Shown here: positions 1-58,733 of the stretch, one piece after another
Layout: each line of letters begins with the position of its first letter
Position numbering within the stretch: the first letter of the stretch is position 1
Virus record (IMG/VR): IMGVR_UViG_3300046792_000073
Span: 1-58,733 of that record
Strand: one strand, 5' to 3'
Length of the DNA: 58,733 bases
Origin: a virus
Lineage: Duplodnaviria > Caudoviricetes
Translations under genes and position numbers: made by a program
Notes under the pieces: model-generated
What the model saw: the letters and a program-made list of their open reading frames with translations, nothing else
Told to the model about the DNA's origin: nothing
Databases searched by the model: none

Positions 1-170
1 ACCCGGCGCCTTTTTTCTCCCCGTTTGGTGGCCTGTTCGCACCGTGGCCGAGGGTGACCGGGGGTTACAGCGGGTTGCGGGGGTGTTTGGGGAGCTTGCC
101 GGGGGTCTGGCGGGGCGGGTTTGCCGCGCCGGCTCGGCTGGGCTGGTCGTGTGGCGTTACCCTGGCGATC

Positions 171-503
171 ATGGGTGAGCGTCTGCGGTTTTCAGCGGCC
201 GGGCTGCCGGCTGGCCTGGCGTGCGATCCTGACACGGGCGGGATCTCCGGGGTGCCTGAGGGGCCGGGGATCTCGTCGGCGACGGTGACCGGGCGCGGGT
301 ACTACGTGGCCGATGAGCGGTTCCCGCCGGGGACGGCGGTGACGATCTCGGATTTCGCCGAGGGCGACTGGCATGTGTGCCGGGACTGGCCCGAGCATGT
401 GCCCGAGATCTGCCGGGCGCCGCTGGTGCATATCGCGGGGACCGGGGCGGATGGGGTCGTCGGGGAGGCGTGGGTGCAGGCGTCGCGGCTGGCGGCCCGG
501 TGA
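171..503 (+). CDS. Small protein with N-terminal putative Ig (He_PIG)-like motif
   Basis: ATG at 171, in frame with ORF 54..503; FSAAGLPAGLACDPDTGGISGVP matches the GLPxGLxxxxxTGxISGxP He_PIG signature; stop overlaps the next start (GTGA). Confidence 0.6.
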   Translation: MGERLRFSAAGLPAGLACDPDTGGISGVPEGPGISSATVTGRGYYVADERFPPGTAVTISDFAEGDWHVCRDWPEHVPEICRAPLVHIAGTGADGVVGEAWVQASRLAAR

Positions 504-1006
504 CGGCGTCCCGGCTCAAGCAGGCCGAGGTCGCCGACCGGCGCCGCCGGCTGCTCGCCGCGTTGTCGAGCGGGATGACGATCGAGCAGATCGCCGGCGC
601 CGACCCCGAGGATGAGCGCACCGCGTGGGTTGCGGTGTTCGGCGGGTCGCCGGGGCGGGTGGCGCAGGAGGCGCGGCGGGCGCTTGAGCAGGCGGCGGCC
701 AACGATGCGGAGATCGCCGACCGGTATGTGACTCTTGAGCTTGAGCGGCTCGCCGCTGCGGAGCGGCGGGTGCAGCAGATCCTGATCCGCGCGTCGGACG
801 CCCGCGACGGTTTGCTGGCGTTGCGGGCGGTTGACCGGGTGATCCGGCTGTCCGAGCGCCGGTCGGAACTGCTCGCCCTGAATGCGGACAGGTCGAGGCG
901 GAACCCGGCCGGGCCGGCGCCGGCCGAGGATGACCGGGATGACCTGGCGCGGCGCCGGGCCGAGCGCCGGTCGGCGGCCCGGCTGGCGGCGGCGCAGCGG
1001 GGGTGA
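500..1006 (+). CDS. terS: Terminase small subunit (HTH-type)
   Basis: Directly upstream of and coupled to the large terminase; N-terminal RRRLLAALSSGMTIEQIA HTH-like segment; helical RLSERRSELLAL tail. Confidence 0.7.
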   Translation: MTASRLKQAEVADRRRRLLAALSSGMTIEQIAGADPEDERTAWVAVFGGSPGRVAQEARRALEQAAANDAEIADRYVTLELERLAAAERRVQQILIRASDARDGLLALRAVDRVIRLSERRSELLALNADRSRRNPAGPAPAEDDRDDLARRRAERRSAARLAAAQRG

Positions 1007-2787
1007 CTGTCCTCGACGTGCCGGCCGGGTGGCTGGGCGACCCGTGGGCCGAACTGCCGGCCGAGTTCGCGCCGCTGGCGCCGTATATCCCCCCGGGTGA
1101 CCCGTTCGGCACGTCGATGTTCGGGGTGCAGCGGCCGGCGTATTTCACCTGCCCGCAGTGGGTGACCAGCGCCGGCGGGGAGTGCATGGAAAAGGCCGCC
1201 GAGGCGGGCCTGGTCCTGGACCCGTGGGAGGCGTGGTTCCTGATCCACGCCCTCGGCGAGACCGAGCAGGGCCGCTGGGCGAGCTTCGCTGTCAAGCTGA
1301 TCTGTAGCAGGCAAAACGGCAAAGGCGCGATCCTTGAGGCCCGGGAACTGGGCGGCCTGTTCGTGTTCGGCGAGGAACTGATGATCCATTCGGCGCACCG
1401 GTTCAACACCGCCCAAGAGCAGTACCTGCGGATCCTGACCAGGATTGAGAACACGCGGTCGATGATCCGCAAGGTGGCCCGGATTCCCGCCTCGCACGGC
1501 GAGGAAGGCATCGAACTGTTCCCGACGCCGACGATCATCACCGGGTCCGGGGCCAGGGACGTGACCGTGTCGAGGACGCCGCGGTTGCGGTTCCTGGCCC
1601 GGTCCAAGTCGGCCGCTAGGGGGTTCACCGGGGACCTGATCGTGCTGGATGAGGACATGGTCCTCGACGCCGACGACTGCGCGGCGATGATCCCGTCGGT
1701 GAGCGCGCGGGGCCGGCTGACCCAGGCCGGCCCGCAGATCTGGTACATGGGCTCGGCGGGGATCGGGAAGGAATCGACCCAGTCGGCCAAGGTGCGCCGC
1801 AACGGGATGCGCGGCGGCACGAGCCTGTGTTTCGCCGAGTTCTCGGTGATCCTGCACGACGAGTATTGCCCCCGGGACTGCCAGGTCCCCGGCCACCTGG
1901 ACCCCTACGACGAGGCGACGATCGCCGCCGCGAACCCCGGGTACGGGCTGCGCCTTGAGCATGAGATCGCCGTGGCGACCCGCGACAACCTGGGTATCGA
2001 GAAGTGGGCGCAGGAAGTCCTCGGCGTGGGAAACTACCCGTCGGCCGAGGACGCGTTCGCGGTGTTCAGCGAGCGCATGTGGGACGCTATCCGGGTGCGG
2101 GACGGCATCCGCCCGGAACGGCCGGTCGCCGCGATCGACGTCGCCCCCGAGCGGGCCAGCGCCGCGATCGGGGTGTGCGGGATGCGGCCCGACGGCCGGC
2201 GTGCGGTCGAGGTCGCCGACCACCGGCGCGGCGCCGGCTGGGTCGTCGATGCAGCCGTGGGGATCAACCACCGGCGCGGGCCGATGACGTGGGTTGTGGA
2301 CCCGAGGACGGACGCCGGGTCGCTGATCGGCGACCTTGAGGACGCCGGCCTGCGGGTCGAGCAGATGCGGGCGATGGACGTCGCGCAGGCGTTCGGCCAG
2401 TTCTATGACGCGGTGCGGGCGCAGCCCCCGGAGGTCGCCGAGTACGGCGACCCGGCTGTCCGCAAGGCCGTCGGCGGGGCGGACACGAGGCGGATCAGCG
2501 AGGGCCGTGGGTGGGACCGGATCAGCGCGGCGATTGACATCACGACGATCGTCGCGGTCACGAATGCGCACTGGGGGCACAAGCGGTTCGGCGGCGATCT
2601 TGACTACGATGTGGGCGAGTCGGTCGGGTATGACGTGACTGAGGTCATCCGGTACGTCAAGATGGGCGTGTACGGCCCGACCGACCTGATGCGCTTGGCG
2701 TCGCTGGGGATTCTCAGGGCAGCCGACCTGGGCGCGATCGAGCAGGCCGGCATCGTATTGCCGGCTGGGCTCGCTGTGCGCGACTGA
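1003..2787 (+). CDS. terL: Terminase large subunit
   Basis: LDPWE Q-motif region, Walker A SRQNGKG, Walker B LIVLDE, ANPGYG, nuclease AIDVAP. Confidence 0.95.
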   Translation: MTVLDVPAGWLGDPWAELPAEFAPLAPYIPPGDPFGTSMFGVQRPAYFTCPQWVTSAGGECMEKAAEAGLVLDPWEAWFLIHALGETEQGRWASFAVKLICSRQNGKGAILEARELGGLFVFGEELMIHSAHRFNTAQEQYLRILTRIENTRSMIRKVARIPASHGEEGIELFPTPTIITGSGARDVTVSRTPRLRFLARSKSAARGFTGDLIVLDEDMVLDADDCAAMIPSVSARGRLTQAGPQIWYMGSAGIGKESTQSAKVRRNGMRGGTSLCFAEFSVILHDEYCPRDCQVPGHLDPYDEATIAAANPGYGLRLEHEIAVATRDNLGIEKWAQEVLGVGNYPSAEDAFAVFSERMWDAIRVRDGIRPERPVAAIDVAPERASAAIGVCGMRPDGRRAVEVADHRRGAGWVVDAAVGINHRRGPMTWVVDPRTDAGSLIGDLEDAGLRVEQMRAMDVAQAFGQFYDAVRAQPPEVAEYGDPAVRKAVGGADTRRISEGRGWDRISAAIDITTIVAVTNAHWGHKRFGGDLDYDVGESVGYDVTEVIRYVKMGVYGPTDLMRLASLGILRAADLGAIEQAGIVLPAGLAVRD

Positions 2788-2797
2788 GGGAGGCTAG

Positions 2798-3076
2798 ATG
2801 GTGGCGGACGTCCACGCACTAGGGGCCGGGGACTCTCGCCCGTCAGGTGTCAAGAATTGGTTGACGGCCAAGGGGCGGCCGTGGGCGGCGGGTGCGTGGG
2901 GGAAGGTCAAGGCGTCCACGACGATCAGGGCGCTTCCTGGCGTGACGGCGATGATCGCCTGGTCGTGCTCGGTCGGGGGGGCGGTCAACTACTTCGCCCA
3001 CGGGCTCGGCGTGTGGGCCGGGCTCGGCGTGTTCGCGTGGTTCATGACCCGCCTCGACTCGCGTATCGGCAGCTAG
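2798..3076 (+). CDS. Small membrane protein
   Basis: RBS gggagg; two hydrophobic segments; typical position between terminase and portal. Confidence 0.7.
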   Translation: MVADVHALGAGDSRPSGVKNWLTAKGRPWAAGAWGKVKASTTIRALPGVTAMIAWSCSVGGAVNYFAHGLGVWAGLGVFAWFMTRLDSRIGS

Positions 3077-3081
3077 CCCCC

Positions 3082-3351
3082 GTGTGCGGCGAGGAACTGC
3101 TGACCGAGGCGCAGCGCCAGGCCGCGACCGAGGCGATCGAGGCCCGGGTCGCCGAGATCCTCGGCGACGTGGCCGCCTGGCAGCCGCTGGGGTTCGTGCC
3201 TGAGGCGTTCAAGGCGCCGCCGGTGTTCACCGCGAGCTACGACCTCGGGTGCCGGATCTGCTCGTCGGCCGGCTGGTCCTCGTGCCCGGCGCACGGCCCG
3301 TTCCGGCCGGTCCCCGATTCTCTGCCGTTCCGGTCGATCGGGGGCTGCTAG
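3082..3351 (+). CDS. Hypothetical protein (C-terminal CxxC...CPxH)
   Basis: GTG at 3082 in frame with ORF 2857..3351; fills the gap up to the portal. Confidence 0.55.
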   Translation: MCGEELLTEAQRQAATEAIEARVAEILGDVAAWQPLGFVPEAFKAPPVFTASYDLGCRICSSAGWSSCPAHGPFRPVPDSLPFRSIGGC

Positions 3352-4728
3352 GTGGGTGTGTTCTCCGGGCCGAGGTCGGTGACCGGCAAGCAGGTCCGGG
3401 CGTCCGACCCGGGGCCGACGTTCGGCATGTGGGGCATCAGTTCGCCGATGGACCTGATCCCGACCCGCCCGTTTCAGCGGCTCGGCCCGACCGTCACCCA
3501 GGACACCGCCATGCGGCACTCGGCGGTGTGGCGGGCGCTCACCCTGCGCGCCGACATGGAATCGACCCTGCCGCTGCTGCCGTACACGATGGTCGCCGGG
3601 GAGCAGGTCCAACTGTCCTACACGCCGATGATCCTGTCGGCGCCCGGCGGCCCGGAAGTGCCGATCGAGGAATACCTGTACTCGTCGCGGCTGGACCTGG
3701 ACCGGGCCGGGAACCACATCGCGATCATCACCGAGGTCAACGGGTACGGGCAGCCGGCCAAACTTGAGGCGCAGCCGTCGCAGGAATGCACGGTGCTGGT
3801 CCGGGGCGGGAAGCTGTGGAAGTACCGGATCGCCGGGAAACTGTATGACCCGGAGATGATCTGGCACGAAAAGCAGTACACAAGCTCGGGCCTGTACGTC
3901 GGCCTGTCGCCGGTCGCCTACGCCGCCTGGTCGCTGGGCCTGTACCTGAATGTGCAGGAGTTCGCGACGAACTGGTTTGCCCAGGGCGGCATCCCCAAGG
4001 CCCGGCTAAAGAACACGGCCAAGGTGATCCCGCCGGGGCAGACGGCGGTGATCAAGGAGGCGTGGCGGGCGTCGATCTCGGCCGGTGAGCCGTTCGTCCA
4101 TGGCAGCGACTGGGACTACGAACTGATGCAAGCCCAGGAAGCATCGGCGGACTGGCTTGACGCGATGGCCGCCACCGTCCCCGACGTGGCCCGGTTCATG
4201 AATGTGCCGGTGGACATGATCGACGGCACCCCGACCGGGGCCCGCACCGGCCGCACCGACCTGACGTATGCCAACATCGGGCAGCGCAACGCGCAGTTCC
4301 TGGTGCTGCACCTGTCCCCGGCGCTGGTCCGCCGGGAACGGAAGTGGTCGGCGGGGCTGCTGCCGGCCCGGCAGTTCTGCCAGTTCGTGCCCGACGAACT
4401 GTTCCGCATGGACCCGATGGCCAAGGCCCTGTTTCAGCGGGCCAGGATCGACGCGCGCACCCTCGCCCCGTCCGAGGCCCGCGAGGACTGGGGACTGCCG
4501 GCGCTCACCGCGGCGCAGGTCGCCGAGTTCGACCATTTCTGGCCGCCGGTGGGGAACGTGCAAGGCGAGGGGCCGTACCCGGAAGGTTCCGGCCCGGGGG
4601 AGGACCCGTCCGAGGACCCGACCGACCCGATCGACCCCGGCGGCGACCAATCGGCGTCGCTGGGCAACCCGTTCACCGCCCGGGAGCTTCCCGGCCGGCG
4701 CCGGCTGGCCATCGGGGCCGGCCGCTAA
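3352..4728 (+). CDS. HK97-family portal protein
   Basis: AMRHSAVWRA...STLPL, GLSPV, WFAQGGIP, VARFMNVP, YANI motifs. Confidence 0.95.
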   Translation: MGVFSGPRSVTGKQVRASDPGPTFGMWGISSPMDLIPTRPFQRLGPTVTQDTAMRHSAVWRALTLRADMESTLPLLPYTMVAGEQVQLSYTPMILSAPGGPEVPIEEYLYSSRLDLDRAGNHIAIITEVNGYGQPAKLEAQPSQECTVLVRGGKLWKYRIAGKLYDPEMIWHEKQYTSSGLYVGLSPVAYAAWSLGLYLNVQEFATNWFAQGGIPKARLKNTAKVIPPGQTAVIKEAWRASISAGEPFVHGSDWDYELMQAQEASADWLDAMAATVPDVARFMNVPVDMIDGTPTGARTGRTDLTYANIGQRNAQFLVLHLSPALVRRERKWSAGLLPARQFCQFVPDELFRMDPMAKALFQRARIDARTLAPSEAREDWGLPALTAAQVAEFDHFWPPVGNVQGEGPYPEGSGPGEDPSEDPTDPIDPGGDQSASLGNPFTARELPGRRRLAIGAGR

Positions 4729-4746
4729 ACGAAGGAAAGGACTGTC

Positions 4747-5598
4747 ATGGCCGGAACCCCTCCCGAGGCGGGACGCGCCGAGCACTTCGCCGAGGACGCC
4801 GCCGGGCTGCGCGCAGCCGGCGCCCAGGCCCGCGCCGATCACATGCCCGGCCGCCGGGGCAAGCCTGACGACGGCGCGCGGATGGCGACGTTCCGCGCCC
4901 AGTTCCGGCACGAGCCGGTGGTCGTCGCCGGGAAGGAACTGCGGCGCCTCGACGGGTACGCCAGCGTCGTCGAGCAGCCGTATTCGATGTGGGACATGTG
5001 GGGCGAGTACACCGAGGAGATCGCCGCGACGGCGTTCGACGCGACCCTCGCCGCCGGCCCCGACGTGGCGTTCCTGACCAACCACCGGGGCGTGACGATG
5101 GCCCGCACCAAGGGCGGGACCCCGACGCTGACCCTCGACGCCGACCCGCGCGGCCTGCACATGGAAGCCCTGGTGAACCCGGCCCGCACCGACGTGCGGG
5201 ATCTGCTGACCGCGATCGACGACGAGAACATCACCGAGATGTCGTTCGCGTTCATGATCCTCGACTGGGAATGGAACGAGGATTACGACCAGTGCCGGAT
5301 CAACTCGGTGGACCTGGACCGGGGCGACGTGTCGGCGGTGAACTTCGGCGCCAACCCGTACACGTCGATCGCGGCCCGGTCGCAGGAGGTCATGGGCCTG
5401 CTGCCGCACCTGCCCGACGGGGTCGCCCGCGCCGCCATGAGCACCCTCGGCCGGCAACTGGGCATCCCCGTCCACACGATCGAGCGGCTGTCCACCCAGG
5501 CCGCGCAGGCGCGTGCCGCAGCGGACCCGGACCCGGTCGAGGCCGCGTCCCGGGGCCGGTCGGTGGCGCTGGTTGAGCGGCTGCTCGACCTCGACTGA
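4747..5598 (+). CDS. HK97 prohead (capsid maturation) protease
   Basis: GYASV, FLTNH, MART, DPRGL, EMSFAF, DVSAVNFGANP motifs; RBS aaggaaagg. Confidence 0.92.
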   Translation: MAGTPPEAGRAEHFAEDAAGLRAAGAQARADHMPGRRGKPDDGARMATFRAQFRHEPVVVAGKELRRLDGYASVVEQPYSMWDMWGEYTEEIAATAFDATLAAGPDVAFLTNHRGVTMARTKGGTPTLTLDADPRGLHMEALVNPARTDVRDLLTAIDDENITEMSFAFMILDWEWNEDYDQCRINSVDLDRGDVSAVNFGANPYTSIAARSQEVMGLLPHLPDGVARAAMSTLGRQLGIPVHTIERLSTQAAQARAAADPDPVEAASRGRSVALVERLLDLD

Positions 5599-5615
5599 CC
5601 GGTCCGCCCGGTCGG

Positions 5616-5654
5616 GCTCGCGGCGCGGCGGTGCTGTCCTGCCGCGCCGCGAGC
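5616..5654 (+). terminator. Perfect 14-bp hairpin after the protease (terminator or processing stem)
   Basis: GCTCGCGGCGCGGC (5616-5629) pairs with GCCGCGCCGCGAGC (5641-5654); followed by TATGTATGAT, which is -10-like. Confidence 0.55.
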
Positions 5655-5685
5655 TATGTATGATCAGCGACTAGGAACTGCCGGC

Positions 5686-5768
5686 GCCGGCAATCAGACC
5701 GGCGGCATGTGGCAATCAGACCTCTCCGGTGTCCTGTACGGCGCCGCACGGCCGGCTATCAGACCGGC
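5686..5768 (+). repeat. Three GGC(A/T)ATCAGACC repeats in the capsid leader
   Basis: Copies at 5689-5700, 5711-5722 and 5754-5765; copies 1 and 3 sit in GCCGG/CCGGC stems. Confidence 0.8.
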
Positions 5769-5818
5769 GATCTGGGCGGCGAGTCCACGGCATCCCAGCA
5801 CACCCGAGAGGCACAGTC

Positions 5819-7279
5819 ATGCCGGTATTCGTCGATGACCTGATCAACGGCATCGAAGTCGAGCTTGAGCAGGCGCAGCGGCAGCGCGACAAGGCGCAGC
5901 ACGAGATCAAGATCATCCTTGAAAGGTCCCGGCAGGCGGGTGAGGCGACCCTGTCCGCCGAGGACGACCAGCGGGTCGAGGACCTGTTCCGGTCGCGGGA
6001 CAAGCTCAAGGCCGACATCCGGGGCATCGAGAACCGGCTCAACCAGGCCAAGCGGGCCAAGGCCGAGGAACTTGAGGCCGCCGAGATCCAGGCCGAGCGC
6101 GACGCGAACCCGGCCGCGGTGCGGGTGATGCCCGCCGACCGCAGGAACACTGACCGGGCCGCGTCGGTGTCCGTGGGCCGCAACGAGCGCACCTACCGCC
6201 CGGACACTGACAAGAAGGGCGTCCGGTTCCTGTCCGACGTCACCCGGGCCATGATCTTCAACGACCCGGAGGCGGCGAACCGGCTCGCCTCGCACATGGC
6301 CGAGGAAAGGATCGAGCGCGGCGACAAGCTGATGCGCGCCGCCGGCGACTCGACGACCGCGAACTGGGCCGGCCTGACCGTCCCCCAGTACCTCACCGAC
6401 ATGTACGCGCCGGCCGTGGCCGCGATGCGGCCGTTCGCCGACATCTGCAACCACCACGACCTCCCCGCCAACGGGATGACGGTCAACATTTCCCTGGTCA
6501 CGACCCCGTCGGCCGTCGGGTTGCAGGCGTCCGAGCTTCCCGCCGGCGTCACCGCCCAGTCGATCGACGACACGCTGCTGACCGAGAACGTGCAGACCGC
6601 CGCCGGGCAGGTCACCCTGTCCCGCCAGGCGATCGACCGGGGCACCGGCATCGAGGAAGTCACGATGCAGGACCTGTTCCGCCGGTACGCCACCAACCTC
6701 GACTCGACGCTGATCAACCAGGCCACGACCGGCCTGTCGGCGCTGGCGGTGGCCAACAACTTCACGACCACGTACAACGTGCAGAACTTCTACTCCAAGA
6801 TCATGGGCGCGGCGGCCGGGGTCGAGGCGGCGCTGCTCGCCCAGGCCAATCCGACGCATGTGATCATGTACTCGACGCGGTGGTGGAACCTGGCCGCGCA
6901 GGTGTCGGCAAACTTCCCGTTCATCAACGTCATGGGCGCGGCGATGCCGTGGCAGGGCGGCGCGATGGACCCGAACAGCACCTACCAGACCGGGATCCGT
7001 GGCCGGCTCCCGTCGGGGCTGCTGGTGGTGTCCGACAACAACGTGCCGAACAACCTGGGCGCCTCCACCAACCAGGACGAGGTCTACGTCGTCGCCAGCG
7101 ACGAATGCCACCTGTGGGAGGACCCCGACGCCCCGGTGTTCATCCGCGCCGAGCAGCCCAAGGCCGCCCAGCTTGGCGTCCTGCTGGTCCTGTACGGGTA
7201 CTTCGCCTACAGCTTCCGGCGGTACGCCTCGGCGGTCCAGAAGGTCTCGGGCACCAGCCTGACGACCCCGTCGTTCTGA
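5819..7279 (+). CDS. Major capsid protein (HK97 fold, N-terminal coiled-coil delta domain)
   Basis: ATG 5819 after gagagg; coiled-coil N-terminus; GLTVPQYL, TAAGQVTLSRQAIDR, LYGYFA typical of actinophage capsids. Confidence 0.93.
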   Translation: MPVFVDDLINGIEVELEQAQRQRDKAQHEIKIILERSRQAGEATLSAEDDQRVEDLFRSRDKLKADIRGIENRLNQAKRAKAEELEAAEIQAERDANPAAVRVMPADRRNTDRAASVSVGRNERTYRPDTDKKGVRFLSDVTRAMIFNDPEAANRLASHMAEERIERGDKLMRAAGDSTTANWAGLTVPQYLTDMYAPAVAAMRPFADICNHHDLPANGMTVNISLVTTPSAVGLQASELPAGVTAQSIDDTLLTENVQTAAGQVTLSRQAIDRGTGIEEVTMQDLFRRYATNLDSTLINQATTGLSALAVANNFTTTYNVQNFYSKIMGAAAGVEAALLAQANPTHVIMYSTRWWNLAAQVSANFPFINVMGAAMPWQGGAMDPNSTYQTGIRGRLPSGLLVVSDNNVPNNLGASTNQDEVYVVASDECHLWEDPDAPVFIRAEQPKAAQLGVLLVLYGYFAYSFRRYASAVQKVSGTSLTTPSF

Positions 7280-7310
7280 CCCGGTAACAATTAGGGGCCG
7301 AGGGGTCGCG

Positions 7311-7841
7311 GTGCTCGTCGTCCGGGCGTGGCCGGATCACCCGCCGGCCGGCCGTCCGCACATCGTGGACGGCTGGCCGAGGGTGCCGGTCGACGACTAC
7401 GACTACCGGGCACTGGCCAGCGTCGGCGAGAACGTCATCTCAATGGACTGGGACACCGCCTGCTCGGCCGAGGACCTGCGGCACTTCGCCGCGCAGGCGG
7501 CCGAGCAGCCGGCCGAGATCCTCGTCGCCCCCGTCCGCACCTACTACGGCCCCACACCAGGGCAGTGGAACCTCGCCACGATCGACGGGACCATCCTGCC
7601 GACCGGGGCACCCGTGGCCGACGTCTTCGGATTCGGCCTGGTCTACCTGCCGCGCGCCCGGCTCGCCGCGTTCACCGCGGCGAACCCGGGGGCCCGGCTG
7701 ATCGACCCGGTGTTCTCTAGCTGGCACTACGAGACCACCGGCAGGGGGGTGCGGGTGTGCTGGTCGGTGCGGCCGGTGCACCTGCACTACCCCGACGCCA
7801 TCAGCGGTCGCCTGACGATGGGAGAGGCCCGTGCCGCTTGA
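7311..7841 (+). CDS. Putative minimal GT-A-fold glycosyltransferase
   Basis: VISMDWD (DxD), ILVAP, FGFGLVYLPR, IDPVFS, VRPVHLHY follow the motif order of short phage GT2-like proteins. Confidence 0.55.
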   Translation: MLVVRAWPDHPPAGRPHIVDGWPRVPVDDYDYRALASVGENVISMDWDTACSAEDLRHFAAQAAEQPAEILVAPVRTYYGPTPGQWNLATIDGTILPTGAPVADVFGFGLVYLPRARLAAFTAANPGARLIDPVFSSWHYETTGRGVRVCWSVRPVHLHYPDAISGRLTMGEARAA

Positions 7842-8148
7842 CAGGGACGAACGTGACAAGATCCGCGACCGGTACGCCGACGACGGCCGGCGCGGCCAGG
7901 TCGAGCAGGCCGCCTCGGCGTACCTGACGGCCCGCGAGCTAGGGCAGGTGACCGCGATGGACGACGCACGGAACCGGATGGCCGCGCTCGGGTATGAGTC
8001 CGACGCCGCCGCCAAGGACCGGAAGGCCCAGGCCGCCGAGGACCGCAAGCAGGCCGCCGCCGACACGCCGGACAAGGGCGAGCCCAAGGGCAAGGGGCCG
8101 GCGCCGGCGCAGACCGGGACCCGGGGCCGCGCCACCAGGGGCGGCTGA
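7831..8148 (+). CDS. Hypothetical head-module protein
   Basis: Coupled ORF; charged, low-complexity C-terminus. Confidence 0.7.
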   Translation: MPLDRDERDKIRDRYADDGRRGQVEQAASAYLTARELGQVTAMDDARNRMAALGYESDAAAKDRKAQAAEDRKQAAADTPDKGEPKGKGPAPAQTGTRGRATRGG

Positions 8149-8149
8149 C

Positions 8150-8620
8150 ATGTACACGGTCACCTGCCCGCAGTCGGGGCTGTCGGCGGTGGTGTCGTGC
8201 GGCTGCCACCTGGTGGGCCACCCGGTGGCCGAGACCGGCGAGCATCACGCCCGGTGCCAGATGGCGAACTTGACGTCGAACCTGGCCTGCCCGCCCGCGT
8301 CCGGGTGCTGCCAGGAGGACCACGACCACGAGGCGGCGGCGAACGCGTGCCCCGGCGGTCACGGCGACTGCCCCGACCCGGGATCGTGCGCGCTGCACGC
8401 GTCGGTGCGGGCGCACTACCGGGCCACCCTCGACGCCCACCGGGCCCATGTCGAGGCCGGCGGCCAGGACCGGCACGCGATCGAGGACCTGGCCGAGCCG
8501 CCGCCCTCGTGCCCCGGCGGGCACTGCCATGTGGCCCTGCCCGACTGCACCGTATGCCACCCGGTGATCATCACAGCCGGGATCGGGACCGCGGTACTGC
8601 GGCCGGTGGCTGCGGCATGA
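8150..8620 (+). CDS. Cys/His-rich putative metal-binding protein
   Basis: ATG 8150; 14 Cys and many His; CPGGH occurs twice. Confidence 0.7.
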   Translation: MYTVTCPQSGLSAVVSCGCHLVGHPVAETGEHHARCQMANLTSNLACPPASGCCQEDHDHEAAANACPGGHGDCPDPGSCALHASVRAHYRATLDAHRAHVEAGGQDRHAIEDLAEPPPSCPGGHCHVALPDCTVCHPVIITAGIGTAVLRPVAAA

Positions 8621-9096
8621 GGGGCGCATGGGCGGCGGCCCGGCTGATCCTCGCGTGGGCGCTGTTCCTGGCGTTCGCCGCCCTGGACCAGACCCAGGCG
8701 CAAAAGGTCATGACCTACCTGACGACCTCGACCGCGCCGGCCGCCCTGACAACCGGGTTCCGCATCCGCCTGGACTCGGGCACCGCGACCGCGTCGGCGG
8801 CCGGGACCGAGATCACCGGCACCGGGTACACCGCCGGCGGGCAGACCTCGACGGCGCCGTTCTTCACCACGGCGACCACCGCCTCCCCGTCGGTCACGAC
8901 GTGCCCGCACACGGCCGTGCTGTCGTGGACCAACGGCTCGGGCGGGAACTGGTCGATCCAGTCCCTCGACGTGAACGACGGCGCCGGCTCCCCGATCCGC
9001 ACCATGTTCGGCAACTGGAATGGCGCCCCTGTGGTCGTCGCCAACGGCAACACATTCCAGGTCGCCCTCGACGCGATCTCGGCGCAGGGGTCCTGA
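8617..9096 (+). CDS. Virion structural / minor tail protein
   Basis: GTEITGTGY...W.I....D...MFG...VVANGNTFQ pattern of a widespread small tail-protein family; hydrophobic N-terminal extension. Confidence 0.7.
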   Translation: MRGAWAAARLILAWALFLAFAALDQTQAQKVMTYLTTSTAPAALTTGFRIRLDSGTATASAAGTEITGTGYTAGGQTSTAPFFTTATTASPSVTTCPHTAVLSWTNGSGGNWSIQSLDVNDGAGSPIRTMFGNWNGAPVVVANGNTFQVALDAISAQGS

Positions 9097-9099
9097 CCG

Positions 9100-9657
9100 G
9101 TGGGCGTCCTGTGGACCTACCCGCCGTCTGAGGGGGGCCTGGCGCGGGCGGCCGGCGCGGCGGTCACCGCCGCCGCGCTGACCGCCGGGACGCCCACGCC
9201 GCCGCCGATCCTGCCCAGGATCAACCTGCCCGGGGCCAAGCTGCTCGTCGAGGCCGACCTGGAAATGACCTCCACGTCGGCGACGCCGACGCTGACGATC
9301 GGCCTGTACCTGGGCGCGGTCGGCGGGGCGATCGGCTCGGCGACCGTCCTGCTGGTCTCGGCGGCGAACGCCCTGTCAGCGTCGGCGGCGGCGTGGCCGA
9401 TCAAGCTCCGCTACCGGGGCCGGTTCCAAGACATCGGCACGGCGGTGACGATGCAGGGAACCGCCGAACTGCTCTACTCCACGTCGCTGACCGCCTGGAC
9501 CTCGACGCCGCTGCCGCAAACAGCCGCCGCCCGGGTCACCGCGGCGACGATCAACACCGAGCAGAACAACCAGCTAGACGTCGGCATCACCCTGTCAGCG
9601 ACGACCGGCTCGCCGTCGGTCACGGTCACGGACCTGCACGCGATCTTGTCCGGCTGA
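9100..9657 (+). CDS. Virion structural protein
   Basis: Ala/Thr-rich beta-type ORF in the structural operon. Confidence 0.7.
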   Translation: MGVLWTYPPSEGGLARAAGAAVTAAALTAGTPTPPPILPRINLPGAKLLVEADLEMTSTSATPTLTIGLYLGAVGGAIGSATVLLVSAANALSASAAAWPIKLRYRGRFQDIGTAVTMQGTAELLYSTSLTAWTSTPLPQTAAARVTAATINTEQNNQLDVGITLSATTGSPSVTVTDLHAILSG

Positions 9658-9675
9658 CCCGGGAGGGCGGCCCCG

Positions 9676-11484
9676 GTGATCATCCGCACGGTTCAGGCCG
9701 GCGCCGGCGGTACGACCACGAGCAGCACCCGCGCCCCCGGCGTGCCGGCGGGGACCGCCGTGGGCGACATGCTGCTGCTGTCGGCGTGCTGGTCGGGGTC
9801 CACGGTCACGATCACCGACCCGGCCGGGTGGACGCTGATCTACCACCCCACCACGAGCCAGCAGACCAACGACAACGAGGCGCTGTACGCGCGGATCGCC
9901 GACGGTTCCGCCACCGACTCACCGACGCTGACCCTGTCGGTGGCGGCGACGTTCATCGCCACCTGCACCTCGATCGGCGGGCACAACGGGGTCCTCCCGG
10001 TGGCCGGCACGACCGCAGCAGTGCAACTGGGCGGAACCGCCTCGACGACGATCACCTACCCGGCGATCACCCCGGCCACGGCCGCCGACGTGCTGCTGTA
10101 CTTCACCGGCCTGCGGCCGACGACCGCCTCGACGCAGGTCACGATCGTCCAGCCGTCCGGCGGCGGCGGCACCGGGGGCGCCCTGACCACCCAGGTTGAC
10201 GGGTGCACCAACGTGTCGGGGTCCGCCGAGTCCGAGCAGGCGGTGATCTCCCAGCAGTTGACCGCCGCGACCTCGGTCACATCCCAGACCGCCACCGTTT
10301 CGACGACCGTGTCGAGCGTGGTCATCGCCGTTGTGATCACCCCGGGGGCGGCGACGTCAGTCAACCCGCTCGCGCCGCCGTGGTTCAACCCTGGGATGGC
10401 CCGCGTGTTCGGGCCGGCCCGGCCGTTCTACGTCCCGCCGGCCGCCGACTACGCCACCGCCCAGACGTTCGCCGGGACCGCCGGCCTGGCCTGGGACACG
10501 TCCCTGTCGGCGCCGGCGGTGGAGGCGGCCCCGGCGGTCCTGCTGCCCGGCACATCGCTGACGGGGCCAGCGGCCGAGCTTGCCCCGGCGACCCTCGCAG
10601 CGGCCATGACCATCGGCGACGCCGGACTGCTCGCCGGGCCGGCGTCGCTGCTGGTCGCCGGCGCCCTCGCCGCGACCGGCGGCGGCCCGGCCGGCGCCAC
10701 CCTGACCGCCGGGTTCACGATCACCACGGCCGGGATCCTGCTCGCCCCCGCATCGCTGGCCGCGAGCTTCACCGTGTCGGACTCGGCGGTACAGGACGCC
10801 CCCGCCGTCCTCGCCGCCACCGGGACCCTGGCCGGCCCGGTGTCCGCCCTGCTCGCCCCCGCCACCCTGGCGGCCGGATTCGCGATCAGCGATTCCGGGC
10901 TGCTGCTCGCCCCGGCCACCCTGGCCGCGAGCTTCGCCCTCACCGGCAAGGCCACCGAGCAGGCCGGCGTCACCCTGGCCGCCCAGGTGACCCTGGCCGA
11001 TGCGGCGGTGCAGCTTGCGGTCGCGTCCCTGGCCGCCGCCACGTCCCTGGCCGGCGGTACCGGCGCTGTAGGCGCGGCCACCCTCACGGCAACCTCGGCT
11101 GTCAACGCGCCCTTGACGGCCCAGCTTGCCCCGGCGGCCCTCGCGGTCACGGCAAGCCTGACGTCCCCCGGCGCCCGTCAGGCCGCCGTGGCGTCCCTGG
11201 CCGTTGCCGCCGTCCTGGCGGCCAGCAGCCGGCAATTCTCGGCCGCGACACTGCTGCTCGCCGCGTCGATCGCCGCCACGGGCGGCGGTCCTATTACAGT
11301 GATCTATGGAACCGCGACGATAGGCGCGGGTCCGCTCCCCGGCGGTGTGCCAGGCGCCGGAACCGGTGCCGTCGATGTTCCCGGCGGCTCGGCCGCCGGC
11401 GCGGCGCCGGGGAGCGGCCGCACCATCGCTGCGACTGCCGGCGCAGGTTCCTCCGATGTGGTCATCCCCGGAGGACTGTCGTAA
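9676..11484 (+). CDS. Ala/Thr-rich virion fibre or decoration protein
   Basis: N-terminal PAGT.VGD.LL...PAGWTL domain, then repeated (L)APATLAAxF/T units. Confidence 0.75.
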   Translation: MIIRTVQAGAGGTTTSSTRAPGVPAGTAVGDMLLLSACWSGSTVTITDPAGWTLIYHPTTSQQTNDNEALYARIADGSATDSPTLTLSVAATFIATCTSIGGHNGVLPVAGTTAAVQLGGTASTTITYPAITPATAADVLLYFTGLRPTTASTQVTIVQPSGGGGTGGALTTQVDGCTNVSGSAESEQAVISQQLTAATSVTSQTATVSTTVSSVVIAVVITPGAATSVNPLAPPWFNPGMARVFGPARPFYVPPAADYATAQTFAGTAGLAWDTSLSAPAVEAAPAVLLPGTSLTGPAAELAPATLAAAMTIGDAGLLAGPASLLVAGALAATGGGPAGATLTAGFTITTAGILLAPASLAASFTVSDSAVQDAPAVLAATGTLAGPVSALLAPATLAAGFAISDSGLLLAPATLAASFALTGKATEQAGVTLAAQVTLADAAVQLAVASLAAATSLAGGTGAVGAATLTATSAVNAPLTAQLAPAALAVTASLTSPGARQAAVASLAVAAVLAASSRQFSAATLLLAASIAATGGGPITVIYGTATIGAGPLPGGVPGAGTGAVDVPGGSAAGAAPGSGRTIAATAGAGSSDVVIPGGLS

Positions 11485-12315
11485 ATGGCCGTCGATGTCG
11501 GCACCGTCTACACCGCCACCCTGGCGATCACGGACGCCACCACGGGCCAGCCCGTATCACCGGTCACCGCCACGCTGACAGTCACCCGCCCGGACCAGAC
11601 CGTCGCCACGCCGACGGTTCCGCTGCCGCCAGCGCAAACCGGGCTGCTCGCCGTCCCGTACACGCTCGACCAGGAGGGGCTGACCAAGTTCGCGTGGGCC
11701 GGCACCCTCCCCGGCGGTGCCGCGTTCCCGCCCAAGATCGACTATGTCAACGCGCGGGCCTACGCCTCGGTGCTGTCGCTGGCCGACGCGCAGGACATCC
11801 TCGGCGTCACCGACCCTAAGCAGGTCGAGCGGATCCGCACCCTGGCGAGTGTGGCGACCCGGTACGCCGAGGGGATCGTCGGCGTCCTGGTCCCCCGGGC
11901 GTTCACCGCGGCGTGGGTGCCGGGGGAGTTCCGGCCGGTCCTGGCGGTGCCCAAGGGGCCGATCCTCACCACAAGCTCGGTCACGGCCGTCCGGTCGGTG
12001 TACGGCAACGGGCCAAGCTGGACCACAACTGACCTGGTGGTCAACACCCGGCCGGGGACGATCCGGCTCAAGTCGCTGATCGATTTCTGGTACGGGCCGT
12101 GGACGGTGGACTACACCGCCGGCGTGCAGATCGTCCACGAGGACATCGAGGAAGCGGTCCGCGAGATCCTGCGCGACCTGTACATCCCGTTCCGGGGCCT
12201 GTCGGTGGATATCGCCGAGCAGGCGCAAGAGGGGCTGAATATCAGCCCGTTCTACCGCGCCCCCGCGAGGGCGCAGATGCTGCTCGACCAACACGCCCTG
12301 CCCGGGTTCGGGTGA
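11485..12315 (+). CDS. Head-to-tail adaptor with N-terminal Ig-like extension
   Basis: LSLADAQDILG...ATRYAEGIVG, VDYTAG, DIEEAV...LY pattern of gp6/gp15-like connectors. Confidence 0.75.
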   Translation: MAVDVGTVYTATLAITDATTGQPVSPVTATLTVTRPDQTVATPTVPLPPAQTGLLAVPYTLDQEGLTKFAWAGTLPGGAAFPPKIDYVNARAYASVLSLADAQDILGVTDPKQVERIRTLASVATRYAEGIVGVLVPRAFTAAWVPGEFRPVLAVPKGPILTTSSVTAVRSVYGNGPSWTTTDLVVNTRPGTIRLKSLIDFWYGPWTVDYTAGVQIVHEDIEEAVREILRDLYIPFRGLSVDIAEQAQEGLNISPFYRAPARAQMLLDQHALPGFG

Positions 12316-12331
12316 GAGAGGACAACCGGCC

Positions 12332-12886
12332 ATGACCAGCACGCAGGTCCGGGTGCAGTCGCAGGCGTCCGCGCCTACCGGCGGTGCCGTCGCCGCCGTC
12401 GGCACCGGCGGCACGTTCGCCGCCGCAACGTATTTCTGGAAGCTCACCCGGCGGACCGTATTCGGCGAGTCGCCGGGCTCGACGGAGGTCACCGTCGCGA
12501 TCGCACTCAACGGGTCCGCCAACCTGACCTGGACCCTGCCGCCGGCCGGGACCGTCGGGATCCGCATCTACCGGGGCACGGTCACCAACACTGAGAACGT
12601 CCTGGTCGGCGAGGTCGCCGGCAACGTAACAGCGTTCACCGACACCGGCGGGTCGCTGCAAGCCGGGACCCCGCCGGCCGCGCCGTCGGCGTTCGCCAAC
12701 GCCACCTTTGACGCTGCGGCCCGGACCGCCAAGTCCACGACGGCCCTGTCCGGGCTGGCCCCCGGGCAACTGCACCAGGCGCTGCGGGCGATCAACCTGT
12801 GGCACAACTTCCCCACCGACCCGGCGTTCACCGGGCAGGCGTCCAAGATGCTCGCCGCGGTCGGCCTGGCGATACAGGAGGTCTAG
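12332..12886 (+). CDS. Virion protein: Fn3-like domain plus C-terminal WHN...IQEV domain
   Basis: TYFW...GES..S, LTW, IRIYRGT, FTDTG Fn3-like pattern; RBS gagagagga. Confidence 0.7.
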   Translation: MTSTQVRVQSQASAPTGGAVAAVGTGGTFAAATYFWKLTRRTVFGESPGSTEVTVAIALNGSANLTWTLPPAGTVGIRIYRGTVTNTENVLVGEVAGNVTAFTDTGGSLQAGTPPAAPSAFANATFDAAARTAKSTTALSGLAPGQLHQALRAINLWHNFPTDPAFTGQASKMLAAVGLAIQEV

Positions 12887-12889
12887 ACG

Positions 12890-13126
12890 ATGGCGACACA
12901 GATCAAGCCCAAGACCAGCGGGTCGTTCACCACGATCACCGTGACCTCGACGGGGCTCGCGTCCGATTCCTCGACCGGGATGCCGTCGGCGTCGGCGGGG
13001 ACCGGCCTGGTGCACGCCGCGCTGCGGGCGTGCAACGAATGGCACAACACGCCGTCGAACACGACGAACACGGCACGCGCGGCCAAGATCGCCAGCGCGG
13101 CCGGGATCTCGATACAGGAGGTCTGA
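12890..13126 (+). CDS. Small paralog of the preceding gene's C-terminal domain
   Basis: HAALRACNEWHN...IQEV versus HQALRAINLWHN...IQEV; RBS aggagg. Confidence 0.75.
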   Translation: MATQIKPKTSGSFTTITVTSTGLASDSSTGMPSASAGTGLVHAALRACNEWHNTPSNTTNTARAAKIASAAGISIQEV

Positions 13127-13129
13127 CCG

Positions 13130-13624
13130 GTGGCCTGGTCGTCGAGCGTCGATCCGGTGATCAACGCCCTGCTGGCGATCTTGCCCGCGTGGCCGGACCT
13201 GGCCGGGGTGGCGATCCGCGACGGCCAGCAAACCCCCGACGTGTCCGCGACGGGGGCGGTGTTCATCGGCGACACCCAGCAGCTTGACGACGCCGGCCAG
13301 CCCGTCGAGAACGCCGCCGACTACCTCGCCCAGTCCGAGGGCCTGGGCGGGAACCGGTCCCGGGAGCAGTTCTCGATTCACTGCTGCGCGGCGTTCCTCG
13401 ACACCAACGGCAGCTACGGGAACGCCCGCAAGCAGGCGTATGCGCTGGCGAACGCCGCCGGCGCGGCGATCGAGGCGCATTCCAACGGGCTGCCGGTCAA
13501 CGGGTCCAACACGATCCAGGGCCAGGCGGGGATGTCCGGCGGGTCGCTCAAGTACGTCAAGACCGACGCCGGCGTCAAGGCCGTCGTCCTGTTCGACGTC
13601 GATGTGACGTCCTACACCCCCTAA
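13130..13624 (+). CDS. Putative tail terminator / neck protein
   Basis: Size, position and GVAIRDG...VFIG...SREQFSIHC pattern. Confidence 0.6.
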   Translation: MAWSSSVDPVINALLAILPAWPDLAGVAIRDGQQTPDVSATGAVFIGDTQQLDDAGQPVENAADYLAQSEGLGGNRSREQFSIHCCAAFLDTNGSYGNARKQAYALANAAGAAIEAHSNGLPVNGSNTIQGQAGMSGGSLKYVKTDAGVKAVVLFDVDVTSYTP

Positions 13625-13644
13625 CAGGAAGGGAATCCCGCACC

Positions 13645-13986
13645 ATGGCTACCTACGTTGCGCAATCCCCCGGCCACGCGGGATTGCAGCCGACCTGGGT
13701 CACCCCGGCAGTGTCCGGGGACCTGGCGCCGACCGGCGCCGCGATGTACCTGGTCGTGTTCAACGGCTCGGTGTCGTCGATCACGGTGACGCTGCCGTTC
13801 GCCCCGACCTACGACGGCCAGGGGGTCTCGTCGAGGACGGTCAACGTGCCCGCCTCGACGCTGGCCGCCCCCGCTCCGGTGTTCATCCCGCTGCCCGACG
13901 GCGTGTATGGCGTCGGCACGACGGCGGTCAACTTCTCTGCCGTGACCACGGTCTCGGTGTGCGTGCTGCGGGTGTCGGCGTCATGA
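13645..13986 (+). CDS. Small structural protein
   Basis: RBS aggaaggg; LVVFNG..SITVT beta-sandwich pattern. Confidence 0.7.
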   Translation: MATYVAQSPGHAGLQPTWVTPAVSGDLAPTGAAMYLVVFNGSVSSITVTLPFAPTYDGQGVSSRTVNVPASTLAAPAPVFIPLPDGVYGVGTTAVNFSAVTTVSVCVLRVSAS

Positions 13987-14234
13987 CCCGCGTGTGGCAT
14001 CCGGGGATCGAGGCCGAGGGCGGCCCGGCGTTCGCCGACGTGGACCCGTCAGCGGTCGGGGTCATGCGCAACGCCGGGTGGATGCTCGCGTCCGAGCGCG
14101 ACGAGCACGTTGACCGGGTCGCCGCGCACCCGTCACAGAACCGGCCCGACGGCGACGCCGACGGCGACTCGCCCAAGGCAAAGCGCCCCGCACGGGGCCA
14201 GAGCGCCGGCCAGTCCGGCAGTGAGGGGAGTTGA
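13983..14234 (+). CDS. Hypothetical protein
   Basis: ATGA overlap; HP...GW pattern common just upstream of actinophage tail tube genes. Confidence 0.6.
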   Translation: MTRVWHPGIEAEGGPAFADVDPSAVGVMRNAGWMLASERDEHVDRVAAHPSQNRPDGDADGDSPKAKRPARGQSAGQSGSEGS

Positions 14235-14240
14235 TCACCG

Positions 14241-14720
14241 ATGCCGGCGGCACCGCTGACCCCAACTAACCGGTACTTCCCGCCGGGCAAGCGCAAGGTG
14301 TACTGGCTGACCACCTGCGCGAACTACAACGCGCCGACCCGCACCGAGTTGAACGCGGGCACTGACCTGTCGGCCGAGGTCGCGGCGATGGCCGGGTTCA
14401 GCCTGACCGACAACCCCGTCGATACCCCCGACATGGGGTCGCGGTTCACGTCGCAGGTGCCGGGCCGGCAGACCGCCGCCGGGTCGTCGATCACCTGCTA
14501 CTGCGACACCGTCGGCAACGACGCCCGGTCGCTGCTGACCAACAACGCGGCCGGGTTCGTGGTCTGCCTGTGGGAGGGCGACGTGACCGGCCAGTTCATG
14601 GACGTGTTCCCCGCCAAGGTTGACAGCCAGGCGATGGACACGACCGTCGATGACCCGGGGCAGTGCGTGTTCTCCTTCACGATCACGCGCGTGCCGGCGA
14701 TCCGGGTCCTGATCCCGTAG
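14241..14720 (+). CDS. Major tail (tube) protein
   Basis: APTRTELNAGTDLS, VDTPDMGSRFTSQVPGR, DVFP motifs of Streptomyces/actinophage tail tube proteins. Confidence 0.88.
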   Translation: MPAAPLTPTNRYFPPGKRKVYWLTTCANYNAPTRTELNAGTDLSAEVAAMAGFSLTDNPVDTPDMGSRFTSQVPGRQTAAGSSITCYCDTVGNDARSLLTNNAAGFVVCLWEGDVTGQFMDVFPAKVDSQAMDTTVDDPGQCVFSFTITRVPAIRVLIP

Positions 14721-14722
14721 CC

Positions 14723-15256
14723 GTGCCGGTCGCCTCGGCGTTCGGCCTTGAGCCGGTATCGGCGACCTCACTGCGGGAGGTCGCCGGCCGGCTCCGGCGC
14801 ATGTCTGACCGGAAGGCGGCTGCGGAGTTCCGCCGGGAACTGCGGGCGGCGGCGGCGCCGCTGGTGCCGGCGGTGCGGGCGTCGATCGCCGCGATCCCGG
14901 CCAAGACCGGCCGGGTGCGCCGGCCGGGCGGGTCGCTGCGCTCGACGATGCAGAAGGCGACGAAACTGTATGTTCGCACGACCGGGCCGCTGACCGGCGT
15001 CGTGGTCATGGTCGATGGGCGGAAGATGCCCGCCGGGATGCGGCGCATTCCGGCGTATGAGGAAGGGACGCTGCCCCGGTGGCGGCACCCGACCTTCGGG
15101 CACACCGGCCCTAACCAGTGGGTGCAGCAACCCGCTCACCCCTACTTTTACCGGACGGTCCGGCCCCTCGGCGTCGCGTCGAGGGTCGCTGTGGGCCGGG
15201 TGATGACCCGCGTCGGCGAGGACGTCACAGGAGGGAGACCGATCATCAGTGTCTGA
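14723..15256 (+). CDS. HK97 gp10-like tail completion protein
   Basis: Basic protein with LR....RRELRAAAAP, GSLR, RHPTFG, WVQQPAHPYF. Confidence 0.65.
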   Translation: MPVASAFGLEPVSATSLREVAGRLRRMSDRKAAAEFRRELRAAAAPLVPAVRASIAAIPAKTGRVRRPGGSLRSTMQKATKLYVRTTGPLTGVVVMVDGRKMPAGMRRIPAYEEGTLPRWRHPTFGHTGPNQWVQQPAHPYFYRTVRPLGVASRVAVGRVMTRVGEDVTGGRPIISV

Positions 15257-15698
15257 CGAGATCCTCGGCCGTGAGGCGTTCCTCGCCCACGCCGGCGAAC
15301 TGCCCACCGAGAAAGTTGTGATCGAGGGATGGGGGACGGCGATCATCCAGGGCCTGTCGGCCGCCGCCCGCGACAGCTACGAGGCGTCGGTGGTGGTGCT
15401 GCGCCGTGGGAAGGGCGGCCGGACCGAGGAAGGCCGCGATTTTGACAACGTCCGCGCCAAGCTCGTGGTTCGGTGCCTGATCGGCACCGACGGCCGTCCC
15501 CTGTTCGGCGCCCACGAGTACGACCTCGTCGGCCAGTTGCCGGCGATGGTCATCGACAAGCTGTGGGAGGCCGCGACCCGCCTGTCGGGGATGACCGAGG
15601 AAGACATCGAGGAACTGGCCGGGGATTTTCCCGAAACCCCGCCCGAGCGTTCCGGTTCGCCCTCGCCCTCGCCCTCGGCTGCACCGTCGCCGAGCTAA
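15249..15698 (+). CDS. Tail assembly chaperone
   Basis: GLSAAARDSYE, LVVRCL..DG.PLF, RLSGM motifs; upstream of the tape measure. Confidence 0.88.
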   Translation: MSDEILGREAFLAHAGELPTEKVVIEGWGTAIIQGLSAAARDSYEASVVVLRRGKGGRTEEGRDFDNVRAKLVVRCLIGTDGRPLFGAHEYDLVGQLPAMVIDKLWEAATRLSGMTEEDIEELAGDFPETPPERSGSPSPSPSAAPSPS

Positions 15699-15817
15699 CC
15701 GCCCGGCTGGGCGCCCGCGAGTTCGACCAGTGGCAGGCATATGACCTGTTCCTGGCCAGGCAGCGCAAGAACGGCCCCGGGAAACCGGACCCGGACACGA
15801 GAGGACTAGGCGGCTAA
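15623..15817 (+). CDS. -1 frameshift extension of the tail assembly chaperone (G/GT type)
   Basis: Slippery G GAT TTT at 15623-15629; -1 frame reads FRFALALALGCTVAEL...EFDQWQAY to the stop at 15817. Confidence 0.82.
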   Translation, partial: GFSRNPARAFRFALALALGCTVAELTARLGAREFDQWQAYDLFLARQRKNGPGKPDPDTRGLGG

Positions 15818-15820
15818 CCG

Positions 15821-18800
15821 ATGGCCACGATCGCCCGCGTCATGTACGACGTAGTTGCCAGGGATGGCGCTAGCCGTACGTTCCGGCGCATCGGCGATGA
15901 CGCCACCTTCGCCGAGGGGCGGGTGGCCCGGTTCGGCCGGACGTTCGCCGTCGCCGGCGGCGTGGTAGCTGCGGCTGCTGTCGCCGTCGGCGTCGAGTCG
16001 GTGCGGATGGCGACCACTTTCCAGGCGCAGATGACCCGCATCCAGACCCAGGCCGGCGGGTCCGCGCGGGACGTCAAGGTCCTCACCGGGGCTGTCCTGG
16101 GTTTGTCGTCGAGGCGGGCGCAGCAGTCGCCGCAGATGCTCGCCCAGGCGCTGTACCACCTCAAGTCGGTCGGCATGGACAACGTCCACGCCATGACCGC
16201 GCTGCGGTCCGCGTCGGACCTGGCGGCCGTCGGCGGCGCCAACCTTGAGGACACGACCAACGCCCTGGCGGGGGCGTGGCGGTCAGGGATCAAGGGCGCC
16301 CAGTCGTTCGGGAAGACGGCGGCGACGGTGAACGCCATCATCGGCGCCGGCAACATGACCATGACCGATTTCGTCGGGTCGCTGACCTCGGGCATCCTCC
16401 CGGCCGCGCGCACATTCGGGGTGTCGCTGCGGTCGGTGGGGGCGGCGATGGCCCTGATGACCGACGAGGGCATCCCCGCCGAGGTCGCCGCGACCCGGCT
16501 GCGGATGACCTTGTCGCTGCTCGGCGCCCCGTCGGCCAAGGCGCAGGCGCAACTCAAGGCGATCGGCCTGTCCTCGACGTCGCTGGCGAACGCGATGCGC
16601 TCACCCGGGGGCCTGGTCGCCGCCGTGGGCCTGCTCAAGACCCACCTGGACAACTCGGGCCTGTCGGCGACCAAGGCCGCCCAGTTGATCAGCAACGCGT
16701 TCGGCGGCGGCCGGTCCAGCGCGGCGATCATGACCCTGCTCAATAACTACAGCGTGCTTGAGCGCAAGCAGAATCAGATCAATAACACGATCGGCCGGTA
16801 CGGTGCCGCGGTCGCCGCGCAGCGCAAAACCGCCGGCGCCGAGTTTGAGCGGCTGCGGGCGATCATCGACACGGTCGGGATCAGGATCGGCCTGGCCCTG
16901 CTGCCGCCGGTCACGTCGTTTGTGTCGTGGATCGTGAACAGGGCGATCCCGGCGGTGGGCCGGTTCGGGTCCCGGGTCGGGCAGGTGTTCGACCAGGTGA
17001 TCCCGATCGGCACGATCAAGCGGGACTGGCAGGACGTGCTGCAGTTCCTCGGCTTGTCCAAGCCCAGGCCGGTCAAGCTGGTGACCGGCGACCTGCTGCA
17101 CCTGCCCAAGGCGGCGCCGCTGTTCGCCGGGGATCTGCTGCACCCGCAGCCGTTCCATTTCAACGACGCCAACCTGTTCCACCCGCTGCCCAAGTCGGCC
17201 GGTGCCGGGCTGGCGTCGTCGATCGCTTCGGTGCTGCACGGGCCGGCGGTCGGCAACGCCCTGGGGACGGCACTGGGGGACGCGTTCGCGTCGGTCGCGA
17301 CCCACGCCGCCATGATCACGTCCAAGCTGGTGACCGCGCTCGCCGGCCTGGACTGGACCACGATCGGCAAAACGGTCGGGTCGCAGGCGCTCGGGTTCGG
17401 TATCGGCCTGATCGCCGGGTTCGGCAACGACCTGTTCTCGGTGACCTGGTGGAAAAAGCATTGGTGGGACGCGATCCTCACCGTCCTGACGGTGTCGGCG
17501 GTCGGGAAGTTCGCCGGCCCCCTTGAGCGGATCTTCGCTAAGATCCCGATCCTGCGGTCGTTTACCCCGTTGCTGCGGGGGATCGAGAAGCTGACCGGGC
17601 CGATGAACAAGGCGATCGGGAAGGTCGTCGAGGCGGTCGGTAACGGGCTGATCGACGGGTTCACCAAGACATTCCCCACCGCGGCTAAGTGGCTGACCCG
17701 CGAGGGTGGCCTGCTGACCACCCGCCTCGGCGTGATGGGGATCCAGATGTTCGACCGGTCGCTGTCCGCCGGCCGGGGGATTCTGCGCGGCATCGAGTCC
17801 GGCACGTCGGGGCTGGTGCAGGTGGTCCTCGGGGTGATCCGGCGGATCGTGTCCCCGTTCCGGGGCGCGGCCGGGTGGCTGGTCAGGCCTGGGATGGATG
17901 TGGTCCGGGGGCTGCTCACCGGGATCCGCCGGTTCATGGGCGGCATCGGCACCTGGGTCAAGGGGAACATCGTTGACCCGCTGGTCAACGCGGTCAAGCA
18001 TTTCTTCGGGATCAAGTCGCCGTCCACGGTGATGGCCGGCATCGGCGGCCACCTGATCGGCGGCCTGCTCAAGGGGATGGTCGCCGGGTCGGCCGGGCTG
18101 GTGCATGCGGTGTTCGGGTCGTTCCCGGGGGCGCTGGCACACCTGGTCGACAAGTCGCTGGTGTCGATCGCGTCCCTGCCGGGGCGTGCGCTGCGCGCCC
18201 TGGGCGGCCTGGGGGGGAAGCTCGGGCACCTGCTCGGCGGCCTGTTCGGCGGCGGCGGGGGCACCCCGGGCGGGTCGGGGGTGGCCCGGTGGGGCTCGAC
18301 GGTCCTCAAGGTGCTGGGGATGCTGGGCTTGCCGTCGTCCTACCTGGGGGCGTGGCTGCGCCAGATCGCCACCGAATCCGGTGGCAACCCGAGGGCGATC
18401 AACCTGACCGACTCCAACGCCGCCGCCGGGCATCCGAGCATGGGCGTCCTGCAAACGATCATCTCGACGTTCAACGCCTACGCCGGCCCGTTCCGGGGCC
18501 TGGGCCCGTTCAACGGGCTCGCCGACATCTACGCCGGGATCAACTACGCGACGCACAGGTACGGCCGGCTCGGGCAGTTGGCCGTCATCGGGCACGGTCA
18601 CGGGTACTGGCAGGGCGGCCCGATCACCGAGCCGATCTGGGGGATCGGGCGTTCCGGGCGGTCCTACAGCTTCGGGGAGGGCGGGTTGCAGGAATGGGTG
18701 TCCCGTGGCCGCCCCGGCGGTCACGGTGTCAATGGTGGCTTGACGTCCGGCGGGCCGCTGGTCCACGTCGCGCAGATGGTGGTCCAGGACGCCACCGACG

Positions 18801-18859
18801 CCGACCTGGTCGCGCGCAAGCTCGCGTTCCGCGTCTACGCCGCCGGCCTGGGGTCGTGA
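15821..18859 (+). CDS. Tape measure protein with C-terminal lytic transglycosylase domain
   Basis: 1012 aa, Ala/Gly-rich helical; FGIKSPS; ESGGNPRAINLTDSNA...SMGVLQ SLT-like motif. Confidence 0.95.
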   Translation: MATIARVMYDVVARDGASRTFRRIGDDATFAEGRVARFGRTFAVAGGVVAAAAVAVGVESVRMATTFQAQMTRIQTQAGGSARDVKVLTGAVLGLSSRRAQQSPQMLAQALYHLKSVGMDNVHAMTALRSASDLAAVGGANLEDTTNALAGAWRSGIKGAQSFGKTAATVNAIIGAGNMTMTDFVGSLTSGILPAARTFGVSLRSVGAAMALMTDEGIPAEVAATRLRMTLSLLGAPSAKAQAQLKAIGLSSTSLANAMRSPGGLVAAVGLLKTHLDNSGLSATKAAQLISNAFGGGRSSAAIMTLLNNYSVLERKQNQINNTIGRYGAAVAAQRKTAGAEFERLRAIIDTVGIRIGLALLPPVTSFVSWIVNRAIPAVGRFGSRVGQVFDQVIPIGTIKRDWQDVLQFLGLSKPRPVKLVTGDLLHLPKAAPLFAGDLLHPQPFHFNDANLFHPLPKSAGAGLASSIASVLHGPAVGNALGTALGDAFASVATHAAMITSKLVTALAGLDWTTIGKTVGSQALGFGIGLIAGFGNDLFSVTWWKKHWWDAILTVLTVSAVGKFAGPLERIFAKIPILRSFTPLLRGIEKLTGPMNKAIGKVVEAVGNGLIDGFTKTFPTAAKWLTREGGLLTTRLGVMGIQMFDRSLSAGRGILRGIESGTSGLVQVVLGVIRRIVSPFRGAAGWLVRPGMDVVRGLLTGIRRFMGGIGTWVKGNIVDPLVNAVKHFFGIKSPSTVMAGIGGHLIGGLLKGMVAGSAGLVHAVFGSFPGALAHLVDKSLVSIASLPGRALRALGGLGGKLGHLLGGLFGGGGGTPGGSGVARWGSTVLKVLGMLGLPSSYLGAWLRQIATESGGNPRAINLTDSNAAAGHPSMGVLQTIISTFNAYAGPFRGLGPFNGLADIYAGINYATHRYGRLGQLAVIGHGHGYWQGGPITEPIWGIGRSGRSYSFGEGGLQEWVSRGRPGGHGVNGGLTSGGPLVHVAQMVVQDATDADLVARKLAFRVYAAGLGS

Positions 18860-18863
18860 CGTC

Positions 18864-19748
18864 ATGGCCGTGACGGCGATCACCCTCACCGACCCCGCCT
18901 CAGGGATCAGCGTGCCGATCATGCCCGCCGTGGGTGTGGCCGCGCAGATCCTCGACGTCGCCGCCCCCGCCAGGGCGGTCGCGGTGGACCGGGTCGGGGC
19001 GCACGGGTCGTTCGACACGACAGCCTTTTACGGGCCGGCGGCGGTATCGCTCACCATGCTGCTGTACCCCGACGGGGGCATCACCCCGGAGGCGTTCCTC
19101 GACCAGCTAGGGCAACTGCTCAACCCCGCGTTGCGGCCGGTGCTGGTCGTCACCAATGACGCGTGGGCGCTGCCGAGGCAGATCACGGTCAGGTTCGACT
19201 CGGTCAGTGTCCCGGTGTCGGACCCGACCAACCAGCCGGTGCAGGTCACCTGGACCGGGCCGCGGTCGGTGTGGGAGGACGCGGTCGAGGTCACCGCGAC
19301 GATTGGCGCGTTCATCGCCTCGGCCACCGGCCTGACGTGGGATGTGACCTCGGGTATCACCTGGACATCGGCGGGCGTGTCGTGGCCCGCATCGACGTCG
19401 CCGTCGCCGCAACTGGTCACCAACACCGGCACCCTGGCGTGCGACTGGGTCGGGTTCCTGTACGGGCCGGCGACCGGGCCAAAGATCGCCAACGACACCG
19501 CCGGCGGGGCGCTTGAGTTCGACGATTCCCTGATCCTGGCCCCCGGCGAGTATGTGCTGCTCGACTCGTCAACCCGGACCGCTTACCGCAACGGGGACCT
19601 GACCCAGCCGGTCACCGGCAACCTGACGTTCCCGGCGGTGTGGTGGCTGATGCAGCCGGGGGTCAACAACGTCCGCTACTACCCGTCCGCCGCTGGCGGC
19701 GGGGCGGCCGCGCAACTGGCGTTCCGCCCGGCCCGGCCGGTGTTCTAA
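18864..19748 (+). CDS. Distal tail (Dit)-like protein
   Basis: Follows the tape measure; VTNTG, YGP...P, WWLMQPGVN. Confidence 0.8.
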   Translation: MAVTAITLTDPASGISVPIMPAVGVAAQILDVAAPARAVAVDRVGAHGSFDTTAFYGPAAVSLTMLLYPDGGITPEAFLDQLGQLLNPALRPVLVVTNDAWALPRQITVRFDSVSVPVSDPTNQPVQVTWTGPRSVWEDAVEVTATIGAFIASATGLTWDVTSGITWTSAGVSWPASTSPSPQLVTNTGTLACDWVGFLYGPATGPKIANDTAGGALEFDDSLILAPGEYVLLDSSTRTAYRNGDLTQPVTGNLTFPAVWWLMQPGVNNVRYYPSAAGGGAAAQLAFRPARPVF

Positions 19749-19758
19749 GGAGATCCGC

Positions 19759-20031
19759 GTGACCGATGACACCCTCGCCCGGCTGGCCGCCCGGGTCGCC
19801 GAGCTTGAGCGCGCCGAGCAGGCCCGGCAGGACCTCGGCGCCGGCCGCACCCCGGCCCGGCCGGCGGCCGACATCCACGACCCCCGGCCCGGGACGTGGG
19901 CCGGCGACGAGCAGACCGCCGAATGCCGGTACTGCGGCCAGCCGATCAACCGCACCCCCGACGGGCGCTGGTGGTATCTGCGCGACCAGCACTGCCCGGC
20001 CCGCGCCGCCGGCGCCCCAGCAAAGGACTAG
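19759..20031 (+). CDS. Small hypothetical protein (CxxC)
   Basis: RBS aaggag; CRYCGQPI...W. Confidence 0.6.
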   Translation: MTDDTLARLAARVAELERAEQARQDLGAGRTPARPAADIHDPRPGTWAGDEQTAECRYCGQPINRTPDGRWWYLRDQHCPARAAGAPAKD

Positions 20032-20034
20032 CCG

Positions 20035-21042
20035 ATGACCGCCCACCAGCCGCTCGCCGTCCAGCCGGCCACCGGCGACCCGTCCCTGGTCACCACCGCC
20101 CAGGAGTTCCGCCAGTTCATCTGGACCATGCTCGGCGCGGCCAACTCCTACCCCGGCGCCGAGGGCGTCATGGATGTCGGCATCCCGTCGGCCGGGGCGA
20201 TGACCGGCGATTTCTCGGTCACCCAGCGCGGCGCGGGTGCTAACGGGTCGGTGGACGTGTCCGCCGGCCACGCCCTCACCAACGGCGACGACATTTCCAG
20301 CCAGGGAACCTACGCCCTGTGGAACGACGGGGTGATCAACGTCGCGGTGCCGCTGTCGCCGCCGGCGCAAAGGATTCACCGCCTGGTGCTGCAAGTGCAG
20401 GACAAGCTGTCGCTGGGGACCTGGTCGGGGTACACGTTCGCCCCGGTGCTGCTACAGGACGTCGGGTCGGGCACGCCGGCGCAGCCGAACAGCGCCATCA
20501 CCCTGGCGCTGATCACGGTCAACCCGGCCGACCCGTCGGTGCAGAACGCGGCGATCGCCGACTACCGGCGCGCGGTCGGCCCGGTCGCCGCCTCGACGGC
20601 CACGGCCGAGACCAAGTCGAACACGACCCTGGCCGACTCGGCCAGCCTGCAACTGTGGGGGCTGCGCGACAGTGCCTGGTATGGGTTCGCCGGGTTCCTC
20701 AACTACGACGGCGCCAACCAGAACAGTTCCGGTGACCCGGGCGGCATTCACGTCACCTGGCGCACCCCCGGCCCGTCGAACGTGAAACTGTTTCACACGG
20801 CGATCCGCAACGATTCCAACAACAACGCGTCGGTCGGCGGGGCGGTCAAGGAAACAGACACTTGGAACGGGTGGACCGACGGGGCCGGGGTCAGCATGTC
20901 GGCGCTGCTGGTCGGGGCGATCCAGACGACCAGCACCAAGCCGAACAACTTTGCCGTGCTGCAGTTCTGCCAGAACAACTCCTCAGGCACCAACACCCGG
21001 ATCCTGGCCGGGTCGATGGTGTACGCCTGGCCGATCTCCTGA
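20035..21042 (+). CDS. Minor tail protein
   Basis: GANGSVDVSAG, RIHRLVLQVQD, ITLALITV...IADYR motifs of actinophage minor tail proteins. Confidence 0.8.
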   Translation: MTAHQPLAVQPATGDPSLVTTAQEFRQFIWTMLGAANSYPGAEGVMDVGIPSAGAMTGDFSVTQRGAGANGSVDVSAGHALTNGDDISSQGTYALWNDGVINVAVPLSPPAQRIHRLVLQVQDKLSLGTWSGYTFAPVLLQDVGSGTPAQPNSAITLALITVNPADPSVQNAAIADYRRAVGPVAASTATAETKSNTTLADSASLQLWGLRDSAWYGFAGFLNYDGANQNSSGDPGGIHVTWRTPGPSNVKLFHTAIRNDSNNNASVGGAVKETDTWNGWTDGAGVSMSALLVGAIQTTSTKPNNFAVLQFCQNNSSGTNTRILAGSMVYAWPIS

Positions 21043-21048
21043 CCTCTG

Positions 21049-23625
21049 ATGGCTGCTGACATCCCGGTCTGCTACGCCGGGTCGCACGCGCAGGCGACCG
21101 GCGGGACGACCAACGTCGTCACCGTAGGGTCCGATTTCGCCGGGTCGCCGGCGGCGTTCCCGGTGATCGCCGGGGAGACCGTGATCGTGTGCGGCGGCGC
21201 GGGCACCCACCTGCCGACGGGGATCAACGATTCGCAGGCCAACGGCGGGTACGCGCAGGCCGCCGGCACCGCCACCAGCCCGGCGTCGTGGATCTTCGCC
21301 TCCCCGGCGGTAGCTCACCCGTTGCACGCCGCCGGAACCGGGTTCACCGCCGACACAGTCACGGTGACCTACTCGGGGACCGGCGACGGCAAGCAGGCCG
21401 TCGTCTTGTCCGTTCCCGGGCTCACCGCCACCCCGGCGGACTCGGGGTCGGCGGCGACCGCGTCGGGCAACTCGACCGCCCCGTCGGTCACGTCCGGGGC
21501 GCTCGCGCAGGCCCGCGAGTTCGTCGTCGCCGTGTGCGTGTCGGCGCAGGCCGCCGGCGAGGCGGTGTGGCCGGCGCCGTGGCAGGTGATCGCCAAGGGC
21601 GTCCAGACCGGCGCCGGGGCGTTCTGCTCGGTCGCGGTGCTGCGGAACTACACCGGCACGGCGGCGATCACCGCGAGCCCCACCCTGCCGGGGATCCCGG
21701 GCGCGTGGACCATGAGCATCTGCGGGTTCAAAGGTGCCGCAAGCTCGCTCAAGTCCTACGTCGGCGCGACCGTGTCAACGTCGTCGTTCGCCGACTCGCC
21801 GGGGTCGTGGGGGGCGGCCCTGGAATGGGACGCCGACATGGGCCGGGCCCCGTCGGCGCAGCGGACCCGCGTGTTCTACATCTCCACCGAGGGCCAGTGG
21901 GGGACAACCGCGGCCGATGACCCTCAAGGGATCGCCACGATGGTCGCCGCGCACCCGTCGATGAAGCCGATCTTGTCGATCAAGCCCAAGCGGATGGCGG
22001 TGATCACCCCGTCGGTCGCCACGTCCGAGATCGCCGCCATGTGCGTGTACGCGACGATGCTGCGCAACAACGGGGTCACCGAGTTGCGCTGGTGCCTGTG
22101 GAATGAGATGAACAACGGCGGCGGCACGTCGAGCTTCGGCGACGGCACCGCCAAGGGCACCCAGGCGGGGGACCCGTGGGCGGTGGGCGGCCCGGTGCCG
22201 CCGCCTGCTGGCGGGTGGACCGGGCAGCAGGCCGGCGCCCATTACCGGGCGTACTGCAACCTGTTCGGGCCGGCGCTGCTGCTGACCGGTTACCTGGTCG
22301 CGTACAAGCCGATGATCGCGTCCTACAACGCGGTGCAGTACAACTTTCCCGGCCGGGCGTGGGGCACCGGGGCGCAGGCCAACAACGCCGGCGGCTGCAA
22401 CGAGATCATCCTCGATCTGTACGCGTGGGACCCGCATCAGGACCTGGCGAACAAATGGATCACGGTCACCGACCAGTTGGCCCGGGGGGTGCTGACCAGC
22501 TTCGGCGGCGTCGATTACTCATTCACCCCAGAGGCCGCGCTCGGGTTCGGGGAGATCGGCGTCACCGACGGGCCGAACACCCCCGACGACACCGACCCCG
22601 GGTGGACCGCCGCCCTGTTCAACAACGTGTCGGCGCCGAGCTTCGGCGGGCACGCCCTGCCCGTGCCCGGGGTCACCCAGTTCTTCCTCAACCGGATCGC
22701 CGGCGGGCACCCGTCGGCGCCGATCGTGTGGTTCAGCGAAAAGCCGGCGCCGGCGGGGAACGCGATCGACTCGACCGGGGCGATCAACTCGCGGCAGGAC
22801 ATCGGCGACGCGTGGCGTGCCCTGTACGACACCCTGTCTGTCGATGCGGCCACCACCGGGGTTGCCCCTACGGTCACCACGGCGAGCCTGCCAGCGTGGC
22901 AGGTGGGCGTCCCTGTGTCGTTTCAGATGCAGGCGTCGGGGGGGACCGCGCCGCTGGTGTGGTCCCTGTCCTCCGGTGCGCTGCCGGCCGGCCTGATCTT
23001 GCACGCGTCCGGGCTGATCGACGGCACACCCACGGTCGCCGGCACGACGACCCCGCATTTCCTCGTCACCGACGCGGCGAGCCTGACCGGGGCGGCGACG
23101 CTGACCGCCACCGTCGCCGGGTCGCAGTTGACCGTGCCGGCGCAGCCGCTGCCCGGCGGTGTCGTCGGATCCCCATATGCGGCCCAGTTGGGCGCCACCG
23201 GCGGCACCCCGCCGGACACCTGGGCGGTCCTGTCCGGGGCGCTCCCGGCCGGCCTTTCCCTGTCTTCGGCGGGGCTGATCTCCGGGGTGCCGACGACCCC
23301 GGGGACCGCGTCGTTCACACCGCAGGTGACCGACCACCTGGGCGCGACCGCGTCGGCGCCGTTGCAGATCGTCGTGACCGCTGCGGCGTTCGCGATCACC
23401 ACGGCCGCGCTGCCGCCGGGCATCCTCGGCGGCTCTTACGCCGCCGACCTCGGCACCGCCGGCGGGACGCTGCCGGTGACGAACTGGCAGATCATCTCCG
23501 GGCAACTGCCGCCGGGGCTGGCCCTGGCGATCCCGCCGGCCGGTGACCCGAACATCGGCGACGAGGCCGGGACCGGGATCACCGACGAGGCAGGCACCCA
23601 GATCACCGACGAAAGCGGGCCCTGA
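21049..23625 (+). CDS. Tail receptor-binding protein: GH26-like catalytic domain plus He_PIG Ig repeats (third repeat truncated)
   Basis: WNEMNNG, LDLY, FGEIG clan GH-A-like motifs; SGALPAGL...GLIxGxPT twice; third repeat stops after SGQLPPGLAL. Confidence 0.75.
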   Translation: MAADIPVCYAGSHAQATGGTTNVVTVGSDFAGSPAAFPVIAGETVIVCGGAGTHLPTGINDSQANGGYAQAAGTATSPASWIFASPAVAHPLHAAGTGFTADTVTVTYSGTGDGKQAVVLSVPGLTATPADSGSAATASGNSTAPSVTSGALAQAREFVVAVCVSAQAAGEAVWPAPWQVIAKGVQTGAGAFCSVAVLRNYTGTAAITASPTLPGIPGAWTMSICGFKGAASSLKSYVGATVSTSSFADSPGSWGAALEWDADMGRAPSAQRTRVFYISTEGQWGTTAADDPQGIATMVAAHPSMKPILSIKPKRMAVITPSVATSEIAAMCVYATMLRNNGVTELRWCLWNEMNNGGGTSSFGDGTAKGTQAGDPWAVGGPVPPPAGGWTGQQAGAHYRAYCNLFGPALLLTGYLVAYKPMIASYNAVQYNFPGRAWGTGAQANNAGGCNEIILDLYAWDPHQDLANKWITVTDQLARGVLTSFGGVDYSFTPEAALGFGEIGVTDGPNTPDDTDPGWTAALFNNVSAPSFGGHALPVPGVTQFFLNRIAGGHPSAPIVWFSEKPAPAGNAIDSTGAINSRQDIGDAWRALYDTLSVDAATTGVAPTVTTASLPAWQVGVPVSFQMQASGGTAPLVWSLSSGALPAGLILHASGLIDGTPTVAGTTTPHFLVTDAASLTGAATLTATVAGSQLTVPAQPLPGGVVGSPYAAQLGATGGTPPDTWAVLSGALPAGLSLSSAGLISGVPTTPGTASFTPQVTDHLGATASAPLQIVVTAAAFAITTAALPPGILGGSYAADLGTAGGTLPVTNWQIISGQLPPGLALAIPPAGDPNIGDEAGTGITDEAGTQITDESGP

Positions 23626-23626
23626 C

Positions 23627-24394
23627 ATGACCACCAAATACTCTGCCTATGCCGCCAAGGCCACGCCCACCACAGCGGATAAGGTGCTGATCCTCGACGT
23701 CGCCGACGGGTCGTTCCCGGCCGGGATGGAAAAGCTAGCCACCCTCGCCTCTATCGTCGCGCTCGCGCCGCAACTGGACTCCACCGCCGCCGACATCCAG
23801 CAAGGCGGGGTCCAGGCAGCCGGAAGCTCGGCCCTGGCGGCCCGCGCCGACCACGTCCACCCGCACCCGGCGGCGCAGCCGTCCGACGTGGGGGTGCTGG
23901 CGTGGACCGGCGACCCGGCGGTACTGAATGGCACGACGGCCGTGATGACCGCCGGGAAGCTGTACCTGTCGGCGTTCTGGATCCGCAAGACCGTGACGAT
24001 CGCCAACATGGCCTACTCGATCACCAACACGCCGGCGACACTGACCGCCGGGCAGAACTTCGCCGCGATCTTCAATAGCTCGGGAACGCAGATGGGCGTG
24101 AGCGCCGACCAGTCGTCGATCTGGACCGGCGGCGCCGGCACCTACGACACGGCCCTGGTCTCGTCGTTCAGCGCCACACCGGGGATGTACTGGGCGGCGT
24201 TCCTGGCGAACGGGACCACGACCCCGAACATCCGGGGCACCAACGGCGGTATCAGCCTGATCCAGTTGGGGCAGGCCGCTGCGGTGTCCCGCGCCGGCCT
24301 GTCGGGCACCGGCCTGACCGCGATGCCGGCGTCGTTCACCCCGTCGGCGATCGCGCAAACCTCGGCGATCTTGCACTGTGTGGTGCTGCACTGA
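23627..24394 (+). CDS. Tail fibre-like protein
   Basis: ATG 23627; AGSS..AARADHVHP fibre motif; LAWTGDP...G.YW C-terminal domain. Confidence 0.75.
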   Translation: MTTKYSAYAAKATPTTADKVLILDVADGSFPAGMEKLATLASIVALAPQLDSTAADIQQGGVQAAGSSALAARADHVHPHPAAQPSDVGVLAWTGDPAVLNGTTAVMTAGKLYLSAFWIRKTVTIANMAYSITNTPATLTAGQNFAAIFNSSGTQMGVSADQSSIWTGGAGTYDTALVSSFSATPGMYWAAFLANGTTTPNIRGTNGGISLIQLGQAAAVSRAGLSGTGLTAMPASFTPSAIAQTSAILHCVVLH

Positions 24395-25644
24395 TGCAGA
24401 TCACCGGCGTCCCGACGGCGGCCGGGGTCTACACGTTCACTGTGCAGGCCACCGACTCGGCGTCGCACACGGCGACCGCGACGCTGACCATCACGGTCAC
24501 GACCGTGCCGGCGCCGCCGCCGCCGGCCCGGTGGCAGTTCATCCTCGCGGCCCCGCAACCGGACGGGTCGGACCTGACCGAGCTTGTGTCGTTCGCGACG
24601 CCGCCGCAGTTGACGATGCGCGTGTCCCCAGACCAGACCTCCGATTTCACCTGCGACCTGATCGGGACAGCCCCCGACGCCGCGCAGGTCGCCGAACTGA
24701 CCACCGATGTGCAGGTGATCTACGGGGGGAAGCTTCTGTATATCGGCCGGGTCGGCGCCTGCCAGGACACTGTTGACTCGGGCGGCCACGTCCTGTCGGC
24801 GGCGGCCACCGACTACCGGGGGGTGCTGGGCCGGCGGGCCATCGCCTCGGACGTGCCCGGCGGGACGCTGTCCCCGTCGGGGGTTGACCAGGCGCTGATC
24901 GTGTGGAACCTGATCGCCTACACCCAGGGCCGGGCCGGGGGGCAACTGGGCATCGCCAAAGGCGTCGGCCAGTCCACCGGCAAGACCCGGACCATGACCT
25001 TTACCCTGGGCGATTACATCGCCGACGACATCACCACCGTCGCCCAGTTGGACGGCGGATTCGACTGGCAGGTCACCCCGTATGGGCGGGCCGACCTGCG
25101 CCTCGACATCTTCACCCCGGTCCAGGGCACCGACAACGGGGTCGTGTTCACCCCCGGCGATGGGCGGGTCGTGTCGATCGTGCGGACCACCGACCCCTCG
25201 ACGTTCGGCAACGCGATCTTTGAAACGGGGCAGGCGCCGCCGTCGGGGTCCAAGCCGTCGGTCGCGAGCGTCGAGCAGATCAACCCGGGCGAGCAGCGGT
25301 TCGACAAGGTCATCGGGTCGAACATCACCCTGACCGCGGCGCTCGCCGACGACGCGACCGCCCAATTGGCCCGCGCGCAGGTCCTCGTGCCCGCGTATGT
25401 GATCACCCTCAAGCCGGGTTCGTGGGGCGGCCCGTCGGATGTGTGGATGGGCGACCTCGTCACGGTCGTGATCAACTCCGGGCGCCTGACGGTGAACGAC
25501 CAGCTACGGGTGATGGAACTGGCGTTCACCATCGACGCCAACGGGCAGGAAACCCTCGCCCTGACTGTGGGGATCAAGCTGCTCGACTACAACAAGCAGT
25601 TGCCCAAGATCCTGCGCCGGCTCCGCTACCTTGAGACCCGGTGA
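24394..25644 (+). CDS. Baseplate hub / Tal-like (ReqiPepy6 gp37-like) protein with N-terminal half He_PIG domain
   Basis: Starts ITGVPTAAGVYTFTVQATDS; DYRGVLGRR, GFDW, GDLVTVVI hub-like motifs. Confidence 0.75.
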   Translation: MQITGVPTAAGVYTFTVQATDSASHTATATLTITVTTVPAPPPPARWQFILAAPQPDGSDLTELVSFATPPQLTMRVSPDQTSDFTCDLIGTAPDAAQVAELTTDVQVIYGGKLLYIGRVGACQDTVDSGGHVLSAAATDYRGVLGRRAIASDVPGGTLSPSGVDQALIVWNLIAYTQGRAGGQLGIAKGVGQSTGKTRTMTFTLGDYIADDITTVAQLDGGFDWQVTPYGRADLRLDIFTPVQGTDNGVVFTPGDGRVVSIVRTTDPSTFGNAIFETGQAPPSGSKPSVASVEQINPGEQRFDKVIGSNITLTAALADDATAQLARAQVLVPAYVITLKPGSWGGPSDVWMGDLVTVVINSGRLTVNDQLRVMELAFTIDANGQETLALTVGIKLLDYNKQLPKILRRLRYLETR

Positions 25645-25769
25645 CCCTCCCCATCACCGGGCACAGCTACCCAAAATGGGGCAAGTCTCTACCGAACATT
25701 TAGAGAGTCAGGATAGTAACCGTCCGGCTACGGGCAATAATGCTCCGGGACGATAGGGAGTTCTCAACG

Positions 25770-26042
25770 ATGGCAATCGCGCCGATCCCGCTCGGCGACG
25801 CCGAGGCCCTGCTGATCGCCCAGGCCGGCTGGGTGCAGGTGACCCCCGGGACGTTGCAGTTCATCCAGACCGGCACCATGCTCGACGAGACCGGCACGCC
25901 GGTTCCTTTGCCCGAACCGTGGGTGCAGTTCGCCGACACCGGCGACCCGACGGCGATCCCGCCGGTGCCGCCGCAACCGCAGGGGTATGCGTGGCGGGCG
26001 GTCCTCGGGGTCAAGCTCGCCGCCCCCGCCCAGCCGGATTAA
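25770..26042 (+). CDS. Hypothetical protein
   Basis: RBS agggag; phage-like codon usage. Confidence 0.65.
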   Translation: MAIAPIPLGDAEALLIAQAGWVQVTPGTLQFIQTGTMLDETGTPVPLPEPWVQFADTGDPTAIPPVPPQPQGYAWRAVLGVKLAAPAQPD

Positions 26043-26051
26043 GCTCGCCCC

Positions 26052-26315
26052 GTGGTGCATGTCATCGGCCGGGACCGGCAGGATGTCGCCGTCGAGGAAT
26101 GGCTCGACGGCGAGCCTGACCAGGTGGGCCGGGCTCGTAAGCGGGTCACCGTGACCGTGGATATGACCGGCGTTCCGGCGGCCGGGCCGGTGCATATCGA
26201 CCTGTCCCACCTGCCGCCATCCGCCGCCGGGACCGAGATCGTCCTCGCCTATTCGCAGCGGGGATCCGTGCTCCCGTGCGTGGCAGCCGAACACAGGCCC
26301 GGAAAACAGCCCTGA
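26052..26315 (+). CDS. Hypothetical protein
   Basis: ORF follows in the operon; no recognisable motif. Confidence 0.45.
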   Translation: MVHVIGRDRQDVAVEEWLDGEPDQVGRARKRVTVTVDMTGVPAAGPVHIDLSHLPPSAAGTEIVLAYSQRGSVLPCVAAEHRPGKQP

Positions 26316-26331
26316 GCGGCCCCCCGAACAA

Positions 26332-26458
26332 CCACCCGGTAATAGGCGCCTGACCTGGGGAAACCCCGAACAGGTCGCGGATGGGTCATTAGCCAGGCCC
26401 GGGGGGTAAGGCGCTTAGCGGCCGTCCTGGCGCGATTCAAGCTATGTTTACCGGGTGG
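26332..26458. ncRNA. Candidate multibranch structured RNA upstream of the endolysin
   Basis: CCACCCGGTAA (26332-26342) pairs with TTACCGGGTGG (26448-26458), enclosing GACCTG/CAGGTC and GCCAGG/CCTGGC stems. Confidence 0.4.
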
Positions 26459-26551
26459 CGATGGTGTGGTCACCGGGCGTGGCAGCCGAACAGATGCCCG
26501 AACGGGCCGAGATCCCCAGCCGGCGCCCCCGGGCGCGGTAGCGTGGCGCGC

Positions 26552-27508
26552 ATGACCATGCCAGCCGTGATGCTCGACCCAGTCCCCACCGCGCTGCTAT
26601 CCCGCTCGACGACCTCGGCGCTGCCCGCCGGCTCGCAAGCCCACGCCCTCGGGTACGGCCTGCATCATGCCCCGTTCGCGGCCGGCCGGGGCGGTGTCCC
26701 CGGCGTGGACTACGCCTGGTCCAAGCCGTCAATCGGCGCCCTTGAGGACGCGGGCGAGGTGTTCGTCGCCCAGTATTTCTCCCCCGACGAGACCAAGGAC
26801 CTGACGCCGGCGCGGGCCGATGCGCTGCAAGCCGCCCGGATCAAGATCGTCGTGATCTACGAGTACGGGGCGCAGGACGTCCTGCGCGGCCGGGCCGGCG
26901 GCCAGCGGGACGCCGAGAACGCCGAGGCGCAGGCCCGCGCCTGCGGCATCGACGGGTGCGTGTTCTACTGGGCGGTTGACTATGACGCACCGCCGGGCGA
27001 CCAGCCGCTGATCGAGGGTTACTCGGACGGGTGGGCCGACGTCGTCGGCGACGACCGGGGCCGCAACGCTTACGGCGGGTACTGGCCGCTGTCCCGGCTC
27101 AAGGCCGCCGGGAAGGCCCGCCGGCTGTGGGGCACGCCGGCGTGGTCGGGGGACAACTGGGCGACCTCGGGGCTGACCCCCGACATCATGCAAGGCGCGA
27201 TGATCACGATCGGCGGGGTGCAGTGCGACCTCGACGCCGCCCTGTCCGCAGACTTCGGCCAGTGGCCCAGGCCGGCGAACCCGGCGCTGACGTGGCAATG
27301 GTGGACCACCAACGGCGACCAGTCGTTCGCCGCGGTCGCCCGGCACACCGGCATGACCGTCGCCCACATCCTGCGGGCGACATGTGTCAAAAACGGCGGT
27401 CACTGGGATCAGGGGACGTTCGACGGGCTCAACTACGACCTGGGCGACCCGGTCGAGGACCCGCACCGGCCGCTCGCCGCCGGCACCCGCCTGTGGGTGC
27501 TCGCGTGA
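26552..27508 (+). CDS. Endolysin: DUF1906 (Rv2525c/GH25-like) hydrolase plus LysM-like C-terminus
   Basis: GVDY, FVAQY, KDLT, IYE, YWAVDYD, AYGG, DLD motifs; DQSFAAVARHTGMTVAHIL...LAAGTRLWV; start could be 26552, 26558 or later. Confidence 0.85.
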   Translation: MTMPAVMLDPVPTALLSRSTTSALPAGSQAHALGYGLHHAPFAAGRGGVPGVDYAWSKPSIGALEDAGEVFVAQYFSPDETKDLTPARADALQAARIKIVVIYEYGAQDVLRGRAGGQRDAENAEAQARACGIDGCVFYWAVDYDAPPGDQPLIEGYSDGWADVVGDDRGRNAYGGYWPLSRLKAAGKARRLWGTPAWSGDNWATSGLTPDIMQGAMITIGGVQCDLDAALSADFGQWPRPANPALTWQWWTTNGDQSFAAVARHTGMTVAHILRATCVKNGGHWDQGTFDGLNYDLGDPVEDPHRPLAAGTRLWVLA

Positions 27509-28068
27509 CCGGGCTGCTGACCGTCCCCGGCGCCGACCACGCCCTGCCCGCGCAGGCGCTCGCCCTGCCGCAGCCGGGCTGCTACGGGGTATCTCACGGT
27601 GCGGGGATGATCGGGGAACTGATCCGGTCGGCGACCCAGTCCTGGGCCGGGCACGCGTTTGTCTACATCGGCAACGGGATGATCATCGAGGCGGCGCCGC
27701 CTGCGACCCGGACCGCCCCCGCCTCGTCGCACCCCGACGCGGTGTGGAACACCGCCGAGCCGCTCACCCCCGGGCAGCGGGCCAAGATCGTCGCCCGCGC
27801 CCACGCCCTGCTCGGCACCCCGTATGACTACCCGGCGTATGTCGGGTTCGCCCTTGAGGCGCTGCACCTGCGCACCGGCACCCAGCTTGACCCGGCGTTC
27901 AAGCAGGACCATTGGCGGGTGTGCTCGGCGGACGTCGCCGACTGTTACGCGTTCGCCGGCATCGACGTCACCAACCTGGCCGTCATCGGCGGGCAGGCGG
28001 TGCCGAACCTGGTGTCGCCGGCGAACCTGTACGACCGGATCGCCCAAGAGCACTGGGGGCACTCGTGA
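27505..28068 (+). CDS. Permuted NlpC/P60 (YiiX/YebB-like) papain-fold hydrolase
   Basis: GHAFVYIGNG.IIEA (His first), LLGTPYDY, VCS..V..Y (Cys later), VSPANL. Confidence 0.85.
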   Translation: MTGLLTVPGADHALPAQALALPQPGCYGVSHGAGMIGELIRSATQSWAGHAFVYIGNGMIIEAAPPATRTAPASSHPDAVWNTAEPLTPGQRAKIVARAHALLGTPYDYPAYVGFALEALHLRTGTQLDPAFKQDHWRVCSADVADCYAFAGIDVTNLAVIGGQAVPNLVSPANLYDRIAQEHWGHS

Positions 28069-28427
28069 CCGTGCCCGAGCGGCTGATGATGGCCGTGACC
28101 CTGATCGCCGCCGGGTGGCTGCTGGCCGCGGTGGCCGCCCAGTGGATCCGGGGGCTCGGCGACCCGTGGAAAGAACGCGGCCCGTGGCCGGCGGTGCTGT
28201 ACCGTCAAGGTGATCATGCCGGGCACAAGTGCCAGTCCTGCCGGCCGGGCGGCTTCGCCCCCGGCCGTCAAGGGGACTTTGACACCGAGCCGGGGATGCA
28301 GGCGCTGACCGGGTGGCGGCTGCAAGCCCAGTACGACCGGCGTATCGACGAGCAGCGACGGAGGCGGGCACGATGGGCAGCATTGAGAACGATGTCAGTT
28401 GGGTCGCGGCGCACCGTAAGGGGATAG
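28065..28427 (+). CDS. Membrane protein
   Basis: GTGA overlap; N-terminal transmembrane helix. Confidence 0.55.
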   Translation: MTVPERLMMAVTLIAAGWLLAAVAAQWIRGLGDPWKERGPWPAVLYRQGDHAGHKCQSCRPGGFAPGRQGDFDTEPGMQALTGWRLQAQYDRRIDEQRRRRARWAALRTMSVGSRRTVRG

Positions 28428-28621
28428 CCGGGTTCGTCGCCGGCGCCGGCGGGGTGCTGGCGTTCCTCGCCGCCAACCAGCAGCTAGGCGCGGTCGCCCA
28501 GTACGCCGGCCTTGCCCTGGCGGTCCTCGGCGCGGCCGGCGTCTACCGGGTGCCGAACGCGACGGGTAACGAACCGGCGACACGCGCCCCCGCGCCGGGC
28601 AGGCACCCCGCCGGATCGTAG
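28373..28621 (+). CDS. Holin
   Basis: RKGIAGFV, two transmembrane helices, GVYRVPN C-terminal motif; RBS ggagg. Confidence 0.8.
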   Translation: MGSIENDVSWVAAHRKGIAGFVAGAGGVLAFLAANQQLGAVAQYAGLALAVLGAAGVYRVPNATGNEPATRAPAPGRHPAGS

Positions 28622-28655
28622 ATCATAGGGGCATGATCTCCCCGGTGCCCGATCT

Positions 28656-29171
28656 GTGATCCTCGCCGCCGCCGTTGTCGCCGCGCCGCTGTCGGTGTCC
28701 ACGGTCCTGACCGTCGGCACGACCGTCCTGGTGGCGTTCCTCGCCGCCGGGTCCGCGCTCGGCGGCGTGGCCGCGTTCCGCACCGGCCGGACCAACGCCA
28801 TCGCCGCCTCGGCGGTCGCCCGCGCCGGCGAGGCCGAGGCGACCGCCGAAACATGGAAGGGCCGCCTTGACTCGGTGCAGGCCGAGTTCGACGCGTTCCG
28901 CACCCAGGCCGCCAAGGATCAGCAGCGCGACCGGGAACAGATCGCCATCGCCGAGCACGAGATCGGCACCCTGCGGGACAAGGTCGCGACCCTTGAGGGG
29001 CTCGTGACCGCCCGCCGGGAGATCGGTGAACTGCTCCACGTCGTCGCGGGGCTCTCACAGACAGCGGGGGAACTGCTCGCCACCGTCAAGAGCGACCACC
29101 AGCTACAGCAGCAGCAGCACCGGGAAATCCTCGCCGCCCTCGGGAGTCCACGCGATGACCACCACACCTAA
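28656..29171 (+). CDS. Membrane-anchored coiled-coil lysis accessory protein
   Basis: Transmembrane segments followed by a long heptad region, inside the lysis cassette. Confidence 0.7.
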   Translation: MILAAAVVAAPLSVSTVLTVGTTVLVAFLAAGSALGGVAAFRTGRTNAIAASAVARAGEAEATAETWKGRLDSVQAEFDAFRTQAAKDQQRDREQIAIAEHEIGTLRDKVATLEGLVTARREIGELLHVVAGLSQTAGELLATVKSDHQLQQQQHREILAALGSPRDDHHT

Positions 29172-29553
29172 CGGGACCGACTCGGCGAAACTGGCCGCCG
29201 ACCTGACCGAGATGGTGACCCGGTCCCGCCGGGTCCTGGCGGTGATCATCTTCACGCAGGGGGCGGTCCTGCTCGGCGCGGTGGTCGCGATCGTTCTGCT
29301 GTCGTTCGCCCTGGTCAAGGCCGAGCACCGGATCGCCCTCGACGAGCAGACCACCGCGACGGCGTTCTGCGACACGCAGTACACGATCGGGACGGCGCCG
29401 CTGCCGGCGGCGTCGGCGTCGAAGCTGGGCACCGAGTTCGTCGAGGCGTCCCGTAAGGCGTTCATCGTCCTGGGCTGCCCGGGGCGGCTGGGGCCGCCGT
29501 CGAAGGACCTGATCGAGTTGGGCCACAAGTACGACATCCCGATCAGGTACTGA
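29155..29553 (+). CDS. Single-pass membrane lysis accessory protein
   Basis: One transmembrane helix; FC...LGC cysteine pair in the external domain. Confidence 0.7.
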   Translation: MTTTPNGTDSAKLAADLTEMVTRSRRVLAVIIFTQGAVLLGAVVAIVLLSFALVKAEHRIALDEQTTATAFCDTQYTIGTAPLPAASASKLGTEFVEASRKAFIVLGCPGRLGPPSKDLIELGHKYDIPIRY

Positions 29554-29573
29554 TAAGCGTGTGGTTATCCGCG

Positions 29574-29741
29574 TTACCGGTGGCTGATCAGGGTGCCGAT
29601 CGCGTACCCGGCCAGGCACACCACGGCGGCGGGGAGGACCCAGGGAGGGGCGCCGAATCCGGCGCCGGCCTTGGCGAGCAGGTCGAGCAGGCCGAGCAGC
29701 AGGCCGCCGATCGCGCCGCCCCAGACGAGTATCAGGATCAT
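29574..29741 (-). CDS. Small two-helix membrane protein
   Basis: MILILVWGG...; start uncertain. Confidence 0.55.
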   Translation of the reverse strand: MILILVWGGAIGGLLLGLLDLLAKAGAGFGAPPWVLPAAVVCLAGYAIGTLISHR

Positions 29742-29944
29742 GCCCGGGGCCCTACCCGGCGGATGTGCCCTGAATCGCGCCAGGACGAACGCAGGGCGCC
29801 CGGGGTGGTGGACCCATCCAGTCACCCGGGCCGGGCCGTGATCGGCTGGGAGCGCCAACGGTGTGTTGACGGGCGGGCAGGTGTGGCGGGTGGGTACGGT
29901 CACAGGGCGGGTCCTGGCGCGCATGGGCGCCAGGACCCGTCTGG

Positions 29945-30271
29945 CTAGCTGGGCGGGGTGTCGTTGCCGATCAGCACGCACGGCTGTGAGCGGGGGCAGT
30001 TCGACGGGGTCAGGGCCGTGACCCCGTCCATGACCACGGTCCGCCGTGCCGGGGACTGGCCGAGCCAGTCGGCGAACGGTGACTCGCGGGTGGGGCCGGA
30101 CCCGCACGCCCGCAACCAGATCGAGGCGCCGTCGGGGCGGACCAGGCGCATCGTGTTGCACTCGGGGGCGGTGCGCCTGGCCGGGGTGGCGGCGGCGGGG
30201 ATGACCGCGGCGAGGCCGAGCGCGGCGGCCAGGCCGGCGGTCGCGGCGAGAACAGTGACGGTCCGGTGCAT
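29945..30271 (-). CDS. Secreted protein
   Basis: RBS ggagga; signal peptide ending PAAA; four Cys. Confidence 0.7.
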   Translation of the reverse strand: MHRTVTVLAATAGLAAALGLAAVIPAAATPARRTAPECNTMRLVRPDGASIWLRACGSGPTRESPFADWLGQSPARRTVVMDGVTALTPSNCPRSQPCVLIGNDTPPS

Positions 30272-30293
30272 GGTTCCTCCCTTGGCTGGGCGG

Positions 30294-30479
30294 TCACCGC
30301 TCGTCGGCGATCGCAAGGGTGAGCGTAACCGGGTTGGCGGCCAGGCCGACGGCGACGACCTCGGCGATCTGGTCGGGGCCGCCGTCGAGGGCGATGATGA
30401 TCTCGTCGCCGGGGTCGGGCAGGCCGGTGATGGGCAGGCCGTCGAGGCCCTCGCCGATGGTGATCGTGATCAGCCGCAT
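30294..30479 (-). CDS. Hypothetical protein
   Basis: Coupled ORF MRLITITIG... Confidence 0.55.
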   Translation of the reverse strand: MRLITITIGEGLDGLPITGLPDPGDEIIIALDGGPDQIAEVVAVGLAANPVTLTLAIADER

Positions 30480-30832
30480 GAGGCCTGCCAGCGCTGGTAG
30501 CGGATCAGGACGGCGGCGTCGCCGTGAACGGGCAGGCCGCCGTCGAGGTAGACGTCGAGACTGCCGTCGCTGATCGCGGCGCCCAGTTCGCGCAGATCCG
30601 CGTAACACGGCCAGCAGGCGTCCAGCCACGCCGCCGCGCCGACGAGATCCGACGGGCCGTAGATCAGTGCGGCCGACGCCGGCCGGCCGCACAGCGAGCA
30701 GGGCAGGCCGAGGGCGGCGCGGGCGTGCATCGCCCGGCACCGCCACGGCTCCCCGTCCACGGCCGGGGGGATCGCGGGCAGCCGGCCGATCAGGGCGAAC
30801 AGGGCGTGCAGTGTCGCCCGGGGATCGGTCAC
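30470..30832 (-). CDS. Zinc-finger-like hypothetical protein
   Basis: CSLC...CWPC. Confidence 0.6.
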   Translation of the reverse strand: MTDPRATLHALFALIGRLPAIPPAVDGEPWRCRAMHARAALGLPCSLCGRPASAALIYGPSDLVGAAAWLDACWPCYADLRELGAAISDGSLDVYLDGGLPVHGDAAVLIRYQRWQASCG

Positions 30833-31392
30833 GCCAGGCCCAGGTGCAGGACGCACTCGACGAGGCCGGCGGCGATCAGCACACACCAGGCGATCTCGCC
30901 CCAGCCGCCGACCTTGCACCGCAACCAACCGGGCAGGCCGTGGACCAGTCCCGGCAACGGCCACAGCAGGGCGATCGGCTGCCGGTTGGTGAGGTCGAGC
31001 GCCAGGTGGGACCACCAGCCGATCAGCACCCCCGCCGGCCACGCCAGCGGCCACGCGGGCCAGAACGCCGCCGGGACTGCCCAGGCCCCGGCGGCGATCA
31101 GGCCCCCCACGAGGGAATGGAACGGGCCGCGCCGGTGGGAACCGAACCGGGTCACGACCCAGGAGGCGACCCGTTTCGCCGGGTGCCGGCGGACGGTGAA
31201 CTGGCGGGCCAGCGGCCCCTTGCCGAGCTTGCGGCGCCGCGACCAGGTCCCGAGATTGTCAAGGTCGGGCCAGGGGGCGGACAGGAACGCCATCCCCGCC
31301 ATGCCGAGCACGCTGGCCGCACCGGGGCGGACGGCGAGGGACACGCCGAGCGCGGCGAGGACCGCCCCCGCGCAGTGGGTTGCCGCCCTCAC
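30829..31392 (-). CDS. Membrane metal-dependent hydrolase (YdjM/DUF457-like)
   Basis: TH, PDLD, HRRGPFHSL, SHLALD, LLWP motifs. Confidence 0.85.
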   Translation of the reverse strand: MRAATHCAGAVLAALGVSLAVRPGAASVLGMAGMAFLSAPWPDLDNLGTWSRRRKLGKGPLARQFTVRRHPAKRVASWVVTRFGSHRRGPFHSLVGGLIAAGAWAVPAAFWPAWPLAWPAGVLIGWWSHLALDLTNRQPIALLWPLPGLVHGLPGWLRCKVGGWGEIAWCVLIAAGLVECVLHLGLA

Positions 31393-31769
31393 TGCTGGCA
31401 CCCCGCGACCCACCGGGCGCCCATCCTGGTCCACCGGCACTGGGGCTTGGCCGCAAGCTCGGCGGCGGTCCGGGTTGTCCCGTCAGTCATCATCCCCGGG
31501 TAGGCGACCGCGCCCGCGCTGGTCAATGTCACCAGGCCCTGGCAGTGCTGGCAGACGGCGCCGGTGAGCAGTTTGCGGGCGAGGGCGTCGGCCGCCTCGA
31601 CCGGGCCGGGCTGGTCGTCAGCGCTGATCCGGGCGCCCCGATACTGGGCGTAGGCGTACCAGCCGTGCGGGGGATCGTCGCTGAGATAGCCGATCTGAAA
31701 CGCTGTTGCCCCGGTGCGGCTGACCAGGCCGGCGCAGGCCTTGACGGCGTCCTCGTCGAGCGCTGGCAT
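31389..31769 (-). CDS. Hypothetical protein (CxxC)
   Basis: Coupled ORF; CQHC and two further C-terminal Cys. Confidence 0.65.
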   Translation of the reverse strand: MPALDEDAVKACAGLVSRTGATAFQIGYLSDDPPHGWYAYAQYRGARISADDQPGPVEAADALARKLLTGAVCQHCQGLVTLTSAGAVAYPGMMTDGTTRTAAELAAKPQCRWTRMGARWVAGCQQ

Positions 31770-31770
31770 G

Positions 31771-31923
31771 TCAGCCGCCTTCGGGGTTGCGGACCACGTC
31801 CACGGCCGCCACGCCGAACCCGGGATGACCGGCGGCCGGGCACAACCGCAGGCCGGTCTCGGCCCACCGGTCAACGTGGGCGGCATCGGCCGCGGTGACG
31901 GTGATCAGGTAGATGACGGTCAT
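31771..31923 (-). CDS. Small hypothetical protein (50 aa)
   Basis: Read by eye: MTVIYLITV...; preceded by GAGAGAGGAACCGC. Confidence 0.6.
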   Translation of the reverse strand: MTVIYLITVTAADAAHVDRWAETGLRLCPAAGHPGFGVAAVDVVRNPEGG

Positions 31924-31944
31924 TGTCGCGGTTCCTCTCTCGGG

Positions 31945-32145
31945 TCAGGCCAGGTGCCAGATGTAGGCGCGGGCCTTGTCGTTGTAGATGCGGGTGACCT
32001 TCCCGGCGCGCATCAGCCGGTTGAGGACGACTCGCATGCTGCGGACGTTCGCCCCGGTCGTGGGCCGGTCGAGAGCGCGGACGATGGCGCGGGCGTCGCG
32101 GGGCCGGTCGCGCAGCACCGCCAGGACCCGGTCGCCCTCGGTCAT
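31945..32145 (-). CDS. Winged-HTH DNA-binding protein
   Basis: VLAVL...ARAIVRAL...SMRVVLNRLMRAGKVTR...YIW (BlaI/MarR-like). Confidence 0.75.
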   Translation of the reverse strand: MTEGDRVLAVLRDRPRDARAIVRALDRPTTGANVRSMRVVLNRLMRAGKVTRIYNDKARAYIWHLA

Positions 32146-32423
32146 AGCTCGCCCTCGCCGGCGATCTCGCCGCCGTCGAGCAGCCGCCACGCCAGGCCGG
32201 GCATCGCCGGGTCCCGGTAGATCTCAACCTGCCGGTATGTCAGGCCCTCCCCTTCGGCGAGCGGGACGGCGGGGACGATCGACCCGCCGTGGCCGGCGTC
32301 GAGGGATGCGGCGGTCAGCCGGTCGTGGGCGCCTTGGCCGCAGAACAGGATCAGCCGGCCCGTGGCGTCTTCGGCTTTGCGCCGGGCTTTAACCAGGGCT
32401 GCCAGGTCGGCGAGGGCGGTCAC
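32142..32423 (-). CDS. Hypothetical protein
   Basis: Coupled at both ends. Confidence 0.6.
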   Translation of the reverse strand: MTALADLAALVKARRKAEDATGRLILFCGQGAHDRLTAASLDAGHGGSIVPAVPLAEGEGLTYRQVEIYRDPAMPGLAWRLLDGGEIAGEGEL

Positions 32424-33109
32424 AGTTCCACCCACCGGACGCGGGGGACATCGGGGGCCGGCAACGGTGCGGGGAGGCGCCGCACGGCGGTCTGGACGCT
32501 GTCGGCGGGATCGTGACAGTAGCAGTACATGTGCTCGCGCAGGTAATGCTCGCCGGCCGGATCCAGATGCGGCCGGACCTGGGCACGCCAGGCCCGGTCC
32601 TCGGGAAAAGCGCCAGTGTCGAACCGGCCGAGGCGGGCGAGTTCGGTGCGCAGCGGCTGAATGTGGGTCAGGTCGCAGGTGATGCGCCCGCCGGGCAGTT
32701 GGGACCAGCCGTCGTAACGCAAGGACAGGTCCGCCTCGCCGGTGACCGTCCACCCGGGGCCGGGGCCGGTGAGCCACATTGGGAAGCTGACGATCTGCGG
32801 GGCGTGCAAGGTCAGGGCGGCGGCGATCTCGGTCACGAACGTGTGCGGGACGGTGTCGTCGTCATCGACGAAGCTGGCCCATTCGCCGGCGGCGCTGTCA
32901 AGCAGCCGTTGACGGTAGGCGCCGATCGGGTGCTCGCCGTTGTTCCGCAGTGCGACGACCTCGACCGCGGCGCCTGCGAGTTGCCCGTGGATGCTGCGCC
33001 AGTCATCCCATTCGGCGGCCTGCGCGGCCAGGCCCCGGGCGAGGGCGGTGAACTTGGCCTGCCGGGCGTCGAGGGTCGCGATCAGGATCGACCATATCGG
33101 CGGGGTCAT
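32420..33109 (-). CDS. Glycosyltransferase family 2
   Basis: WSILIAT, IGAYRQ, FVDDDD, ED..W. Confidence 0.88.
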   Translation of the reverse strand: MTPPIWSILIATLDARQAKFTALARGLAAQAAEWDDWRSIHGQLAGAAVEVVALRNNGEHPIGAYRQRLLDSAAGEWASFVDDDDTVPHTFVTEIAAALTLHAPQIVSFPMWLTGPGPGWTVTGEADLSLRYDGWSQLPGGRITCDLTHIQPLRTELARLGRFDTGAFPEDRAWRAQVRPHLDPAGEHYLREHMYCYCHDPADSVQTAVRRLPAPLPAPDVPRVRWVEL

Positions 33110-33318
33110 GATTCTGGCCTGACCGGATCGGGCCAGATGCGGAACGCGGACACGTCACGCATGTCGCGGCCGAGGAAACAGGCGACGACGTTGCGTATCC
33201 GCTCGGGCCGCAGCGCGGGCAGCGGGTCGCCGTGCGCGAACACGCCTTGCACGAGGACCCGGCTGCTGCCGTCGTCGAGCAACTCGACGTCGAGGACGAC
33301 GCTGACGATCTCGGTCAT
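33106..33318 (-). CDS. Hypothetical protein
   Basis: Coupled at both ends. Confidence 0.6.
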   Translation of the reverse strand: MTEIVSVVLDVELLDDGSSRVLVQGVFAHGDPLPALRPERIRNVVACFLGRDMRDVSAFRIWPDPVRPES

Positions 33319-33890
33319 AGGTCGATCACGCCCATACCGTAGAACCCGGGCCGTGACCGCAGGTTCCGCCAGGACAGCTTGAACCGGGCACAAAAGTCGT
33401 CGAGGGCTTGCGTGACCGGGCCGCCGGGCTCGGGGAGGGACACGTCGCCGGTGTCCCATTGGGTGTCGTGGCACATGATCACGCCGCCGTCGCGCATCCT
33501 CGGCAGGTAGGCGGTCAGTTCGGCGAGGGTCTGGGCGTAGGTGTGGGACGTGTCGATGAACAGCAGGTCGAGCAGTGGCGGCAGGAACGCCTGAGCTTGC
33601 GCCGACACCGAGTCGCACTGGGCGAACCGCCAGCCCGGGTCCTGATGCCAGATCTGGGGCACGTCCGGGGCGTTGACGTCCACCGACCAGACCCGGCCCT
33701 TGGCCCAGTGGGCGCCCAGAAGCAGGGCGGCGGTCGAGTTCCCGGCCCTGACGCCGAGTTCGGCGATGATCGGGTGTTTCGTCGCGGCGAGCATCAGGGC
33801 AGGCATGTGGTCCTGGATGTCGGACCATGCGGCGAGCTTGTCCCGGTAGGTGTTCTCTCGCCAGACCAGGGAGAACGGCTCGCCGGTCAC
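33315..33890 (-). CDS. Class I SAM methyltransferase (Methyltransf_24-like)
   Basis: ELGVRAGNST, VWSVD, LFIDTSHTY, GGVIMCHD. Confidence 0.9.
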   Translation of the reverse strand: MTGEPFSLVWRENTYRDKLAAWSDIQDHMPALMLAATKHPIIAELGVRAGNSTAALLLGAHWAKGRVWSVDVNAPDVPQIWHQDPGWRFAQCDSVSAQAQAFLPPLLDLLFIDTSHTYAQTLAELTAYLPRMRDGGVIMCHDTQWDTGDVSLPEPGGPVTQALDDFCARFKLSWRNLRSRPGFYGMGVIDL

Positions 33891-34630
33891 CGGGCACCGG
33901 CCAGTGCGCGGATCCGGGCGGCGGCGGCGTCGAGGGCGTCGCCGCGCCACGCCTGATAGGCGACGTGGTCGAGGCCGGTGGACCAGGTCGCCTGCGCGTC
34001 CTCATAGGTCTGATCCCAGAGCCAGCCGGCGCGGCCACCGGACCCGGCCGGGTGGTGGTGGCGGACGATCACGTCGGGCATGTACCGGATCTGGCCGGTG
34101 CGCTCGCCGAGGTCACGCCAGGCGTTGTCGATGTAGTAGTGGGCCAGGGCCGGCGGGCACATGTAGCCGAGCGCGGCGGGGATCTCGGCGGACATCACCG
34201 GCGCCGTGGGGAGCGCCTCACCTTGCAACGTGTCGTTGCCGTAGGCGATGCCGATAGCGCCGGGCAGGGAGCAGATCCCGGCGATCAGCTTGGTGTCCCA
34301 GCCGTGGGTTAGCGGTTCGTGGTCGTCGCCGAGGGAGGCGACGAACTGGGCGCAGCCGTCGAGGTTGACGGCAAACCTGTTGGTCCAGGCGGCGAGTGTC
34401 ATCCGGGGGGCGACCTCGATCACCGTGTCGCGGATGATCGGCTGCAGGTCGTCGTCGTGCGGCGGGTAGAGCAGGCCGAGGTACTCGTCGAGGGCGGGGT
34501 CGTCGTCGTCGAGGCCGACAGCGAGCATGACCCGGGCCGTGCTGTTGCGGGCGAGGGCGGCGATCAGCCGGCGCAGCCCGGCGGGCCGTCCCCGGGTCGG
34601 GGTGATGACCGCCAGGTCCCAGTCAGTCAT
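33887..34630 (-). CDS. Glycosyltransferase family 2
   Basis: VITPTRGRP, LDDDDP, LGDDH, HYYIDN, VRHHHP. Confidence 0.88.
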   Translation of the reverse strand: MTDWDLAVITPTRGRPAGLRRLIAALARNSTARVMLAVGLDDDDPALDEYLGLLYPPHDDDLQPIIRDTVIEVAPRMTLAAWTNRFAVNLDGCAQFVASLGDDHEPLTHGWDTKLIAGICSLPGAIGIAYGNDTLQGEALPTAPVMSAEIPAALGYMCPPALAHYYIDNAWRDLGERTGQIRYMPDVIVRHHHPAGSGGRAGWLWDQTYEDAQATWSTGLDHVAYQAWRGDALDAAAARIRALAGAR

Positions 34631-35093
34631 CGCCGTCCCCGGGTTCGCCGGCGGCGGCGTCCTCACCGAGCTTGCCGGCCAGTGTCTGGTGCAGTAGCTC
34701 ATACATGCCGGCGATGGCGTCGTCGGTGGTGTGGTCGCCGCATTTCTGCCCGCCGGGCAGATCCGCGCAACCCGGGCAATACTCGCCCTGGTCGCGGCGG
34801 TAGTCGGCGGCGTCCTCAAGGGCGGACAGGATCTCGCGGATGTCCTGGTCGGTGATCGTGTGCGTGACCGGCGCCGGGGTGAACCCGGGGTCGTAGTAGG
34901 CCAGGACGTTGACCAGGGGGACCGGGCCGGTGAACAGCCAGTCCACGGCGACGACGGTCGCGATCGCGCGGTCGTCACCGGGGAGGCCCAGGTGGTCGCC
35001 GGCGCGGGGTACGGGCAGCCGCTCGGCGTGGTAGGTGGGCCGCTCGGGCCAGCCGCCGCTGGTGGCGTCGGCGACGTAAATGTCGAGGTTCAC
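34623..35093 (-). CDS. Hypothetical protein
   Basis: Coupled ORF; VPRAGD and CPGC...C..H. Confidence 0.6.
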   Translation of the reverse strand: MNLDIYVADATSGGWPERPTYHAERLPVPRAGDHLGLPGDDRAIATVVAVDWLFTGPVPLVNVLAYYDPGFTPAPVTHTITDQDIREILSALEDAADYRRDQGEYCPGCADLPGGQKCGDHTTDDAIAGMYELLHQTLAGKLGEDAAAGEPGDGDD

Positions 35094-35404
35094 TGGGCGC
35101 GGTTCCCGTTCCGGGCGGCGATCTTGTCGGCGGCGATCTGCTGGGCGGCCCGGTTGATCGTCGAGCAGGCGGCGGTCAGCATCGTCCGGCCCAGGGCCGC
35201 CGACGCCGGCGGGATCCAGCCGATGACCCGGCCGAGGGTGATGACCGGCTCGCCGGCGCCGAGGTCGGTGACGGTGCGGGCGTCGATCTCGACCACCAGC
35301 AGCGTCGTCGGCAGCAGGCCCTCGACGTCGGCGGGGTCGAACTTGGCGCCGTCTGGTTTGCGCAGGGCGACGGTCGCGGTGAGGTCCTCGGGTACTGCGG
35401 TCAT
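35090..35404 (-). CDS. Hypothetical protein
   Basis: RBS gagaggaac. Confidence 0.65.
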   Translation of the reverse strand: MTAVPEDLTATVALRKPDGAKFDPADVEGLLPTTLLVVEIDARTVTDLGAGEPVITLGRVIGWIPPASAALGRTMLTAACSTINRAAQQIAADKIAARNGNRAQ

Positions 35405-35622
35405 GGGCGTGTTCCTCTCGTGTTGCGCCGGTCGTAGGCGGCGATGACCGCCTGGCGGCGGCGCGGGTCGGGTTTGGCGAGCCACGCTTGCATGGCTGCG
35501 ATGATCTCAAGGCGGGACGTGGACCCGCACGATTGGGCGAGGACGGCGATCTGGTCCTTGAGCGGGACGGGGAGGTCGATCAGGGTCTTGGCGATCCCCG
35601 GCTGCGCCTTGGCGCCCATCAC
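35401..35622 (-). CDS. Ribbon-helix-helix DNA-binding protein
   Basis: KTLIDLPVPLKDQIAVLA...S...EIIAAM, Arc/CopG-like pattern. Confidence 0.7.
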   Translation of the reverse strand: MMGAKAQPGIAKTLIDLPVPLKDQIAVLAQSCGSTSRLEIIAAMQAWLAKPDPRRRQAVIAAYDRRNTRGTRP

Positions 35623-36245
35623 CGGCCCCCGGTCGTGGCGATGTCGGCGAGGATCTTCGCCCGGATCTGCGCGACCTGGGCACCGGTCAGGTCGCGCAGT
35701 CCCTCGGTCACGGCGGTTGCGATCAGGGCGTCGATGACGGGGACGGCCATCCGGCCCCGGGCGGCAGCCGTCGGGGAGGGATCGCGTAGCTGCCGCTGCA
35801 CTTCGGCGACGATCAACTGGGCGAGAGTCAGGTCCTGCCGGCTGGCGTCGCCGGTGAGCCGGGAGCGGGGCATGGCGAGCGCCTCGGCGACGAGGCGGGC
35901 AGCTTCGGCGGCGAGCCGGTCGAGCAGGATGTCCTCGACCTGCTGGCGGATGTCGTCGAGGTCGGGCATGGCCCGGTGGACGATCTGCGAGGCGACCAGG
36001 TGACCGAGGGTCAGGCCCTCGCGGTGTTCGTCGTCGCCGGGCCAGATCACCGACCCGAGGGCGATCTCCATGGTGGCGGTGACCTGGCCGAGCCCGGCCC
36101 GCACCGGCAGGACGGGGTCCTCGCCGATGAGGGCGAGCAGGGCGTCAGCGTGATCGATGCCCGGGTCGCCCAGGTGGGCGCTCCCGGCGTCGTCGCGCCA
36201 GGACTGGGCGAGGTCGCGCAACTGGCCGAGCAGGTTGTCAGGCAT
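35619..36245 (-). CDS. Hypothetical protein
   Basis: Coupled helical ORF. Confidence 0.7.
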   Translation of the reverse strand: MPDNLLGQLRDLAQSWRDDAGSAHLGDPGIDHADALLALIGEDPVLPVRAGLGQVTATMEIALGSVIWPGDDEHREGLTLGHLVASQIVHRAMPDLDDIRQQVEDILLDRLAAEAARLVAEALAMPRSRLTGDASRQDLTLAQLIVAEVQRQLRDPSPTAAARGRMAVPVIDALIATAVTEGLRDLTGAQVAQIRAKILADIATTGGR

Positions 36246-36633
36246 GGGGATGGATTCCTTCCGGGGGGACGGTCAGATGCGGGCACGGTTCAAGACCGCC
36301 GTGGTCGTCGAGGACGAACCACCCGGTACGGGCCGGGAACCGGCCGATCGCGGGCTGCCAGTACAGCACCGGCTCGACCAGGGTGTCGGTGCGTTTGCGG
36401 TGCCGGGACACGATGTAGCCGAGGTCGCGGGCCAGGCGGGCGTGCCGGTGGGCGAGGCCGTGGCAGCCGGGGGGGACGTTGCCGGTGCCGCAGAGCAGCA
36501 GCCGGTTCGACAGCCGGTTGTCGGCCCGGTTGCCGAGGATACGGTGATGCACGGCGAACGGGGGGACCGGGGTTCCGCAGCCGACACAGCGCCGGTCGCG
36601 GGTCGCAAGCTGGGTATCGATCACGGCAGCCAC
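36238..36633 (-). CDS. HNH endonuclease
   Basis: RD..CVGC, HHR, SN.LLLCG...GCH..AH. Confidence 0.85.
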   Translation of the reverse strand: MAAVIDTQLATRDRRCVGCGTPVPPFAVHHRILGNRADNRLSNRLLLCGTGNVPPGCHGLAHRHARLARDLGYIVSRHRKRTDTLVEPVLYWQPAIGRFPARTGWFVLDDHGGLEPCPHLTVPPEGIHPHA

Positions 36634-36923
36634 CCGGGGGAGTCGGGGACATCGGGCAGGTCGGCGAGGTCGATCAGCTTGGCGGCAAGCTCGTCAAGCT
36701 CGCCGCGCAGGTGTGGGGGGATCATCATCCGGTGCACATCCGGTGACCGCATACCGCACGAATGCTGCACGTACTCACCGGTCCGGCTCGTGGTCGTCAC
36801 GGTGACGCCGAGGACCAGCGTGTCGTCGTCCATGCCGTCGAGGATCGCCGTCGTCAGCACCGCGATAGCCGTCAGCCGGCGCCGGCCGTTAACCGTTGAG
36901 GGCCGGGGAACTGGTACCGGCAT
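36621..36923 (-). CDS. Hypothetical protein
   Basis: RBS aaggag. Confidence 0.55.
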   Translation of the reverse strand: MPVPVPRPSTVNGRRRLTAIAVLTTAILDGMDDDTLVLGVTVTTTSRTGEYVQHSCGMRSPDVHRMMIPPHLRGELDELAAKLIDLADLPDVPDSPGWLP

Positions 36924-37338
36924 CACCGGCGACTCCTTCCGTGCAACCGCAGGGGAACCGGCCCCGCACCCGCGCCGACCCCCGGTCGCCGAGATCGACG
37001 GTCTGGCAGGTGATCGGCCCTTGCCTGGTACATGGGCCTTGGGGGTGGCGTTTGTGCCGGCAGCGCGGGCACCGGAACGCGTCGGCGTCGGGACAGTCGG
37101 CGTAGTGGGACCGGCCGCGGTGCTCGCGGCCGGCAAGCTGCTCGCCCTCGACGAGCGACCGCCACCGCAGCCGTCCCGAGCCGTCGCGCCAGACCGCCAG
37201 GTTGCCCTCGTGGGTGCACGCCTCCCCCGGCCCGGGGCACGGGCGCGGCCGGGTGATCGGGTGCCGGTGGGTGCCGTCGGGCCAGGTCGCCCAGTCAATG
37301 ACTGCTTGACACGTTTCGCCCTGGCAGATCGACGCCAT
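36889..37338 (-). CDS. Cys-rich zinc-binding protein
   Basis: C...C..I.W, GN, HYADCPDA, CPRCRH..H, further Cys. Confidence 0.65.
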   Translation of the reverse strand: MASICQGETCQAVIDWATWPDGTHRHPITRPRPCPGPGEACTHEGNLAVWRDGSGRLRWRSLVEGEQLAGREHRGRSHYADCPDADAFRCPRCRHKRHPQGPCTRQGPITCQTVDLGDRGSARVRGRFPCGCTEGVAGDAGTSSPALNG

Positions 37339-37434
37339 GTCATCCGCCTGGCCTGTCGAGCCGGCGATCCTCGTCGAGCAGGACGCCGCGCCGGCGCCAG
37401 ACCCAGCGGCTGACGATGGCGCGGATCGCGCGGA

Positions 37435-37677
37435 TCATGACGGAACCTCGACGTCGTAGTCGCCGGCCTTGACCTGCTCGACGAACCGCGCCCACTCGGC
37501 GCGCGAGATCGGGATGCCGGTGACCAGCCGCCCGGCTGGCCCGTGGGCCTGGATGGGCCGCCGGCCAGGGTCGGCGGCGGCGAGCATCATCGCCTGGTGC
37601 TCGTGGTCGGGGCGCACAGGGCCGGCGGGGGCGTAGATGAGGAACGGGTCCGCGTCGGTCCAGCCGGTGATCGTCAT
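37435..37677 (-). CDS. Hypothetical protein with DUF397-like C-terminus
   Basis: ISRAEWARFVEQVKAGDYD. Confidence 0.55.
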   Translation of the reverse strand: MTITGWTDADPFLIYAPAGPVRPDHEHQAMMLAAADPGRRPIQAHGPAGRLVTGIPISRAEWARFVEQVKAGDYDVEVPS

Positions 37678-38024
37678 GACATCACCGGCTCTGTATCCGG
37701 TTCGGGTGCCCAGTCCATGTCGGGGATGACCCCGTTCCCCCACGCGCGGATCTGCCCGATCGGCCAGGCGCCGTCGATGGTGGCGGACTCGACGTAGATG
37801 CAGTACCGGCACCGGTACAAGATGATCGTCGAGCGTGCCCCCGTCAGCGGCGACCCGAGCGACATCGGCGACTGCGCGGCGAGGGCGATGAGCGTGTGGT
37901 CGCCGTGGTCGCAGTCGTGGCCGTAGCGGTCCCTGATCGCATACCAGCCGAACACGAACCCGAGGCCGACCATCTGCATGACGGCGACGAGGCCGACGGC
38001 GACGAGCGGGTTGCCGAGGTTCAT
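37674..38024 (-). CDS. Membrane protein with CxxC
   Basis: N-terminal transmembrane helix; C.H...CRYC. Confidence 0.65.
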   Translation of the reverse strand: MNLGNPLVAVGLVAVMQMVGLGFVFGWYAIRDRYGHDCDHGDHTLIALAAQSPMSLGSPLTGARSTIILYRCRYCIYVESATIDGAWPIGQIRAWGNGVIPDMDWAPEPDTEPVMS

Positions 38025-39274
38025 GAGCCGGCCGCCTCAATAACGAACCCGGCCGGCGCCGGCGGGTCCTGGCCGTCCCAGATGCGCTGGTCGTGGGCCA
38101 GGCGCAGCAGGGCGGCCTGTGCCGAGGCGGTGTCGCCGCCGACGGCGGCCATGATGCCGCCGAGGTTGGACACGGCCTGCCGGGCCTGCCCGGCGGTCAG
38201 GTCCGAGGGGCGGCCGACCTGGATCGGGTCGGCGCCGTCCTCGACGGCGAGCAGGCCGAGCAGCCCGGTCGTGACCCGGCGCCACCCGTCGGCGTCGGCC
38301 AGGCCGAGGGCCCGCCAGGTGACGCCGAGTTCGTTGAGCGCCTCGCCCTTGTTGAGCGGGTTCGCGTCGCGGCGCCCCTCGGCCTTCCCGGCGATCGTCC
38401 CGGGGGCGGGCCGGTCGCCGCCGTTACCGGCGTCGAGGGCCATCGGCGGGGAGGCGTCGATGGGCAGCGGCTGATCGGATCCGCCCAACTCGATCCCCGG
38501 CGGGGCGGTCTCTAGCGCCCTGGCGACGTTCTGGGTGACCTGCGCGAGATACTCGGGGGACGTCGGCACCGATCCCGAGTGCTTGTGGATCGCGGTCTTG
38601 CGCCACATGTCCACCGTCCACGCTCCCTCGGCCGGGTGGGCGGGACCCCAGAACGCGTCGCCGGCGCGGGACGCGGCCCGGTGCCGGCCGACCTCGCGGG
38701 CGGTCATGACGGTCGGGTGGGACGTGCCGCCGCCCTTGAAGATCACGTAGCAGTAGACGCCGGTGAGCTTGCCCCGGTCGTCCTGGTCGGCGAGGCCGAC
38801 CTGCCCGGTCGCGTTCGGGGCGATGTGATGCTCGGGGACGCGCATCGCCGAGGGGTCCCAGGCGAACTGGTCGTGCTCGCGGACGACCTCGCACACGACG
38901 GTCTCGACGAGGCCGGTGCGGTAGATCAGTTCGACCTCGCCGGTCCAGTGAACGACGGTGGAGATCGTCCACCCGGTCGGGTCCTCTTTGGACTTGAACG
39001 GCAGGTAGTAGATCGTGTCGCCGGGCATCAGGCCGAGCCGGGCGGTCTCGGCGACCGCCGACAGCCACGCGTTCGGGTTGGCGGTCGCCGCGGTGCGCAG
39101 GTCCTTGATCTTGTCGAGTTGGGCGAGGGACAACTGCACGAGCGCTTGCGGGTTGGCGTGGGAGGGGGCGAGGATCGCATACCAGTCGGTCGCGGCCTTG
39201 GTCCGCTGGGTCACGGTCCGCTGGTCGCGGCGGTGCGCTACAGCGCCGGCGACGGTTCCGTCGTCATCAGTCAT
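38021..39274 (-). CDS. recT: RecT-family single-strand annealing protein with C-terminal extension
   Basis: ARLGLMP...YYLPF, G..ELIYRTG, VREHD.F, W..MWRKT; adjacent to the YqaJ exonuclease. Confidence 0.9.
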   Translation of the reverse strand: MTDDDGTVAGAVAHRRDQRTVTQRTKAATDWYAILAPSHANPQALVQLSLAQLDKIKDLRTAATANPNAWLSAVAETARLGLMPGDTIYYLPFKSKEDPTGWTISTVVHWTGEVELIYRTGLVETVVCEVVREHDQFAWDPSAMRVPEHHIAPNATGQVGLADQDDRGKLTGVYCYVIFKGGGTSHPTVMTAREVGRHRAASRAGDAFWGPAHPAEGAWTVDMWRKTAIHKHSGSVPTSPEYLAQVTQNVARALETAPPGIELGGSDQPLPIDASPPMALDAGNGGDRPAPGTIAGKAEGRRDANPLNKGEALNELGVTWRALGLADADGWRRVTTGLLGLLAVEDGADPIQVGRPSDLTAGQARQAVSNLGGIMAAVGGDTASAQAALLRLAHDQRIWDGQDPPAPAGFVIEAAGS

Positions 39275-39539
39275 CGGGGTCTGCTCCGTTCAGTTGCGGT
39301 CTGTGCCCGCACCGTTGGGCGAGGGCGTTGAGGTCGGCGGCCTGCTGGTCCCAGCCGGCGGCGCGTCCGGGGTCGGGTTCGTGGTCGCGCATGACGGCGC
39401 GCACGTTGGCGGCGCGGGCCGATTCCCGGCCGAGCCTGGCCCGGTTGGCGGCGAGGGTGATCTGCACGAGATCGGCGCCGTGCGGACCGCGAGCGAGCAG
39501 CCCGGCCAGGCCAGTCAGTGACACGCGCATCCGGGTCAT
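39267..39539 (-). CDS. Hypothetical protein
   Basis: Coupled ORF. Confidence 0.55.
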   Translation of the reverse strand: MTRMRVSLTGLAGLLARGPHGADLVQITLAANRARLGRESARAANVRAVMRDHEPDPGRAAGWDQQAADLNALAQRCGHRPQLNGADPDD

Positions 39540-40564
39540 CGTTCCCACCTGTCCCGGGGGGTGAGCTTGTCGTCGTGCCGGTCGTGGGCGCGGACCTTGG
39601 TGTCGCCGATCGACCGGGAGCACACGTCCACCGGCCGGCCGGTGGACGGGTCGATGATGTGCGCCCTCGCCGCCGGCCCCATCCGCTGCCGCAGTTCGTT
39701 GGATATGAGCCGGCGCCGGCGCTTGACCGCTGATTCGGCGGCGACGCCCGCCCAGTACCGCTCGGCCAGGCTGACCGGGATGCGAACCGACTCGTCGGCC
39801 AGATCCGGGTGCAGTTTCCGTAGGGTGACCGTGGTCGCGGGCAGGTCATCGACGGGGGGCTCGTCATGGTCGGCGAGCCGCTGCCGGAACCGCTGCGCCT
39901 CCCCGATCATGACGTCGAGGTCGCGGATCACCCCCGGGTTGTCGGCGGTGATCGTGTAGACCTCGATCTGCCAGGTCATCATGAACAGGACCACGACCTT
40001 GATCGACGCCGCGCCGGCGACGGTCATGTTCCATATCGCCTGGCAGCGGACCGCTGTCGGCATCGCGCCCGGGACGTTGCCGTCGCCGCCGGTGTCGGAC
40101 CAGCCATCCTTGGTCGCCCACGTTTTGTACTCGCCGGGCTCGGCGGTATCGACGACCCAGCCGCGCCCGTGGGCTTGCCGGTCCAGCGCTGAGGCGGCGT
40201 CGGTGTCGAGTATCCACCGGTCGAGGGTCGCCATCATCCACGGGTGGCCGCGCCGGGCGTACAGTCCGGCGGGGCGCGGGTCGAGCCACGGGTGGGCGTC
40301 GGTGAGCAGGTCGTCGATCTCCGGTTCAAGCAGCCGGCCCCGGCGCAGCACGGGCTTGTCTTCGGTCTCGATCCCGTCGAGCTTGGCGTGGTACAGGGCG
40401 AACGGCCCCATATGCGAGGACAGGCCGAGCAGGGCGGCGACGTCGGTGCCGGTGATCCCGCTGGTACGGGCGGCCAGCCACGCGGCGCGGTCCCGGTTGA
40501 TCTCGTGCTGGGGGATCAGCAGTTCGGGGCCGCTGGGAGACCGGACGGCCGTCTGGGCGGTCAT
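39536..40564 (-). CDS. recE: YqaJ/RecE-like exonuclease
   Basis: WLAARTSGITGTD, G..LEP, ATLD, EYKT, Q..W.M. Confidence 0.9.
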   Translation of the reverse strand: MTAQTAVRSPSGPELLIPQHEINRDRAAWLAARTSGITGTDVAALLGLSSHMGPFALYHAKLDGIETEDKPVLRRGRLLEPEIDDLLTDAHPWLDPRPAGLYARRGHPWMMATLDRWILDTDAASALDRQAHGRGWVVDTAEPGEYKTWATKDGWSDTGGDGNVPGAMPTAVRCQAIWNMTVAGAASIKVVVLFMMTWQIEVYTITADNPGVIRDLDVMIGEAQRFRQRLADHDEPPVDDLPATTVTLRKLHPDLADESVRIPVSLAERYWAGVAAESAVKRRRRLISNELRQRMGPAARAHIIDPSTGRPVDVCSRSIGDTKVRAHDRHDDKLTPRDRWER

Positions 40565-40857
40565 GGGCTGATCTCGCCGAGATCGATGCCGGCGAACGGA
40601 TCGGCGTCGGGGACGGCCGGCTCGTGCCCGGTGACGATCTCCGGGGGGAGCTTCGGTTCCCACGACCGGACCTGGGTGATCTCCCCACCCGCGCGGGCGG
40701 CGAGGTCGAACGCGGCCTTGATCGCGTCGAGTTGCGTATGCGGGCCGTGGTAGCGGAACGTCAGGTCGATCTCGACGATCGTGCTGGTGTGCGGTTCGCC
40801 GTCGCCGTCGCCGAGGGGCTGCCAGGTCCGGCCGTACTCGTCGAGCATCACGGTCAC
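40561..40857 (-). CDS. Hypothetical protein
   Basis: GTGA-coupled ORF. Confidence 0.6.
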   Translation of the reverse strand: MTVMLDEYGRTWQPLGDGDGEPHTSTIVEIDLTFRYHGPHTQLDAIKAAFDLAARAGGEITQVRSWEPKLPPEIVTGHEPAVPDADPFAGIDLGEISP

Positions 40858-41156
40858 CCCCATCCGCCGGGGATGACCTGCCACGGTTCGGCGAGCGCGG
40901 CGTCGCGCCCTGGCCGGGGCATCGGCTGCCCGCAGTCGGGCATCAGGACGTCGTGGCTGACGGCGAGCCACTCGACGACGAACACGTCCGGGGGGAGTTT
41001 CCCGCCGGGTCCGCCGGCGAGCCACCGGGCGAACCGGGCGCGGGCCGGGGCGTCCTCGGCGAGCCAGTGCGCGACGACGCCAAGGTTCGTGATCGCCTCG
41101 TCGGCGCCGGCCACGTCGAGCAGTTCCTCGGGTGTCGGCTCGGCTGGTGTGGTCAC
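40854..41156 (-). CDS. Hypothetical protein
   Basis: Coupled ORF. Confidence 0.6.
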   Translation of the reverse strand: MTTPAEPTPEELLDVAGADEAITNLGVVAHWLAEDAPARARFARWLAGGPGGKLPPDVFVVEWLAVSHDVLMPDCGQPMPRPGRDAALAEPWQVIPGGWG

Positions 41157-41566
41157 CGGGCACCGCCCAGGACGGTCCAGAGCCGGTCGAGGGCATCGGC
41201 CAGGGTCGTGTCGCTGGCCCGGCTGCGCTCGGCGATCGTGACCGCGAGCCGCACGTCAGCGACGAACTGGCTGACGGCCCGGTGGTCGGTGACGTCGAGG
41301 TTCACCCGCATAGCAGTCAGTGCCGATGACCCGCGCGGCCGGCCGGGTTTGGGATCGAACGGCGGCTCGCCGCGCTCGACCTGCTCGGCTTCGGTATAGG
41401 TCTCGGCCGGGCACTGGGCGAGCGCGGCGTGAACGGCGGCGAGCGCGACCATCGCCTGCTCGTGGGCGCAGTTCGGCGGGCAGTCTTTGCACTCGCGGAA
41501 CCGGGCGGCGAGCAGTAGCTGCGCTTCCCGGTAGTTCTCCCCGGGGGTCATGATGACCGTGGTCAT
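41153..41566 (-). CDS. Hypothetical protein
   Basis: TPGENYREAQ.LL...ALAAVHAALA motif. Confidence 0.65.
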   Translation of the reverse strand: MTTVIMTPGENYREAQLLLAARFRECKDCPPNCAHEQAMVALAAVHAALAQCPAETYTEAEQVERGEPPFDPKPGRPRGSSALTAMRVNLDVTDHRAVSQFVADVRLAVTIAERSRASDTTLADALDRLWTVLGGAR

Positions 41567-41784
41567 GGTTGTACCGCCCTCGACACGACCGACGGCCGGT
41601 TCACCCCGACGAGCGAGCACGTGGACCGTTGCGAGTCGGTCCACACGGCGGCGCCCTCAAGGCCGGCCTGCTGGTTGGCGAGCCGCCGCGCCTCACCGGC
41701 CTGCCGGGCGACGACGACCATCTCGCAGATCTCGCCGGTCCGCGCCGAGCCGGCGGGCCAGCGCTTCAAGTGGTAGATGTTCAC
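41563..41784 (-). CDS. Hypothetical protein, first gene of the leftward operon
   Basis: RBS gggagg; VVVA....AR.LA. Confidence 0.7.
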   Translation of the reverse strand: MNIYHLKRWPAGSARTGEICEMVVVARQAGEARRLANQQAGLEGAAVWTDSQRSTCSLVGVNRPSVVSRAVQP

Positions 41785-41821
41785 GGTCCTCCCTCGGTCG
41801 TGCTGTCCTCTCTCACCCGTG

Positions 41822-41850
41822 ACGATATAAGCCGTGTCTGACAAAATCAA
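41822..41850 (-). promoter_or_regulatory. Leftward sigma70-type promoter
   Basis: TTGATT (41850-41845) N17 TATCGT (41827-41822) in an AT-rich patch. Confidence 0.6.
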
Positions 41851-41889
41851 CCGGGCACTTTCCCCGCCCTGACAGGCGCGTGTACCATC

Positions 41890-42020
41890 GGCAGCACGGG
41901 ATCGCGATCATCCTCCCTGCGCTGAGCGGTCGGCGCTGGCGGTTAGCGGTTCCTCTCTCAACGGGCCGCGCCAGGCCCGACCGGAGGTTCGCCCCGGAAC
42001 GGCCAGGCGCGGCCCACACG
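41890..42020 (+). ncRNA. Candidate sRNA carrying the anti-RBS tract GCGGUUCCUCUCUCAA
   Basis: Downstream of TACCAT (41883-41888); 5' stem, tract at 41946-41961, long UUCG-capped hairpin at 41963-42015. Confidence 0.5.
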
Positions 42021-42259
42021 CATTCACCAGGGCATCTGTTGGCGCGGGCGCCTCATGGGTCTACTGTCGGATCTCACAACGCCGGTTACCGCTTGGACGG
42101 TTGACCGCAACCGGCCCGCCGGTTTACCGGACGTTGATCTGTCAGCGACCGCACACGACCCGGGAGGCGAACAATGCGCGAGCATTCCCCGGAACCACAC
42201 CAGACCGCGACCCGTCAACGACCCTTTGACAGCCGGACCGGCCCGGCCGGCAGACCCGA

Positions 42260-42793
42260 ATGACGCCCGGGGGGGCGACCGCTGCCAAGCCAGGAACGCT
42301 CGTGGCGCCGCAAGGCTGGCCGCAGACCCGGGCGCAGGCCGCCGAGATCATCGTGGCCCTGCTCGGCGCCCTCGACGCCGAACGCGCCCACACCGACCGC
42401 ATGTGGCACGACGGCCGCCGCCACGGCGCGGCATCAGCCGAGGGCCGGTGCCCGACCCACCAGGCCGACGTCGCCGACGCCTACGCCGCCGGCCAGCGGG
42501 CCACCGCGTCAGACCTGGCCGGCGGGGCGTCCGCGTTCGCCGCCGGGTGGAACGCCTGCCTGGACCGGCTCGCCGACGGGCTCGGCCACGACATCCCCGT
42601 CCCGCACTGGCAAGACCGCGAGACAGCCGTGTGGACCCGGCACCACCCGGCGTGCGGCTACCCGCACCGCGGCTGCCCGGACGCGCACGGGTGCCGGCCC
42701 GGCCCGCGCTCGCAGTTCGGCAAACGGGCGCCGTGGGACCGTGACCCGGCCGCCCTCGTCGCGCAAGCTCGCGCATCCTGGGGCCTGGCGTGA
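42260..42793 (+). CDS. Hypothetical protein
   Basis: GTGA-coupled to the helicase; start uncertain. Confidence 0.6.
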   Translation: MTPGGATAAKPGTLVAPQGWPQTRAQAAEIIVALLGALDAERAHTDRMWHDGRRHGAASAEGRCPTHQADVADAYAAGQRATASDLAGGASAFAAGWNACLDRLADGLGHDIPVPHWQDRETAVWTRHHPACGYPHRGCPDAHGCRPGPRSQFGKRAPWDRDPAALVAQARASWGLA

Positions 42794-43920
42794 ACGGCGA
42801 CGGCAACGACTGGGCGCCCCCCGCCGACGAGGCCGACGCCGGCGGCCGGCTCGCCGAACTACGCGGCCGGCTGCTCAACTCGATCAAGCTCGACTCAATC
42901 CGCCCGCTGGTCCCGCTGATCGGCGGCTGGCTGTTCCTCGACTCGCTCACCTGGATCTCCGGTAAACCGGGCAACGGCAAGAGCTTCGTCGTCCTCGACA
43001 TGGCCGGATGCGTATCCGAGGGCATCGCCTGGTGCGGTTACCCGACCAAGCAGGGCAACGTCCTGTACGTCATCAGCGAGGGCCTGTCCGGTATCCGGCA
43101 GCGGGTCCGCGCCTGGGAACAGGACCACGGCCGGCCAATGTCGAATGTGACCTGGCTGCCCGGCCCGGTCTCCCTCGTCGGCGACTGGGCGTCGATCGTC
43201 GCGATCGCCAAGTCGATCGACGCGGTCCTGATCGTGTTCGACACACAGGCGATGGTGACCGTCGGGCTCGACGAGGTCAGCAGCAAAGACATGGGCATGA
43301 TCGTCGCCGCCGCCGAGCACATCCGGGCCGGCACCGGCGCGTGCGTGGCACTGGTCCACCACGAGGCCATCGGCGGCGACCGGCCGCGCGGTCACTCGTC
43401 AATGGACGGCGCCGCCGCGACCCTGATCCGCGTCGTCAAAGACGGCGCGGTCGTCTGGGTCGCCAACACCAAGCAGAAAGACGGCCCCAAGCACCCGACC
43501 CTGTCGCTGCAAATCACCGCCATCGGCGACTCGCTGGTCCTGGTCCCCGTCGATGCGACCATGGCGATGGCGATGACCGACAGCGAGGTTGCCGTGTACG
43601 CGTGCCTTCGTGACCTCGCTGCGCTTAAAGGCGGGGCGTCGCACGCGGAACTGAAAGAGGCCACCGGTTCCCGGGGGGTGCCTATCTCAACGTTCGGGTG
43701 GGCGCTCAAGAGGATCGTCGCCCGTGGTCTAGCCCGCAACGAGGGCAAGGGACGATCGTCGTTTTACGTTCTGGTCGATCCGGCGCAGGGCCGGCTCGAC
43801 AGCGCTGACCAGGACGGATGGCAGCCGCAGGCCGACAGGCCGGCGGATGATGCCCAGTGGCAGCCGTCCGGTCAAGTCCAACCGAGGTCCAACGCTAGTA
43901 CAACGCGAGGTTCAACATGA
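42790..43920 (+). CDS. RecA-family (AAA_25, RSF1010 RepA-like) helicase with C-terminal wHTH
   Basis: Walker A GKPGNGKS, VLYVISEG, LIVFDT, LVHH, RGHSS, KQKD. Confidence 0.9.
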   Translation: MNGDGNDWAPPADEADAGGRLAELRGRLLNSIKLDSIRPLVPLIGGWLFLDSLTWISGKPGNGKSFVVLDMAGCVSEGIAWCGYPTKQGNVLYVISEGLSGIRQRVRAWEQDHGRPMSNVTWLPGPVSLVGDWASIVAIAKSIDAVLIVFDTQAMVTVGLDEVSSKDMGMIVAAAEHIRAGTGACVALVHHEAIGGDRPRGHSSMDGAAATLIRVVKDGAVVWVANTKQKDGPKHPTLSLQITAIGDSLVLVPVDATMAMAMTDSEVAVYACLRDLAALKGGASHAELKEATGSRGVPISTFGWALKRIVARGLARNEGKGRSSFYVLVDPAQGRLDSADQDGWQPQADRPADDAQWQPSGQVQPRSNASTTRGST

Positions 43921-43994
43921 CGGACCAGGTTATCAACACACCTGTAGTAGCTACTACGGGTGTATCTCTCTCCCCCCTAACGGGGGGAGAGATA
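43876..43994. promoter_or_regulatory. Putative replication origin (iterons plus two inverted repeats)
   Basis: GTNCAAC at 43876, 43887, 43898 and 43910; palindrome 43938-43963; inverted repeat 43963-43994. Confidence 0.6.
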
Positions 43995-44243
43995 CCCGCG
44001 CCCGCCCACGCGGACAGGGGACGCGCGGGCGCGCGGAACGCCGGCGCACGCGGATACCACGGGAACAGCTACGGGTCAAGGCACGGTTACGGCGGGGCGA
44101 ACGGCCAGTCGCACAATCACGAGCGGATCCTGGGCGCCCTCGACCGGCACCGCGCCGAGCACGGGTGGGCGCCCGGCCTGGTATGGAATCCCTACGCCGG
44201 CCGGTACGGGCCGCCGCAAGCCGGCGCCTGGTGGTCCCGGTGA
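43917..44243 (+). CDS. Hypothetical protein (5' part overlaps the putative origin)
   Basis: ATGA/TGATG coupling, but atypical codons at the 5' end. Confidence 0.4.
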   Translation: MTDQVINTPVVATTGVSLSPLTGGEIPAPAHADRGRAGARNAGARGYHGNSYGSRHGYGGANGQSHNHERILGALDRHRAEHGWAPGLVWNPYAGRYGPPQAGAWWSR

Positions 44244-44494
44244 TGGCCAAGGCGCCCCGGCTGTGGACCGGCTACCGGCGGACCCTCGGCTGCGGTCACA
44301 TGGACCTGGTCGCGTCCGAGGGCGCCGAGTGGCGGATCGGCGGCCTGGCGTCGTGCTGGATCTGCCCGCCCGAGTCCACGACCCCGGAAGGCGCGAGGGT
44401 CGCCCCGGCCCGGCTGATCGTCGGCTTGACCCCGCTACTGCTCGATCAGCCACCCGACGTCGAGCCCTCCCCCGCACCGGGGCGTTCCCGGTGA
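44243..44494 (+). CDS. Hypothetical protein (LGCGH...CWIC)
   Basis: Coupled ORF with a zinc-binding pattern. Confidence 0.6.
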   Translation: MAKAPRLWTGYRRTLGCGHMDLVASEGAEWRIGGLASCWICPPESTTPEGARVAPARLIVGLTPLLLDQPPDVEPSPAPGRSR

Positions 44495-45111
44495 CCGGCC
44501 TGCCGGCCGGGCCGGTGAGCTTCCAACTGTGGCCGGACCCGGCCCCAGCCGAGCCGGACGTGTTCGACCTGGCGGTCACCTGGTCACAGGACCCGGCGCC
44601 GCAAGGGTCCAAGAACCCGCGCCCGATCTGGCGCAACAAAGGCAACGGCGACCCGGCCAAACGGCCGATCGCGATCTCCCCCGACGGCAAGCGGGAACTG
44701 ATCGCGATCACGGTCTCGGAATCGTCCAAGCACGTCGGCCCGTGGCGGGACGTGATCAAGCACGCCGCCCGGCAGCGGCGCCGCGGTGCCCCGGCGATCA
44801 CGAGCCCCGTCCGCGCCGTGATGATCTTCACCCTGCACCGGCCCGCGAACCACTACCGGACCGGGCGAAACTCGGTCCTGCTCACCGACCGGGCGCCCGC
44901 CCTGCCCGCCGGCTACCCGGACGTGTCCAAGCTCGCCCGCGCCGTCGAGGACGCCCTCGTCGATGCCGGCGTCCTCGACGACGACGCCCTGATCACCGGA
45001 TACGACCGGCTCGACAAGGTCTACCCTGATACCCGAGCCCCGGCCGGCTGGTCCCTGCCGGCCTACGCCCTGCAAAAGCCGGGCGTGTTCATCCACATCG
45101 AAAGGACCTGA
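44491..45111 (+). CDS. rusA: RusA-like Holliday junction resolvase
   Basis: PAPQGSK, PWR, PDVSKLARAVEDAL, DDALI. Confidence 0.9.
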   Translation: MTGLPAGPVSFQLWPDPAPAEPDVFDLAVTWSQDPAPQGSKNPRPIWRNKGNGDPAKRPIAISPDGKRELIAITVSESSKHVGPWRDVIKHAARQRRRGAPAITSPVRAVMIFTLHRPANHYRTGRNSVLLTDRAPALPAGYPDVSKLARAVEDALVDAGVLDDDALITGYDRLDKVYPDTRAPAGWSLPAYALQKPGVFIHIERT

Positions 45112-45115
45112 TCCC

Positions 45116-45472
45116 ATGCCTGGTCTGCCAGCCAACCTCGCGGGCACCATGCCCGGCGAGACCGTCAACGGGTGGTTCACGATCGTGCCCGAACTGCTCG
45201 CCCACCCGGACAAGCTGCGCCTGCTCGTCGGCGTGTTCGACGTGGACACGATCAAGGTCAAGGTCGCCACCCACGGGCAGACGCCGGTCGTGCAACTGCG
45301 GCACGTCGAGGTCGTCGATCTCGGCGACGCCGAACTGACCGAGACCGTGTCCGCGATCTTGCGGAACCTGCAACGCGCCCGGCTCGGCGACGAGCAGCTT
45401 GAACTGACCTACACCCCGGGCGCGATCGCCCCGGCCGCCCCCCCGGCCGGCACCCCAGCCGACGACGACTGA
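45116..45472 (+). CDS. Hypothetical protein
   Basis: RBS gaaagga. Confidence 0.7.
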   Translation: MPGLPANLAGTMPGETVNGWFTIVPELLAHPDKLRLLVGVFDVDTIKVKVATHGQTPVVQLRHVEVVDLGDAELTETVSAILRNLQRARLGDEQLELTYTPGAIAPAAPPAGTPADDD

Positions 45473-45490
45473 CCGAGAGGAACCCAGCAC

Positions 45491-46354
45491 ATGACCGAGG
45501 CCGTAGGAATCCACGCCCACCCGACCCGCAAGCTCGGCGCCCGCCCGATCGACGAGGCCCGCCTGTCCGCCATGATCGAACTGCCCGTCGGCCTGCCCCG
45601 GATCGCCGGCCTGGACATCCCCGCCGTCGCCGACCACCTGGGCACCGCCCAGCCGCTGATGGTCCTCGGCGGTAACGACAAGTTCGGCACCTGCTGGCCG
45701 ACGTCGATGGCAAACTCGGTGATCCTGGTCAAGCTGTTCTGCGCCGGGCAGCGGGTCACCGTCCTCGACGACGACGTGTTCGACCTGTACCGGCGCGTCG
45801 GCAACCCGGACTTCGACCCGGCGACCGGCGCCGGCGACAACGGCACCGAGCCCACCGCCGGCCTGTCGGCTCTCGCCGCCGGCGGGATCTGGGTGACCCA
45901 CCTGACCGCCGACGGCACCCCGGATCCGCAGCAGCGCGAGTGCGTCCGCCCGGTGTGCTACGCCCAGTCGTCCTCGACCGACCTCGATCACGTCCGGGTC
46001 ATCACCGCCGCCGCCGGGTCGGTCAGCCTGTGTCTCGACCTGCAGGTCGCCCAGCAGTTGCAGGGCGATCTGTGGGACTACCAGCCCGGGTCCGGGCAGT
46101 GGGGCGGTCACGCGGTCATCGGCGGCAGCTACCGGGCACGGTCCGGCGCCCACGCGTGGGATGAGACCGCCGAGTCGTGGCAGACCCAGGTCGGGATGAC
46201 CGACGCGTTCCTCGGCCACCAGATGCAGGCCGCGTTCGTCGTCGTGTGGCCGGACCTGTGGGGCAACGACGCGTTCATGGCGAACGTGGACCGGGCCGCC
46301 CTCGCCGCCGCCTACCAGACGGTGACCGGCAGGCCGATCGGCGCCCCGTCGTGA
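45491..46354 (+). CDS. Papain-like (C1-like) cysteine peptidase
   Basis: GNDKFGTCW (Cys), DNG, WGGHAV (His), ESW. Confidence 0.75.
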   Translation: MTEAVGIHAHPTRKLGARPIDEARLSAMIELPVGLPRIAGLDIPAVADHLGTAQPLMVLGGNDKFGTCWPTSMANSVILVKLFCAGQRVTVLDDDVFDLYRRVGNPDFDPATGAGDNGTEPTAGLSALAAGGIWVTHLTADGTPDPQQRECVRPVCYAQSSSTDLDHVRVITAAAGSVSLCLDLQVAQQLQGDLWDYQPGSGQWGGHAVIGGSYRARSGAHAWDETAESWQTQVGMTDAFLGHQMQAAFVVVWPDLWGNDAFMANVDRAALAAAYQTVTGRPIGAPS

Positions 46355-46506
46355 ACCTGCCCGAGTACCTGCGCGAGGTCGAGACCGCGCACCGTGAGTT
46401 CCGCCAGCAGGTCGAGACTGCCGCCGAGGGACTCGACAAGCGCCTCGCGGCTGCCAGGGAGGCGTTCCACCGCGACCCCGACGAGATCACCAAGGTGGCC
46501 CGATGA
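46351..46506 (+). CDS. Small helical protein
   Basis: Coupled at both ends. Confidence 0.6.
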   Translation: MNLPEYLREVETAHREFRQQVETAAEGLDKRLAAAREAFHRDPDEITKVAR

Positions 46507-46715
46507 AGATCTGCACGACGCTGCGCCTGGCGCCGCCGACCGGCGAGGTCGTATCGGTCGGGTTCGGTGAGAACGTGGCCGACGCCCAGGTGATCGACGC
46601 GCAGATCGTGGACGTGTCCACCGTCCCCGACGATCACCAGTTCGGCCCCGACGACGACGGCCTGCTGCACGTCGAGGGGAAGATCGTCGCCGAGGATCTG
46701 AGGATCGAGCCGTGA
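46503..46715 (+). CDS. Hypothetical protein
   Basis: RBS aaggtgg; acidic. Confidence 0.6.
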   Translation: MKICTTLRLAPPTGEVVSVGFGENVADAQVIDAQIVDVSTVPDDHQFGPDDDGLLHVEGKIVAEDLRIEP

Positions 46716-46882
46716 GCGGCGCCCGGAAGCTCGGCCGGCTGCGCACCAGCCCGGCCCGGCAGCATCGCCGGCGCCGGCACGTCCCAGCCGGGGAGCGGGC
46801 ACGCGCCTACCTGGGCACGATCTTGCCCCGGTCGTTCCTCGACCAGGCGTTCGCCGCCGAGTTCCTGGCGGGCCGGCGATGA
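46712..46882 (+). CDS. Small basic hypothetical protein
   Basis: Read by eye; GTGA and ATGA overlaps. Confidence 0.4.
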   Translation: MSGARKLGRLRTSPARQHRRRRHVPAGERARAYLGTILPRSFLDQAFAAEFLAGRR

Positions 46883-47232
46883 TGCACCCAAACCAGATCC
46901 AGCCGCAGCGGACGATCGTCAGCCGGGCGCCGGCCAAGCCCGGCCCGCGCCGGCAGTCGTCGCTGTCGTTCGCGACCCGCCGCCGCCGGCCGCTGGGCAA
47001 GATCCGGTTCCCGGCGGACCCGTCCCGGGCCGGCAAGGTCCTGCCGCCCGGCGCCCGGCAGCGCACCACGCCGGTACGGCGCCCTGAGCGGCTCGACGTG
47101 CTGGCCCGCTGCACGAACTACGCCGAGCAGGCGATGCGCGCCGGCGTAGTCAAGCTGTCGTTGACACCGGCGCAGCGCCGGCGGGTCACGCACAAGGGGA
47201 AGCTGGACGCCGCCCAGCGCGCCTGGTTATGA
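46879..47232 (+). CDS. Arg-rich protein
   Basis: LTPAQRRR..HK motif; precedes a terminator. Confidence 0.6.
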   Translation: MMHPNQIQPQRTIVSRAPAKPGPRRQSSLSFATRRRRPLGKIRFPADPSRAGKVLPPGARQRTTPVRRPERLDVLARCTNYAEQAMRAGVVKLSLTPAQRRRVTHKGKLDAAQRAWL

Positions 47233-47255
47233 CCGGGGCCGACAGATAGCGGAAC

Positions 47256-47302
47256 AGTTCCGGCGTCCTGACCTGCGGGTTCACGGGCGCCGGGACTTTC
47301 TT
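47256..47302 (+). terminator. Intrinsic terminator
   Basis: AGTTCCGGCGTCC / GGGCGCCGGGACT followed by TTCTT. Confidence 0.7.
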
Positions 47303-47313
47303 ATCCGCCGGGG

Positions 47314-47343
47314 TTGGCGAATGTCCGACCCGCCTGCTACGTT
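47314..47343 (+). promoter_or_regulatory. Promoter TTGGCG-N18-TACGTT
   Basis: Same 18-bp spacing as the other right-arm promoters. Confidence 0.55.
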
Positions 47344-47387
47344 TCTCTTATCGGGTGAAAGGCACCCGGTAAGAGAGAGGGACCGCA

Positions 47388-48692
47388 ATGACCGCAACCG
47401 ACGTCAACATCGAGTTCGACACCCAGCGCGCCGGCCAACTGTCCGCCATCGTCGAGATGCGCGCCGACCTGACCCGCCGGCAGGCCGAGTTCGACACCGG
47501 AGCCGCGCAGGCCAAGCTCGACGCCGACCTCGCCCAGCGGGTCGCCGACGGCAAGATCGCCATGATGGGTGAGGGCCGCTACCGGGTGCTTGAGGGCTGG
47601 GACCGCGGCGAGATCTTTACCGTCCGCACGGCCACCCGTCCCGGCGAACTGACCCTGATCGAGCCGCAGGCCGGGCTCGACCTCGACGAGGCCGGCAAGG
47701 CCCTCGGCTACTTCGCCCAGCCGGAATGGCACGGCCTGGGCACGGTGATCCCCGGCGGGACCACCGACATCGGCAAGATCCTTGAGGTGTCCGGGCTCGA
47801 CTGGGACGTCGAAAAGGTCGCGGTCCGCTACTTCGGCGACTCGGCGACGGACCTGCGCGAACTGCCCGACGCCTACGTCACCCGCCGGTCAGACACCCAC
47901 AACGGGCTCGGCGTCGTCGGCTCACGGTATGAGCCGGTGCAGAACAGGGACGCGTTCGGGTTCCTCGCCGACCTGCTCGGCAAGCGGGAGATCCTCCCGG
48001 TGTCGGCGTTCCCGCTGCGCGGCGGCCGGACCGTCGTGATCGCCCTGCGGCTGCCCGAGGACGTCGTCATCGACGCGCAGGGCGTCGCCGACATCATCAC
48101 CCCGTATCTGATGGCCCGCAACAGTCATGACGGCCGGACCCCGGTCCAGTGTGTCGTGACCCCGTGGCGTGCCCGGTGCTCTAACACCGAGCGCCTGGCG
48201 ATGGCGAACGCGATCACCCGCTGGTCAACCCCGCACCTGCGCAACGCACTGCGCCGGATCGACGAGGCCCGGCAGACCCTCAAGCTCGCCGTCAACTACT
48301 ACACCGAGTTCGGCCACCAGGAGACCAAGCTCGCCCGCACCGACCTGACCGTCGCCCAGATCGACACGATCCTGGCCGACCTGGACCGGGAACTGTGGCC
48401 GGACAAGCAGGCCGACCAGACCGAGGGCAAGGGCGCCCCGTCCAAGCGGTCCGAGACCACCCGCCGGCAGCGCGACGAGGCGATCAGGGACATCCTCGGC
48501 GTCGAGCGCGAGCGGGTCGGGCAGACCGCCTACGCCGTCGAGCGGGCGTTCACCGACTACCTGGACCACGTCGCCCCCCGCCGGATTCAGGGGATGGCGA
48601 TGGGCGCGGCGATGGCGACGGCGATCGTCGAGGGCGCCGAGGACCAGCGCAAGGCCAAGCTGCACGAGCGGCTGATGCTGGTCACCCGGTAA
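47388..48692 (+). CDS. DUF932 (TIGR03299-like) phage/plasmid protein
   Basis: WHGLG, GLDWDV, LGVVGSRYEPVQN, NSHDG, TP.R..C.NT. Confidence 0.88.
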   Translation: MTATDVNIEFDTQRAGQLSAIVEMRADLTRRQAEFDTGAAQAKLDADLAQRVADGKIAMMGEGRYRVLEGWDRGEIFTVRTATRPGELTLIEPQAGLDLDEAGKALGYFAQPEWHGLGTVIPGGTTDIGKILEVSGLDWDVEKVAVRYFGDSATDLRELPDAYVTRRSDTHNGLGVVGSRYEPVQNRDAFGFLADLLGKREILPVSAFPLRGGRTVVIALRLPEDVVIDAQGVADIITPYLMARNSHDGRTPVQCVVTPWRARCSNTERLAMANAITRWSTPHLRNALRRIDEARQTLKLAVNYYTEFGHQETKLARTDLTVAQIDTILADLDRELWPDKQADQTEGKGAPSKRSETTRRQRDEAIRDILGVERERVGQTAYAVERAFTDYLDHVAPRRIQGMAMGAAMATAIVEGAEDQRKAKLHERLMLVTR

Positions 48693-48706
48693 GCTCGGGA
48701 CGCCAC

Positions 48707-48757
48707 GAGAGGCGCCGGCCCGGGGGAGAGATCCCCCGGGCCGGCGTCTCTTTGCTT
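48707..48757 (+). terminator. Intrinsic terminator
   Basis: GGCGCCGGCCCGGGGG / CCCCCGGGCCGGCGTC followed by TCTTTGCTT. Confidence 0.8.
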
Positions 48758-48763
48758 ACCGGG

Positions 48764-48804
48764 TAGACAGGGCGATCACCCGCCCGCTATTCTTAACGTG
48801 TAAG
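48764..48804 (+). promoter_or_regulatory. Repeat promoter 1
   Basis: TAGACA-N18-TATTCTTAACGTGTAAG. Confidence 0.8.
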
Positions 48805-48832
48805 TAGCTGAGAGAGACAGAGGGAGACCGCG

Positions 48833-49099
48833 ATGACCACGACCGCAGTCCAGGCCCGGCAAGAGGCGATGGGCATGCTCACCGAGTTGTACTGGCCCGC
48901 GACCGGCGACTACCAGTTCGCCGGCGGCCCGGTCTCGGCCGTCGCCGACAACATCGCCAAGCTCGCCGCCCTCGGCCGGACCGACCGCTGGCGCAAGGCG
49001 ATCACCCGGTGGGCCGACGAGGTCCGCCAGGCGACCCCCGAGACCCTGCACTGGGCCTACTTCCAGTTCGCCGTCTACGCCGGCCACGCCAGCGAATGA
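48833..49099 (+). CDS. Hypothetical early protein
   Basis: Directly downstream of the promoter and a GA-rich RBS. Confidence 0.75.
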   Translation: MTTTAVQARQEAMGMLTELYWPATGDYQFAGGPVSAVADNIAKLAALGRTDRWRKAITRWADEVRQATPETLHWAYFQFAVYAGHASE

Positions 49100-49107
49100 G
49101 ACCATAG

Positions 49108-49140
49108 CGCCGGCCCGCCCGCTCACAAGGCGGGCCGGCG
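49108..49140 (+). terminator. 12-bp hairpin
   Basis: CGCCGGCCCGCC / GGCGGGCCGGCG. Confidence 0.5.
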
Positions 49141-49178
49141 TGAACCATCCACCCAACCACGAGAGAGGAACGACCGCA

Positions 49179-50135
49179 ATGCGACCTAAAGGACCGATGG
49201 ACCCGGGCTGGCGCCCCGCCGACCCGGTCGGGCAGATGCTGATGCTCGACATCCTTGAGCGCCTCGCCCAGCACCGCGCCGAGGACACCCTGCCGCGGTC
49301 ACCGCGTGGCCTGTTCTACGACCTGCGCCCCGACGGCATGGGCCACGGCCTGCACTACGTCAAGCAGCCGAGGATGATCACCGTCGGCCGGGGCACCCGC
49401 CGCGCCGACCCGGCCGAGATCGGCCCGATCCAGGTGCAGGAAATGCTCGTCAAGCTGCGCCGCGCCGGCCTGGTCCGCGAGGACTGGATCGAGGACACCC
49501 GCGCCCCGACCCCCGACATGCCGTCCTACAACGACGTGACCGCCGAGGACGAGGCCGCCTGGCTGGTCAACGAGATCATGTCGCCCCGGATCACCTACAG
49601 CCCGCAGCGCGGGCAGGACATGTTCCTTGAAATGGTCGTCGAGGCCGCCGGCCTGATCGGCCGCACCGCCCGCATCTGCCGCCCGTTCGGCGTGCCGGTG
49701 TACTCAGGTGGCGGGTTCGACGGGCTCAAGGGCAAGCGGGCGTTCGCCGAACGCGCCGCCGACCGGGACGTCCCGACGGTCGTGCTGCGGATCAGCGACC
49801 TCGACGAGCACGGCCTGCGGATCGCCGAGTCGATGGCCGAGGACTGTGTCGCCTGGGCGGTCAATGAGTACGGCGCCGACTACGACCAGTTGACCTTTGA
49901 ACGGATCGCCCTGACCGTCGCCCAAGCGGAGGCCGCCGGGGTGATCGACTCGGCGGGCAAGGCCGAGGCCGACGCCCTGCCGGTGCCGGTGATGGACGCG
50001 ATCATCACCGAGGCGATCGAGGAATACCAGGACGCGCAGACCCGCGAGGACAACGCCCGTGAGGCCGCCGAGGAATCCGCCCGCGTGACGGGCCTGGTCC
50101 TCGCCGGGCTGCGCGAGAGAGGAACCGAGTCATGA
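49179..50135 (+). CDS. Spo11/TopoVI-A-like wHTH-Toprim protein
   Basis: PRGLFYDL (RxxxY), IEDTR, EMVVE, GGGF, SDLDEHG (DxD), EADAL. Confidence 0.7.
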   Translation: MRPKGPMDPGWRPADPVGQMLMLDILERLAQHRAEDTLPRSPRGLFYDLRPDGMGHGLHYVKQPRMITVGRGTRRADPAEIGPIQVQEMLVKLRRAGLVREDWIEDTRAPTPDMPSYNDVTAEDEAAWLVNEIMSPRITYSPQRGQDMFLEMVVEAAGLIGRTARICRPFGVPVYSGGGFDGLKGKRAFAERAADRDVPTVVLRISDLDEHGLRIAESMAEDCVAWAVNEYGADYDQLTFERIALTVAQAEAAGVIDSAGKAEADALPVPVMDAIITEAIEEYQDAQTREDNAREAAEESARVTGLVLAGLRERGTES

Positions 50136-50584
50136 TCCACGACCACGATACGACCGCCGAGACTCTCGCCGCCGCCGGGCCGCCCGGCGAACGGCACGCG
50201 ACAATCAGGTTCAGCCACACCACGACCCGGCAGATCGTCGTCGATGCCGGCGAGATCCGGCGAATCTTCGGCCTGGGCGGTGTCCCCGCCGAGCAACTGA
50301 TCGACCGGCTCGTCGCCCTGCTCGCCGCCCGCCCGTCCGTGCTGGCGGCCGACGAGGTCGAGAACGGCGCGACGTGGGAATCCGACACCGGCCATGTCCT
50401 GGTCACGGTCAACGGCATGCCCCCCGGCGAGGCCGCCGAGTTCGTGATCCTCGCCGAATCCGAGACCGACGCCCCGAACCCCGGCTGTGTCCGCTGCTCG
50501 GCCGGCCACGGCCAGGGACCCGACGTCCGGCCGTGCGCCTGCCTGAATCAGTGCGCGTTCCTCGGCTGCGGGGCCATGCCATGA
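50132..50584 (+). CDS. Hypothetical protein (Cys-rich C-terminus)
   Basis: RBS GAGAGAGGAACCG. Confidence 0.7.
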   Translation: MIHDHDTTAETLAAAGPPGERHATIRFSHTTTRQIVVDAGEIRRIFGLGGVPAEQLIDRLVALLAARPSVLAADEVENGATWESDTGHVLVTVNGMPPGEAAEFVILAESETDAPNPGCVRCSAGHGQGPDVRPCACLNQCAFLGCGAMP

Positions 50585-51120
50585 CCGCCGACGGCCAGAC
50601 CAGGGCAGCGCTTATGCTCGCCGACCGCCGGCACCGGCCCGCGACCGGCCGGGAGGTCTGCCAGCACGACGGCGAGTCGTGGCCGTGCGACGCCCGCCTC
50701 GCCCTCGACGCCCTCAACGCGTCAGCCGAGGACGCGACCGCCTGGCGGGAACACGCCCAGACCGACTGCGCGGCGCTGCGCCGGGTGTGGGATCTGAGCC
50801 GCCGATGGGATCAGCGGGCGCGCGCCAATTCCGACCAGGTGAGTGCCGCGATGATGGCCGGCTATGCGCTGACCATCCGTAACGCCATCACCGACGACCC
50901 GCCCGCGTCCCGGCGCCGCGCCACCGACCCGGGATGGCTCGCGATGTTCCTCGGCGCCCGCGACTGCCGCTGGTGCCACCAGCGGATCCGGCCCCAAGGT
51001 CCCCGCCCGGACTGGGCCGCCGATGGCAAGAAATGGCCGGCGCTGATGTGCCCGGCCCGGCCAGTCGCCGACGGCGACCTCGCCCTGCACGAACCGGAGG
51101 AATCCCCCGATGAGACCTGA
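50581..51120 (+). CDS. Hypothetical zinc-binding protein
   Basis: H.P...C..D...WPC and CRWC...CP...HEP. Confidence 0.65.
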   Translation: MTADGQTRAALMLADRRHRPATGREVCQHDGESWPCDARLALDALNASAEDATAWREHAQTDCAALRRVWDLSRRWDQRARANSDQVSAAMMAGYALTIRNAITDDPPASRRRATDPGWLAMFLGARDCRWCHQRIRPQGPRPDWAADGKKWPALMCPARPVADGDLALHEPEESPDET

Positions 51121-51418
51121 CCGGACCGAACTGACCGCCGCGCTCGATGGCGCCGGGATCATCGAGGCCGCCCAGCTTGGCGACGCGATCCTCGCCGCCT
51201 GGCCCGCCTCGTCCACGGCGCCGGCGAACCTCGACGACGCGATCAGCCGCGCCGAGGACCTCGCCGCCGAACTGGGCCGGCTGCTCGGCTATATCAGCAC
51301 CGCCGAGCCGGTGCCGACCCGGAAGGCCGAGATCCGCCAGCACCGGGCCGGCTCGTGCTGGTGCGGTAGCTCGCACTCGGTGCCCGGTGCCCGCTCGCTC
51401 AACCAGCCGCACCCGTGA
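51110..51418 (+). CDS. Hypothetical protein
   Basis: RBS ggagg; CWC...H. Confidence 0.6.
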   Translation: MRPDRTELTAALDGAGIIEAAQLGDAILAAWPASSTAPANLDDAISRAEDLAAELGRLLGYISTAEPVPTRKAEIRQHRAGSCWCGSSHSVPGARSLNQPHP

Positions 51419-51457
51419 AACAATAGGCTGACCAGCCACAGGAGAGAGGAACAGCCG

Positions 51458-51799
51458 ATGACAACGACCGACGAGCAGTTCACCGACACCGGCCCCGGGC
51501 AGCCGCACGAGCGGCTGTGGCCCGAGCAGGTCGTCGAGCTACTCGGGCTCGCCTCAACCGATTCGCTGCGCGCCACCGCCGGCCGGTCCCGGCAACTGGC
51601 CCGCCGGGGCAAGCTCACCGTCCACGACCTGCCCGTCGAGGACGGCCGCGACAAGCGGAAGATCCCCACTGGGGAGGACGGCAAAGGCCCGGTCCGCACC
51701 GTGTGGCAATCCTGGTGGTACAGGGCGACGATCGAGGCGCATCTGCCGCACCGGCGCGGCCGGGGCAACCCGGGGAAGGCCAAGGCCGATGCTGCCTGA
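51458..51799 (+). CDS. HTH DNA-binding protein (AlpA/Xis-like)
   Basis: L..EQVVELLG...SLR, LP, W.RATIEA...R.GRG. Confidence 0.7.
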   Translation: MTTTDEQFTDTGPGQPHERLWPEQVVELLGLASTDSLRATAGRSRQLARRGKLTVHDLPVEDGRDKRKIPTGEDGKGPVRTVWQSWWYRATIEAHLPHRRGRGNPGKAKADAA

Positions 51800-52043
51800 C
51801 CGGCACGGCGGCCGGCTGCTCGGCAAGGCCGCGACCCGGACCGGGCCGATGCCGGCCCGGCTCGCCGCCCTGCTGACTGGCGAGGATTACGAGACCGCCC
51901 TGCTCGACGGCGAGCCGCCGTTCGTGCCGGGGATCGTTCTGTCCGTTCCCGACGGCGACGGCACCGTCCCCCGGTGCCCGGTCCACCAGGAACCGGCCGG
52001 CGGCGGCCGGGTGTGCATCGCCTGCGACGGGGGCGTGTTCTAA
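51789..52043 (+). CDS. Hypothetical protein
   Basis: CPVH...CIAC. Confidence 0.55.
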   Translation: MLPDRHGGRLLGKAATRTGPMPARLAALLTGEDYETALLDGEPPFVPGIVLSVPDGDGTVPRCPVHQEPAGGGRVCIACDGGVF

Positions 52044-52044
52044 G

Positions 52045-52551
52045 GTGGCCCGCCACCGCCGCAAGCCGGCCAGCTACCGCGAGGTCATCGCCCCGGGCGC
52101 CCTGCGCATCCCCGACGAGGTCGAGGTCACCCTCGACGGGGGACCGCGTATCGGCACCGCCCGCCTGGCCGCCGACGATCGCGGCGTGACCGCGTCGATC
52201 AGTCTCGACGGCGACGCTGGCCTGGCCGCCGCTGACGCGATCCTCACCGGGAACGTCGCCGGCCTGTCGTTCCGGGTTGAGCCGTCCCTGCCCGTCGAGG
52301 CGGTTGTGACGGCGCCCCAGCCGGGCGCCCTGGATCCGGTGCCCTGGCATATCGTGTCCGGGCACCGGCACCGGCACGCCGAGCGCACCGCCGACGGCAG
52401 CGGCCTGACCGGGTGGCGGGAGCATGACCACCTGGGCGGCGGTCAGCCGCACCGGCACGACCCGCAGACGGGGGCGCAGATCCCCGTCGGCTGCGACCCG
52501 GACCGGTGCCGGCACCCGTTCGGCTCGCACGCCGAGACCTGCCGGTCATAA
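52045..52551 (+). CDS. Hypothetical protein (His-rich C-terminus)
   Basis: HRHRH, HDH, HRH repeats. Confidence 0.6.
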   Translation: MARHRRKPASYREVIAPGALRIPDEVEVTLDGGPRIGTARLAADDRGVTASISLDGDAGLAAADAILTGNVAGLSFRVEPSLPVEAVVTAPQPGALDPVPWHIVSGHRHRHAERTADGSGLTGWREHDHLGGGQPHRHDPQTGAQIPVGCDPDRCRHPFGSHAETCRS

Positions 52552-52558
52552 TGGCGCC

Positions 52559-52825
52559 ATGAGCACTTCCCCCGAACCGATGCCCGGCCCCGCCGGCCCG
52601 AGGTACGTCCCGGGCCTGCCGACCGCCTCGACCGACATCACCGTCCCCAAGGGGACCCGGCTGACCCTCGCCCACCTGCGCGCCCTGCTCGCCCAGGCCG
52701 ACTCGATCCACCTGTCCCCCGGCGCCGTGGTGACCCCTGCGACGTCGATCGGCGGGAAGCTGACCGGGCTCAAGGTCGAGGGCGACATCCGGCCGGCTGC
52801 CAACGACCCGTTGACAGGCCAGTGA
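52559..52825 (+). CDS. Hypothetical protein
   Basis: ATG 52559, just after CATAAT (possible leaderless mRNA). Confidence 0.6.
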   Translation: MSTSPEPMPGPAGPRYVPGLPTASTDITVPKGTRLTLAHLRALLAQADSIHLSPGAVVTPATSIGGKLTGLKVEGDIRPAANDPLTGQ

Positions 52826-53358
52826 CCGCCGCCCCGGCCGAGGGGTTCCGCCTCGCACCACAAGAGTTCGACCCCGCGATCGACGTCACGGCGATCCGCG
52901 AGCACCCAAAGAACGTCAACGAGGGCGACCTCGGCGCGATTGACTCGTCGATGCGCAAACACGGTATGGCCGGCGGTGTCCTGGTCCAGCGGTCCACCGG
53001 GTACATCATCAGCGGCAACCACACCTACCGGACCGCCGTCGGGCAAGGCGCCCCCGCCGTCCCCGGGTTCTGGCTGGACGTCGATGACGACGCCGCCGAG
53101 CAGATGATGCTCGACTGGAATCACTCCGCACGGCTGGGCCGCGACGACCCGTTCAAGCTCGCCGCCCTGCTCGTCGAACTAGCCGGCCGGGACGCCCTGC
53201 CGGCGACCTACGGCCGCGACGACCTCGACGAGATCCTCGCCGACATCGACCAGGGCGAGGGCATGTTCCCCGACGCCGGCGACGACCTGCCCACCGAACA
53301 CGAGTGCCCGTCCTGCGGCTACAAATGGTCGGGGAAGACAACCCCGCGCGCCGGATGA
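52822..53358 (+). CDS. ParB/Srx-like nuclease-domain protein with zinc ribbon
   Basis: HPKN, I..S..KHG, IISGNH, CPSCGY. Confidence 0.85.
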   Translation: MTAAPAEGFRLAPQEFDPAIDVTAIREHPKNVNEGDLGAIDSSMRKHGMAGGVLVQRSTGYIISGNHTYRTAVGQGAPAVPGFWLDVDDDAAEQMMLDWNHSARLGRDDPFKLAALLVELAGRDALPATYGRDDLDEILADIDQGEGMFPDAGDDLPTEHECPSCGYKWSGKTTPRAG

Positions 53359-54392
53359 CCCGCCCGGCCTACGTCCTGCCAACGCTGGCCGAGATCGCCG
53401 CGGTTCAGCCGAACGGGCACGTCGCCGCCTCCCTGTTCGCCGGCATGGGCGGGTCCTCGACCGGGTACAGGATCGCCGGCTACCGGATCGGGTACGCGTG
53501 CGAGTTCACCACCGCCGCCGCCGACACCTACGCCGCGAACATGGCCCCCGGGACCGTCCTGGACCGGCGCGACGTCCGCCAGGTCACCGGCGCCGACATC
53601 CTCGCCGCCACCGGCCCCGACCTGGCCCTGCTCGACGGGTCGCCGCCCTGTGACCCGTTCTCGACGTCGGGGAAAGGTGACGCGGCGTGGGGGAAGACCC
53701 GCGACTACCTCGGCGAGCACAAACAGCGCACCGACGACCTCTACCCCGAGTTCGCCCGCCTCGTCGCCGAGACCCGGCCGCGCGTGTTCGTCGCCGAGAA
53801 CGTCACCGGCCTGATCAAAGGCCGCGCCCGGGGCTACTTCCTGGCGCTGCTGCCCAAGCTGCGCGACCCGGGGTACAGGGTCGCGGCCAAGGTCCTCGAC
53901 GCGTCCTGGCTGGGCGTGCCGCAGATGCGCCAAAGGGTGATCATCGTCGGCGTCCGCAACGACCTGCGCCATGATCCGGTGTTCCCCGCGCCGCTGGGTT
54001 ACCGGCGGGTGCTGCGGGAAGCCCTCGACGCCGCCGTACCGGACCCGGACGATCCCGAGCCGGCGCCGCTGTCGCCGCAACTGGCCGCCGAGTGGCACCG
54101 GATGCGACGCGCCGGCATCTACAACTCGTCGAAGTTCCTCAACCTCAAGCGGGGGAATCTCAACGCGCCGGGCTATACGATCACCGGCCTGGCCGGCACT
54201 CGCGCGGGACCGTGCCACCCGTCCGAGCCGCGCCGGTTCACGATCGCCGAACTGCGCCAGATCGGGTCGGTGCCGGTGGATTACGTCCTGACGGGGGACT
54301 ATGCCCAGCAGTGCCAGCGGATCGGTCAGTCGGTGCCGCCGTTGATGGCGGCCGCGATCGGCCGCGCCCTGCTCCCCGTCCTATCCCGTTAA
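53355..54392 (+). CDS. DNA (cytosine-5) methyltransferase
   Basis: SLFAGMGG, GSPPC, ENV, PQ.RQR, IGQSVPP. Confidence 0.95.
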   Translation: MTRPAYVLPTLAEIAAVQPNGHVAASLFAGMGGSSTGYRIAGYRIGYACEFTTAAADTYAANMAPGTVLDRRDVRQVTGADILAATGPDLALLDGSPPCDPFSTSGKGDAAWGKTRDYLGEHKQRTDDLYPEFARLVAETRPRVFVAENVTGLIKGRARGYFLALLPKLRDPGYRVAAKVLDASWLGVPQMRQRVIIVGVRNDLRHDPVFPAPLGYRRVLREALDAAVPDPDDPEPAPLSPQLAAEWHRMRRAGIYNSSKFLNLKRGNLNAPGYTITGLAGTRAGPCHPSEPRRFTIAELRQIGSVPVDYVLTGDYAQQCQRIGQSVPPLMAAAIGRALLPVLSR

Positions 54393-54411
54393 GAAAAGTT
54401 CGGCCAAGGGG

Positions 54412-54441
54412 TAGGCAGATCCCCCACCTACCCGGTAATGT
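54412..54441 (+). promoter_or_regulatory. Promoter TAGGCA-N18-TAATGT
   Basis: Preceded by TAAGAAAAGT; same geometry as the repeat promoters. Confidence 0.65.
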
Positions 54442-54518
54442 TTCATCTGTAGGGCAGATCGAACCGCAGAGAACATCAGCCGACAGGCCGGAACCCACCG
54501 GCCGGGAAGGGGGTCACA

Positions 54519-54698
54519 ATGACCACCATCACGATCTGCCCCGAGGCCGAGGTCCGCGCGTTCGCGGCCGAGTTCGGGCACCTGCCCAACGTGGCCCGGA
54601 TGGTCGCCATGTGCGAGGCCGGGACGATCACCTGGGCCCAGGCCCACAAGATCGCCCGCCAGGCGCTGGCGGCCGGGATCTCGGCGGTGACGTCGTGA
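54519..54698 (+). CDS. Small hypothetical protein
   Basis: Read by eye: MTTITICPE...; RBS gaaggggg. Confidence 0.65.
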   Translation: MTTITICPEAEVRAFAAEFGHLPNVARMVAMCEAGTITWAQAHKIARQALAAGISAVTS

Positions 54699-54832
54699 AC
54701 CCGCTGCCGGCCTGCTCGGTCGCCACCCGGCGCCCGGTGTGGGTGTGCCCCAGGTGCGGGCGCGTGCTGGCCAAGGAACTGGACGGGTCCTCGTGGCTCG
54801 ATCCGGGCCTGGCCTGCCCGCCCCGGCGCTAG
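54695..54832 (+). CDS. Small CxxC protein
   Basis: GTGA overlap; CPRCG. Confidence 0.5.
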   Translation: MNPLPACSVATRRPVWVCPRCGRVLAKELDGSSWLDPGLACPPRR

Positions 54833-54835
54833 ACC

Positions 54836-54874
54836 GCCGGCCGGGGGGTCGGCCCGCTCGATCCCCCGGCCGGC
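54836..54874 (+). terminator. GC-rich hairpin
   Basis: GCCGGCCGGGGG / CCCCCGGCCGGC. Confidence 0.5.
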
Positions 54875-54895
54875 CCGAGAGAGAGGAACACGCAA

Positions 54896-55036
54896 ATGCA
54901 GGTCAACGGATGGACCTACGACCCGGCCCGGCGGCTGTGGTTCGCCGACGCCAGCGACGGTATCCGCTGGCTTGCCCTCGACGGCGGCCCGGACGACGCC
55001 CCGGCGTTCCGGCCCGACGCATTCCTGCCCGCGTAA
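54896..55036 (+). CDS. Small hypothetical protein
   Basis: MQVNGWTYD...; RBS GAGAGAGAGGAAC. Confidence 0.65.
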   Translation: MQVNGWTYDPARRLWFADASDGIRWLALDGGPDDAPAFRPDAFLPA

Positions 55037-55101
55037 GACCCGAGAGAGGAACCGCCCGGCACTTCCCCGCCGGGCGAACCCCGAGAGAGAGGAACCCTGC
55101 C

Positions 55102-55488
55102 ATGCCCGCCAGCAGCGTCACCGCCGCGATCACCGGAACCGACCACGCCACACCGGCGCTGGCCCGGGTCGCGGCGGTGACGCTGCTGGCGGGCTACCCA
55201 GCGACCGCGGTCACCGTCCAGCTTGTCGGCCTGGCCGTCGAGGGCGGCCTGCGCCCGCAGGCCGATCCGAGACGCCGGCGCGGCCTGTACCGGGTGTTCG
55301 TCAACGGCCCCGGCCGTGACGCCCTGTTCGGCTGCATCGACATCAGCGAGACCACCGGCCGGGCCGTCCGCGCCTACCTGACCCACGGCAACGACGGGGT
55401 CGAGCGCAGGTACGAGTCGGTCGCCGGCATCCGCGCCGTCCTCGCATCGTGGGCGGCGATCCAGCGTGAAAGGAACACCCACCCATGA
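55102..55488 (+). CDS. Hypothetical protein
   Basis: RBS GAGAGAGAGGAACC. Confidence 0.7.
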   Translation: MPASSVTAAITGTDHATPALARVAAVTLLAGYPATAVTVQLVGLAVEGGLRPQADPRRRRGLYRVFVNGPGRDALFGCIDISETTGRAVRAYLTHGNDGVERRYESVAGIRAVLASWAAIQRERNTHP

Positions 55489-56006
55489 CAAGCTCGCGCG
55501 ACATTCAGATCGCGTTCGACAAGCTCGCCTACGACCTCAACCTGGCCGGGGTCGGGCAGGAACTGCTCGACCGGCTCGCCACCCTGGCGACCGTGGTCCG
55601 GGGATACGCCGCCGGGCCGGCCGGCGACATCTACGCCGCCGACCCGGCGACCACCGCCGCCCACGCCGACCTCGCCGACCTCGACGACGGCGGCCCGGCC
55701 CTCGACACCGATCAGAAACTGGCCCGCGCCGCCGTCCTGGCGACGATCGGGAACAGCAACCAGCTAGCCCGGCTGCTCGCCGAGGAAACCGGTCCCGCAC
55801 CCGAGCCGGCTATCGCGCCCGAGCCGGCTGTCGCGCCGTCTGCGCTCGGCCCGTCCCAGGACGGCCTGACCCTGTATCAGGTGAGCGTCGGCACATACCC
55901 AGTCGGCCGGATCTTCTCGGCCGAGGTCATGGGGGTCAACCCGCTCGACGCCCTGGCGGTCGCCCCGCGCGAACTGCGCGCCCGCTACCCGGAGATCACC
56001 GAGTAA
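55485..56006 (+). CDS. Hypothetical protein
   Basis: RBS gaaaggaac; ATGA overlap. Confidence 0.7.
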   Translation: MTSSRDIQIAFDKLAYDLNLAGVGQELLDRLATLATVVRGYAAGPAGDIYAADPATTAAHADLADLDDGGPALDTDQKLARAAVLATIGNSNQLARLLAEETGPAPEPAIAPEPAVAPSALGPSQDGLTLYQVSVGTYPVGRIFSAEVMGVNPLDALAVAPRELRARYPEITE

Positions 56007-56035
56007 GAAATACTGGCCCGCGTGGGCGGATCGCC

Positions 56036-56076
56036 TTGGCAGGCGGCCCGCCCACCACCTATTCTTAACATGTAAG
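56036..56076 (+). promoter_or_regulatory. Repeat promoter 2
   Basis: TTGGCA-N18-TATTCTTAACATGTAAG. Confidence 0.85.
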
Positions 56077-56098
56077 GACTTGAGGGAGAGGAACCCAG

Positions 56099-56305
56099 AT
56101 GACCCAGACCGCCGCCCAGCAGCAGCCGGCCGAGACCATCGACGACGTCGTCGCCCAGATCGAGGCCGGCCGGCGCGGGTACACCGGCATCGTCACCGGC
56201 GAGCCGTTCGCCGACGACCAGGGCACCCGCTGGCACCAAGTATTCGAATACACCAACGGCCGCTGCACCGACGCCTACGTCAGCCGCCACGGCCAGCAGA
56301 TCTGA
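56099..56305 (+). CDS. Hypothetical early protein
   Basis: Promoter plus RBS. Confidence 0.75.
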   Translation: MTQTAAQQQPAETIDDVVAQIEAGRRGYTGIVTGEPFADDQGTRWHQVFEYTNGRCTDAYVSRHGQQI

Positions 56306-56321
56306 GAGAGGACCGACCGCC

Positions 56322-56738
56322 ATGATCGCCATCGGAGAGACCACCGTCGAGGTCGTCAACGGCCTGCCCGTCCTGGTCACCCGCGAGCAGGACATCGTCG
56401 AGATCACCCCCACCAGCCGGACCGTGACGCCGATGTTCCGGCGCGAGGTCATCGGCGCCACCCCGGAACTGGCCGGCGTCGAGATCGCCGCCGCCGAGTT
56501 CGGCCCGGACTGCTGGCACGTCACCCCGGTCTGGGCGCACGTTGACCGCCCGGACACGGGCGGGATCTCGGTCCGTGGGCGCAAGCTCGCTGACCGGCTG
56601 CGCGCAGCGATCCGCGACGGCAAGGCGATCACCGGCGACGCCGTCCTCGTCGATGTCAACGGCCGGACCTACGTCGATGCCCGGCATCACGTCCTGTCCC
56701 GCATGCTTAACGCGGACCTGCGCCGGCTCGGTTACTGA
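56322..56738 (+). CDS. Hypothetical early protein
   Basis: RBS GAGAGAGGA. Confidence 0.75.
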   Translation: MIAIGETTVEVVNGLPVLVTREQDIVEITPTSRTVTPMFRREVIGATPELAGVEIAAAEFGPDCWHVTPVWAHVDRPDTGGISVRGRKLADRLRAAIRDGKAITGDAVLVDVNGRTYVDARHHVLSRMLNADLRRLGY

Positions 56739-56766
56739 CCAGACCCGGCGGATCGGCCCGGATGCC

Positions 56767-56807
56767 TTGGCAGGCGTCCGGGCCGCCCTGTATTCTTAAC
56801 ACGTAAG
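56767..56807 (+). promoter_or_regulatory. Repeat promoter 3
   Basis: TTGGCA-N18-TATTCTTAACACGTAAG. Confidence 0.85.
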
Positions 56808-56826
56808 CGAGAGAGAGGAACCCGAA

Positions 56827-57093
56827 ATGACGACCGCGACGCTCACCCGGGCCGAGGGACTCAACGTCCTCGACGACCTGCGCGAGACCCTGATCCATTC
56901 GGCCACCTGCGAGCAGCCCGGCGCCCAGTGCCCCGCCTGCGACGCCGACCACCTGATCGCCCGGGTCACCCGCGACCTGTACGACAGCTACCCGCTCGCC
57001 GACGCCGTCCAGACCGCCGCCCTGATCGCCCTCGACCTGCCGTATGCGCTCGGCCGGGACGTCAAGGCGATCGTCGCCCGCATTGCCGAATGA
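56827..57093 (+). CDS. Hypothetical early protein
   Basis: H...C......CPAC. Confidence 0.75.
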   Translation: MTTATLTRAEGLNVLDDLRETLIHSATCEQPGAQCPACDADHLIARVTRDLYDSYPLADAVQTAALIALDLPYALGRDVKAIVARIAE

Positions 57094-57150
57094 CCACCAG
57101 CCGGCGCCGGCCATCGACCGGCACCGGCCAGCTTGAGAGAGGAACGACCG

Positions 57151-57603
57151 ATGACCGCCGACCAGATGATGATCCTCGCCAACCACGAGACCTACTGCCC
57201 CGAGCACGGCGGCTACCGCGACGAGTGCGGCTGCCCGGCCTACCCGCGCGCCGCCGCCGTCGAGGCCAAATGGGGGAAGGCGCACCCGCTGTTCGCCCAG
57301 ATGCGCCAGATCGACCGGCAGAACGTCCTCGACCACGCCGCCCTGACCGGGCAGGGCAACCCGCTCGCCGGCCTGGTCGCCGCGTTCGACGCCGAGCGCG
57401 CCGCCGTCGAGGCCACCCAGACGGCGCCCAGCGTCCCCGTCCCGATCGATCGGGCGATCCACCAGGGGAACACCTGCCCGGTCTGCGGCAAGCAGCACAG
57501 CCGCCCGTCGGCGATCTCGGCGAGACACGTCGCCCAGGCGCTGGCATCCGGGGTCACCGGCTACGACTACGACGCCGAGCGCTGGGTGGGGACGACGTCA
57601 TGA
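57151..57603 (+). CDS. Hypothetical zinc-binding protein
   Basis: CPEH...CGC, CPVCGK.H. Confidence 0.75.
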   Translation: MTADQMMILANHETYCPEHGGYRDECGCPAYPRAAAVEAKWGKAHPLFAQMRQIDRQNVLDHAALTGQGNPLAGLVAAFDAERAAVEATQTAPSVPVPIDRAIHQGNTCPVCGKQHSRPSAISARHVAQALASGVTGYDYDAERWVGTTS

Positions 57604-57737
57604 TCACCGTGTGGGCCAGGTTCCTCGACGGCAGGACCGACTGCTGGGGGACCGAGGGCGGCGAGACCGACGCCCTGATCGCCGAGCTATGGGACGACCC
57701 TGAGGTCGTCGAGGTGTGGACCGAGGGCGACTACTAG
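57600..57737 (+). CDS. Small acidic protein
   Basis: ATGA overlap; D/E/W-rich, 45 aa. Confidence 0.6.
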   Translation: MITVWARFLDGRTDCWGTEGGETDALIAELWDDPEVVEVWTEGDY

Positions 57738-57808
57738 GGCCAGCAGCCCGGCCGGGCCGGCTGTCAACGGATCGTTGGCAGCCGGCCCGATTAATTACCG
57801 GGAAGGGG

Positions 57809-57849
57809 TAGGCAAGGACGGACCCCGCCCTGTATTCTTAACACGTAAG
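57809..57849 (+). promoter_or_regulatory. Repeat promoter 4
   Basis: TAGGCA-N18-TATTCTTAACACGTAAG. Confidence 0.85.
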
Positions 57850-57873
57850 CAGTTGAGAGAGAAGGAACCGGAA

Positions 57874-58119
57874 ATGCTCGACACGCTGATGGCCCGGGGC
57901 TACTTCCCCGCCGACGACGCCCCCGCCGGCGCCAACTGGTTTGAACTGACCGCCGGCCCGCGCGGCGTGGTCCGCGTCGTCGTCGAGGACGGCACCGCCG
58001 AGATCTACGTCAACGATGCCCGCAGCGTGAACTACTCGCAGGCCCGCCTGACCGGCGCCTCGCCGGCCATGTTCGACGCCGTCCTGGCCGCCGCCGAGTC
58101 CGACGCCAGCCAGATCTGA
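57874..58119 (+). CDS. Hypothetical early protein
   Basis: Promoter plus RBS gagagagaaggaacc. Confidence 0.75.
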   Translation: MLDTLMARGYFPADDAPAGANWFELTAGPRGVVRVVVEDGTAEIYVNDARSVNYSQARLTGASPAMFDAVLAAAESDASQI

Positions 58120-58136
58120 GAGAGGAACCGACCGCC

Positions 58137-58691
58137 ATGTGCATCCGCTGCGGCACCGGCTCAATCGCCTGGTGCACCCACCCCACCCACCACGGCGAGG
58201 ACAACCCGGCCCGGACGGTCCACGGGATCGCCACGACCCACACGTTCGACCCGGCCCCCGACTGCCTCGGGCCGAACTGCTGGCACGACAACATGACCAG
58301 CTACACGACCGACGCGTCCCCCGAGCAGATCGACCTGTCGGTCCGGTGGCGGGTCACCCTCGACGCGCACTCGGCCGCCCTGCGCGCCCTGCTCGACCCG
58401 GACCTGCCCCCCGGGACGATGGCGATGATCCCGCTCGTCCAGCCGGGCAAGCAGCACGGCTGGTGGGAGACCGGGCAGCCCGTCGAGACCGTCCCCGGCG
58501 TGATCATCCTGGCGACCGAGGGCGGCCACGACGACTCGGCCAAGACGGTCCCCGGGAAGGTCCTGGACTACTCCGCAGCCCGCACCCTGGCCGACAAGAT
58601 CGCCGAGACCTACCTCGCCGGCCGTGACGGCACGTTCGGTCACGCGGTCGTCGAGGCAAACGGCTCGACGTTCGTCCACGAAGGGATCTGA
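58137..58691 (+). CDS. Hypothetical early protein
   Basis: RBS TGAGAGAGGAACCG; N-terminal Cys/His cluster. Confidence 0.75.
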   Translation: MCIRCGTGSIAWCTHPTHHGEDNPARTVHGIATTHTFDPAPDCLGPNCWHDNMTSYTTDASPEQIDLSVRWRVTLDAHSAALRALLDPDLPPGTMAMIPLVQPGKQHGWWETGQPVETVPGVIILATEGGHDDSAKTVPGKVLDYSAARTLADKIAETYLAGRDGTFGHAVVEANGSTFVHEGI

Positions 58692-58711
58692 TCCCGGTAA
58701 GAAAAGTGGCC

Positions 58712-58733
58712 GGTTCCCGTAGGCACGGGAACC
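58712..58733 (+). promoter_or_regulatory. Truncated promoter copy: hairpin with TAGGCA at its apex
   Basis: GGTTCCCGT-AGGC-ACGGGAACC; preceded by TAAGAAAAGT as at 54390. Confidence 0.6.

Follow-up and report, generated by a model that had tools for sequence, protein, structure and literature searches.

A tail-tip Ig-like domain divided between two phage genes by an inserted fiber-like gene, and its proposed refolding in trans

Introduction

Phage tail genes are known to undergo fusion, splitting, and exchange at domain borders. In the donor-strand complementation of chaperone–usher pili, an incomplete Ig-like fold is completed by strands of a partner chain, yielding a stable noncovalent joint, whereas programmed translational bypass of the T4 gene 60 type involves a short untranslated gap with matched take-off and landing codons. 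A phage gene in pieces has been described in Aeromonas phage Aeh1, where nrdA is reported to be split by mobE (Crona et al. 2010, PMC3045599), whole orthologs are present elsewhere, and the pieces reportedly cooperate with no RNA or protein splicing and no DNA rearrangement, the tails being essential for activity. A 2026 podophage paper on a "split nozzle" (PMC13730344) concerns a different protein, and its abstract mentions no split within a domain. Among the papers listed by our literature search, we found no account of a split Ig-like or He_PIG domain, or of strand complementation in trans, in phage tails.

The window analyzed here is the whole 58,733-nucleotide stretch of DNA, a metagenome-derived viral contig of a soil phage. 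We describe a tail-tip locus in which an Ig-like He_PIG domain is divided between 2 genes with a third gene in between, compare it with fused, split, and interrupted relatives, and weigh the readings of this arrangement.

Results

A He_PIG domain divided between g858 and g416

The tail module of the window runs in the order tape measure protein, Dit-like protein (g294), g335, g858, g255, g416, and endolysin, a hub-type placement downstream of the tape measure and Dit-like genes (Table 1); by tblastn, g294 is matched in 7 of the 9 related loci. The 3 genes of interest are contiguous: g858 stops at a TGA (23623–23625), the ATG of g255 follows one base downstream (23627), and the TGA that ends g255 (24392–24394) overlaps the g416 ATG (24394) as TGATG, so that g255 is tightly coupled to both neighbors. 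The list of open reading frames (ORFs) also holds a longer, GTG-started form of g255 (23543..24394).

Table 1. Positions of the tail-module features in the window
Feature	Position	Strand	Evidence or description
Tape measure protein	15821..18859	+	Pfam PhageMin_Tail, E 5.7e-19; PHROG tape measure families, best E 2.7e-65
Dit-like distal tail protein g294	18864..19748	+	phrog_5577, E 2.6e-13; phrog_33 Dit, E 4.6e-7
Minor tail protein g335	20035..21042	+	tblastn match in 6/9 related loci
g858, 858 aa	21049..23625	+	N-terminal domain, glycoside-hydrolase-like middle, 2 whole He_PIG, half third, acidic tail
He_PIG domain 1, whole, g858 aa 608–691	22870..23121	+	Pfam positions 1–94/96, E 3.8e-12; family HMM 2–85 (seed member)
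He_PIG domain 2, whole, g858 aa 694–778	23128..23382	+	Pfam positions 5–91/96, E 4.5e-12; family HMM 1–85 (seed member); model pLDDT 76–92
He_PIG domain 3, first half, g858 aa 782–826	23392..23526	+	Ends after LPPGLAL; BLASTP to repeat 2; family HMM 2–49
Acidic tail, 32 aa, g858 aa 827–858	23527..23622	+	About 2.6 copies of the 8-aa unit I-G/T-D-E-A/S-G-T/P-x
Direct repeat, left copy, CAGATCACCG	23599..23608	+	Codons Q-I-T of g858
g255, fiber-like, 255 aa	23627..24394	+	N-terminal anchor ~aa 1–85; C-terminal beta-sandwich ~aa 86–250
g416, Tal-like hub	24394..25644	+	Second half of He_PIG domain 3 at N-terminus; phrog_1885 minor tail, E 8.9e-20
Direct repeat, right copy, CAGATCACCG	24397..24406	+	Codons Q-I-T of g416
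He_PIG domain 3, second half, g416 aa 2–36	24397..24501	+	Pfam He_PIG 60–96/96; family HMM 50–84
Proline-rich linker, g416 aa 37–44	24502..24525	+	Poorly conserved, 12–50% identical
Hub core, g416 aa 45–416	24526..25641	+	Many stand-alone hubs of ~360–375 aa start at query residue 44–47

Comparisons by Pfam, BLASTP, and a family hidden Markov model (HMM) confirm that the third He_PIG of the window is split between the g858 C-terminus and the g416 N-terminus, and it is whole in neither chain. Against He_PIG (PF05345, cut-off 24 bits), g858 scores 70.3 bits over 2 stretches and is thus a member, as is g416 through aa 2–36, whose 25.1 bits cover only profile positions 60–96 of 96. In isolation, the N-terminal 45 aa of g416 reach 31.4 bits (E 2.7e-7); as evidence on the opposite side, Pfam finds nothing at E ≤ 10 in the C-terminal 89 aa of g858. 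By BLASTP, g858 aa 788–827 correspond to the first half of repeat 2 (22/40 identical, 55%, E 1e-9) and g416 aa 3–33 to its second half (16/31 identical, E 5e-6); the g416 N-terminus also aligns with repeat 1 (24/47 identical, E 2e-6). The family HMM has 85 positions and was built from 7 intact repeats, 2 of them g858's own, which therefore match it by construction. The third repeat of g858 occupies positions 2–49 (iE 2.3e-11), with the tail trailing weakly to 71, and g416 aa 2–36 occupy positions 50–84 (iE 3.7e-11), so the 2 pieces abut at one loop. The sequence-only reading had described this division, as well as the 255-aa fiber gene that fills the gap and the coupled ATG of the hub, and all of this is borne out.

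The acidic tail that follows the first half is underlain by a 24-nt tandem repeat (2.2 copies, 23559–23612). It is 50% identical to the tail of the closest g858 relative (P0015) and has no counterpart in a fused relative (P0135; see below). The HMM alignment, at low posterior probability, weakly hints that the tail may be a decayed copy of the missing He_PIG half.

An enzyme-like arm and a hub

For the middle domain of g858, glycoside hydrolase structures of families GH26 and GH53 are the leads in the Atlas (TM 0.55–0.61; feature leads 0.91–0.93). These are GH-A-type TIM barrels, whereas our own model has pLDDT < 50 across most of the region and a mean of 48.7 over the g858 monomer (low confidence). 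No PDB sequence match to g858 was obtained with either the single sequence or a profile, and the middle domain has no Pfam match. In an alignment of 4 sequences, residues N352, E353, and E502 do not vary; N352-E353 may be the acid/base N-E motif of clan GH-A, and E502 its second catalytic Glu. Judging from the structure leads and the residue alignment, g858 is plausibly a sugar-cutting enzyme.

The match of g416 to phrog_1885 extends over aa 71–391. Pfam Sipho_Gp37 (PF14594) scores 17 bits, below its cut-off of 26.2, and PDB sequences give chance-level matches only. One relative (P0009) carries PF06605.

Fused, split, and interrupted relatives

P0135 is a single 1186-aa protein colinear with g858 and g416: g858 aa 31–826 align with its residues 27–771 (39% identical, E 1e-109) and g416 aa 3–416 with residues 777–1186 (51% identical, E 1e-126), only 5 residues separating the 2 matches. 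In the hub tree, it is the sister of the window hub clade (support 87). Loci L013/L014 (1713 aa), L015 (1325 aa), and L004 (992 aa) likewise encode a single ORF, in which the last He_PIG ahead of the hub is intact. The gene order Dit, g335, long protein is common to L005, L012, L013, and L015, where tblastn places the g335 homolog immediately 5' of the long protein. As for g255, no match was detected in any of the 9 related loci at E ≤ 1e-4, a count that covers these 9 loci and leaves the contigs of P0015/P0004, P0002, P0003, P0141, and P0156 outside; among the g255 relatives listed, none lies on a 9323-nt contig. Because P0135 is colinear, other one-ORF relatives exist, and g255 is absent from 9/9 loci, the sequence comparisons strongly support the splitting of an ancestral fused tail-tip gene by a g255 cassette that entered a domain loop. 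The insertion is further backed by the 2 copies of the 10-bp direct repeat CAGATCACCG that flank the insert in frame (Table 1) and by the viral loci that carry the g255 C-domain in other company (see below). The sequence-only reading had offered such a cassette as one of 2 options and had suggested looking for fused relatives; the option gains strong support and the relatives exist. Its insert of ~860 bp has to be revised, since 798 bp lie between the flanking repeats and the gene measures 768 nt.

Other relatives share the split. P0015, the sole full-length g858 relative found with the same ending, is 68% identical to g858 over the full length and ends in the same half-domain and acidic tail; by part, identity is 81% in the N-terminal domain, 68% in the intact repeats, 61% in the half-domain, and 50% in the tail. 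Five hubs (P0002, P0003, P0004, P0141, and P0156) begin with MVQITGTP and the same half-domain, which is 66–71% identical to that of the window; where hub bodies have dropped to 39–40% identity, as in P0141 and P0156, the half-domain stands at 69–71%. The M(V)QITG start is kept in 6/6 hubs with a half-domain N-terminus, and relatives at 58–68% identity share the truncated end and the hub start of the window. The split of He_PIG domain 3 is thus old, given that the 68%-identical P0015 ends alike and 5 hubs start with the same half-domain. The half-domain hubs form 2 separate clades, a single clade being rejected (p-AU 5.9e-7), and the high identity of the hub half-domain may derive in part from module exchange rather than from purifying selection.

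In 2 further proteins, P0146 and P0147, the He_PIG halves are 338 and ~450 residues apart within one chain, with the break at HMM positions 49/50. In L012 and L005, the same domain is split after family HMM position 70, before the last strand, which stays on the hub as an orphan; the TAG stop and the next ATG are separated by 9 or 7 nt, so the frame is not kept between the 2 loci. These large inserts in cis and the second split indicate that the mid-domain loop of He_PIG is tolerant of separation.

Searches elsewhere returned little. The phage record collection gave no match to DNA (blastn) or protein (tblastn) queries, and single-protein scans of viral contigs with g416 and g858 yielded no relatives. 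Degenerate DNA patterns for the MVQITGTP hub start and the acidic tail hit 0 stretches in viral contigs. The half-domain hub alignment matched 31 loci among genome contigs, all of them in the He_PIG part only (query residues 2–113), and hence no prophage relative was found there.

The inserted gene

The product of g255 matches phrog_14726 (tail fiber, E 4.2e-12), and its Foldseek matches include the central fiber gp20 of Douge (E 5.5e-4) and the tail tip of Bxb1; the predicted structure has a low mean pLDDT of 59.7, although its C-domain reaches 68–90. Homologs are 56–63% identical, indicating a conserved gene. The C-domain was found in 38 viral loci, 0/38 of which had a match to g416 or g858. 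Base composition gives no sign that g255 is foreign (GC3 0.91 versus 0.92–0.93 in its neighbors). No endonuclease match was found in Pfam, where a sub-threshold turret-protein domain is the sole match. A homing endonuclease was considered and rejected in view of the tail-fiber PHROGs, the fiber-tip fold, and the lack of an endonuclease match.

Refolding in trans or relics of fission

The reading that we regard as probable is that of a fusion split by insertion, whose halves would refold in trans and whose inserted gene would supply an extra fiber. The ancestor made one tail-tip protein comprising an N-terminal domain, a glycanase-like domain, 3 He_PIG domains, and a C-terminal hub. A fiber gene of ~0.8 kb that brought its own stop and start entered the long mid-loop of the third He_PIG, producing 3 coupled genes: the first now ends in the leading half of the Ig domain, followed by the acidic repeat tail, and the third begins with the second half, the proline linker, and the hub. 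The sequences thus show the split, the fused relatives, the insertion, and the conservation of both halves. In the virion, both halves would fold in trans into one Ig sandwich, tying the enzyme arm to the hub noncovalently, in the place and number of the fused ancestor, and g255 would add a further receptor-binding fiber, a placement that we infer. The sequence-only reading had set the inserted cassette and refolding in trans side by side as alternatives, yet they are compatible, as the second does not exclude the first. Its further idea, that the acidic tail recruits the inserted fiber, draws no support from our results.

Refolding in trans is likely, considering the conserved halves, the inserts in cis at the same loop, and complex prediction. 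The complex of g858 aa 690–858 with g416 aa 1–50 scored 0.56 (runs 0.59, 0.56, and 0.56), compared with 0.01 for the best of 3 controls. This is a "weak support" score: the support mark is reached by 58/80 solved complexes and 2/110 mismatched pairs, scores ≤ 0.60 take in 7/80 solved complexes and both mismatches that passed, and a split domain can pass because it resembles whole Ig domains. Agreement of contacts between runs is at least 94%, with partner pLDDT of at least 78, and the prediction returned no list of contacts. Modeling of the 2 termini, as the sequence-only reading had suggested, thus separates the pair from controls but leaves it in the weak band, and the support for refolding from conservation and inserts in cis is indirect.

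We consider it rather unlikely that the half-domains are relics of a real fission, with g858 held through its N-terminal domain or acidic tail, or forming no stable part of the virion. The weak band of the complex score fits such relics, as does the monomer model, in which the orphan half of g858 is poorly ordered (pLDDT 55–66, with little secondary structure, versus 76–92 for the whole repeats) and the tail is disordered (pLDDT ≤ 34). The N-terminal domain is, moreover, the best conserved part of g858 (81% to P0015) and recurs N-terminally in other hub-linked proteins, e.g., P0135 and P0010. Against relics, the He_PIG core pattern survives in the 2 halves at 61% and 66–71% identity, near the 68% of the whole repeats, over a divergence that takes hub bodies down to 39–40%; the start motif is retained in all 6 hubs, and another lineage has divided this domain too and likewise retains the orphan last strand on its hub.

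Rejoining of the halves into one chain, by excision between the CAGATCACCG copies, RNA splicing, or ribosome bypassing, is very improbable, in agreement with the sequence-only reading, which had ranked bypassing and splicing lower. The 10-bp CAGATCACCG occurs in 3 copies in the window versus 0.11 expected, and its left and right copies lie in frame 798 nt apart, a multiple of 3, so that loss of the stretch between them would give back an uninterrupted He_PIG frame. Against rejoining, g416 has its own coupled ATG, with the start kept in 5 relatives; the stretch to be skipped is a conserved gene; the frame across the L012/L005 split is not conserved; and no deletion joint was seen in the contigs of 4 runs, although contigs are blind to rare variants. 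In 23000–25000, no Rfam family reached the gathering score, and none of 3 sub-threshold matches was an intron. Three specific candidates were rejected: group I and II introns, for which the Rfam E-value scan of 23000–25000 gave no intron family; programmed bypass, for which matched sequence is present, but the 798-nt gap holds a conserved gene and the downstream start is conserved; and an intein, given the stop codon, the separate start, and no splicing domain match.

That misassembly placed the fiber gene between the halves of one gene is practically negligible even for a metagenome-derived contig, because relatives share both the truncated end and the hub start, Logan contigs of runs X1, X5, and X15 span 22800–25200 with 0 differences, and a contig of X24 spans 22800–24604, both junctions included; 3 of these 4 spanning runs may be the source of the window DNA, and X24 is not so marked. 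Reproduction of the arrangement in 4 independent run assemblies speaks against the misassembly that the sequence-only reading had proposed to exclude. In total, 24 runs contain 97–100% of the sampled window words, and no RNA run is among the sequencing runs listed for these words.

Discussion

If true, a split inside an Ig domain that has long been kept, with both halves conserved, would represent natural protein-fragment complementation serving as an assembly joint. It would show a route by which a phage can gain a fiber gene inside a structural gene while function is kept, and it would caution annotators against discarding "truncated" tail genes. Should the joint work, the half-domains (~45 and ~35 residues) would be a candidate natural noncovalent tag pair. 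For testing, fused, cis-interrupted, and 2 split forms are available within this one family.

More speculatively, and in our estimation improbably, the mid-domain loop of He_PIG could be a plug-and-socket joint for actinophage tail tips, exchanged as a module among unrelated hubs. A hub with an N-terminal second half would be the socket, on which arms ending in a first half would dock by fragment complementation; exchange as a module would explain a 69–74% identical half-domain on 2 hub clades that are 38–41% identical. The acidic repeats would then be a placeholder strand: their 8-aa I-T-D-E units echo the I-T-G strand supplied by the hub, and they would cover the open half-sandwich until displaced by the hub, as in the donor-strand exchange of pili.

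Returning to the insertion-split fusion that we favor, its closest described counterpart is nrdA/mobE of Aeh1. As reported for that system, a phage gene has become 2 cistrons through an inserted gene, whole orthologs exist, and a new tail is present at the junction; the window pieces are likewise colinear with whole orthologs, as expected of genes in pieces. Unlike in the Aeh1 case, where a homing endonuclease gene interrupts an enzyme active site, the window has a fiber-like structural gene inserted into a small Ig-like virion domain, the new tail is on the upstream piece alone, and the joint working of the pieces is a prediction. Chaperone–usher pili differ in other respects: the partner in the window would provide about half of the sandwich, complementation is predicted, there is neither chaperone nor usher, and no sequence relation to pilins exists. 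The L012/L005 lineage, in which the hub gives only the last strand, is nearer to donor-strand complementation than the window is.

Within the family, the fused relatives (P0135, P0137, P0138, L013, L015, and L004) share the domain order and the Dit/g335 neighbors and are colinear at 39–51% identity, but their last He_PIG is whole within a single ORF, and they lack both the acidic tail and g255. P0146 and P0147 break at the same family HMM position (49/50) as the window and keep both halves, their insert being an in-frame domain within one chain rather than a gene with its own stop and start.

Two tail genes share one Ig-like domain

The split lies in the siphophage tail module of this 58,733-base contig from an uncultured virus and involves g858, g255 and g416, tail proteins named by their length in residues, with g416 as the Tal-like hub. 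A single base separates the g858 stop from the ATG of g255, and the g255 stop and the g416 ATG overlap (TGATG). The Rv2525c-like domain of the endolysin would fit an actinobacterial host. The end of g858 reads GGG CCC TGA C ATG (23617-23629); were the ribosome to slip by +1 on the CCC at the stop, translation would go on as D-M-T-T-K, fusing g858 with all of g255. Stop motifs of the CCC TGA C kind resemble shift-prone stop contexts in Escherichia coli. The open frame of g255 extends back to 23543, for which the high GC content is by itself a sufficient explanation.

Features of the tail module and of a second split in related loci
Feature	Position	Remarks
Tape measure	15821-18859	
Dit-like protein	18864-19748	
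90-aa ORF		between the Dit-like gene and g335
g335, minor tail protein	20035-21042	
g858	21049-23625	stop TGA at 23623-23625
g255	23627-24394	
g416	24394-25644	
100-aa ORF		3' of g416, followed by the endolysin
Endolysin	26444-27508	Rv2525c-like glycoside-hydrolase-like domain (Pfam E 1.5e-13); phrog_13480 endolysin (E 1.3e-15)
Second split of last He_PIG	L012 10049-10078; L005 8271-8298	related loci

Against Pfam, g858 matched the Ig-like domain He_PIG (PF05345) in 2 stretches (70.3 bits), and g416 matched it at residues 2-36, covering only profile positions 60-96 of 96; the score was 25.1 bits with the whole protein and 31.4 bits with its first 45 residues. When searched alone against Pfam, the C-terminal 89 residues of g858 gave no match. 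In BLASTP comparisons with the two whole g858 repeats, residues 788-827 of g858 aligned to repeat 2 in its first half (55% identity, E 1e-9) and g416 residues 3-33 in its second (52%, E 5e-6). On an HMM of 85 positions built from seven whole He_PIG repeats of this tail-protein family, the third repeat breaks at position 49/50, with positions 2-49 in g858 and 50-84 in g416 residues 2-36. In the g858 model, this site falls in the loop that joins strands 736-738 and 743-746 of He_PIG 2 (pLDDT 76-92), leaving roughly three or four leading strands in the first piece and the last four in the second.

The half-domain of g858 is followed by an acidic tail of 32 residues (23527-23622), which carries a 24-nt tandem repeat in 2.2 copies. 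This tail aligns weakly to family-HMM positions 50-71, with I-T-D resembling I-T-G and Q-I-T-D-E-S resembling Q-V-T-D, and the C-terminal ends of g858, its relative P0015 and the long proteins of loci L012 and L005 all fall at positions 70-74. The acidic tail may have arisen as a duplicate of the missing half that then decayed, or the likeness could be due to chance in low-complexity sequence.

The middle domain of g858 (about residues 250-600; 21790-22860) had no match among Pfam and PDB sequences and fell into no curated family. Atlas leads, which are leads only, were TIM-barrel glycoside hydrolases of families GH26, GH53 and GH5 (TM 0.55-0.61, feature scores 0.91-0.93), and a four-sequence alignment shows no variation at N352, E353 and E502. 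The domain is likely a TIM-barrel glycoside hydrolase, and "the enzyme" is a reasonable name for g858, a putative enzyme.

A fibre gene inserted into a fused ancestor

The relative P0135 (1186 residues), sister of the clade of the window in the tree of hub bodies (support 87), aligns at residues 27-771 to g858 31-826 (39%, E 1e-109) and at residues 777-1186 to g416 3-416 (51%, E 1e-126); the two alignments lie only five residues apart, and the third He_PIG is whole. Long proteins encoded by single ORFs, in which whole He_PIG domains are directly followed by the hub, were also found in loci taken from viral and metagenome contigs, namely L013 and L014 (1713 residues), L015 (1325) and L004 (992). 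A Dit-like gene and g335 lie upstream of the long gene in L005, L012, L013 and L015. A match to g255 was sought in nine related loci and found in none of them.

The C-terminal domain of g255 is present in 38 other viral loci (29-44% identity), none of which has a match to g416 or g858. In the relative P0287, the N-terminal ~85 residues of g255 are almost unchanged and the C-terminal domain is different, a pattern consistent with a fibre made of an anchor and a swappable tip. Considering also its matches to PHROG tail-fibre families and the similarity of its fold, in a model of mean pLDDT 59.7, to the central fibre of Douge and the tail tip of Bxb1, g255 appears to be a modular fibre gene that was inserted into the He_PIG loop. 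Copies of CAGATCACCG at 23599 and 24397 border the insert, in frame with each other at a distance of 798 nt. Three copies occur in the window versus 0.11 expected, and the left of the two flanking copies belongs to the g858 tandem repeat. Since several whole He_PIG domains of relatives (L004, L005) have a long loop at the break site, ending in P-A-G-x-I-T-G, the cassette probably landed in an already extended loop. The base composition of g255 is that of its neighbor genes, indicating that the insertion is not recent.

We consider gene fission by insertion of a fibre gene very probable. The sequence-only reading had described the third He_PIG as halved between two tail genes, which the Pfam, BLASTP and family-HMM results bear out, and had offered an ancestral fusion cut by a cassette as one origin, which is upheld by the colinearity of P0135, the one-ORF relatives and the lack of g255 in the nine loci; the fused-gene relatives that it proposed to seek exist (P0135, L013/L014, L015 and L004).

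Conservation and recurrence of the break

P0015 and g858 share 68% identity along the whole protein, and P0015 has the same ending: the half-domain (61% identical) and then an acidic tail in which the repeat pattern recurs (50%). P0014 (848 aa), a variant of g858 at 99% identity with a 10-residue deletion around aa 111-120, lies on another contig, of 8018 nt. The hub relative P0004 begins with MVQITGTP and the second half-domain; it shares its source with P0015, and the same longest contig (9323 nt) is listed for both, from which we infer that the two are on one contig.

P0002, P0003, P0141 and P0156 begin like P0004, and in all five relatives the hub half-domain is 66-71% identical to that of the window, whereas identity falls to 39-40% in the hub bodies of P0141 and P0156. 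This excess may reflect selection on the half-domain or exchange of the joint, the proposed meeting of the two halves, as a module. In a tree of 31 hub bodies, half-domain hubs form two well-supported clades, and a tree forcing them into one is rejected (p-AU 5.9e-7); across the two clades the half-domains are 57-74% identical. The distribution points to module exchange of the joint or to repeated splitting.

In P0146 and P0147, from the same hub clade as P0141 and P0156, one He_PIG is broken at HMM position 49/50, as in the window, within a single chain: the halves lie at aa 245-287 and 626-659 of P0146 (insert of 338 residues) and at aa 306-356 and 805-853 of P0147 (about 450 residues). The insert looks like an enzyme domain, and a long stretch of chain can evidently separate the two halves of a He_PIG. 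In L012 and L005, the long gene ends after HMM position 70 (…TVTDSS, then TAG) and the hub gene begins 9 nt or 7 nt, respectively, past the TAG, with no gene between; the hub start, MPATAS…(L/E)(D/E)IDV, is the last He_PIG strand only. The frames differ between the two loci, so that each has two cistrons rather than read-through, and their closest hub relative, L015, is fused, so that this split is a separate, independent fission.

Proposed folding of the halves in trans

The comparative series around the window split makes trans complementation likely. The predicted complex of g858 residues 690-858 with g416 residues 1-50 (three runs, three controls) scored 0.56 (runs 0.59, 0.56 and 0.56; verdict "weak support") versus 0.01 for the best control, and scores of 0.60 or less included only 7 of the 80 solved complexes and both of the mismatched pairs that passed; the mark itself was reached by 58 of the 80 and by 2 of 110 mismatched pairs. 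The partner pLDDT was at least 78 and contact agreement between runs at least 94%, the contacts themselves not being returned. Halves of a common fold may pass through likeness to whole Ig domains. In the g858 monomer model, a shallow one, the whole repeats are better ordered than the orphan half, which would fit a half in need of a partner. The complex prediction agrees with the earlier proposal that the halves refold in trans, within the weak band, and trans folding itself is our inference. Taken as one statement, fission by insertion with the halves folding together in trans is moderately favored.

That the half-domains are relics, with g858 attached by other means, we consider less likely. 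Excision, splicing or bypass is an improbable way of rejoining the halves: no Rfam intron family matched within 23000-25000, g416 has its own coupled and conserved start, the stretch to be skipped is a conserved gene, and the deletion joint occurs in no contig examined. Misassembly is excluded for practical purposes, as independent assemblies of four runs give the same arrangement with 0 differences, 24 soil or rhizosphere runs, most of which may be sources of this DNA, hold 97-100% of sampled words, and divergent relatives have both ends too. The low rank originally given to bypass or splicing was justified.

Comparison with known systems

Donor-strand complementation is known from pili; the proposed trans joint would resemble it by analogy, the form in L012 and L005 being the closer parallel. 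Searches of open-access papers and preprints found no account of phage tail genes that divide an Ig domain between them. The window holds a real, old and well-documented intra-domain gene fission caused by insertion of a fibre gene, and the comparative series around it renders trans complementation directly testable. The nearest precedent found for a phage gene split by an inserted gene is nrdA of phage Aeh1, which is interrupted by mobE; its two pieces are reported to be active without any splicing or rearrangement, and the tails born at the junction to be essential for activity (PMC3045599). In the window, by contrast, where the case is known from sequence, the insert is a structural gene and the target an Ig-like domain of a virion protein.

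Follow-up and report, generated by a model that had tools for sequence, protein, structure and literature searches.

The window, meaning the whole stretch of DNA analysed here, is a single uncultured phage record of 58.7 kb with a GC content of 71%, and its source is an uncultured high-GC actinophage from soil. Searches of two window segments against GenBank phages by blastn and megablast gave zero DNA matches, and the capsid and helicase proteins of the window share ~27-33% identity with mycobacteriophage proteins. No tRNA or tmRNA genes were found in the window. Among 30 proteins scanned, no integrase, repressor or lysogeny genes were recognised, and most proteins had no match at all. The 24 sequencing runs containing the sequence are all DNA, and contigs from four DNA metagenome runs, compared over 40500-43500, showed no population variants inside 41800-42300.

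The element studied here (41883-42015) lies in a non-coding gap of ~470 bp (473 bp, 41788-42260) between two outward-facing early operons. The third-position GC bias (GC3) seen in the coding DNA on either side is absent in 41788-42173, and this region has no ORF, frame or start, on either strand, that is conserved between the window and its one syntenic relative found, G001. Small ORFs were considered for both strands and rejected, as the GC3 signal is absent and neither frame nor start is conserved. The leftward operon under the candidate promoter P_left begins with a GTG at 41784 (73-aa protein), followed by RecE-like and RecT-like genes. The genes to the right of the element are all on the plus strand, with an AAA_25/RepA-like helicase gene 0.8 kb away. 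A candidate upstream ORF on this side contains a conserved palindrome, GTCAAC-N7-TTGAC, and its arrangement with the following 177-aa gene is also present in G001. The gap contains the following features:

41822-41850, minus strand: candidate promoter P_left, with -35 TTGATT (41850-41845), a 17-nt spacer and -10 TATCGT (41827-41822)
41853-41869, no strand assigned: small hairpin GGGC-ACTTTCCCC-GCCC, its loop overlapping the -35-like TTTCCC at 41859-41864; flagged as terminator-like on the minus strand
41883-41888, plus strand: -10-like box TACCAT, putatively serving the candidate RNA, 69 nt before the CCTCTCTC core
41895-41945, plus strand: 5' domain of the candidate RNA, with a second CU-rich box AUCCUCCC at 41910-41917
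41946-41961, plus strand: tract GCGGTTCCTCTCTCAA, the exact complement of TTGAGAGAGGAACCGC, i.e. of the start-associated motif; the reversed motif copy is 41948-41959
41963-42015, plus strand: interrupted GC hairpin of 53 nt directly after the tract, with base GGGCCGC/GCGGCCC and no U-run on either side
42039-42067, plus strand: candidate promoter P_right, with -35 TTGGCG (42039-42044), a 17-nt spacer and -10 TACTGT (42062-42067)
42174-42263, plus strand: candidate upstream ORF of 29 codons with RBS GGGAGG, its TGA overlapping the ATG of the 177-aa gene at 42260

A sequence-only reading of this DNA had proposed that the element encodes a small RNA antisense to the ribosome-binding motif of the early genes. 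The parts that it named lie where it had placed them: TACCAT at 41883-41888, GATCATCCTCCC at 41906-41917, which presumably resembles the 3' end of 16S rRNA, the tract at 41946-41961 and the interrupted hairpin at 41963-42015. It had also judged the promoter to be weak, and this is borne out by a poor -35 (TTTCCC; TTCCCC in G001) and by a strict sigma-70 scan, which found no promoter in 41500-42500. The 473-bp gap contains only three TAnnnT hexamers, TACCAT among them (background for the two strands together, 1.4 per kb), and all three have a positional counterpart in G001. The predicted start of the RNA is ~41894-41897. The -10 of P_left is the sole minus-strand TAnnnT in the gap (G001 counterpart of P_left, TTGCAT-17-TACCGT). 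In neither the window nor G001 does the minus strand carry a TAnnnT to the right of the element, and by this measure leftward transcription through the element has no -10-like box to start from. As the sequence-only reading had noted, no start codon follows the reversed copy at RBS distance on the minus strand, and no leftward ORF using this copy as its RBS was seen in the window or G001.

The predicted fold departs from the proposed one. The proposed 5' stem is not the predicted optimum, as the minimum-energy fold instead pairs GGGAUCGC with the GCGGUUCC half of the tract. The tract, described as mostly unpaired, is so for its 3' UCUCUCAAC (9 nt, unpaired probability >0.9) but not for its 5' GCGGUUCC (8 nt, ~0); unpaired probabilities for the G001 tract are intermediate (0.1-0.6). 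The 60-nt segment with the interrupted hairpin (-44.1 kcal/mol) is among the 30 most stable such segments of the genome. This hairpin forms in the predicted fold of either strand, and because it contains no G-U pairs it gives no indication of which strand is transcribed. Fold z-scores were -3.19 (plus) and -0.87 (minus) for the window and -2.69 (plus) and -3.76 (minus) for G001, giving no consistent strand signal across the two. A search of the whole window against Rfam at gathering score gave 0 matches, and a permissive scan of 41780-42270 gave a single meaningless match (11.5 bits against a threshold of 37.8, E 5.9).

No U-run follows the hairpin in the window or G001, so it lacks the form of a GC-hairpin-plus-U-run terminator. 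Terminators without a U-tract have been described in actinobacteria, and their efficiency is disputed. A canonical terminator with a U-rich tail is present elsewhere in the phage, at 48701-48760, and the succession of a strong hairpin and then a promoter recurs at 48701-48804. A terminator at 41963-42015 would imply a rightward transcript that starts inside the gap. The small hairpin at 41853-41869 has counterparts in the ACTTCCCC-loop hairpin at 55054-55076 and in CCGG-TACTTCCCCCT-CCGG at the same place in G001.

At ≤1 mismatch the start-associated motif GAGAGAGGAACC matches the window 13 times (0.20 expected), a number reached in 0 of 100 shuffles. An ATG lies ~4-8 nt downstream of 11 of the 13 copies, the exceptions being the reversed copy of the element and the copy at 55042. 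Eleven of the 13 are on the plus strand at 47.3-58.1 kb; the two on the minus strand are found with leftward genes or in the gap. Elsewhere in the window, 15 stretches of at least 10 nt match the tract complement exactly (13 plus, 2 minus), compared with a mean of 0.45 in 20 mononucleotide shuffles, and complementarity to translation-initiation regions is above chance. All five 13-14-nt matches named in the sequence-only reading were recovered: 58117-58130 (14 nt), 55042-55055 (14 nt), 50115-50127 (13 nt), 57133-57145 (13 nt) and, on the minus strand, 31928-31941 (14 nt). The copies and partial copies outside the gap are:

12313-12322, plus strand: partial motif TGAGAGAGGA before the ATG of a structural-arm gene; also at the orthologous place in G001
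31930-31941, minus strand: copy with 14-nt tract complement (match 31928-31941); the ATG of a 50-aa leftward gene follows after 7 nt
45475-45484, plus strand: partial motif GAGAGGAACC before the ATG of a 287-aa gene
47373-47384, plus strand: copy with 1 mismatch before the ATG of a 434-aa gene (phrog_1221)
49161-49172, plus strand: copy with 1 mismatch ahead of the ATG of a gene whose PHROG match is topoisomerase-like
50115-50126, plus strand: exact copy, ATG after 5 nt
51442-51453, plus strand: copy with 1 mismatch, ATG after 4 nt
54879-54890, plus strand: copy with 1 mismatch, ATG after 5 nt
55042-55053, plus strand: exact copy that lacks a start codon; the hairpin GCCCGGC-ACTTCCCC-GCCGGGC (55054-55076) comes next, and after it the following copy
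55085-55096, plus strand: exact copy, ATG after 5 nt
56084-56095, plus strand: copy with 1 mismatch directly behind a repeated promoter, ATG after 3 nt
56304-56315, plus strand: copy with 2 mismatches, ATG after 6 nt
56811-56822, plus strand: exact copy directly behind a repeated promoter, ATG after 4 nt
57135-57146, plus strand: copy with 1 mismatch, ATG after 4 nt
57857-57868, plus strand: diverged copy GAGAGAGAAGGAACC directly behind a repeated promoter, before an ATG
58118-58129, plus strand: exact copy with 14-nt tract complement, ATG after 7 nt

The fixed distance to the ATG and the strict coding-strand orientation of the copies point to a role in RNA or translation, not to an operator. 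The start-less copy and hairpin at 55042, which lie on the coding strand, indicate that such copies can arise without being antisense genes. A promoter block is repeated four times (TTGGCA, TAGGCA or TAGACA, 18 nt, TATTCT, TAACAYGTAAG), at 48788, 56060, 56791 and 57833, each directly upstream of a motif copy. The -35 of P_right resembles the TTGGCA of these blocks. Inverted repeats were seen by eye only.

G001 (locus L071) shares 37-59% protein identity with the window (RecT 50%, RecE 59%, p177 37%, helicase 44%, p293 50%, p439 56%). Comparison of the two gaps by anchor-wise alignment showed that the order and spacing of P_left, TAnCAT, ~70 nt, tract, hairpin and P_right are kept, while the non-coding surroundings are 36-49% identical in most segments. 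The -10-like box of G001, TAGCAT, lies 72 nt before its own CCTCTCTC core, and a second CU-rich box, GACCUCCCC, lies 27 nt before this core in a 5' domain of otherwise 42% identity. The hairpin ends 23 nt before P_right in the window and 16 nt before it in G001 (TGGGCA-17-TAAACT). Its base is identical in G001, and its upper part differs and is still paired: 41% of the aligned positions differ, 10 base pairs are common to both genomes, and 2 pairs of the upper part are flipped between them (CG against GC). The comparative basis for tract and hairpin is two genomes, and the two indel-rich hairpin sequences give no reliable structural alignment.

The motif of G001, tGGAGAGAGGGAACC, occurs in 14 copies at ≤2 mismatches, all before an ATG, and ACACGTAAG precedes 7 motif copies. 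At the same place as in the window, the G001 tract holds an 11-nt complement, CCCTCTCTCCA, with three extra C relative to a perfect complement. This relative thus keeps the antisense tract together with the leader motif, as the sequence-only reading would have it, and the tract is matched to its own motif variant. In this one relative, both lineage-specific features of the motif (a 5' G and a longer G-run) have their counterpart in the tract, the 3 extra C accompanying one of the two. Duplexes of tract and leader, taken as the mean of the best 12, gave -26.1 and -26.7 for cognate pairs and -21.7 and -22.6 for swapped pairs, i.e. cognate duplexes are 4-5 kcal/mol stronger. A duplex of ≤-18 kcal/mol was predicted for 21 of 97 crude gene leaders, compared with a mean of 3.6 for 200 shuffled tracts. 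By the comparison with G001, 41883-42015 is a real conserved element, and the matching unit at the same place in G001 is what is new here.

To investigate the occurrence of further relatives, several scans were made. Single-protein scans of viral contigs (177-aa protein; helicase) found no relatives. A helicase profile retrieved 59 metagenome and 79 viral loci, only one of which, the G001 locus, was syntenic by tblastn with 11 window proteins; the others had at most one or two stray motif copies each. A RecE profile scan retrieved G001 alone. A scan with the promoter-block pattern gave 2 matches, which were of low GC and attributed to chance. With the promoter plus motif, 16 viral stretches were retrieved, of which only the contig of G001 was related, and 105 genome stretches with single matches in scattered taxa were judged from the listing to be chance. 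The tract plus hairpin base matched at least 117 stretches. Filtering of the matches listed (GC >62% and at least 2 GAGAGAGG copies) flagged 8 loci, 3 being pieces of the G001 contig and the other 5 chance on inspection. Closer helicases occur in other collections, one 89% identical on a 7.5-kb contig and others 56-60% identical.

The best reading of the element, unproven and in our estimate a little short of an even chance, is that of an anti-RBS RNA. The element would form a small non-coding transcription unit of its own, situated between the two early promoters, leftward and rightward, and its rightward transcription would give a structured RNA of ~120-130 nt in three parts: a 5' domain with a CCUCCC box, the CU-rich tract as exact complement of the RBS motif GAGAGAGGAACC, and the long GC hairpin, which would end or stabilise the RNA ahead of P_right. 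Pairing may begin at the free UCUCUCAAC end, with the motif that lies 4-8 nt ahead of the ATG in about a dozen non-structural genes, and may then extend to 10-16 bp. Such a duplex would cover the Shine-Dalgarno region and block 30S binding, and would perhaps also expose the mRNA to double-strand RNases. We infer the transcription of the candidate RNA, its 5' and 3' ends, its pairing in vivo, repression and timing; an early-to-late switch is speculation.

The match between tract and motif is not specific to the RNA model. It is equally expected if the same factor, e.g. a DNA-binding protein, binds the reversed copy, and a motif-reading protein would also keep this copy matched to the motif variant of each genome. 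The element could then act at the DNA level, as an operator for a regulator that reads the motif in any orientation, comparable to the stoperators of cluster A mycobacteriophages, or as part of a replication origin or single-strand initiation signal. Its position between divergent promoters, 0.8 kb from the RepA-like helicase gene, would suit such a role, as would the other conserved palindromes in the gap (TGTCTGACA, GTCAAC-N7-TTGAC) and the fold energies, which favour neither strand consistently. We nevertheless consider it unlikely, because the other copies keep a fixed 4-8 nt to the ATG strictly on the coding strand, and the reversed copy, ~100 bp from the -35 of either promoter, is out of position to block these promoters. 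The 30 proteins scanned include none recognised as repressor-like, no iterons are found around the reversed copy, and the 3-nt insertion of G001 inside the motif should be better tolerated by an RNA duplex with a bulge than by a sequence-specific DNA binder. Alternatively, a transcript from TACCAT may read through the hairpin into the rightward operon as a cis-acting 5' leader, which might for instance serve for processing, stabilise the mRNA or cause antitermination like HK022 put, and the tract would pair with motif copies on the same long mRNA or have no pairing role. The hairpin has no plus-strand U-run, the unit points the same way as the rightward operon and lies directly ahead of it, and the two-domain structure has a z-score of -3.19. 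Moreover, the gap of phage Adephagia with a reversed start-associated sequence (SAS, see below) is, in the accessible text of PMC11373665, the start of late transcription, which runs on; the anti-SAS there may sit in a long leader, not in a small RNA. We judge a leader to be decidedly unlikely in the window, where a separate conserved promoter follows just behind the hairpin, in the terminator-then-promoter layout of 48701-48804. A leader also leaves the tracking of the motif by the tract unexplained, except where pairing has a role, and it would then be no different from the anti-RBS RNA reading.

The start-less copy and hairpin at 55042, with a second copy flanking, look like a scar of gene loss or cassette exchange, and the element may be a similar relic without present function, in which the reversed copy once served as RBS for a leftward gene since lost and the hairpin is an old terminator. 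The minus strand carries three more SD-like boxes downstream (GGGAGGAT, GAGAGAGGACAG, GAGGGAGGACC). A neutral remnant, however, should not survive a divergence to 37-59% protein identity with flanking non-coding DNA near random (36-49%), nor follow a lineage-specific motif variant, and position, spacing to the -10-like box and hairpin are all kept; a relic is thus highly unlikely. Least probable of all, to the point of being barely credible, is a minus-strand RNA, i.e. a leftward decoy that has several SD-like boxes (GAGAGAGGAACC, GGGAGGAU) but lacks a start codon, and that would sequester ribosomes or a factor binding the motif. On that strand the reversed copy has the same sense as the functional copies, a weak terminator-like hairpin and GGTTGATTTT lie downstream (41869-41853), and in G001 the minus strand folds better than the plus strand. 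Against this, neither genome has a minus-strand TAnnnT right of the element, where all genes are on the plus strand, the terminator-like tail is not kept in G001, and the minus strand of the window folds no better than shuffles (z = -0.87).

The anti-RBS RNA and its motif were compared with known systems. The SAS of cluster K mycobacteriophages (Pope et al. 2011), like the window motif, are asymmetric 12-13-nt repeats with an SD core; in both systems 11-19 copies lie 3-8 nt before mostly ATG starts, in the non-structural arm and in one orientation, and a subset is preceded by a repeated promoter block, termed ESAS in cluster K (accessible text of PMC3203893). A single reversed copy away from a gene start, described there for the K1 SAS (PMC3203893), is also found in the window (41948-41959). 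The SAS consensus GGGATAGGAGCCC is unrelated to GAGAGAGGAACC, which sets the window apart from cluster K, and on sequence grounds its motif system is analogous to SAS and not a member. In Anaya and Adephagia, the reversed SAS lies in a non-coding gap of 385-432 bp, in the loop of a conserved hairpin; that of Anaya is in a 10-nt loop on the strand of the SAS genes, and that of Adephagia is at 58682-58694 of JF704105, in the gap 58447-58878. Across 9 sampled cluster K phages, this hairpin shows double changes in 7 of 32 pairs, and its frequent G-U pairs point to an RNA of the SAS-gene strand. In the window the reversed copy stands where the early region begins, in linear sequence ahead of a hairpin, whereas that of cluster K is near the right end and in the hairpin loop, at a site where late transcription is said to start (accessible text of PMC11373665). 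As a parallel, cluster K is imperfect: in Amohnition the SAS consensus is kept but the loop has drifted, and a matched change is unsupported in that phage; in SirPhilip the loop sequence is absent. For TM4 and Pixie, the accessible text of PMC3203893 reports no reversed site.

The purpose of SAS is still called unknown or ill-defined in the accessible parts of papers from 2024 and 2025, and no proposal of an antisense RNA against SAS was found in the accessible literature on SAS, actinophage small RNAs and mycobacteriophage non-coding RNAs. It is doubtful that reversed SAS copies are genes or leader segments for anti-SAS RNAs in at least two unrelated actinophage lineages, i.e. the window phage with G001 and cluster K. 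If true, an extended RBS motif would mark a private set of early genes, and one complementary structured RNA would switch off or hand over the regulon. The role of SAS elements, in question since 2011, would then be explained.

The antisense RNAs of phages P1 and P7 resemble the candidate in being short, structured and encoded at the head of or beside the operon that they control, and in being complementary to the ribosome-binding region of downstream phage genes. Between P1 and P7, matched changes in RNA and target set the specificity. These RNAs act on one or two targets in one operon and in lysogenic immunity, whereas the candidate would act on about a dozen unlinked cistrons, and it has no sequence or Rfam relation to those of P1 and P7. 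A role in lysogenic immunity was considered for the window and has no support, integrase and repressor families being absent among the 30 scanned proteins. RoxS/RsaE and the mycobacterial 6C/B11 are C-rich multi-target anti-SD sRNAs of Gram-positive bacteria and actinobacteria. They share with the candidate several C/U-rich boxes (in the candidate CCUCCC and CCUCUCUC, putatively single-stranded) able to pair with G-rich SD regions in numerous mRNAs, and a stable 3' hairpin, but are host-encoded and conserved across genera with short degenerate seeds, while the candidate would be encoded by the phage and would match a motif private to it exactly, over 12-16 nt.

Stoperators are bound, as DNA, by an immunity repressor, and their distance to a start codon is not fixed. 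Those of cluster A are, like the window motif, numerous asymmetric 13-bp sites in short intergenic gaps, oriented with transcription. The window motif differs in its fixed distance to the ATG, and no repressor was found among the 30 scanned proteins. To our knowledge, RBS-covering antisense RNAs in phages have one or two targets each. Stoperators are mentioned as a contrast to SAS in the accessible text of PMC3203893. If the anti-RBS reading is true, one RNA acting on the motif of about a dozen cistrons would be a virus-encoded regulon-wide translational switch, and would give start-associated sequences a first concrete, testable role. The window unit would then stand beside cluster K as an independent second case, with a relative whose tract follows its own motif.

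The window spans the whole of the virus record, which is linear, has a GC content of 71% over its 58,733 bp, and is estimated to be 85% complete. A sequence search did not reveal any DNA relatives among GenBank phages. The capsid and helicase proteins are ~27–33% identical to proteins of Mycobacterium, Rhodococcus and Nocardia phages, and near-identical DNA is present in 24 soil and rhizosphere metagenome runs, each of which is a DNA run. Judged from these likenesses and the lack of a GenBank DNA relative, the source is an uncultured actinophage. No integrase or repressor family was recognized among the 30 proteins scanned.

Gene arrangement of the window
Left 28 kb, + strand: structural genes
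Right-hand boundary at GTG 41784, minus strand: leftward operon with RecE-like and RecT-like genes
42.2 kb to the end, + strand: rightward arm with a RepA-like AAA_25 helicase, RusA and many small genes without known function

At 32420–34402 the leftward operon also includes genes matching PHROG families of glycosyltransferases and DNA methyltransferases, adjoined by an HNH endonuclease gene (36238–36633).

The motif at the RBS position of the early genes, GAGAGAGGAACC, occurs in 13 copies with at most one mismatch in the window (0.20 expected), and an ATG follows 4–8 nt later in 11 of them. AGAGAGGA could presumably base-pair with the eight 3′-terminal bases of actinobacterial 16S rRNA, one of the pairs being G-U. 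Four copies of a promoter block (48760–48804, 56030–56076, 56761–56807 and 57803–57849) each lie just upstream of a motif copy, and consist of a −35 box (TTGGCA, TAGGCA or TAGACA), 18 nt, the −10 box TATTCT, and TAACAYGTAAG. By eye, two of the four have the −35 box inside an inverted-repeat loop. Downstream of the helicase gene lie two perfect hairpins in tandem (43936–43995); the arms of the second, GGGTATCTCTCCCCCC and GGGGGGAGAGATACCC, are similar to the motif and to its complement.

Every sequence feature listed by the sequence-only reading was located at its coordinates, including the CU-rich tract (41946–41961) in the 473-bp gap between the divergent operons. The complement of this 16-nt tract has 15 further exact matches of at least 10 nt, compared with 0.45 in shuffles, and these include all five of the 13–14-nt sites that had been named. 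A second motif copy lacking a start codon is present on the coding strand at 55042, where it is followed by a small hairpin (GCCCGGC-ACTTCCCC-GCCGGGC) and then another, functional-looking copy (55042–55096).

To find relatives, metagenome and viral collections were searched with a helicase profile. Among the 138 loci obtained, only L071, part of the 72-kb viral record G001, was syntenic, and a RecE profile scan again gave G001 only. Closer relatives of the window phage were seen at the protein level. Identities between G001 and the window are 50% for RecT, 59% for RecE, 37% for a 177-aa protein, 44% for the helicase, and 50% and 56% for two downstream proteins. The divergent gaps are collinear over 400 bp with spacings within about 10 nt, and identity outside a few conserved blocks is 36–49%.

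Conserved blocks of the divergent gap
Candidate leftward promoter: TTGATT-17-TATCGT (window) and TTGCAT-17-TACCGT (G001)
−10-like box: TACCAT (window) and TAGCAT (G001)
CU-rich tract: 69 nt (window) and 72 nt (G001) after the −10-like box
Hairpin of ~50 nt: three or four bases past the tract, with base GGGCCGC/GCGGCCC identical in both
Candidate rightward promoter: TTGGCG-17-TACTGT (window) and TGGGCA-17-TAAACT (G001), 23 and 16 nt past the hairpin, respectively

The upper part of the hairpin differs between the two genomes, yet stays paired. No sequence variants were found within the element (41883–42015) across four aligned DNA metagenome runs.

Several further sequences recur in G001. The loop word ACTT(T)CCCC of the hairpin within 55042–55096 is found again in a small hairpin at 41853–41869 and at the corresponding position in G001. 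The word GTTGAT(T/C)(T)TGTCAG has two copies, one per strand, at 41831–41850 and 42133–42148 (296 bp apart); the first is at the leftward −35 box and the second precedes an upstream ORF. G001 retains GTCTGACA, and the two words could represent paired operator half-sites. The stop codon of the upstream ORF (42174–42263, 29 codons) overlaps the start codon of the following gene (ATGA), and the ORF has a counterpart at L071 5395–5493 (32 codons by eye). Its peptide shows poor conservation. The palindrome GTCAAC-N7-TTGAC(AG) within the ORF is nevertheless kept in both genomes, and may thus be an operator. A CATAAT-like box 6–7 nt before ATG-AGC-ACT-TCC-CCC is likewise kept (window ~52547–52575, G001 ~52370–52400) and resembles the beginning of a leaderless gene; a crude gene caller placed other ORFs at ~52547–52575.

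The non-coding status proposed for the element agrees with base composition, since 41788–42173 lacks the third-position GC bias seen in the coding DNA on both sides. The 53-nt hairpin (41963–42015) ranks in the top 30 of the genome's 60-nt windows by fold stability, and is predicted to form on either strand, with no G-U pairs to tell the strands apart. The tract had been described as mostly unpaired; in the predicted fold this holds for UCUCUCAAC, which is free, and not for the GCGGUUCC half, which pairs with GGGAUCGC.

Several features favor a rightward RNA. TAnnnT hexamers, with a density of 1.4 per kb over both strands of the genome, occur exactly three times in the window gap, as the −10 boxes of the leftward and rightward promoters and as TACCAT, and all three have counterparts at matching positions in G001. 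TACCAT is the sole −10-like box able to drive the element; it points rightward and is kept in G001, and the hairpin sits at a terminator position, just before the next promoter, a layout that recurs at 48701–48804. Because it depends on two G-U pairs, the 5′ stem predicted in the window would form on the + strand only. Other features count against such an RNA or are neutral. Fold z-scores favor the + strand in the window (−3.19 vs −0.87) and the minus strand in G001 (−3.76 vs −2.69 for the + strand). The promoter is weak, as had been cautioned, with a poor −35 box and no match in the region by a strict promoter scan. Neither in the window nor in G001 is the hairpin followed by a U-run. The most canonical terminator of the genome, at 48701–48760, has a 20-bp GC stem followed by UCUCUUUGCUU; U-tailed terminators are therefore in use in this phage, whereas the hairpin at 41963–42015 has no such tail.

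A tract matched to the motif in relatives had been suggested as a test, and its outcome is favorable, though not decisive: the G001 tract follows its own motif. The G001 motif is tGGAGAGAGGGAACC rather than GAGAGAGGAACC, with 14 copies at two or fewer mismatches, all before ATG, seven of them preceded by ACACGTAAG. The G001 tract, GTTCCCCCCTCTCTCCA, holds an exact 11-nt complement of tGGAGAGAGGG, and mirrors the two features specific to the G001 motif, an additional G at the 5′ end and a lengthened G-run, the latter with three surplus C. In line with this, computed energies of cognate tract–leader duplexes (mean of the best 12) were −26.1 and −26.7 kcal/mol, compared with −21.7 and −22.6 kcal/mol when tracts were swapped between genomes. 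Predicted duplexes of −18 kcal/mol or better were obtained for 21 of 97 leaders with the real tract, compared with a mean of 3.6 of 97 for 200 shuffled tracts.

We tentatively favor the reading that the element is transcribed rightward into a structured RNA of ~120–130 nt, whose free CU-rich end would seed pairing with the motif in about a dozen non-structural gene leaders. The 10–16-bp duplex would cover the SD region and lower translation of the motif genes, and the RNA would either stop at the hairpin, as a small RNA, or continue as a leader. The matched tract is predicted equally by any model in which the same partner reads the reversed and the other copies. A DNA-level site (an operator, or part of an origin beside the helicase gene) is a less likely alternative. 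A leader acting purely in cis is a somewhat weaker candidate. That the element is a relic of gene loss is improbable, being hard to reconcile with its conservation at the divergence between the window and G001. A decoy RNA read leftward is scarcely plausible: it would have no promoter, as the minus strand of neither genome has a TAnnnT to the right of the element, and the genes on that side are all on the + strand, so that nothing would transcribe the element leftward.

The position of the element, with an early promoter on either side, suggests that the favored rightward RNA would be made early or constitutively. Such synthesis is as compatible with a delayed-feedback brake as with a switch; the early-to-late timing originally proposed is speculation. 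The element is real and conserved in two genomes, and the expression and function of the candidate RNA are unproven.

The motif resembles the start-associated sequences (SAS) of cluster K mycobacteriophages (PMC3203893) in being an asymmetric repeat with an SD core that lies a short distance ahead of start codons, mostly ATG, and that is restricted to the non-structural arm in a single orientation. Its four promoter-preceded copies recall the promoter-bearing extended SAS described in PMC11373665. Because the motif sequences are unrelated, the system is, by sequence, analogous to SAS and not a member. PMC3203893 left open whether SAS is bound by 'either RNA or protein', and the portions of the SAS literature available to us make no mention of an antisense RNA.

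A single reversed SAS copy per phage lies in a 385-bp gap between genes 96 and 97 of Anaya (L390 34800–34905; Anaya 59799–59904) and in a 432-bp gap between genes 92 and 93 of Adephagia (L401 2183–2195; Adephagia 58682–58694), the latter gap containing the reported start of late transcription (PMC11373665). On the SAS-gene strand, the Anaya region has a fold z-score of −4.84, with the SAS complement in a predicted 10-nt apical loop (unpaired probability ~0.99). The region was found in 133 cluster K records, and nine spread over the identity range were aligned. Two hairpins are kept in the alignment, with the reversed SAS in the apical loop of the second; changes on both sides in 7 of 32 pairs, with several pairs mostly G-U, point to an RNA of the SAS-gene strand. 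In some records a hypothetical protein is annotated over this hairpin. The SAS-complement loop is kept in seven of the nine phages. The parallel, suggestive as it is, appears not to be universal, because the loop has drifted in Amohnition with the SAS consensus unchanged, its sequence is absent from SirPhilip in the alignment, and TM4 and Pixie have no reversed site according to PMC3203893.

Rfam scans gave no match for the window or the element. If true, the antisense idea, which is testable most easily in cluster K, would offer something new: a virus-encoded RNA matched to the private RBS motif of a whole set of cistrons, together with a connection to the SAS elements, whose role is unexplained. 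Known phage antisense regulators that cover an RBS from the head of the operon they control include P1/P7 c4, P4 CI and P22 sar, and C-rich small RNAs with multiple anti-SD targets occur in Gram-positive bacteria and mycobacteria. The candidate RNA would be nearest in mechanism to the former, and also close to the latter.
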